DNA from: a virus | Taxonomy: Duplodnaviria; Heunggongvirae; Uroviricota; Caudoviricetes | IMG/VR virus record: IMGVR_UViG_2579778745_000003 | Location: 1 to 27,110 of that record | Reading direction: 5' to 3' (one strand) | DNA length: 27,110 bases | Part shown: positions 1 through 27,110 of the stretch, one piece after another | Numbering within the stretch: the first letter of the stretch is position 1 | Layout of the letters: each line of letters starts with the position of its first letter | Position numbers and translations under genes: made by a program | The notes under the pieces: model-generated | What the model was told of the DNA's origin: nothing | The model's input: only the letters and a program-made list of their open reading frames with translations | Database searches by the model: none

Positions 1-2
1 CG

Positions 3-86
3 ATGATCTGGCAGCCTGAGTTCACAGATAAAACACTCTCCAGGAAACCCGGGGCGGTTCAGGCGTTGATCGCTGCATTGGTGTGA
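3..86 (+). CDS. 3' end of an ORF entering from upstream (...IWQPEFTDKTLSRKPGAVQALIAALV*), product unknown
   Basis: Frame 3 is open from the window edge to TGA 84-86. The stop overlaps GTG 83-85 (GTGA junction) of the next small ORF. No domain recognised. Confidence 0.25.
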   Translation: MIWQPEFTDKTLSRKPGAVQALIAALV

Positions 87-217
87 TTTGTTCTTCGGTA
101 AGTGATGAGTTATTCCCTAATGTGCCTGAATATGGTGGTATTGGATACCAGTTCCTGTATGAAGGCGATGAGCTTAAATGCTATGAACATGGTCTTCTTA
201 TCGAAAGCGTAGAATAA
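83..217 (+). CDS. small hypothetical protein, 44 aa (MICSSVSDELFPNVPEYGGIGYQFLYEGDELKCYEHGLLIESVE)
   Basis: Hand-translated ORF below the ORF-track size cutoff. GTG start overlaps the upstream stop (GTGA). Followed by a hairpin plus T-rich tract at 232-256. Non-repetitive, protein-like composition. No SD seen, so weak. Confidence 0.25.
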   Translation: MICSSVSDELFPNVPEYGGIGYQFLYEGDELKCYEHGLLIESVE

Positions 218-231
218 TACGGCTTCCTTCC

Positions 232-256
232 AACCGGCTTTATTGGCCGGTTTATT
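232..256 (+). terminator. putative rho-independent terminator separating the upstream ORFs from the origin
   Basis: aaccggc (232-238) / gccggtt (246-252) stem with a 7-nt loop, followed by ttatt. Confidence 0.35.
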
Positions 257-269
257 CAACTTATCCACA
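252..269 (+). promoter_or_regulatory. tandem DnaA boxes at the outer edge of the plasmid origin
   Basis: ttatccaca at 261-269 is the perfect DnaA-box consensus. ttattcaac at 252-260 is a 7/9 variant directly adjacent. A further 8/9 box in reverse orientation (tgttgataa) lies at 496-504. P1 oriR has the same layout of DnaA boxes flanking the origin core. Confidence 0.7.
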
Positions 270-274
270 GCATA

Positions 275-368
275 GATCCAATAAACAGATCCTAAAGAGA
301 ACCTAGGAAGATCCAAAGAAGATCCCGGATCGCTGTAAGCCGCGCCATTTCTGGCCTGAAATGGGATC
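275..368. promoter_or_regulatory. GATC (Dam-site) cluster of the plasmid origin
   Basis: Six GATC sites at 275, 288, 310, 321, 328 and 365. Four are in the repeated context AGATCC. This matches the methylation-dependent heptamer block of P1-type oriR. Confidence 0.7.
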
Positions 369-372
369 AACA

Positions 373-471
373 TTGACTATACGCGATTTTATGTTGACTG
401 TGCACGATTTATTGTTGACTGCACGCGATTTATTGTTGACTATACGCGACAGAAACATTGACTGTACGCGA
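373..471 (+). repeat. five direct RepA iterons (incC-equivalent, origin and repA promoter region)
   Basis: Core TTGACT(A/G)(T/C)(A/G)C(G/A)CGA at 373, 394, 415, 436 and 458. Spacing is 21, 21, 21 and 22 bp (two helical turns). They lie immediately upstream of repA. Confidence 0.85.
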
Positions 472-551
472 TTTTAGAGCCTGACTATTCACAGTTGTTG
501 ATAACTGCAATCCAGATGACGCCAGGCCGCGCCACATATGGAGAAACCACG

Positions 552-1436
552 ATGCCGGAAGAAAATAAAGGCTTCCTTAGCGTTGAAGAAGTTGCTGGAA
601 ATACAGGAGAAATCCACAGCCTGAAACCCAATAACAATAGCACTATACAACCCATCGCTTTGTTGCGCTTAGGTGTGTTTGTGCCAACCTTAAAATCTAC
701 CAATGTGGCACTACGTCGCGGATCGTCAGTTACTACAAACACAACGAACGCAACCGAAGAACTATCAAGCCTCAAAATTGTTGAGCAGGAAGGCTATGAG
801 GGAATTGAAATTCATGGTCCACGCCTGGATATGGATACTGATTTTAAGGTGTGGGTGGGCATAACCTCCGCGTTGTTTGACTACGCACCTGATGATGACG
901 GTATAATCACCCTGCCATTCTCCGAGTTTGCCGATCGATGCGGCTATCCACGTAAGCGCCTTTCAAAGGCGTTCCGTAAAAGTATTGATGATTCTCTGAC
1001 ACGCATTCAGCAGACAGTTGTCAAATTCCGCTTCCCGGCGGCAAAAGGTCATCTCAATAACATTAACGTCAACTTGTTGGCATATAGCAGCCTGAATACC
1101 GAGCTTGATGTTATCGAGATCCAGCCGCAGAAACAGCTATCTGAACTTTACTATGTTGACTATAAGCGAATCCTGAAGCTGAAGATGCTGGATAAGCTCG
1201 GGCGCAAAGAGACGGCCAAGGTACTGTATACATTCTTTGAGGCTCTACCCGCCAACCCGGCACCTGTCAGCATTGAGCGCCTTAGAGCAAGGCTTAATCT
1301 CAAATCATCCGTTAGCGTGCAAAATAGCGTTATCAGAAAAGCCATGAAAGATTTAGAAGCTATTGAATATCTTAAATTTTCAGAGATAAAAAACGGCAGG
1401 AAAATCGGCTTCCAGATCCATAAGCGCAATCCATAA
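552..1436 (+). CDS. repA: plasmid replication initiator RepA (P1 RepA family, divergent allele)
   Basis: PIALLRLGVFVP and GPRLDMDTDFKVWVGI match the P1 RepA motifs PVALMRLGVFVP and GPRLDMDTDFKTWIGV as I recall them. Flanked by iteron arrays on both sides. Start chosen at ATG 552 (GGAG at 540-543). The ORF is open from 495, and ATG 516 is an alternative. Confidence 0.85.
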   Translation: MPEENKGFLSVEEVAGNTGEIHSLKPNNNSTIQPIALLRLGVFVPTLKSTNVALRRGSSVTTNTTNATEELSSLKIVEQEGYEGIEIHGPRLDMDTDFKVWVGITSALFDYAPDDDGIITLPFSEFADRCGYPRKRLSKAFRKSIDDSLTRIQQTVVKFRFPAAKGHLNNINVNLLAYSSLNTELDVIEIQPQKQLSELYYVDYKRILKLKMLDKLGRKETAKVLYTFFEALPANPAPVSIERLRARLNLKSSVSVQNSVIRKAMKDLEAIEYLKFSEIKNGRKIGFQIHKRNP

Positions 1437-1438
1437 TA

Positions 1439-1693
1439 TTGACTATATGCGATAGCGAGAAGTTGACTATAGGCGACATTCATTGACGCTGGTGGATTTT
1501 TGCTGGAGTCAATATTCTGCAAGTCGCTATTGAGATGGCTTTTAGGGTCATTTCATCGCGTATAGTCAACGTTTCTCCCGACAATATCTTACATAGTCGA
1601 TCTTTGGTGGAGTTAAATCGACTACAGTCAACTTTTGACTGTAGTCACATCGCGCATAGTCAACTATTCACATTAACCTTCGCGCATAGTCAA
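1439..1693. repeat. incA: incA-like copy-control iteron array (about 9 iterons, both orientations)
   Basis: Same core as the origin iterons. Forward copies at 1439-1452, 1463-1476, 1483-1496 (degenerate) and 1635-1648. Reverse copies (TCGCGNATAGTCAA) at 1501-1512 (degenerate), 1556-1569, 1618-1631, 1650-1663 and 1680-1693. The position downstream of repA mirrors P1 incA. Confidence 0.8.
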
Positions 1694-1728
1694 CATTTGC
1701 GCGGTTCTCATCAAGCAGTGGTATTGAT

Positions 1729-2538
1729 ATGCAAGAAGAGAAACAACACTACCTCTACGTTCTGGTGCCAGAGAACGGAGATACTTTTAAAATCGGCATT
1801 TCATGTGGTCCATTGGCACGGTTTAAAGGGCTACAAGTGAGTCCCGATTTTGCGCTTTCACGGGTCTATCGTGGTACACGTTTGGCAATGGTTAATCTTG
1901 AGCGGGCTTTACACGCAACCTTTTTCCCCTGGAATGCGCCGTGGGAGAAAAGCGTCGGTGGCGGGCATACTGAATGGTTTACACGAGAGTGTCTTGATAA
2001 GGTTTTGGCTCATATCGAATATCTAAATGATATGTGGGGAGGGATTCTCGAGCGCATTAAGTCGAATGATTTACTTCAGCGTCCAGTAGATGCTGCTTGC
2101 TCTTTCGAAAAAGAGCTGGATGTTACTTCTATCGTGACTTTCAAAGATGACGCAGGAATGAGGGACGTGGCTTATGTCTCCATATCTGGCTATGAACCGG
2201 ACGCGATCCGCGCTCAATGTGAATTGCTGAAAGCAATGTTTATGCTTCGGACTAAATATCCCTGGGATACAGGGCGGGTGTGCTTCCCTATGGAAGAGTT
2301 AACCGCCACCATTGATTCCCAGCTTTACCACGATAATCCAGAGAAGTTTTTTAGCCTTTTAGCCGGTAATGGGCTTAACTGTGTGTCCGGGCTGGGGCGA
2401 AGTAGAATCCAACATGCCTCGCTCTTCGGTCCCTTCTTTTACGATCGACACGGGTACTTTGAGGCTGAACTTCCGGCGCTTACGCGTGCTATAGATACTA
2501 TCGATTTCGAACGATTATTCGCTGCTCTTAGCAAATAA
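1729..2538 (+). CDS. T5orf172 / GIY-YIG-superfamily domain protein with an uncharacterised about 170-aa C-terminal region
   Basis: The N-terminus HYLYVLVPENGDTFKIGISCGPLARFKGLQ...LERALHATF...GGGHTEWF follows the T5orf172 (MUG113-like) pattern YvYvl..g..KIG.t.....R...l...(28-30 aa)..lE..lH..f....(gap)..EWF. The C-terminal half is unrecognised. Own terminator follows. No gene occupies this position in P1 as I recall its map. Confidence 0.7.
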   Translation: MQEEKQHYLYVLVPENGDTFKIGISCGPLARFKGLQVSPDFALSRVYRGTRLAMVNLERALHATFFPWNAPWEKSVGGGHTEWFTRECLDKVLAHIEYLNDMWGGILERIKSNDLLQRPVDAACSFEKELDVTSIVTFKDDAGMRDVAYVSISGYEPDAIRAQCELLKAMFMLRTKYPWDTGRVCFPMEELTATIDSQLYHDNPEKFFSLLAGNGLNCVSGLGRSRIQHASLFGPFFYDRHGYFEAELPALTRAIDTIDFERLFAALSK

Positions 2539-2545
2539 CACTGAT

Positions 2546-2566
2546 GCCCCTGAACGGGGCTTTTTT
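2546..2566 (+). terminator. rho-independent terminator after the T5orf172 gene
   Basis: gcccc (2546-2550) tgaac ggggc (2556-2560) followed by tttttt (2561-2566). Confidence 0.8.
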
Positions 2567-2653
2567 GTGCCTTTCTTGTAACTCTCAATCGTGCAAAATG
2601 AACCAAACATGCAGAGAATGCTATGTACAAGCATCTACGCATACATTATTATT

Positions 2654-2693
2654 TTATGCAGCATTTTTAATTAAATTCAAAAATACAGCATAA
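2654..2693 (+). promoter_or_regulatory. parOP: imperfect inverted repeat operator/promoter of the par operon
   Basis: TTATGCAGCATTTTTAATT ... AATTCAAAAATACAGCATAA forms an imperfect inverted repeat of about 20 bp per arm, ending 13 bp before the parA ATG. This is the arrangement known for the ParA-autoregulated P1 par promoter. Confidence 0.65.
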
Positions 2694-2706
2694 AGGATGA
2701 CTTTCG

Positions 2707-3903
2707 ATGAGTGATTCCAGCCAGCTTCACAAGGTTGCTCAAAGAGCAAACAGAATGCTCAATGTTCTGACTGAACAAGTACAGTTGCAAAAGGATGAGC
2801 TACACGCGAACGAGTTTTACCAGGTCTATGCGAAAGCGGCACTGGCAAAATTGCCTCTACTGACTCGAGCGAACGTTGACTATGCCGTAAGTGAAATGGA
2901 AGAAAAGGGTTATGTTTTCGATAAACGCCCTGCTGGCTCTTCAATGAAATATGCGATGTCAATTCAGAACATCATTGACATATATGAACATCGCGGAGTG
3001 CCAAAATACCGGGATCGCTACAGCGAAGCGTATGTGATTTTCATCTCCAATCTTAAAGGCGGTGTGTCAAAAACTGTATCGACGGTTTCTCTGGCGCATG
3101 CAATGCGTGCCCACCCTCATCTTCTGATGGAAGATTTAAGGATTCTGGTTATTGACCTTGATCCGCAATCTTCAGCAACGATGTTTTTAAGCCATAAACA
3201 CTCTATTGGTATCGTAAACGCAACATCTGCACAGGCTATGTTGCAGAATGTAAGCCGTGAAGAGCTGTTAGAGGAGTTTATTGTTCCTTCTGTTGTACCT
3301 GGGGTTGACGTTATGCCTGCGTCGATTGACGATGCCTTTATTGCATCCGATTGGAGAGAGCTGTGCAATGAGCATCTACCGGGTCAGAACATCCATGCTG
3401 TCCTGAAAGAAAATGTGATTGATAAGCTGAAGAGCGATTATGACTTTATCCTCGTTGATAGTGGTCCTCACCTTGACGCCTTCCTGAAAAATGCTTTGGC
3501 CTCGGCCAATATACTGTTTACACCTCTGCCGCCAGCAACTGTCGATTTCCACTCATCGCTTAAATACGTTGCCCGCCTTCCTGAGTTGGTAAAACTCATT
3601 TCGGATGAAGGCTGCGAGTGCCAGCTTGCGACTAACATTGGTTTTATGTCCAAGTTGAGTAACAAGGCAGATCATAAGTATTGCCATAGCCTGGCTAAAG
3701 AAGTGTTCGGTGGGGATATGCTTGATGTCGTCCTCCCTCGCCTTGACGGTTTTGAACGCTGCGGCGAGTCTTTTGACACTGTTATTTCAGCTAACCCGGC
3801 AACGTATGTTGGTAGTGCTGATGCATTGAAGAACGCGCGAATTGCCGCGGAAGATTTTGCTAAAGCAGTTTTTGACCGTATTGAATTTATCAGATCTAAC
3901 TGA
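2707..3903 (+). CDS. parA: partition ATPase ParA (type Ia, Walker-type KGGVSKT)
   Basis: 398 aa. The sequence reads as P1 ParA (MSDSSQLHKVAQRANRMLNVLTEQ..., deviant Walker A NLKGGVSKT). An N-terminal HTH region is present. Followed by parB and parS. Confidence 0.95.
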   Translation: MSDSSQLHKVAQRANRMLNVLTEQVQLQKDELHANEFYQVYAKAALAKLPLLTRANVDYAVSEMEEKGYVFDKRPAGSSMKYAMSIQNIIDIYEHRGVPKYRDRYSEAYVIFISNLKGGVSKTVSTVSLAHAMRAHPHLLMEDLRILVIDLDPQSSATMFLSHKHSIGIVNATSAQAMLQNVSREELLEEFIVPSVVPGVDVMPASIDDAFIASDWRELCNEHLPGQNIHAVLKENVIDKLKSDYDFILVDSGPHLDAFLKNALASANILFTPLPPATVDFHSSLKYVARLPELVKLISDEGCECQLATNIGFMSKLSNKADHKYCHSLAKEVFGGDMLDVVLPRLDGFERCGESFDTVISANPATYVGSADALKNARIAAEDFAKAVFDRIEFIRSN

Positions 3904-3919
3904 GGAGTAAGAAACCCCC

Positions 3920-4921
3920 ATGTCAAAGAAAAACAGACCAACAATTGGGCGAACCCTTAATCCTTCAATATTAAGCGGATTTGATAGTTCTTCAGCCTCT
4001 GGCGATCGAGTCGAGCAGGTATTCAAGTTATCAACTGGTCGCCAGGCCACATTTATTGAAGAGGTAATACCTCCGAACCAGGTAGAAAGCGATACCTTTG
4101 TTGATCAGCATAACAACGGGCGTGACCAGGCATCTCTTACGCCAAAATCATTAAAAAGTATCCGAAGCACTATTAAGCATCAGCAATTTTACCCTGCAAT
4201 AGGTGTTAGACGGGCTACAGGGAAAATTGAAATTTTGGATGGTTCCCGGCGTCGAGCTTCTGCCATCTTAGAGAACGTAGGGTTGCGGGTTTTAGTCACG
4301 GACCAGGAGATCAGCGTTCAGGAAGCGCAAAATTTAGCGAAAGACGTTCAGACAGCATTGCAGCACAGCATTCGAGAAATAGGTCTGCGTTTGATGCGAA
4401 TGAAAAATGATGGGATGAGTCAGAAGGATATTGCAGCCAAAGAAGGGCTGTCTCAGGCGAAGGTCACGCGTGCTCTCCAGGCAGCGAGTGCTCCGGAAGA
4501 ATTAGTCGCCCTTTTCCCTGTTCAGTCGGAATTAACCTTTTCGGACTACAAAACGCTTTGTGCTGTTGGCGACGAAATGGGGAACAAGAATTTAGAGTTT
4601 GATCAGCTTATTCAAAACATATCCCCGGAAATAAACGACATCTTATCCATTGAAGAAATGGCCGAAGATGAAGTTAAAAATAAAATCCTGCGCTTGATAA
4701 CAAAGGAAGCCTCACTACTCACGGATAAAGGTTCTAAAGATAAGTCCGTAGTTACTGAATTATGGAAATTTGAGGACAAGGATCGCTTTGCAAGGAAGCG
4801 CGTGAAAGGCCGTGCATTTTCTTATGAGTTTAATCGACTTTCAAAAGAGCTACAGGAAGAACTCGACAGGATGATTGGGCATATCCTTAGAAAGAGCCTC
4901 GATAAAAAGCCGAAGCCTTAA
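3920..4921 (+). CDS. parB: partition centromere-binding protein ParB
   Basis: 333 aa. The sequence reads as P1 ParB (MSKKNRPTIGRTLNPSIL..., ParB box GSRRRAS, HTH MSQKDIAAKEGLSQAKVTRAL). SD gaggag lies upstream. Confidence 0.95.
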   Translation: MSKKNRPTIGRTLNPSILSGFDSSSASGDRVEQVFKLSTGRQATFIEEVIPPNQVESDTFVDQHNNGRDQASLTPKSLKSIRSTIKHQQFYPAIGVRRATGKIEILDGSRRRASAILENVGLRVLVTDQEISVQEAQNLAKDVQTALQHSIREIGLRLMRMKNDGMSQKDIAAKEGLSQAKVTRALQAASAPEELVALFPVQSELTFSDYKTLCAVGDEMGNKNLEFDQLIQNISPEINDILSIEEMAEDEVKNKILRLITKEASLLTDKGSKDKSVVTELWKFEDKDRFARKRVKGRAFSYEFNRLSKELQEELDRMIGHILRKSLDKKPKP

Positions 4922-4925
4922 ACTT

Positions 4926-5008
4926 TCGCCATTCAAATTTCACTATTAACCAACTGTTTTTAAAGTAAATCTATCTAAAATTTCAAGGTGAAATCGCCAC
5001 GATTTCAC
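4926..5008 (+). other. parS: parS centromere (box A heptamers, box B hexamers, central IHF-bent spacer)
   Basis: Box B TCGCCA at 4926-4931 and 4994-4999. Box A ATTTCAC at 4937-4943 and 5002-5008, plus atttcaa/gtgaaat around 4979-4994. An AT-rich spacer lies between the arms. Matches the P1 parS architecture. Confidence 0.9.
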
Positions 5009-5070
5009 CTTGGATTTTACCTTCCTCCCCTACTCCCGAAAAAAATAAAAAAATTGCTTGTCACGAGAAA

Positions 5071-5095
5071 GTCAACAAGTGACTTTCAATAAAAT
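5071..5095 (+). promoter_or_regulatory. candidate P1-type late promoter upstream of gene 23
   Basis: gtcaacaagtgac (5071-5083), 6 nt, then TAAAAT (5090-5095). The same ACAAGT(G/T)AC + 6 nt + TA(A/C)AAT arrangement recurs at 25331-25354, and a related one at 17055-17079. No -35 box, as expected for Lpa-dependent promoters. Confidence 0.5.
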
Positions 5096-5146
5096 CTCTT
5101 CCGAAAAGGGATTCACACAAGTGCCTTGTGTTTAAGGAAGAGTAAA

Positions 5147-6853
5147 TTGAGTAACTTACGCGAATACCAGAATCGTATTGCAGATATCGCAAAACGCTCT
5201 AAAGCTGTGCTTGGCTGGGCAAGCACTGCGCAGTTCGGTACTGATAACCAATTCATTAAAGATGATGCCGCGCGTGCCGCATCTATCCTTGAAGCTGCAC
5301 GTAAAGACCCGGTTTTTGCGGGTATCTCTGATAATGCCACCGCTCAAATCGCTACAGCGTGGGCAAGTGCACTGGCTGACTACGCCGCAGCACATAAATC
5401 TATGCCGCGTCCGGAAATTCTGGCCTCCTGCCACCAGACGCTGGAAAACTGCCTGATTGAGTCCACCCGCAATAGCATGGATGCCACTAATAAAGCGATG
5501 CTGGAATCCGTCGCAGCAGAGATGATGAGCGTTTCTGACGGTGTTATGCGTCTGCCTTTATTCCTCGCGATGATCCTGCCTGTTCAGTTGGGGGCAGCTA
5601 CCGCTGATGCGTGTACCTTCATTCCGGTTACGCGTGACCAGTCCGACATCTATGAAGTCTTTAACGTGGCAGGTTCCTCTTTTGGTTCTTATGCTGCTGG
5701 TGATGTTCTGGACATGCAATCCGTCGGTGTGTACAGCCAGTTACGCCGCCGCTATGTGCTGGTGGCAAGCTCCGATGGCACCAGCAAAACCGCAACCTTC
5801 AAGATGGAAGACTTCGAAGGCCAGAATGTACCAATCCGAAAAGGTCGCACTAATATCTACGTTAACCGTATTAAGTCTGTTGTTGATAACGGTTCCGGCA
5901 GCCTACTTCACTCGTTTACTAATGCTGCTGGTGAGCAAATCACTGTTACCTGCTCTCTGAACTACAACATTGGTCAGATTGCCCTGTCGTTCTCCAAAGC
6001 GCCGGATAAAGGCACTGAGATCGCAATTGAGACGGAAATCAATATTGAAGCCGCTCCTGAGCTGATCCCGCTGATCAACCACGAAATGAAGAAATACACC
6101 CTGTTCCCAAGCCAGTTCGTTATCGCGGCTGAGCACACGGTACAGGCGGCGTATGAAGCACAGCGTGAATTTGGTCTGGACCTGGGTTCCCTACAGTTCC
6201 GCACCCTGAAGGAATACCTGTCTCATGAACAGGATATGCTGCGTCTTCGCATCATGATCTGGCGTACTCTTGCGAACGACACCTTTGACATCGCTCTGCC
6301 GGTTAACCAGTCCTTTGATGTATGGGCAACCATCATTCGTGGCAAATTCCAGACTGTATATCGCGACATTATTGAGCGCGTTAAATCTTCTGGTGCGATG
6401 GGGATGTTTGCTGGTGCTGATGCAGCATCTTTCTTCAAACAGTTGCCGAAGGATTTCTTCCAGCCAGCCGAAGACTATATCCAGACTCCGTATGTTCACT
6501 ACATCGGTACCCTGTTCGGTAACGTGAAAGTGTACGAAGTACCTGCTGGTATTTGTAAGAACTTAACGACAGAGAACATTCAGTTCAGCTCGATGGATGT
6601 GCTGTGCTACGTCCGTGATGAAAATCCGGGTAAAGCAGGCTTCGTGACTGGTGATGCTGTCCCGGCCATCCCGTTCCAGCATCCGACCACTCCGGCGCTG
6701 GTCAACCGTACCACGCTGTGGGGTTCGGCTATCAACGATATGCACCCACGCAACGGCGCTGATTACTTCACTCGTGTAACGCTGACAATGGCCAAAAAAG
6801 GCGGGCTTAACTTCATTAGCGGCGACACGATTGATGCCGGTGACTCTGAGTAA
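5147..6853 (+). CDS. 23: major head (capsid) protein precursor, P1 gp23
   Basis: Large ORF directly beyond parS, as in P1. The sequence (SNLREYQNRIADIAKRSKAVLGW...) reads as P1 gp23 from memory. Start set at TTG 5147 behind SD aaggaag (5134-5140). The ORF is open from TTG 5126. Confidence 0.7.
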   Translation: MSNLREYQNRIADIAKRSKAVLGWASTAQFGTDNQFIKDDAARAASILEAARKDPVFAGISDNATAQIATAWASALADYAAAHKSMPRPEILASCHQTLENCLIESTRNSMDATNKAMLESVAAEMMSVSDGVMRLPLFLAMILPVQLGAATADACTFIPVTRDQSDIYEVFNVAGSSFGSYAAGDVLDMQSVGVYSQLRRRYVLVASSDGTSKTATFKMEDFEGQNVPIRKGRTNIYVNRIKSVVDNGSGSLLHSFTNAAGEQITVTCSLNYNIGQIALSFSKAPDKGTEIAIETEINIEAAPELIPLINHEMKKYTLFPSQFVIAAEHTVQAAYEAQREFGLDLGSLQFRTLKEYLSHEQDMLRLRIMIWRTLANDTFDIALPVNQSFDVWATIIRGKFQTVYRDIIERVKSSGAMGMFAGADAASFFKQLPKDFFQPAEDYIQTPYVHYIGTLFGNVKVYEVPAGICKNLTTENIQFSSMDVLCYVRDENPGKAGFVTGDAVPAIPFQHPTTPALVNRTTLWGSAINDMHPRNGADYFTRVTLTMAKKGGLNFISGDTIDAGDSE

Positions 6854-6913
6854 TCAGGGGAAGTTCTCCGTTTAACATAGCGCCCCCGTGCGGGGCGCAT
6901 AACAGGGAAAGTT

Positions 6914-8503
6914 ATGTCTCAATATTCAATTCAACAGTCATTAGGTAATGCATCCGGCGTCGCGGTTAGCCCGATCAATGCCGATGCGACGTTATCTACC
7001 GGTGTTGCATTAAATAGCAGCTTATGGGCTGGTATTGGCGTATTTGCGCGTGGCAAGCCGTTTACTGTTCTTGCGGTTACTGAGTCCAATTACGAAGATG
7101 TTCTCGGCGAACCGCTGAAGCCGTCTTCCGGCTCACAGTTCGAACCAATTCGCCATGTATACGAAGCTATTCAGCAAACGTCTGGTTATGTTGTTCGCGC
7201 TGTTCCGGATGATGCGAAGTTCCCGATTATTATGTTCGATGAATCAGGCGAACCGGCTTACAGTGCGTTGCCATACGGTTCTGAAATTGAACTTGATAGT
7301 GGCGAAGCCTTTGCTATCTACGTTGATGATGGTGATCCGTGTATTTCACCTACCCGTGAGTTAACCATCGAAACGGCAACAGCGGACAGCGCGGGTAATG
7401 AACGCTTCCTCTTAAAACTGACCCAGACGACTTCGCTCGGCGTGGTAACGACCCTGGAGACACACACTGTGTCTTTGGCGGAAGAAGCGAAAGATGACAT
7501 GGGCCGCTTGTGTTATCTGCCTACGGCTCTGGAAGCCCGTTCTAAATATCTGCGCGCGGTTGTTAATGAAGAGCTGATTTCGACAGCGAAAGTAACAAAC
7601 AAAAAATCGTTGGCGTTCACTGGCGGTACCAACGGCGATCAGTCGAAAATCTCAACCGCTGCGTACCTGCGTGCGGTTAAAGTGCTGAATAATGCGCCGT
7701 ACATGTACACCGCTGTTCTTGGCTTGGGCTGCTATGACAATGCGGCTATCACCGCATTAGGTAAAATCTGTGCAGATCGCCTGATTGATGGCTTCTTTGA
7801 TGTCAAACCGACATTGACGTACACGGAAGCGATCTCTGCTGTTGAAGATACCGGTTTACTTGGTACCGATTATGTAAGCTGTGCTGTCTATCACTACCCG
7901 TTCTCCTGCAAAGACAAATGGACCCAATCCCGTGTGGTCTTTGGTCTGTCTGGCGTGGCGTATGCGGCGAAAGCTCGTGGCGTCAAGAAAAACTCTGATG
8001 TCGGCGGTTGGCATTACTCACCGGCTGGTGAAGAACGTGCCGTCATTGCTCGTGCGTCAATTCAACCGCTGTATCCGGAAGATACCCCGGACGAAGAAGC
8101 AATGGTCAAGGGCCGTCTCAATAAAGTATCTGTTGGCACCTCTGGCCAGATGATCATCGACGATGCTTTAACTTGCTGCACGCAGGATAACTATCTGCAC
8201 TTCCAGCACGTCCCATCCCTGATGAATGCAATCAGCCGTTTCTTTGTCCAGTTAGCCCGACAGATGAAGCATAGCCCGGACGGTATTACTGCGGCTGGCC
8301 TGACTAAAGGGATGACCAAACTTTTAGATCGCTTTGTCGCCTCCGGCGCTCTGGTGGCTCCTCGTGATCCTGATGCTGACGGTACAGAACCGTATGTGCT
8401 GAAAGTTACGCAGGCGGAATTCGATAAATGGGAAGTAGTCTGGGCCTGCTGCCCGACTGGCGTAGCCCGTCGTATCCAGGGCGTACCGCTGCTTATTAAG
8501 TAA
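6914..8503 (+). CDS. 22: contractile tail sheath protein, P1 gp22
   Basis: 529 aa. Sheath-like N-terminus (...AGIGVFARGKPFTVLAVTESNYEDVLGEP...). Position after gene 23 as in P1. SD gggaaag upstream. Confidence 0.75.
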   Translation: MSQYSIQQSLGNASGVAVSPINADATLSTGVALNSSLWAGIGVFARGKPFTVLAVTESNYEDVLGEPLKPSSGSQFEPIRHVYEAIQQTSGYVVRAVPDDAKFPIIMFDESGEPAYSALPYGSEIELDSGEAFAIYVDDGDPCISPTRELTIETATADSAGNERFLLKLTQTTSLGVVTTLETHTVSLAEEAKDDMGRLCYLPTALEARSKYLRAVVNEELISTAKVTNKKSLAFTGGTNGDQSKISTAAYLRAVKVLNNAPYMYTAVLGLGCYDNAAITALGKICADRLIDGFFDVKPTLTYTEAISAVEDTGLLGTDYVSCAVYHYPFSCKDKWTQSRVVFGLSGVAYAAKARGVKKNSDVGGWHYSPAGEERAVIARASIQPLYPEDTPDEEAMVKGRLNKVSVGTSGQMIIDDALTCCTQDNYLHFQHVPSLMNAISRFFVQLARQMKHSPDGITAAGLTKGMTKLLDRFVASGALVAPRDPDADGTEPYVLKVTQAEFDKWEVVWACCPTGVARRIQGVPLLIK

Positions 8504-8512
8504 GGGAATACA

Positions 8513-9328
8513 ATGAGCAAAAACTTTTTTCAATCCGGGGCATTTTTGGGGAATGGACTGTCTCGTTTCGCTTTGAACTCTGATCCTGTGCAGCTGATGG
8601 AGTCTGCCCGAGCAAGCGCTGAACCGCCAACAGATCCGGTTATTAATAATAATCCGGAACCGGCGGCACAGACTAACGATAACGTTCCATCTGCCCAGGC
8701 TCCTGAGCAAATCCTGGAAGGGAAAGACGGTAAAGAATGGACCGTCGAACAGGCGCACCAGATGATTCTGGAAGCTGCAAATCGAAGTGCTATGCAAAAT
8801 GCGTTGAGTGATGCGGCCGACGCCGTTTTCGCCTGGGCTGATAGCGGTGATCTGACTTTCGACTCCCTTGATGGTTTCGTTCAGGCTATCGCTGGTATCT
8901 CTGATGACGACGACTCCGAAGTTACAGAAGAACAGGACGATGCCTATAACGAAGCATGGGCAAATGTTGCTGACTTCCTCGCAGCATGCGGTGTAGATGA
9001 TGACCTGATCGAAGCACTGGCTGACGATGAAGACGACGACGCAGCTGCTGATGTTGGTGCCTCTATCGCTGGTTTAGATAGCGACGACCGCGACGAACTA
9101 GAAGCGGCGTTTGTTGTTGCTGGCACTTCTGATGAAATGCTGACTGAAGCATTTAAGAAGGTTGTTCGTAACGGTGAGATCAAACTCATCCGTAAACGCC
9201 TGCGTAAAAAACGTCTGACTGCGGCTCAAAAATCGGCGCTGAAAAAAGCGCGTCGAAAAGCCCAGACCGGCGCGGCAAAACTTGCCCGCAAAAAGTCAAT
9301 GAAACTGCGCCGTAAGCGCCTTGGCTAA
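8513..9328 (+). CDS. charge-segregated virion/morphogenesis protein (acidic core, Lys/Arg-rich C-terminal tail), function unknown
   Basis: 271 aa, starting 9 nt after the sheath gene. Central D/E-rich stretch (DDDDSEVTEEQDD...ADDEDDDAAAD...DSDDRDELE). The last about 55 aa are rich in K/R (KLIRKRLRKKRL...KLRRKRLG). Falls in the P1 21/pmgG/bplB block by synteny; exact orthologue not assigned. Confidence 0.6.
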   Translation: MSKNFFQSGAFLGNGLSRFALNSDPVQLMESARASAEPPTDPVINNNPEPAAQTNDNVPSAQAPEQILEGKDGKEWTVEQAHQMILEAANRSAMQNALSDAADAVFAWADSGDLTFDSLDGFVQAIAGISDDDDSEVTEEQDDAYNEAWANVADFLAACGVDDDLIEALADDEDDDAAADVGASIAGLDSDDRDELEAAFVVAGTSDEMLTEAFKKVVRNGEIKLIRKRLRKKRLTAAQKSALKKARRKAQTGAAKLARKKSMKLRRKRLG

Positions 9329-9363
9329 AGGAGGAGGCCGGAGAACTCCGGCCTTTAACTTGA

Positions 9364-9945
9364 ATGGCACCTATTCCTTATGGGGTTTACAGCCAGGCTG
9401 ACGGTGTATCGCCATTTCTGAAAGTTACTTTAACGAACTCTCAGTACCAGGTTACCGGATATATCAGCCAGGGGGCGGCAATGAACATGGCCCAGAATTG
9501 GGAAGCGCCGTTTACCGGTATGTCCATGGGATCTGTTGCTGGTGCCTTCAGTGGTTTTGCGCAGGTTGGTACTGAAACAACGTCGGTTGCCCGTTGGAAC
9601 AGCTTAATGGTTTGGGAAGGGGGAACACCGCCGACTTTCACGCTGCCAGTAACTTTCATCGCTTTGTTTGACCCATTCACGGAGGTTTCAGGAGCTATCG
9701 CCGCATTGTCAGCGATGATTAGCCCGGAACTTAAAGATGCCAGTATTGGTGGTCGAATCCCGGAGCGCGTGACGCTAAACATTGGTCGCCGGATCAACAT
9801 CATTGATGTCGCTATCCAGGACATAAGTTTCGATCTCGATGCGCCCAGGGACAGCAATGGGCATTTCCTGAAAAACACCGTCAACCTCCAGTTGACCGGT
9901 TCTTCGATATATAACAGCTCCGATATTGTTCGGGCGTTCCAGTAA
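9364..9945 (+). CDS. tail/baseplate morphogenesis protein (P1 21-pmgG-bplB block by position)
   Basis: 193-aa ORF co-directional and tightly packed with the neighbouring late genes. No specific family recognised by eye. Confidence 0.55.
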   Translation: MAPIPYGVYSQADGVSPFLKVTLTNSQYQVTGYISQGAAMNMAQNWEAPFTGMSMGSVAGAFSGFAQVGTETTSVARWNSLMVWEGGTPPTFTLPVTFIALFDPFTEVSGAIAALSAMISPELKDASIGGRIPERVTLNIGRRINIIDVAIQDISFDLDAPRDSNGHFLKNTVNLQLTGSSIYNSSDIVRAFQ

Positions 9946-9956
9946 AAGGATTTTAT

Positions 9957-10466
9957 ATGGGGCACAATAACACTAAGGGAAACCGTAAATTTATTAAGGG
10001 CCGCTATACTGCCAACGCGGCCAAAGGCGAACGACTGGTATCTTCTGAATTCCAGCTCACTTTTGCAGGCCATGAAGATATCAGCGTACTGGTTCGCACG
10101 TCGCAAATTCCTGAAATGACCCGCGAGGATGTGGAGGACTATGGTCCGAATGGTGTGAAGTTCAACCAGCACGGACCAATTCGAAACTCTGGGGAAATCC
10201 AGGTCCAGTGCGTGGAGACTATCGAAGGCGATATTCTTCAGTTCATCAAGGATCGCATTGCGGCGAAGGACTATGTTGATATCACGATGGCTGCTACCCC
10301 TGAATCCAAATCTTCCGGGGTTAACGCTGTGACAAAAGCTGCTACAACAATTGAAATGTTGGACTGCAAAATCTACAGTGATGCAATCGACTTTAGTACC
10401 GAAGATGTGACTGCCGCTGTGCGCCCGTCACTTCGTATCGTCTACAACTGGATTGAGTGGGATTAA
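9957..10466 (+). CDS. tail/baseplate morphogenesis protein (P1 21-pmgG-bplB block by position)
   Basis: 169-aa ORF starting 11 nt after the previous gene. SD aaaggat upstream. Followed by a strong terminator. Confidence 0.55.
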   Translation: MGHNNTKGNRKFIKGRYTANAAKGERLVSSEFQLTFAGHEDISVLVRTSQIPEMTREDVEDYGPNGVKFNQHGPIRNSGEIQVQCVETIEGDILQFIKDRIAAKDYVDITMAATPESKSSGVNAVTKAATTIEMLDCKIYSDAIDFSTEDVTAAVRPSLRIVYNWIEWD

Positions 10467-10485
10467 GAGTCATCCCTTGTATTTT

Positions 10486-10510
10486 AAAGCTCCTTCGGGA
10501 GCTTTTTTAT
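10486..10510. terminator. strong hairpin terminator between the convergent late operon and the hok transcript
   Basis: aaagctcc (10486-10493) ttcg ggagcttt (10498-10505) followed by a T run. On the minus strand the same hairpin lies just beyond the hok mRNA 3' fbi element. Confidence 0.8.
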
Positions 10511-10522
10511 TTGGAGAGGAAA

Positions 10523-10535
10523 GGGTGCATTGAGG
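10523..10535 (-). promoter_or_regulatory. fbi (fold-back inhibition) element at the 3' end of hok mRNA
   Basis: Minus-strand CCTCAATGCACCC is complementary, apart from one extra T, to the mRNA 5' element GGGTGCTTGAGG at 10896-10907. This is the 5'/3' pairing that keeps full-length hok mRNA inert. Confidence 0.65.
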
Positions 10536-10582
10536 ATACCTGACACACGAAGAGTGGCGAGGATCTCTCCCCGCCAGGTCTC

Positions 10583-10738
10583 TTACCTTTCAGATTCGTA
10601 GGCTGTGAAGACAGTGACCTCCGTCTGGCCGGTTCGGATTCGTACCTCGCAGAGGTCTTTCCTCGTTACCAGTGCCGTCACAATGACGGTTAAACAGATG
10701 ACGATCAGAGCGATTAACATCGCTTTTTGCTGCTTCAT
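10583..10738 (-). CDS. hok: Hok/Gef-family membrane toxin (type I TA), 51 aa
   Basis: Hand translation gives MKQQKAMLIALIVICLTVIVTALVTRKDLCEVRIRTGQTEVTVFTAYESER. This is close to chromosomal Gef/HokC (MKQHKAMIVALIVICITAVVAALVTRKDLCEVHIRTGQTEVAVFTAYESE). SD aaggagaag upstream. Below the ORF-track size cutoff. Confidence 0.9.
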   Translation of the reverse strand: MKQQKAMLIALIVICLTVIVTALVTRKDLCEVRIRTGQTEVTVFTAYESER

Positions 10739-10796
10739 AGCCTGCTTCTCCTTGACCTTTTGGTCGGTAAGAGGCTAATCTACGTATGCTAAGCAT
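10590..10796 (-). CDS. mok: mok-like overlapping reading frame coupling hok translation
   Basis: 68-aa ORF in another frame overlapping almost all of hok. Its start context GAGGCCATATCTATG parallels R1 mok GAGGCATCCCTATG. Confidence 0.7.
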   Translation of the reverse strand: MLSIRRLASYRPKGQGEAGYEAAKSDVNRSDRHLFNRHCDGTGNEERPLRGTNPNRPDGGHCLHSLRI

Positions 10797-10860
10797 AGAT
10801 ATGGCCTCAGATTAATGTTAAGCGTCTTGCAGGACGCGTAATGTTATCTGGGGCTTTCTT
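10788..10860 (+). ncRNA. sok: Sok-like antisense RNA (approximate ends)
   Basis: Plus-strand promoter TTGACC (10752-10757), 18 bp, then TAATCT (10776-10781). This aligns with the R1 sok promoter segment CTTCTCCTTGCGC...GGTAAGAGGCTATCCT. The transcript would be antisense to the mok SD/start. The 3' end is not defined by me. Confidence 0.5.
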
Positions 10861-10895
10861 CTATCTGCTTTTCGGGTAATGCCTGAAGCAGATAG

Positions 10896-10907
10896 CCTCA
10901 AGCACCC
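10896..10907 (-). promoter_or_regulatory. 5' tac/ucb element of hok mRNA (pairs with fbi)
   Basis: Minus-strand GGGTGCTTGAGG resembles the R1 hok mRNA 5' end GGCGCTTGAGG. Followed by a 10-bp stem: ctatctgctt (10861-10870) / aagcagatag (10886-10895). Confidence 0.6.
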
Positions 10908-10919
10908 GCAACGATTGTA

Positions 10920-11165
10920 TCAATGTCTGGCTTTTTTTCTATAGAAATCACCTGGAAGGGTGAATATCCACATCAGAAGAAATGTTGCAGCAAACATGAT
11001 CCCTAATGGCCAGACCGCGCCAAAGAAAATCCATACTAAGATCTCCTCTGCTCGTTCTTTGCGGTCGATATCGACAAGCATTTTTCGGCTGATCATGTAT
11101 ACACAGAAGCCAATACAAACATATCCTGCAAAAGCGATCGCTAACTGTAAAAGATCAGATTGCAT
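10920..11165 (-). CDS. small two-TM membrane protein downstream of repL (position of P1 rlfA)
   Basis: Hydrophobic spans LLQLAIAFAGYVCIGFCVYMI and ILVWIFFGAVWPLGIMFAATFLLMWIF. Start chosen at ATG 11165 behind gaggtcggag. The ORF is open to ATG 11246, which would overlap the repL end by 31 nt. Confidence 0.5.
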   Translation of the reverse strand: MQSDLLQLAIAFAGYVCIGFCVYMISRKMLVDIDRKERAEEILVWIFFGAVWPLGIMFAATFLLMWIFTLPGDFYRKKARH

Positions 11166-11215
11166 CTCCGACCTCAAACTGAAAACGCCAGGTGACTCCA
11201 GATTAGAGCAATCTA

Positions 11216-12061
11216 TCACCCTCTGAATCCTGCCGGTATACCCCATTGTTCGTTATCTTTATTTTTGGCTAAAACCGCATTAAGAGCTTCGTTTACCGTC
11301 ATGCAATGCGGCAGATTATCGAAGTTTGATATCCCGCCAATATCAGGAGAACGCTTGTCCTTCAGGTAAGCATATTTCCGCGCTGCCGCCTCTACTTTCT
11401 GCTTGAACTCATGTTTTTGAGCGCGTTTTTTGGATAACCGCAGATTGTCAGCCTTTGCTTTTGCCTCAGCGATCCATGAAGTCAATTTTTTGAGTCTGGT
11501 CGTTCCGGCACCGCCGGAAACTGATCTTTTTATTTTTTTAACTTGTGACTTCTTATTCTTTATTGCCACGTCATCCTGACAGGGGGAGGGGGTATCATTT
11601 TGACATGGGGGTGTGGATAAAAAATTAAATAAAGCCAATGTCTTAGCGAGAACAGCTTTAACCTTGGTTGCCGCTGAAGAGATCTTTAATTTGCTTTCAA
11701 TCAGCGCATTTTTGGCTTGTTGTGCGAAGGCCAAAAAGGATGGTGTAAACCGGTACAGGTTAGCGCGACGTTCACGGTGATCGCCGATAACAATCTCTAC
11801 AGACAGAATTCCTTTGTTTACAGCTTCACGGAATGCACGAACGACGGTTGATTGGCTATAACCAGTTTCTGCCGCGATCAGGCGGTGAGGCTTGTGAATG
11901 AAGTATTCACTAGTTGTTGCCGCGAGATTTGCACATTGCGACAGGATATGCCCGGCGCTACGGGATAGACCGGAGTGTGTTACAAAGCAGGCCAATTCAT
12001 AGCCAGAAAAAGTAAAATCGCTCATCGTTATACAGCTCAGGAAAGTGACTTTAGCCAGCAT
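11216..12061 (-). CDS. repL: lytic replication initiator RepL (oriL lies inside the gene)
   Basis: 281 aa. The sequence reads as P1 RepL (MLAKVTFLSCITMSDFTFSGYELACF...). Downstream of kilA in the C1-controlled operon, as in P1. Confidence 0.9.
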   Translation of the reverse strand: MLAKVTFLSCITMSDFTFSGYELACFVTHSGLSRSAGHILSQCANLAATTSEYFIHKPHRLIAAETGYSQSTVVRAFREAVNKGILSVEIVIGDHRERRANLYRFTPSFLAFAQQAKNALIESKLKISSAATKVKAVLAKTLALFNFLSTPPCQNDTPSPCQDDVAIKNKKSQVKKIKRSVSGGAGTTRLKKLTSWIAEAKAKADNLRLSKKRAQKHEFKQKVEAAARKYAYLKDKRSPDIGGISNFDNLPHCMTVNEALNAVLAKNKDNEQWGIPAGFRG

Positions 12062-12090
12062 TACAATGCTGGTGGTTCTTACTACGTCTG

Positions 12091-12891
12091 TTAGCGCGTT
12101 GCCGCGACAGGTACCAGCACACCAGCATCAAGCAATCGCTTCATCAGCCACTGCTGACCTTTGCCGGTTATACGAGTCGTGAAAGAAATCCTGCTTCCAT
12201 TGCTTGTATCGATCACGGTTTCTTTAAGGGTGAAATACCCACGGGATATGTATTCTTGTTTGGGGACGTTCCTGCGTTCACCGGTTGCGATCAGAATTCC
12301 GTTATCACGCAACCAGGTGAAGAGATAGTTTTGGCCCAGGCCGAGCACTTTGGCATAGTTGCCGATTAGAACTCCGCTGGCGGTAGCAACGCGTTCGGCG
12401 AATTCGACTTTAGGTGCATCCATAAGCATTTTTTGCTCCAGCCGTTGCTTTTGCTCTGCCAGGTCGGCAGCCAAACGGAGAGCTTCAGGGAGACTCTGCG
12501 GAATAGCAGGTTGTAATCTTCCGGCTCGATAGTCGATAAATGTCTGGTTTACCTTCAGCCGAAACGCGGGAGAAATCCAGCCTGCGTACTCCACAGCGAG
12601 CAATTCATGGGCAAAAGTGCCGCCGCCACGGCCTTCGAAAGAAACTATGCAATTCTGCATAGTTTCTTTTTCAAGCTCTTCGATGAGCTGTTTGGCTGAC
12701 AGCGTTCTTAGCCATTGAGCTGGCGCTTTATGGGCACCGAGTCCGCTCGCTCTGTGTAGAGCATTAAGGTTGTAACGGCCAGCGCGGTCGGTCGTAATTT
12801 CAACACCACAAATAACAGGCAGAGTGGTTGAAGGATCGACATTTTGATGAAGGTTTGATATATTCATATCCGCATTGAATGTTTGTTGCAT
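12091..12891 (-). CDS. kilA: KilA (KilA-N domain plus ANT/KilAC C-terminal domain)
   Basis: 266 aa. The sequence reads as P1 KilA. KilA-N-like N-terminus (ICGVEITTDRAGRYNLNALHRASGLGAHKAPAQWLR). The C-terminal domain is paralogous to the Ant C-terminus. SD ggag upstream. Confidence 0.9.
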   Translation of the reverse strand: MQQTFNADMNISNLHQNVDPSTTLPVICGVEITTDRAGRYNLNALHRASGLGAHKAPAQWLRTLSAKQLIEELEKETMQNCIVSFEGRGGGTFAHELLAVEYAGWISPAFRLKVNQTFIDYRAGRLQPAIPQSLPEALRLAADLAEQKQRLEQKMLMDAPKVEFAERVATASGVLIGNYAKVLGLGQNYLFTWLRDNGILIATGERRNVPKQEYISRGYFTLKETVIDTSNGSRISFTTRITGKGQQWLMKRLLDAGVLVPVAATR

Positions 12892-12960
12892 TTTTTCTCC
12901 AAATTTGCATCAACCTTCAATCACCAGCTCGAAATGGTGATTCTTTGCACTTAGAAAACG

Positions 12961-12977
12961 AAATTTATTAGAGCAAA
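12961..12977 (-). promoter_or_regulatory. C1 repressor operator Op53 overlapping the kilA-repL promoter P53
   Basis: Minus strand TTTGCTCTAATAAATTT matches 16/17 of the C1 operator consensus ATTGCTCTAATAAATTT. TTGCTC can serve as -35, with TAAGTG 17 bp downstream as -10. Confidence 0.85.
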
Positions 12978-13020
12978 TTTTTCTGGCCCGATCCAGATCG
13001 GGTTGGTCGATCTGCTCAGA

Positions 13021-13050
13021 AACCTGCCAGTTTGCTGGCAGGTTTTTTCT
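13021..13050. terminator. hairpin immediately downstream of ant (minus strand), T-run on the plus-strand side
   Basis: aacctgccag (13021-13030) tttg ctggcaggtt (13035-13044). T-run at 13043-13050 on the plus strand. On the minus strand it is followed by tttct. Confidence 0.5.
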
Positions 13051-13054
13051 TTTG

Positions 13055-13849
13055 TTAACCTATTGCTACTGGTTTTAACAAACCAGCATCAAGTAGCTTG
13101 CGAGTTAACCACTGCTGGCCTTTACCCGTTAATTGGGGCGTCAGCCGTATCTGGTAGCCATTTTCATCATCCAGCACCACTTCTTTCACCGTGAAATATC
13201 CGGCGTTGATGTACTGCTGGCGCGGTACGTTTTTGCGCGCACCAAAAGCCATGAGAATGCCGTTCTGGCGCAACCATGAGAAAAGGGCGTTTTGCTTAAG
13301 TCCAACGACCTTTGCAAAGTTCCCGATCAGGATTCCATTAGCCGCTGATACCCGGTCGGCAAAATCGACTTTAGGGGCTGCGGCCACCAGCTGTTGTTCC
13401 AACTGCATTTTCTGTTCTGCCAACTCGGCAGCCAGGCGTAGAGCTTCTGGTAATGTTTGGGGGATCGATGGGGTAGGTGAGTTTGCCTGCTGCAATTCTT
13501 CCAGTTTGTCGATCAGCGAACGGCGGACCGCTTTCGATTCGCGCGCGGCGACTCGCAGGGCTTGTTTGTAGGTCATGGTTATGACAACCATAGGCGTACC
13601 GCCACCTGGCGGCACGGTTGCACTTTTTGTGTAACCGTCCTCACCTTCTAATTCGTCGAGTATTTTTTCGATGAATTTGTTGTTCCGAACCTCTGGTTCC
13701 CCACATAACTTACGCGCTTCATTGACCATCTTTAACAGTGTCAGGCTGTCGATTGTGTCTCCGGTGGTGGGGATGACATTCACGGCTGGTGCTGACGTTG
13801 CTGAAGCAACAGGTGCTGGTTTTTTAACATTCAAATTATTACTGGTCAT
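13055..13849 (-). CDS. ant2: Ant2, in-frame internal start product of ant
   Basis: Internal ATG at 13849 (codon 84) is preceded by aaggagg with 8-nt spacing. P1 is known to make Ant1 and Ant2 from nested in-frame starts. Confidence 0.65.
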   Translation of the reverse strand: MTSNNLNVKKPAPVASATSAPAVNVIPTTGDTIDSLTLLKMVNEARKLCGEPEVRNNKFIEKILDELEGEDGYTKSATVPPGGGTPMVVITMTYKQALRVAARESKAVRRSLIDKLEELQQANSPTPSIPQTLPEALRLAAELAEQKMQLEQQLVAAAPKVDFADRVSAANGILIGNFAKVVGLKQNALFSWLRQNGILMAFGARKNVPRQQYINAGYFTVKEVVLDDENGYQIRLTPQLTGKGQQWLTRKLLDAGLLKPVAIG

Positions 13850-14098
13850 TCTATGTGCCTCCTTTCTCATTTCTGCTGCCACCGTTGCGTAACGTAGACG
13901 TCCTTGTTCAATCAAATAATCCCTGATCTCGGCTATCAGTAGCCTGTTGATCACAGCCTTATCTGTTCGGGTATAAAAACGCCTGGTTATCATGAAATAG
14001 TTGGCAATTGCGCCGGGGATCTCCCGTGTCGGCATACAGGCAGTATGCAGGGCGATCGCTTCGGCTATTTCATTACGGGTGACGAGAGGTTTTTTCAT
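13055..14098 (-). CDS. ant1: antirepressor Ant1 (immI)
   Basis: 347 aa with an ANT/KilAC C-terminal domain. The start overlaps the icd stop (ATGA). The c4-icd-ant order is as in P1 immI. Confidence 0.85.
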   Translation of the reverse strand: MKKPLVTRNEIAEAIALHTACMPTREIPGAIANYFMITRRFYTRTDKAVINRLLIAEIRDYLIEQGRLRYATVAAEMRKEAHRMTSNNLNVKKPAPVASATSAPAVNVIPTTGDTIDSLTLLKMVNEARKLCGEPEVRNNKFIEKILDELEGEDGYTKSATVPPGGGTPMVVITMTYKQALRVAARESKAVRRSLIDKLEELQQANSPTPSIPQTLPEALRLAAELAEQKMQLEQQLVAAAPKVDFADRVSAANGILIGNFAKVVGLKQNALFSWLRQNGILMAFGARKNVPRQQYINAGYFTVKEVVLDDENGYQIRLTPQLTGKGQQWLTRKLLDAGLLKPVAIG

Positions 14099-14316
14099 AA
14101 AACCCCCTGAACGTCAGCAGAGAAGGGGAGGTTCCAGTAACTAAGTGAATTGCGCGAGTTAGTAGAAAAACGGGCAGTAAAAATGCAGGGACCATCAGGC
14201 AATTGAGAGCGTGCTTCGTCTTCAGTTGCTGCGATAACGAAGTGATAGTGGTGTTTTTTACAGGAATAGAAACGCCAGATGAATTCTGGGCGTGCGCAAG
14301 GATTGGCATTAACCAT
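14095..14316 (-). CDS. icd: Icd, cell-division interference protein translationally coupled to ant
   Basis: 73 aa, the length of P1 Icd. Overlaps the ant1 start by 4 nt. Lies directly downstream of c4. Confidence 0.8.
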   Translation of the reverse strand: MVNANPCARPEFIWRFYSCKKHHYHFVIAATEDEARSQLPDGPCIFTARFSTNSRNSLSYWNLPFSADVQGVL

Positions 14317-14366
14317 AGTTACGGCCTCACAATCAGGTTTAACAACCTGCTACCCGCTGCTAAACA

Positions 14367-14443
14367 GGTGGCAGGACGTGACGGGGTTAGCAGACTGGCG
14401 ATTGTGAAACCAGCAGGCCGAAGCCTCCCCATCACGCCCCACC
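14367..14443 (-). ncRNA. c4: C4 antisense repressor RNA of immI
   Basis: Minus-strand GGTGGGGCGTGATGGGG... (from 14443) pairs with ...CCCCGTCACGTCCTGCCACC (to 14367), giving a closed stem whose outer ends are 77 nt apart. That is the reported size of mature C4. An internal GUCUGCUAACCCC is complementary to UUAGCAG-containing sites upstream (14524-14536) and just downstream (14353-14367, next to the icd RBS). Confidence 0.65.
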
Positions 14444-23040: not shown

Positions 23041-24470
23041 GTAAAACAACACCGACTAAAGACAGTATTCGTGCAGAGTTTGAAGAGCTTGTCGAGAAAG
23101 ATTCATTCTGGTCGAAGTTTGTCGGCTCTCAATTTGTCTCGATGCTGACATTGTTTATTACCCAGATTGTCTACAGGTGCTTTCAGTATGCCGATGCGGC
23201 GCTGGCTGAAGGCTTTATATCGACCGCGACGCGGCGTTCCTCTATCCTGGCAGCGGCAGAAACGAATAGTTACGTTGGTACCAAGCCAACACCGTCATCG
23301 GGGATGATTGAGATCACCGCCACAAGTGAAGATGCCCCAGCGGTAATCCCCAAAAATATGCCTTTAATATCTGACGACCAGTACCCTTACATGACTATGG
23401 ATGTATGCAGGTTGGTTGACGGCACCGGTACGGTAGAAGTGGCACAGTTGGAAATCCAGGAGGTGACATATACCGTTACGGCAGCCAAAGAATTTCTGGA
23501 AGTCGTGTTATCAAAGGCTCTCACTGCTGTCTGCTATAAGCTGGAAGTATTCGTGACGACCGATGGTAAGACCACGCAGTGGTCTTCCAGCACTATGTTC
23601 CGGTTAGCCGGTAGTAAAAGCCAGGTCTACGTTGAGTTTTATAAGCCATCCGAGCAGTTGGGGGTTCGATTCGGTGATGGGCTAATTGGGCAAATACCGC
23701 CAGAAGGCTCGACCATTACACTTAAGGTATGGTGCACCAACGGAGATATAACCCTGGTTGCTGGCCAAAACCTGACTCCTGTCGATTCTGCGGCTAATTT
23801 AGCTAATTTGATTTCAGTTAAGACAACGACACCCATAACCGCAGGTACCGATGCCGAAACAACGGAGATCACACGTAATCGTGCACAATATTACCTTGCC
23901 TATGATGATCAGGTCGTATGGGGCGGGGACTATACGTATTTTCTGGTGCGTAACATCCCGGGACTGTCCTGGGTAAAGGCATGGGGCGAAGGCCAGCAAG
24001 AGAAATTAGATGGTGCTTATAATGTTCGGAATATCAATAAGATATTTATTTCAGGATGGCATCCAAACAAAAGCCAGTCAGAGCTTGAAGAAATGATCCT
24101 GGCTGCCTTTAAGAAGGTGCCGAATGAGTTGAACAAGAAATTCTCGTATAAAGAGGTCAGAAAACTCCCCTTTAAGATCACCATCACTGGGCGGATATCG
24201 GCAAGCCTGACCATTGAGAACGTGACTGATGAGCTGAAGTCGGCACTGGAAACAAAATTTGGGCGTGACTCAACTTTCTTTGATCCGAACCGTGTCGGCA
24301 AGTACATCCTAATCAAGAAAAAAGACGTTTGGGCATTTATCGAAACGCTGGGTTATTTCCGCGACTTTTATCTGGAATTTGTCGAGTGGAATGAGTCCAA
24401 CGGCTTTTACGATTTCGTTTATCTGGATACAGAAAACTCCACCTTTAATATTTCGTATGAGGAGGAGTGA
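23037..24470 (+). CDS. bplA: baseplate J/gp6-like protein (P1 bplA by position)
   Basis: 477 aa. ATGA overlap with the previous gene. The size and position after the gp25-like gene are typical of baseplate J. Confidence 0.6.
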   Translation: MSKTTPTKDSIRAEFEELVEKDSFWSKFVGSQFVSMLTLFITQIVYRCFQYADAALAEGFISTATRRSSILAAAETNSYVGTKPTPSSGMIEITATSEDAPAVIPKNMPLISDDQYPYMTMDVCRLVDGTGTVEVAQLEIQEVTYTVTAAKEFLEVVLSKALTAVCYKLEVFVTTDGKTTQWSSSTMFRLAGSKSQVYVEFYKPSEQLGVRFGDGLIGQIPPEGSTITLKVWCTNGDITLVAGQNLTPVDSAANLANLISVKTTTPITAGTDAETTEITRNRAQYYLAYDDQVVWGGDYTYFLVRNIPGLSWVKAWGEGQQEKLDGAYNVRNINKIFISGWHPNKSQSELEEMILAAFKKVPNELNKKFSYKEVRKLPFKITITGRISASLTIENVTDELKSALETKFGRDSTFFDPNRVGKYILIKKKDVWAFIETLGYFRDFYLEFVEWNESNGFYDFVYLDTENSTFNISYEEE

Positions 24471-25306
24471 TGCAGCGTTCCTGGTTTAATAACCGGCTTA
24501 CATCAGCTAAGCAAAAGTCATTACTTTATAAATCATTGGCTGATTTGGTTCAGTCAATGATGGACACCTTTGTTGACCCATGGTTGGAGCGAATTACCAA
24601 CCGGAAGTCTATTTTCTCCATGAGCAAGGAGGATCTGGAGACTAGGACAAATGAACTTGGCCAGTTTTTTACTATCAGAACGTCGAATTCATCTTCCGTT
24701 CCGATGTTGTTACAACAGCGGTTTGATGAGATCCATTTTAAGGGTACTGAACGCCCTATAAACCAGACAATTTATCGCGAATTTAACGGTATATCGGTTT
24801 TATGGGATCCCATATATGCTCCGGTGGACTTTGAACGTCATCCCTATGGCACGGTCCTGATTCCAGAAAGCACACTGGAAACCACCGGCGGCACATTCGG
24901 CGAGATGTTTCTGACTTCCAGAGGAATGATCAGTATTCCCATAAACGACCTGGCCCGGACAATGGGTATTACTGGAACGATAGATCAGTCCGCAATTACA
25001 GAAGAAATTCTCAGAAAGTTTAATCAGTTCGTAAAGCCTCTACTGCCACTGCATATAGTGTTTGATGGGCTTACGCTCTATTTGTCGGTTGTTGTAAATG
25101 AACAGGCCGACATGATCACTTTGAATGAGATTTCTGATACCGAAAAAGCATTCTGCTGGTTTGAAACTTCGGATACAACTTCGCTTACTGAAGTTACGTC
25201 GATTAACGCCCCGATCACTGCAACGCCGGGCGGCACTATTGTGAAAGCAACGCCTACGTTTGATCGCACCCGCGCAGATGATTTGCTGTTGGATAGCGAT
25301 GCGTGA
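24470..25306 (+). CDS. 16: baseplate/tail-fibre attachment protein (P1 gene 16 by position)
   Basis: 278 aa from ATG 24470 (TGATG overlap; the ORF track starts at GTG 24467). Follows the J-like gene, like P2 gpI-type proteins. Confidence 0.55.
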   Translation: MQRSWFNNRLTSAKQKSLLYKSLADLVQSMMDTFVDPWLERITNRKSIFSMSKEDLETRTNELGQFFTIRTSNSSSVPMLLQQRFDEIHFKGTERPINQTIYREFNGISVLWDPIYAPVDFERHPYGTVLIPESTLETTGGTFGEMFLTSRGMISIPINDLARTMGITGTIDQSAITEEILRKFNQFVKPLLPLHIVFDGLTLYLSVVVNEQADMITLNEISDTEKAFCWFETSDTTSLTEVTSINAPITATPGGTIVKATPTFDRTRADDLLLDSDA

Positions 25307-25310
25307 CAAT

Positions 25311-25333
25311 CACCCCGCCCGCAGGGCGGGGTG
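25311..25333 (+). other. GC-rich stem-loop between gene 16 and R
   Basis: caccccgccc (25311-25320) gca gggcggggtg (25324-25333) with no T-run. The 3' arm overlaps the late-promoter element. A similar T-less hairpin (gcgcccc/ggggcgc) lies at 6880-6898 between genes 23 and 22. Confidence 0.5.
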
Positions 25334-25354
25334 ACAAGTTACTTATCTTACAAT
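25331..25354 (+). promoter_or_regulatory. candidate P1-type late promoter for the tail-fibre operon (R-S)
   Basis: gtgacaagttac (25331-25342), 6 nt, then TACAAT (25349-25354). Same architecture as at 5071-5095. Confidence 0.5.
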
Positions 25355-25384
25355 GAGGCTTCACAACATTGATTAGGGAAAATC

Positions 25385-25819
25385 ATGTCTGACGTCTCAA
25401 CAAACCTCTATAAGAGTCAGTTGTTGGACTATTACTATCAGCGGCGCGCTGAATCGTCCATTAACAAAGGCTCTCGATTTTTAATCAGCAAGGCCGTTTT
25501 CGGTACCAGTTCACTGGTTACTAAGAAAGGAGATGGCACTTATGAGATTGGAGAACTGCCAAAGGCTTTCGATCTGGCAGAACTGACCAGTCAATTTTGC
25601 ACCATCAACCTCGTCCCAACCTACTCAGGCGGGATAATTACTGTCCGAATGGACCTTGATCAAAGTCAGTTGCAGGAAGGGAAAAACTACCCATTCAACA
25701 CTCTGGTTGTTCTGGATAACGAGAATAAGCCAATCGCCATTATTTGTGTCCAAGAAGACTCGCTGTATGTGGGCAAAACATATACCGCAGTTATGGCCAT
25801 AAACTCGACTACAGCATAA
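25385..25819 (+). CDS. R: tail-fibre associated structural protein R
   Basis: 144 aa, immediately upstream of S as in P1. SD agggaaaa upstream. Confidence 0.65.
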   Translation: MSDVSTNLYKSQLLDYYYQRRAESSINKGSRFLISKAVFGTSSLVTKKGDGTYEIGELPKAFDLAELTSQFCTINLVPTYSGGIITVRMDLDQSQLQEGKNYPFNTLVVLDNENKPIAIICVQEDSLYVGKTYTAVMAINSTTA

Positions 25820-25830
25820 GGATATGCTTG

Positions 25831-27110
25831 ATGAATGACGTTACAGTTGTTACATCGGTTACTTACCCATCACCCGAGTCGTTGGCTCTGGTGGCTGATG
25901 TGCAATACCACGAACCATATCTGTCAGCCGCTCTAAACCGAAAATTCAGGGGAATTGTTGACCCGGGATTTTATGCTGGTTTCTTGCCTAAGCCTGGCGG
26001 TGGGATGAACCTGTTAATCACCTCAGTGGATGGAGATAAAACCGCTGGCGCGGCGTCAGTGGATATTGGTGAATTCTACCAGGTAACTATTCAGCATCGT
26101 AAGGATATATCTCTTGCACTTAACGCAGGCAAGAAATATGCAATTGTGCTGAAGGGAAGATACCTTCTTGGAGAAGATACCTATCAGGTGAATACCGCGT
26201 CACATATTCATGCAGCTGAATTTGTTGCCAGAACCTATACCGATTCATATCAGTTAGGTGATGGGGAACTGCTGGTTTGTACGGTGAATATCCCTGCTGG
26301 CGTATCTACCATTACTCAAGAGATGATTGATACATCCGAGCGTATCAACCGCACGATCGGCATTGATATTTCAGACTCTGTAACCAGTACCAGAAGTGAT
26401 GTTGCTGCGAGTTCGCTGGCAGTTAAAAAAGCCTACGATCTGGCGAAAAGCAAGTATACGGCGCAGGATGCAAGCACAACGCAAAAGGGATTAGTTCAGC
26501 TCAGTAGTGCTACTGACAGTACGTCCGAAGCGCTGGCCGCCACACCGAAAGCAGTCAAGGCAGCATATGACCTGGCTAACGGGAAGTATACAGCCCAGGA
26601 TGCAACCACGACACAAAAAGGGATAGTTCAGCTTAGTAGCGCCACGAACAGCACGTCTGAAACGCTGGCAGCGACACCAAAAGCTGTTAAGGCGGTAATG
26701 GATGAAACGAACAAGAAAGCACCATTAAACAGCCCGGCACTGACCGGAACGCCAACAACACCAACAGCGCCACAGGGGACTAATAATACCCAGATCGCAA
26801 GCACGGCTTTCGTTATGGCCGCGATTGCCGCACTTGTAGACTCGTCGCCTGACGCACTGAATACGCTGAACGAGTTAGCGGCGGCGCTGGGCAACGACCC
26901 GAATTTTGCGACCACCATGACTAACGCGCTTGCGGGTAAGCAACCGAAGGATGCCACCCTGACGGCGCTGGCAGAGCTTGCTACATCAGCAGATAAACTC
27001 CCATATTTTACAGGGGAAGATCGTGCCGCGTTAACCGCGTTGACAAGTGTTGGACGTGCCATTCTTGGTAAAACCAGCACTCAGGGCGTTCTTGATTACC
27101 TTGGTTTGGG
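25831..27110 (+). CDS. S: tail fibre protein S, constant N-terminal part (partial; runs off the window)
   Basis: Hand-translated open frame from ATG 25831 (MNDVTVVTSVTYPSPESLALVADVQYHEPYLSAALNRKF...) to the window end without a stop. Contains tail-fibre repeats (TTQKGxVQLSSATxSTSExLAATPKAVK). Absent from the ORF track because no stop codon is present. Confidence 0.85.
   Translation, partial: MNDVTVVTSVTYPSPESLALVADVQYHEPYLSAALNRKFRGIVDPGFYAGFLPKPGGGMNLLITSVDGDKTAGAASVDIGEFYQVTIQHRKDISLALNAGKKYAIVLKGRYLLGEDTYQVNTASHIHAAEFVARTYTDSYQLGDGELLVCTVNIPAGVSTITQEMIDTSERINRTIGIDISDSVTSTRSDVAASSLAVKKAYDLAKSKYTAQDASTTQKGLVQLSSATDSTSEALAATPKAVKAAYDLANGKYTAQDATTTQKGIVQLSSATNSTSETLAATPKAVKAVMDETNKKAPLNSPALTGTPTTPTAPQGTNNTQIASTAFVMAAIAALVDSSPDALNTLNELAAALGNDPNFATTMTNALAGKQPKDATLTALAELATSADKLPYFTGEDRAALTALTSVGRAILGKTSTQGVLDYLGL
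26419..26682 (+). repeat. 2 x 132-bp tandem coding repeat (44-aa phage tail-fibre repeat) inside S
   Basis: AVKKAYDLAKSKYTAQDASTTQKGLVQLSSATDSTSEALAATPK (26419-26550) versus AVKAAYDLANGKYTAQDATTTQKGIVQLSSATNSTSETLAATPK (26551-26682). A third partial unit starts at 26683. Confidence 0.85.

What the first reader, a model, noticed from the sequence alone, without database searches (positions are those of the whole stretch)
1729..2538. T5orf172/GIY-YIG-like gene inserted between the copy-control iterons and the par operator
In P1 as I recall it, incA is followed directly by the par promoter. Here a 269-aa ORF with its own strong terminator (2546-2566) occupies that junction, starting about 35 bp after the last iteron.

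Its N-terminal about 100 aa follow the T5orf172 pattern (YLYVL..G..KIG...R...L....LE..LH..F....EWF). This is a GIY-YIG-related module found in phage and mobile-element accessory proteins. The C-terminal about 170 aa are unrecognisable to me.

There is no obvious SD or independent promoter. It may be read through from repA across RepA-bound iterons, which would tie its expression to the plasmid-prophage state. Candidate roles are nuclease-type defence or anti-defence, or a replicon-linked addiction or exclusion function.
Basis: partly seen in the sequence, partly recalled or inferred. Interest (0 to 1): 0.7.

Follow-up and report, generated by a model that had tools for sequence, protein, structure and literature searches.

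The report
Nuclease gene riding the plasmid-replicon cassette
A real, already-annotated but uncharacterised T5orf172 (GIY-YIG-type) nuclease gene forms the last gene of the swappable plasmid-replication cassette of P1-like phage-plasmids, and it probably acts as a selfish or competitive DNA cutter rather than in replication.

Summary
The ORF at 1729-2538 is real. It has a T5orf172 N-terminal domain above Pfam's cut-off with every signature residue intact. It starts about 30 bp after the last inverted iteron and ends at a hairpin plus T6 terminator. The window is a p0111-type P1-like phage-plasmid.

Against P1, the whole block 356-2604 (iterons, repA, iterons, this gene, terminator) is replaced. 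P1 identity resumes 16 bp before the par promoter.

The two-domain family has only four 50%-identity clusters in 1.84 billion representative proteins. All four sit at this junction in P1-like elements, next to three different RepA types.

The gene is dispensable. P1 lacks it, a related replicon elsewhere lacks it, and pseudogenes occur. It evolves much faster than repA, parA and parB.

The C-terminal domain is an acidic sequence orphan. Its predicted fold is closest to the WH1 domain of iteron-binding Rep initiators, with modest scores.

Best reading: a homing-endonuclease-like, possibly Odn-like, conflict nuclease linked to the replicon cassette. No activity was tested. RefSeq already names it a GIY-YIG nuclease, and it occurs in 412 of 5426 complete E. 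coli genomes.

The parts
261..331 (+). Origin left part: perfect DnaA box TTATCCACA (261-269) and five GATC sites (275-331). This stretch is still homologous to P1 oriR.
   Evidence: Motif positions. Window 61-355 is 87% identical to P1. P1 annotation of the DnaA box and Dam sites.
371..471 (+). Five direct iterons (TTGACTATACGCGA type, 21-22 bp spacing), the incC/origin equivalent. The left edge of the swapped cassette is at about 356.
   Evidence: Repeat family D1. P1 homology ends at 355.
552..1436 (+). repA, a Rep3-family initiator of the p0111 type. It is 43% identical to P1 RepA.
   Evidence: Pfam Rep3_N/Rep3_C. Identity table. RefSeq annotates an 885-nt gene. The ATG at 552 was read.
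1437..1698 (.). The incA-equivalent copy-control array. It holds two direct iterons (1437, 1461), a conserved CATTGACGCTGGTGGATTTT box, and four inverted iterons (1556, 1618, 1650, 1680).
   Evidence: Repeat families D1 and D4. The same layout occurs in L001 and L005.
1729..2028 (+). N-terminal T5orf172 / GIY-YIG-type nuclease domain (aa 1-100) of the 269-aa protein. The putative catalytic residues R31 and E82 are retained.
2029..2538 (+). C-terminal orphan domain (aa 101-269, plus stop codon). It is acidic (pI about 5). The predicted winged helix is closest to Rep-initiator WH1 domains.
2546..2566 (+). Intrinsic-terminator-like hairpin (5 G-C pairs) plus T6, closing the gene.
   Evidence: A homologous terminator follows the L008 gene.
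2605..2652 (+). Right edge of the swapped cassette. P1 identity (99.4%) resumes at 2605, 16 bp upstream of the Ppar -35. Ppar itself is 2624-2652.
2707..4921 (+). parA (2707-3903) and parB (3920-4921). They are P1-type, 99.7% and 100% identical to P1 ParA and ParB.

Best explanation
The gene encodes a site-directed DNA endonuclease of the T5orf172 class of homing-endonuclease-like genes. It is carried as the terminal gene of the exchangeable plasmid-replicon cassette (iterons, repA, iterons, nuclease, terminator) of P1-like phage-plasmids.

**Proposed mechanism (inferred, not shown)**
- The gene is expressed at a low level in the plasmid-prophage state. Transcription would enter from repA or the iteron region, and translation would start from a weak SD.
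- The N-terminal domain cuts DNA.
- The fast-evolving C-terminal Rep-WH1-like domain supplies target choice. It would do this either by binding DNA or by binding an initiator on DNA.
- The target is a co-resident or incoming related element that carries a different allele of the rep-par junction or replicon.
- The cut either destroys that rival replicon, or is repaired from the nuclease-bearing copy. Repair would drag the linked replicon cassette along (homing or marker exclusion).

**What is shown**
- The domain identity and the intact signature residues.
- The fixed position at the cassette edge.
- Presence/absence polymorphism at that position.
- Dispensability for replication.
- Fast divergence relative to neighbouring genes.
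For: 1. The nuclease domain is intact. Pfam is above cut-off. All nine near-invariant T5orf172 positions are kept, including the Arg and Glu that align with the GIY-YIG catalytic residues. The fold matches SLX1 GIY-YIG nucleases and phage T5orf172 proteins including ICP1 ORF88/Odn.

2. The whole family sits at one locus. There are four 50%-identity clusters in 1.84e9 representatives. Each lies between the last incA-type iteron and Ppar of a P1-like element, starting 23-33 bp after the iteron.

3. The gene sits at a boundary of genetic exchange.
- WIN versus P1 is identical from 2605 onward, about 40 bp after the terminator.
- L001 versus L007 have flanks 96-98.6% identical. Their cassettes are unrelated, and each carries its own nuclease allele at 29% identity.

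4. Presence/absence at the same site within one replicon type. L007 (RepA 83% identical to P1 RepA) has the gene where P1 has a 210-bp spacer.

5. The gene's history is partly independent of repA. The L007 and L008 N-domains are 63% identical in protein and 76% in DNA over 231 bp, while their RepAs are 43% identical with no DNA match.

6. The gene is not needed for replication. L004 and L005 lack it. A frameshift allele and a nonsense allele persist.

7. The gene diverges fast. dN for WIN-L001 is 0.52 (C-domain 0.70), against 0.13 for repA and 0.07 for parA. Within-lineage dN/dS is about 0.4, against 0-0.06 for the neighbours.

8. There is precedent. T5orf172 homing-endonuclease genes occupy recombination boundaries in phages (PMC10448857). 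T5orf172 fused to a Rep-derived domain gives the origin-directed nuclease Odn (PMC8263062).
Against: - No cleavage activity or target is known, and none can be inferred from sequence.
- The gene is essentially fixed in the p0111 lineage. About 401 PLSDB records carry the protein and about 396 carry the RepA at 90% identity or more. It is almost absent from IncY elements in PLSDB. This is not the patchy within-lineage pattern of an actively homing gene.
- The cassette boundaries could arise from ordinary homologous recombination in conserved flanks, without any nuclease.
- The protein (pI 5.5) and especially its C-domain (pI about 5) are acidic. That is unusual for a sequence-specific DNA-binding module.
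- WIN and L001 share the same iterons, yet their C-domains are only 33% identical. Own-iteron recognition is therefore unlikely.
- The within-lineage dN/dS estimate is inflated, because the variants were picked for being the most diverged in this protein.
Confidence: 0.45

Rival explanations
1. A pure Odn-like origin-directed nuclease. The Rep-WH1-like C-domain mimics, or docks onto, a replication initiator. It brings the T5orf172 nuclease to the iterons of a rival replicon, such as IncY P1 or other Rep3 plasmids or satellites. The rival is destroyed and there is no homing.
For: - The architecture parallels Odn, which fuses T5orf172 to a RepA-derived domain and cuts at iterons (PMC8263062, PMC10448857).
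- The gene is linked to the replicon and the specificity domain evolves fast.
- p0111 and IncY P1-like elements share identical par systems, so they must compete when co-resident.
Against: - The C-domain has no sequence similarity to any RepA tested. hhalign probability is 0.2. There is no Pfam Rep hit and no tblastn hit in 72,556 plasmids at E up to 10.
- The domain is acidic, whereas the RepAs have pI 9.3-9.5.
- The fold scores are modest.
Confidence: 0.2
2. A domesticated, non-cutting T5orf172 protein, like CapR. It would act as a DNA-binding or RepA-binding regulator of the replicon or of the adjacent par promoter.
For: - T5orf172 proteins can be domesticated as repressors (CapR, PMC8096241).
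- 'CapR homology' proteins appear among the structural neighbours.
- The gene lies between two autoregulated control regions, and may be co-transcribed with repA because no promoter or terminator lies between them.
- A WH1-like domain could heterodimerise with RepA.
Against: - All the signature residues are retained, including the putative catalytic Arg and Glu.
- The gene is dispensable. Gene-less replicons and pseudogene alleles exist.
- A core regulator would not be expected to diverge 4-10 times faster than repA and parA.
Confidence: 0.15
3. An anti-phage (or anti-plasmid) defence nuclease. The phage-plasmid carries it for the benefit of its host, and it has no connection with the replicon.
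For: - Phage-plasmids often carry defence genes.
- Fast evolution fits an arms race.
Against: - There is no PADLOC match.
- It is a single gene with no partner sensor or modification gene.
- Its strict confinement to one junction of one element family, and its co-transfer with the replicon cassette, are not explained.
Confidence: 0.12
4. A decaying selfish remnant with no current function.
For: - Occasional frameshift and nonsense alleles occur.
- dN/dS is raised relative to neighbouring genes.
Against: - The gene is intact at full length in the great majority of about 400 plasmids, and in 403 of 412 E. coli genome hits.
- dN/dS is below 1.
- The signature residues are invariant across alleles only 25-44% identical.
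Confidence: 0.08

Closest known systems
Free-standing T5orf172 homing-endonuclease genes of phages (ICP1 and others; Barth, Dunham & Seed 2023, PMC10448857)
   Same: - It has the same nuclease domain.
- It is a single free-standing gene in an intergenic slot next to essential genes.
- It lies exactly at a boundary of genetic exchange.
- It is present or absent between otherwise collinear genomes.
- Its non-nuclease domain is variable.
   Different: [quoted passage not shown]
- Its C-domain is an acidic orphan with a Rep-WH1-like fold.
- It resides in the plasmid-maintenance region of a phage-plasmid and is linked to a replicon cassette.
- It is near-fixed in one lineage.
- No cleavage or homing has been shown.
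Odn (ICP1 Gp88), the origin-directed nuclease (Barth et al. 2021, PMC8263062)
   Same: - It combines a T5orf172 nuclease with a domain that resembles a replication initiator's origin-binding domain.
- It is implicated in conflict between replicons.
- ICP1 ORF88 is a structural neighbour.
   Different: - Odn's DNA-binding domain is a RepA_N domain 42% identical to its target's RepA, and it is N-terminal. Here the resemblance is fold-level only, to the Rep3/RepE WH1 domain, and it is C-terminal, with no sequence similarity to any RepA tested.
- Odn is in a lytic phage and aimed at a satellite. This gene is inside a plasmid replicon.
CapR (PLE), a domesticated T5orf172 protein acting as a repressor (Netter et al. 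2021, PMC8096241)
   Same: It is a T5orf172-related protein in a mobile element, and it may be used for something other than homing.
   Different: Here all the signature and putative catalytic residues are kept. There is no CapR-type DNA-binding domain by sequence.
SLX1 / GIY-YIG structure-specific nucleases
   Different: They are eukaryotic, need the SLX4 partner, and have a RING/PHD C-domain. There is no sequence-level relationship beyond the superfamily.

Membership tests
T5orf172 domain family (Pfam PF10544) | Match to the family HMM above the curated gathering score | tested here: met
   26.9 bits against a cut-off of 20, E=6.9e-6, aa 8-85.
T5orf172 domain family (Pfam PF10544) | Signature residues (Y..KIG..R..E..LH..G.TEWF) | tested here: met
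   Y10, K21, G23, R31, E58, H62, G79, E82 and F84 are 92-100% conserved in 145 homologues. All are consensus here and invariant in the four family clusters.
GIY-YIG nuclease superfamily | GIY-YIG alpha/beta fold | tested here: met
GIY-YIG nuclease superfamily | Catalytic Arg and Glu present; metal-dependent DNA cleavage | tested here: inconclusive
   R31 and E82 are conserved and align with the family Arg and Glu. Enzymatic activity cannot be tested with these tools.
Free-standing homing endonuclease gene | Presence/absence polymorphism at one locus between collinear genomes | tested here: met
   L007 has the gene where P1 has a spacer, within the same replicon type. WIN versus P1.
Free-standing homing endonuclease gene | Evolutionary history independent of flanking genes | tested here: inconclusive
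   N-domain relationships (L007-L008 63%) do not track RepA (43%). The gene always travels with a rep cassette. There are only four alleles.
Free-standing homing endonuclease gene | Cleaves the gene-less allele and is copied into it | not testable with these tools
   This needs cleavage assays and mixed-infection or co-residence crosses.
Odn-type origin-directed nuclease | T5orf172 fused to a replication-initiator-derived DNA-binding domain | tested here: inconclusive
Odn-type origin-directed nuclease | Sequence similarity of that domain to the RepA of a target element | tested here: not met
   hhalign against six RepAs gives probability 0.2. No Pfam hit. No tblastn hit in plasmids at E up to 10.
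Known anti-phage defence systems (PADLOC-DB 2.0) | Match to a defence-system protein model | tested here: not met
   0 families at E up to 1.
Essential component of the iteron replicon (rep/copy control) | Present wherever the replicon type occurs; intact in all functional plasmids | tested here: not met
   It is absent next to an 85%-identical RepA with the same iteron layout in L004 and L005. It is absent from P1. Frameshift and nonsense alleles occur in complete plasmids.

The most novel reading that the evidence does not exclude
The protein is a replicon-borne 'initiator-mimic' nuclease. Its WH1-like domain docks on iterons, or on RepA bound to iterons, of a rival replicon, and the T5orf172 domain cuts there. 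P1-like phage-plasmids that share the same partition system would then fight by nuclease-mediated incompatibility. The winning replicon cassette would be copied into the loser, which amounts to a gene drive for a plasmid replicon.
Probability: 0.2. Interest if true: 0.8.

Novelty: new variant of a known kind. Interest (0 to 1): 0.55.

Why it matters
P1-like phage-plasmids are common carriers of resistance genes, and they come in two main replicon types, IncY and p0111. The p0111 cassette always brings this nuclease gene. In complete E. coli genomes it is about 2.7 times more frequent than the gene-less P1 junction (412 versus 153 of 5426).

If the nuclease biases competition or recombination between co-resident elements, it would explain how replicon modules are exchanged at such sharp boundaries. 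It would also be a plasmid-side counterpart of the phage Odn and homing-endonuclease systems. In addition, it offers a small, testable two-domain protein with a new target-selection domain.

If it does nothing of the kind, it is one more uncharacterised accessory nuclease.

Tried and rejected
- **NCBIfam and PADLOC scans:** no hits.
- **Word-indexed homologue searches:** three searches found only the family itself.
- **First AF2 run with 3 sequences:** too poor to use, pLDDT 50.
- **AFDB Foldseek library:** unavailable.
- **C-domain as a diverged copy of the neighbouring RepA:** rejected by hhalign, probability 0.2.
- **C-domain shared with other roughly 290-aa T5orf172 proteins:** rejected. 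An HMM of the C-domain hits none of the 150 best N-domain relatives.
- **P1's 190-bp incA-Ppar spacer as a decayed remnant of the gene:** rejected. blastx gives only noise.
- **P1 late-promoter (-22 box) control of the gene:** no box within 1400-2700.
- **Positive selection:** not demonstrable. dS is saturated between alleles. The within-lineage sample is biased and gives dN/dS below 1.
- **Apparent N-terminally truncated clusters P0002 and P0003:** P0003 was checked and its contig begins inside the gene. P0002 carries a source label of 'partial' and was not looked up.
- **Co-occurrence or exclusion of p0111 and IncY elements within genomes:** could not be computed, because hit lists are capped.

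Full report
**1. What is there**

The window is part of a P1-like phage-plasmid. From 2605 onward it is 99.4% identical to P1 across Ppar, parA, parB, parS and gene 23. ORF 1729-2538 encodes 269 aa.

The N-terminal 100 aa are a T5orf172 domain:
- Pfam gives 26.9 bits against a cut-off of 20.
- PHROG 'endonuclease' matches aa 4-100 at 7e-9.
- In an alignment of 145 diverse T5orf172 domains, nine positions are 92-100% conserved. The protein has the consensus residue at each one: Y10, K21, G23, R31, E58, H62, G79, E82 and F84.

The surrounding layout is as follows:
- A hairpin plus T6 follows the stop codon at 2546-2566.
- Upstream lies a P1-style iteron replicon. It has a DnaA box and five GATC sites, five direct iterons, and repA. 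After repA come two direct and four inverted iterons.
- The ATG is about 30 bp after the last iteron.
- No promoter-like or terminator-like site lies between repA and the gene.

One detail needs correcting: P1 has about 190 bp of spacer between incA and Ppar, so they do not directly abut.

**2. Relation to P1 and to the replicon**

P1 aligns with window 61-355 at 87% and again from 2605 at 99.4%. The 2.25 kb between has no P1 counterpart. That block holds the iterons, repA, more iterons, the nuclease gene and the terminator. RepA is 43% identical to P1 RepA. This is the known p0111 replicon type of P1-like elements. [quoted passage not shown]

The arrangement is very common:
- 388 PLSDB plasmids and 12 phage records carry it at 98.6% identity or more.
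- About 401 PLSDB records encode the protein, and about 396 encode this RepA at 90% identity or more.
- The gene is in 412 of 5426 complete E. coli genomes. The P1-type gene-less junction is in 153.
- RefSeq already labels it 'GIY-YIG nuclease family protein'.

**3. The family is tiny and locus-bound**

An exhaustive HMMER search of 1.84 billion representative proteins found many N-domain relatives. Only four clusters have the C-terminal domain: the window type, P0004, P0010 and P0012.

All four sit between the last incA-type iteron and Ppar of a P1-like element, starting 23-33 bp after the iteron. They accompany three different RepA types:

| Locus | RepA type |
|---|---|
| Window, L001 | p0111 type |
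| L007 | P1/IncY type (83% identical to P1 RepA) |
| L008 | a third type |

The sibling pair L001 and L007 is the most informative. Their flanks are 96-98.6% identical up to the first iteron, and again from about 60 bp upstream of Ppar. ParA is 99.7% identical. Between these points lie unrelated cassettes, each ending in its own nuclease allele at 29% identity.

L007 versus P1 shows a clean gene-for-spacer difference after the last incA iteron. The gene is therefore the terminal gene of an exchangeable replicon cassette, and it is polymorphic for presence.

**4. Dispensable and fast-evolving**

Several lines show the gene is not needed for the replicon:
- A RepA 85% identical, with the same 5+2+4 iteron layout, functions in a different 94-kb element without this gene and without parAB next to it. 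These are L004 and L005.
- P1 lacks the gene.
- Complete plasmids carry a frameshifted allele (L009) or a nonsense allele (L012, codon 36).

The gene also diverges faster than its neighbours. Between the window and L001, dN values are as follows:

| Gene or domain | dN, window vs L001 |
|---|---|
| Nuclease gene, whole | 0.52 |
| N-domain | 0.29 |
| C-domain | 0.70 |
| repA | 0.13 |
| parA | 0.07 |
| parB | 0.26 |

dS is saturated for this pair. Within the lineage, dN/dS is about 0.4, against 0-0.06 for the neighbouring genes. That sample was chosen for divergence in this protein, so the estimate is inflated.

It is not met, so it does not refute the reading.

**5. The C-terminal domain**

This domain has no Pfam, PDB-sequence or plasmid tblastn similarity. 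It also shows no profile similarity to the neighbouring RepAs.

A four-sequence alignment gave an AF2 model with mean pLDDT 72, and about 80 over the C-domain core. The element order H157-173, E183-187, H188-194, H204-211, E215-220, E227-230 is a winged helix flanked by extra strands.

The structural searches gave these results:
- Foldseek independently ranks the same proteins first, with 6h24 at probability 0.91 and E 0.02, followed by RctB and many RepE54 entries.

The scores are modest, and the tools do not print the aligned residues. I therefore treat 'Rep-WH1-like fold' as a lead, not a fact. The domain is acidic (pI about 5) in all four alleles, whereas the RepAs have pI 9.3-9.5. This argues against a classical basic DNA-binding module. 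It leaves open protein docking, since WH1 is also the Rep dimerisation domain.

**6. Mechanism**

Putting this together, the intact nuclease signature, the free-standing gene with its own terminator, and the fixed position at a recombination boundary all point the same way. So do the presence/absence polymorphism, the dispensability, and the rapidly changing second domain. Together they fit the T5orf172 homing-endonuclease-like genes described in phages, which 'occupy boundaries of genetic exchange' (PMC10448857).

The Rep-like fold and the replicon linkage recall Odn. Odn is a T5orf172 nuclease fused to a RepA-derived domain, and it cuts a rival's origin at its iterons (PMC8263062). ICP1 ORF88 is itself among the structural neighbours.

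I therefore commit to a conflict nuclease that acts on related elements carrying another rep-par allele. The outcome would be either gene conversion that drags the cassette along, or destruction of the rival. My confidence is 0.45. The pure Odn-like variant gets 0.2. The other rivals are a domesticated regulator (0.15), a host-benefit defence nuclease (0.12) and a decaying remnant (0.08).

The evidence against the main reading:
- No activity or target is known.
- The gene is fixed in one lineage and nearly absent from the other.
- Ordinary recombination could produce the same boundaries.
- The protein is acidic.
- The window and L001 share the same iterons but have very different C-domains.

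**7. Expression**

No sigma-70-like site, no P1 late-promoter -22 box and no terminator precede the gene. All four alleles have weak SD-like sequences.

**8. Novelty**

The gene is already annotated and widespread, and its nuclease domain belongs to a known kind. Four things appear to be new:
- The family is restricted to one junction of P1-like phage-plasmids.
- It belongs to the swappable replicon cassette.
- It evolves fast.
- Its C-domain is an orphan with a Rep-WH1-like fold.

I found no paper that discusses its function. I rate it a new variant of a known kind, of moderate interest.

Noticed in passing
L004 (CP042620.1) and L005 (NZ_CP085065.1), locus coordinates about 3500-4910: A p0111-like replicon sits in a different roughly 94-kb phage-plasmid-like element typed rep_cluster_2164. 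RepA is 85% identical, with the same DnaA box, GATC cluster and 5+2+4 iteron layout. It is flanked by tail and transglycosylase genes, with no parAB or nuclease gene next to it. The bare replicon cassette is therefore shared between distinct element families.
   Followed up: partly
window 1154-1169 (inside repA); also L001 about 7603 and L005 about 4397: A near-perfect iteron copy (TGTTGACTATAAGCGA) lies inside the repA coding sequence. It is conserved at the DNA level in the diverged relatives. It may be a functional internal RepA site.
   Followed up: no
window 1479-1500; L001 7914-7935; L005 4720-4740: A conserved box, CATTGACGCTGG(T/C)GGATTT, lies between the two direct and the four inverted downstream iterons. 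It looks like a half-iteron plus a DnaA-box-like GGATTT motif. Its function is unknown.
   Followed up: no
L001 8001-8123 (the called gene P0004) and window ORF 1535-1840: Gene callers extend ORFs through the inverted iterons, giving spurious N-terminal extensions that contain repeated 'AYSQH' or 'AHSQ' peptides. The true start of P0004 is the ATG at L001:8124.
   Followed up: yes
PLSDB typing of L003 and L009-L014: MOB-suite, as shown in PLSDB, types these p0111 P1-like replicons as 'IncHI1B'. This looks like a mis-assignment for Rep3/RepFIB-like initiators.
   Followed up: no
window 2546-2604 versus L008 6003-6060: The terminator and about 50 bp downstream of the nuclease gene are recognisably homologous between the window type and L008. 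The genes themselves are only 29% identical, and the par operons differ (ParA 57%). A conserved 3' flank travels with the gene.
   Followed up: no
P0005 (E. coli plasmid protein, 197 aa) and H154 (NZ_AP027538.1): Rare rearranged copies exist. One is a chimeric ORF that fuses an unrelated 78-aa N-terminus to aa 105-223 of the protein. The other is a 231-kb plasmid that retains only the last third of the gene.
   Followed up: no
E. coli complete genomes: Seven of the 421 places that carry the gene are on chromosomes. Some genomes carry two copies. Integrated or cointegrated P1-like elements were not examined.
   Followed up: no

What the first reader, a model, noticed from the sequence alone, without database searches (positions are those of the whole stretch)
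10523..10907. Complete hok/mok/sok type I toxin-antitoxin locus between the late tail genes and the lytic replicon
The ORF track misses it because hok is 51 aa. Reading the minus strand gives all the family hallmarks:
- a Gef/HokC-like toxin;
- an overlapping mok frame;
- a plus-strand Sok promoter aligned with the R1 one;
- a 5' element (GGGTGCTTGAGG, 10896-10907) complementary to a 3' fbi element (CCTCAATGCACCC, 10523-10535).

P1 is classically stabilised by phd/doc, and I do not recall a hok locus at this position. This would therefore be an additional post-segregational killing module. hok/sok of R1 has also been reported to exclude phage T4, so a defence role is possible.
Basis: partly seen in the sequence, partly recalled or inferred. 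Interest (0 to 1): 0.5.

Follow-up and report, generated by a model that had tools for sequence, protein, structure and literature searches.

The report
Intact hok/mok/sok toxin-antitoxin locus
This is an undamaged copy of the well-known hok/sok RNA-controlled killer gene. It sits between the tail genes and the lytic replication genes of a P1-like plasmid-phage, it is absent from textbook P1, and it is already present and annotated in hundreds of sequenced relatives, so it is real but ordinary.

Summary

**What is there**
- Rfam's hok/sok model scores 114.9 bits (threshold 59) on 10733-10907(-).
- The 51-aa ORF 10583-10738(-) is a Pfam Hok/Gef protein, 47/51 identical to the experimentally proven HokW.
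- A 68-aa mok frame (10590-10796) overlaps hok with the same 58-nt offset as R1.
- A plus-strand Sok promoter (TTGACC/18/TAATCT, 10752-10781) aligns column by column with the R1-type and 933W Sok promoters.
- The 385-nt mRNA folds with its first 12 nt paired to its last 13 (tac/fbi). This pairing is kept, with compensatory changes, in 48 of 49 homologues.
- Nothing is disrupted. Some relatives carry IS186 in the 3' hairpin.

**Context**
- A 693-bp segment (hok/sok plus an 81-aa gene) replaces P1's 1.8-kb pmgF-rlfB-rlfA.
- It is not new. The same arrangement is in at least 262 PLSDB plasmids and 235 of 5426 complete E. coli genomes, annotated "hokD". That is more common than the reference-P1 arrangement (99 plasmids).

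**Role**
- The most likely role is a second post-segregational killing module beside phd/doc.
- Help with lysis on induction, and phage exclusion, remain untested alternatives.
- Interest is low.

The parts
10914..10941 (-). hok/mok promoter: TAGAAA (10941-10936), 16-nt spacer, TACAAT (10919-10914), with TG at 10922-10921 (extended -10). The +1 position is G at 10907.
   Evidence: Promoter scan, 9 of 12 matches with TG. The -10 sits at the same distance from the mRNA 5' end as TAGAAT in 933W.
10523..10907 (-). Full-length hok (mok-hok) mRNA, 385 nt.
   Evidence: The extent of homology to lambdoid hokW loci is 10523-10919. MFE is -153.5 kcal/mol, z -7.9. On 49 homologues, 87.6% of cells are paired against 36-43% in slid controls, and 46 pairs show double changes against 16-25.
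10896..10907 (-). tac element, the mRNA 5' end: GGGUGCUUGAGG.
   Evidence: Read directly. Pairs with nt 373-385 in the MFE fold.
10523..10535 (-). fbi element, the mRNA 3' end: CCUCAAUGCACCC, with one bulged U.
   Evidence: Read directly. The duplex with tac is -19.8 kcal/mol. Pair 4:404 is U-A in 34 sequences and C-G in 12.
10850..10853 (-). ucb / anti-SD: the CCCC run that pairs with the mok Shine-Dalgarno sequence in the full-length fold.
   Evidence: Partners of mRNA nt 100-103 are nt 55-58. The probability of being unpaired is 0.0 for three of the four SD bases.
10805..10808 (-). mok Shine-Dalgarno sequence GAGG, 8 nt upstream of the mok AUG.
   Evidence: Sequence. Positions computed. Invariant G100-G103 in alignment A1.
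10590..10796 (-). mok reading frame: 68 codons, starting 58 nt upstream of hok and out of frame with it.
   Evidence: ORF list. The 58-nt offset equals that of the R1-type locus (my codon count on the recalled R1 sequence; the alignment is consistent). 933W mokW starts 57 nt upstream and is in frame with hokW.
10583..10738 (-). hok toxin gene, 51 aa. Its SD AGGAG is at 10752-10748.
   Evidence: Pfam PF01848 78.7 bits. phrog_251. 47/51 identical to HokW. 42% identical to R1 Hok.
10752..10781 (+). Sok promoter: -35 TTGACC (10752-10757), 18-nt spacer, -10 TAATCT (10776-10781).
   Evidence: Column-by-column alignment with the R1-type locus (TTGCGC ... TATCCT) and 933W sokW (TTGCCT/17/TAACCT). Mutating the sokW -10 abolishes antitoxin activity (PMC8621323).
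10788..10858 (+). Predicted Sok antisense RNA, about 71 nt: a single-stranded 5' tail, a long hairpin and a U-rich end. It is complementary to mRNA nt 50-120, which include the mok SD and AUG.
   Evidence: Mapped from the annotated sokW of 933W. Fold -30.4 kcal/mol, z -4.6. The ends are inferred, not measured.
10555..10576 (-). GC-rich 3' hairpin, the expected 3' end of the processed, translatable mRNA. It is also the IS186 target in relatives and is intact here.
   Evidence: Helix 17 shows 5 of 9 pairs with double changes. IS186 end inserted here in L059, L062, L068 and L018.
10486..10505 (.). Stem-loop terminator shared with bplB. It is P1-derived and is the nearest terminator-like site downstream of fbi.
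   Evidence: Terminator scan. It lies inside the P1 homology, which ends at 10508.
10509..11201 (.). The 693-bp segment that replaces the 1826-bp pmgF-rlfB-rlfA of reference P1.
   Evidence: blastn breakpoints against NC_005856.
10920..11165 (-). orf81, a neighbour within the same segment and not part of hok/sok. It encodes a small hydrophobic protein of unknown function. Its stop codon abuts the hok -10.
   Evidence: phrog_3772 at E 5.5e-53 over residues 28-108 of the 108-aa ORF. NCBI annotates an 81-aa CDS. Found only in P1-like phages, with a 44%-identical homologue in SJ46.

Best explanation
The region is an intact hok/mok/sok type I toxin-antitoxin cassette that works as in plasmid R1.

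**Proposed mechanism**
1. An extended -10 promoter of unknown strength makes a 385-nt mok-hok mRNA. By analogy with R1, where the hok promoter is weak and constitutive and the mRNA is stable (my knowledge of the R1 work).
2. The 5' end of the mRNA (tac) pairs with its 3' end (fbi). The mok ribosome-binding site is locked by an upstream CCCC box, so the full-length RNA is neither translated nor bound by Sok.
3. Slow 3' trimming back to the GC hairpin is expected to refold the RNA. That exposes the mok start, and Hok translation depends on mok translation.
4. A convergent promoter makes the roughly 71-nt Sok RNA, expected to be short-lived as in R1. Sok pairs across the mok start and triggers RNase III decay.
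5. In cells that lose the plasmid prophage, Sok decays first. Hok, a 51-aa inner-membrane peptide, is then made and kills the cell.

On this P1-like element the cassette would be a second post-segregational killing module beside phd/doc. It occupies the variable bplB-repL slot, where reference P1 has pmgF-rlfB-rlfA.

**Shown:** all sequence and structure elements, and their conservation.
**Inferred:** transcription, 3' processing, toxicity, and the biological role.
For: - **Family membership.** Rfam 114.9 bits. Pfam HOK_GEF 78.7 bits.
- **Closest proven relative.** 86.5% nucleotide identity over the whole mRNA to hokW-sokW of 933W/Sp5, and 47/51 identical toxin. hokW-sokW was shown experimentally to be a toxin plus an RNase III- and Hfq-dependent RNA antitoxin (PMC8621323).
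- **End pairing.** Present in the MFE fold, z -7.9. Kept in 48 of 49 non-redundant homologues, with U:A to C:G compensation.
- **Whole-fold covariation.** Far above the slid and shuffled controls.
- **mok SD.** Sequestered in the full-length fold.
- **Sok.** The promoter aligns with the R1-type and 933W promoters. The predicted fold has a 5' tail plus a terminator hairpin.
- **Integrity.** The copy is uninterrupted, whereas some relatives carry IS186 in the 3' hairpin.
- **Context.**
  - The element is a low-copy plasmid prophage by homology. A C4 RNA is in the window, and parA, parB and a RepFIB RepA lie just beyond the tail genes in the near-identical MH422554, which also carries phd and doc.
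  - The mechanism and its defining elements are as summarised in PMC9841398.
Against: - No expression, toxicity or stability data exist for this copy.
- MFE folding of the 3'-trimmed RNA (nt 1-352) did not open the mok SD or form a tac/ucb stem, so the activation step is not reproduced in silico.
- The Sok -10 (TAATCT) matches the consensus at only 3 of 6 positions, and the generic scan missed the promoter.
- The closest characterised homologue, hokW-sokW, was linked to lysis on induction and not to stabilisation.
- Copies in P1-like elements are at least 99% identical, so selection within this clade cannot be read from the sequences.
- E. coli genomes carry a median of two related loci, whose Sok RNAs might cross-protect.
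Confidence: 0.8

Rival explanations
1. **Lysis helper coupled to induction.** The cassette mainly serves the lytic cycle, as hokW-sokW does in prophage Sp5. After C1 inactivation, transcription of kilA-repL-orf81 runs into the hok leader and collides with the convergent Sok promoter. Sok falls, Hok is made, and membrane damage advances lysis or phage release.
For: - hokW-sokW (87% identical) loses Sok RNA and makes HokW on prophage induction. Deleting it halves phage release (PMC8621323).
- hok lies on the same strand directly downstream of repL and orf81.
- The orf81 stop codon (10922-10920) abuts the hok -10. Only a weak terminator-like site (10963-10948) lies between repL and hok.
- Part of the C1 operator Orlf survives at 11202-11212.
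Against: - Read-through is inferred from the lack of a terminator and has not been observed.
- The effect of a 5'-extended transcript on tac/fbi control is unknown.
- P1-like phages already have an elaborate lysis system (holins, antiholin, SAR endolysin; from the abstract of PMC9025707 listed).
- Reference P1 lyses normally without hok.
Confidence: 0.25
2. **Abortive-infection defence.** The cassette protects the lysogen population from other phages. Host transcription shut-off by an invader stops Sok synthesis, and Hok kills the infected cell.
For: - R1 hok/sok was reported to exclude T4 (Pecota and Wood 1996; from my own knowledge, not retrieved here).
- The locus sits in a known variable cargo slot of P1-like elements (PMC9603915).
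Against: - No PADLOC defence model matches Hok or orf81.
- No neighbouring defence genes were found.
- The reported T4 effect for R1 was modest (my recollection).
- Nothing in the sequence distinguishes this role from plasmid stabilisation.
Confidence: 0.12
3. **Silent passenger.** The locus is intact in sequence but has no phenotype, as proposed for most chromosomal hok loci. It is simply carried along in a recombination hotspot.
For: - The slot is highly variable. RCS47 and SJ46 have lost the hok ORF and the Sok -35 and keep only the rest of the hok leader (with the Sok -10 and Sok body) and part of orf81.
- Some P1-like contigs carry IS186 that cuts off fbi.
- Reference P1 and P7 do well without the locus.
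Against: - Every regulatory element is intact here.
- The arrangement is the commonest one in the slot: 262 plasmids against 99.
- The near relative hokW is toxic and is controlled by its Sok.
Confidence: 0.1

Closest known systems
hokW-mokW-sokW of Stx phages 933W / Sp5 (AF125520; PMC8621323)
   Same: - 86.5% nucleotide identity across exactly the hok mRNA plus its -10 (window 10523-10919).
- Toxin 47/51 identical.
- Same mRNA 5' end, fbi, 3' hairpin, Sok terminator hairpin and promoter positions.
   Different: - One extra base (GGTCAA against GG-CAA) puts mok out of frame with hok here, as in R1. 933W mokW is an in-frame N-terminal extension of HokW.
- The Sok promoter spacer is 18 nt here and 17 nt there, with a better -35 here.
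- The target of the Sok 5' tail differs.
- The host element is a plasmid prophage, not an integrated lambdoid phage.
hok/sok (parB) of plasmid R1 and IncF plasmids
   Same: - Same parts in the same order: tac, ucb, mok SD, mok with a 58-nt offset, hok, GC hairpin, fbi.
- The Sok promoter aligns column by column.
- The mechanism is as summarised in PMC9841398.
   Different: - Only 42% amino-acid identity.
- The leader here has a roughly 19-nt longer Sok/leader hairpin.
- The tac/fbi duplex has one bulge.
hokD (relF) of E. coli K-12, the name NCBI's annotation gives this gene
   Same: The toxin sequence is close to this one. RefSeq labels this exact arrangement 'type I toxin-antitoxin system toxin HokD'.
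   Different: - From my own knowledge (Pedersen and Gerdes 1999, not retrieved): K-12 hokD lacks its own mok/sok/tac region. The locus here has all of them.
- The NCBIfam Hok models score below their cut-offs here (49.5 against 73), so the 'HokD' label is nominal.
phd/doc of P1
   Same: Plasmid-prophage addiction by post-segregational killing. It is present on the same kind of element (PMC9603915 lists phd and doc among the fully conserved genes).
   Different: It is a type II protein-protein system that is unrelated in sequence and mechanism.

Membership tests
hok/sok type I toxin-antitoxin family | Small Hok/Gef membrane toxin ORF of about 50 aa | tested here: met
   Pfam PF01848 78.7 bits against a cut-off of 22, covering profile positions 1-42 of 42. 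phrog_251 at E 4.9e-32.
hok/sok type I toxin-antitoxin family | hok mRNA leader that fits the family covariance model | tested here: met
   RF01794 114.9 bits against a gathering score of 59, model positions 1-157 of 157. The match is on the mRNA strand.
hok/sok type I toxin-antitoxin family | mok frame with its own SD, starting upstream of hok and translated across the hok start | tested here: met
   ORF 10590-10796(-). GAGG lies 8 nt upstream of the AUG. The offset to hok is 58 nt, as in the R1-type locus.
hok/sok type I toxin-antitoxin family | Convergent Sok gene: a promoter on the opposite strand, and an RNA complementary to the mok translation-initiation region with a single-stranded 5' tail and a terminator hairpin | tested here: met
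   TTGACC/18/TAATCT aligns with the R1-type and 933W promoters. Met at sequence level only; no transcript data.
hok/sok type I toxin-antitoxin family | tac/fbi pairing of the mRNA 5' and 3' ends | tested here: met
   Present in the MFE fold. -19.8 kcal/mol, kept in 48 of 49 homologues. Compensatory U:A to C:G changes.
hok/sok type I toxin-antitoxin family | mok SD sequestered by an upstream complementary box in the full-length mRNA | tested here: met
   SD nt 100-103 pair with nt 55-58. The unpaired probability is about 0 for three of the four bases. Helix 5 is 93% paired across homologues.
hok/sok type I toxin-antitoxin family | 3' processing triggers refolding (tac/ucb stem) that frees the mok SD | tested here: inconclusive
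   The MFE fold of nt 1-352 keeps the SD paired and folds tac locally. Thermodynamic prediction cannot settle a kinetic, experimentally defined switch.
hok/sok type I toxin-antitoxin family | Hok toxicity, neutralisation by Sok, RNase III cleavage, and post-segregational killing | not testable with these tools
   Shown only for the homologues hokW-sokW (PMC8621323) and R1 (PMC9841398).
Reference phage P1 / P7 gene order | pmgF-rlfB-rlfA between bplB and repL | tested here: not met
   P1 homology stops at 10508 and resumes at 11202. 693 bp replace 1826 bp.
Catalogued anti-phage defence systems (PADLOC 2.0) | A protein matching a defence-system model | tested here: not met
   No hit for Hok or orf81 at E <= 0.01. 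This says nothing about an abortive-infection activity of hok/sok itself.

The most novel reading that the evidence does not exclude
In P1-like plasmid-phages the cassette is wired to the lytic switch.
- It sits directly downstream of the C1-repressed kilA-repL-orf81 unit, with no strong terminator in between.
- Induction would therefore send transcription into the hok leader and against the Sok promoter. That would turn a plasmid-addiction module into an induction-triggered membrane-damage timer, one locus serving both life styles.
- orf81, a small membrane protein always found next to the locus, might take part.
Probability: 0.15. Interest if true: 0.5.

Novelty: already known. Interest (0 to 1): 0.2.

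Why it matters
**Annotation.** The mok frame, the Sok RNA and the mRNA elements are missing from the public records I examined. Those records list only a 'hokD' or 'MokW' CDS.

**The P1 reference.** Textbook P1 is atypical here. Most sequenced P1-like plasmids carry hok/sok, not pmgF-rlfB-rlfA, in this slot. This bears on how stably these carriers of resistance genes persist.

**Open question.** I found no functional study of the locus on a P1-like element. Whether it stabilises the plasmid, helps lysis or excludes other phages is open and easy to test, but any answer would extend a well-understood family rather than reveal a new one.

Tried and rejected
- **Generic promoter scan.** It found the hok promoter but not the Sok promoter, which matches only 8 of 12 consensus positions. 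I settled this by alignment to annotated and experimentally supported homologues.
- **MFE fold of the 3'-trimmed mRNA.** It did not reproduce the published open conformation. I left this as inconclusive and did not read it as a defect.
- **NCBIfam Hok models.** They score below their cut-offs, so I did not use the 'HokD' name as evidence of subgroup.
- **PADLOC.** No hits.
- **Low-threshold Rfam scan of 10400-11300.** It added only sub-threshold chance matches.
- **Literature searches.**
  - I looked for hok on P1-like, IncY or Punavirus elements (one search failed with a term-length error and returned nothing).
  - These found only a passing 'antibacterial toxin' remark (PMC6906374) and the 'variable region 5' description (PMC9603915). 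Other 'hok' hits concerned IncF, IncI2 or IncK plasmids, or reference lists.
- **Disrupted locus.** I considered this and rejected it, because the IS186 insertions seen in relatives are absent here.
- **The 108-aa ORF as part of the cassette.** I considered this and rejected it. Homology to lambdoid hok loci stops at 10919. The real gene is an 81-aa P1-lineage gene.

Full report
**1. The observation**

- The ORF list gives a 51-aa ORF at 10583-10738(-) and an overlapping 68-aa ORF at 10590-10796(-).
- A gathering-threshold Rfam scan of the whole window returns three hits. One is RF01794 'sok' on 10733-10907(-), at 114.9 bits against a threshold of 59, E 8.5e-26, covering the full model.
- The 51-aa product matches Pfam HOK_GEF at 78.7 bits against a cut-off of 22. 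It also matches PHROG 251 'MokW-like host killing'.
- None of this can be chance.
- One caveat applies. The Rfam model scores on the hok-mRNA strand and spans the mRNA 5' end to the hok AUG. It therefore documents the leader, and documents Sok only as its complement.

**2. Anatomy**

*hok promoter.* The promoter scan finds TAGAAA-16-TACAAT with an upstream TG at 10941-10914(-). This places +1 at the G of 10907.

*Full-length mRNA.*
- The 385-nt RNA 10907->10523 folds at -153.5 kcal/mol, against -108.1 +/- 5.8 for shuffles (z -7.9).
- Nt 1-12 pair with nt 373-385, with one bulge.
- In this fold the mok Shine-Dalgarno GAGG (10808-10805) is paired to CCCC (10853-10850).

*Sok.*
- On the plus strand, TTGACC (10752-10757), an 18-nt spacer and TAATCT (10776-10781) precede a start near 10788.
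- These hexamers align column by column with those of an R1-type IncFII locus (TTGCGC ... TATCCT) and of 933W sokW (TTGCCT/17/TAACCT).
- The -10 of sokW has been mutated experimentally, with loss of antitoxin activity (PMC8621323).
- The predicted Sok (10788 to about 10858) folds into a free 5' tail, a long hairpin and a U-rich end, at -30.4 kcal/mol, z -4.6.
- It covers the mok SD and AUG.

*mok.*
- It starts 58 nt before hok and is out of frame, which equals the offset I count for R1.
- In 933W a one-base difference (GG-CAA against GGTCAA) makes 'mokW' an in-frame extension of HokW.

**3. Conservation test**

- I collected hok loci from one genome per species and from IMG/VR and reduced them to 49 non-redundant full-length mRNAs, 61-88% identical to the window.
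- The 5'/3' duplex is predicted in 48 of the 49. The exception has a mutated 5' end.
- Photorhabdus copies have GGGCGC...GCGCCC where Escherichia copies have GGGUGC...GCACCC. This is a compensatory change (12 C:G against 34 U:A at pair 4:404).
- Over the whole window-derived fold:
  - 87.6% of cells form standard pairs, against 36-43% when partners are slid.
  - 46 pairs show changes on both sides, against 16-25.
  - No shuffle reaches the observed values on four of the five measures (the number of further pair types is matched in 87 of 500 shuffles).
- The fold was derived from one of the aligned sequences, which inflates 'cells paired'. That does not explain the excess of double changes.
- This repeats what is established for the family (PMC9841398). 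It shows that the window copy conforms.

**4. Integrity**

- Three P1-like IMG/VR contigs and a chromosomal hokC-type locus carry what I recognise as the IS186 terminal repeat. It is inserted after GGGGAGAGATCC in the 3' GC hairpin, which removes fbi.
- This is the same site as the IS186B insertion described for pSvP1 (PMC6906374).
- The window copy is uninterrupted.
- The toxin is 47/51 identical to HokW and 42% identical to R1 Hok.
- One step was not reproduced. MFE folding of the 3'-trimmed RNA (nt 1-352) keeps the mok SD paired. I treat this as a limit of the method.

**5. Context**

- The window is a P1-like plasmid prophage. C4 RNA and its a1/b1 targets are at 14364-14570(-).
- The flanks are 97.6-99.4% identical to P1-like phage records, in the order 22, 21, pmgG, bplB | repL, kilA, ant.
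- Against NC_005856, homology stops at 10508 and resumes at 11202. So 693 bp replace the 1826 bp that hold pmgF, rlfB and rlfA.
- The right junction falls inside the C1 operator Orlf. ATTGCTCTAAT is kept and the rest differs.
- Homology to lambdoid hokW loci covers exactly 10523-10919.
- The rest of the segment is an 81-aa gene (10920-11165). It matches phrog_3772, has unknown function, and is found only in P1-like phages.
- Its stop codon abuts the hok -10. Only a weak terminator-like site lies between repL and hok.

**6. Prevalence and prior knowledge**

- The 901-bp stretch 10400-11300, which includes both flanks, is covered at 80% or more in:
  - 262 PLSDB plasmids;
  - 235 of 5426 complete E. 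coli genomes.
- The top 40 plasmid hits and top 12 genome hits shown are 99.6-99.9% identical.
- The reference-P1 arrangement is found in 99 plasmids.
- RefSeq labels the gene 'type I toxin-antitoxin system toxin HokD'. GenBank MH422554 labels it 'MokW'.
- That same phage record also encodes Phd and Doc.
- RCS47 and SJ46 hold other cargo in the slot. They keep only the hok leader/Sok body and part of orf81.
- Published work calls rlfA-rlfB-pmgF 'variable region 5' of P1-like plasmids (PMC9603915). [quoted passage not shown]
- I found no functional study of the locus on a P1-like element.

**7. Mechanism and role**

- The best-supported mechanism is the R1 one: a stable, self-locked mRNA, slow 3' activation, mok-coupled Hok translation, and an unstable Sok RNA that directs RNase III decay (PMC9841398).
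- For a low-copy plasmid prophage the natural role is post-segregational killing, added to phd/doc. I give about 0.8 to 'a functional hok/sok cassette working this way', and roughly 0.5 to plasmid stabilisation as its main role.
- There are three rivals, and they are not mutually exclusive:
  - a lysis helper coupled to induction, as for hokW-sokW in Sp5, made plausible by the position just downstream of repL-orf81;
  - abortive-infection defence, by analogy with R1 against T4 (my own knowledge);
  - a silent passenger.

**8. Verdict**

The observation and the identification are correct and the locus is intact. It belongs to a thoroughly studied family and is already annotated in hundreds of near-identical records. 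Interest is low. What remains open is which of the known hok/sok roles it plays in a plasmid-phage.

Noticed in passing
L004 (RCS47) 2974-3233; L005 (SJ46) 2974-3226; equivalent to window 10776-11035: In the same bplB-repL slot, RCS47 and SJ46 keep only the hok leader/Sok body and the 3' part of orf81. The hok ORF and the Sok -35 are replaced by a plus-strand gene of about 200 aa, and RCS47 also has an IS605-family element. These look like orphan sok remnants, which suggests the hok/sok arrangement is old in this lineage and decays.
   Followed up: partly
window 10555-10576; L059, L062, L068 and L018 at about 878: The GC-rich hairpin after hok is an IS186 insertion site in relatives. The end sequence CATAAGCGCTAACTTAAGGGTTG follows GGGGAGAGATCC, which cuts fbi off the mRNA. 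The same site and direct repeat (GGATCTCTCC) were reported for pSvP1. The window copy is intact. I identified the IS186 end from memory of its terminal repeat.
   Followed up: partly
window 10781-10808: Among 21 close homologues (84-100% identical overall), the least conserved stretch of the mRNA is nt 100-127. This is the target of the Sok 5' tail around the mok start. The pattern is consistent with diversification of Sok specificity among the several hok loci that co-reside in one cell (median 2 per E. coli genome).
   Followed up: partly
window 10920-11165 (-), inside the 108-aa ORF 10920-11246: orf81 encodes a small hydrophobic protein (phrog_3772, unknown function). It is restricted to P1-like phages, always lies between repL and hok, and has a 44%-identical homologue in SJ46. 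Its stop codon touches the hok -10, so its transcript must read into the hok leader.
   Followed up: partly
window 11196-11212: The junction with P1 homology falls inside the C1 operator Orlf (Op55). The core ATTGCTCTAAT is kept and the last six bases differ from P1. Whether C1 still binds, and what it would control here, is unknown.
   Followed up: no
window 10733-10907: Rfam RF01794, named 'sok antitoxin', scores on the hok-mRNA strand. Its consensus runs from the mRNA 5' end to the hok AUG. Automated annotation with it would therefore place 'sok' on the wrong strand.
   Followed up: yes
bplB-repL slot, PLSDB-wide: The reference P1 filling of the slot (pmgF-rlfB-rlfA) is the minority. 99 plasmids carry it, against 262 with hok/sok plus orf81, out of about 700 plasmids that match the flanks.
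   Followed up: yes
window 14364-14449 (-) and 14518-14570 (-): The C4 antisense RNA and its a1/b1 target sites of the P1 immI region both score above the Rfam gathering thresholds. This confirms the P1-like immunity region next to ant, kilA and repL.
   Followed up: no
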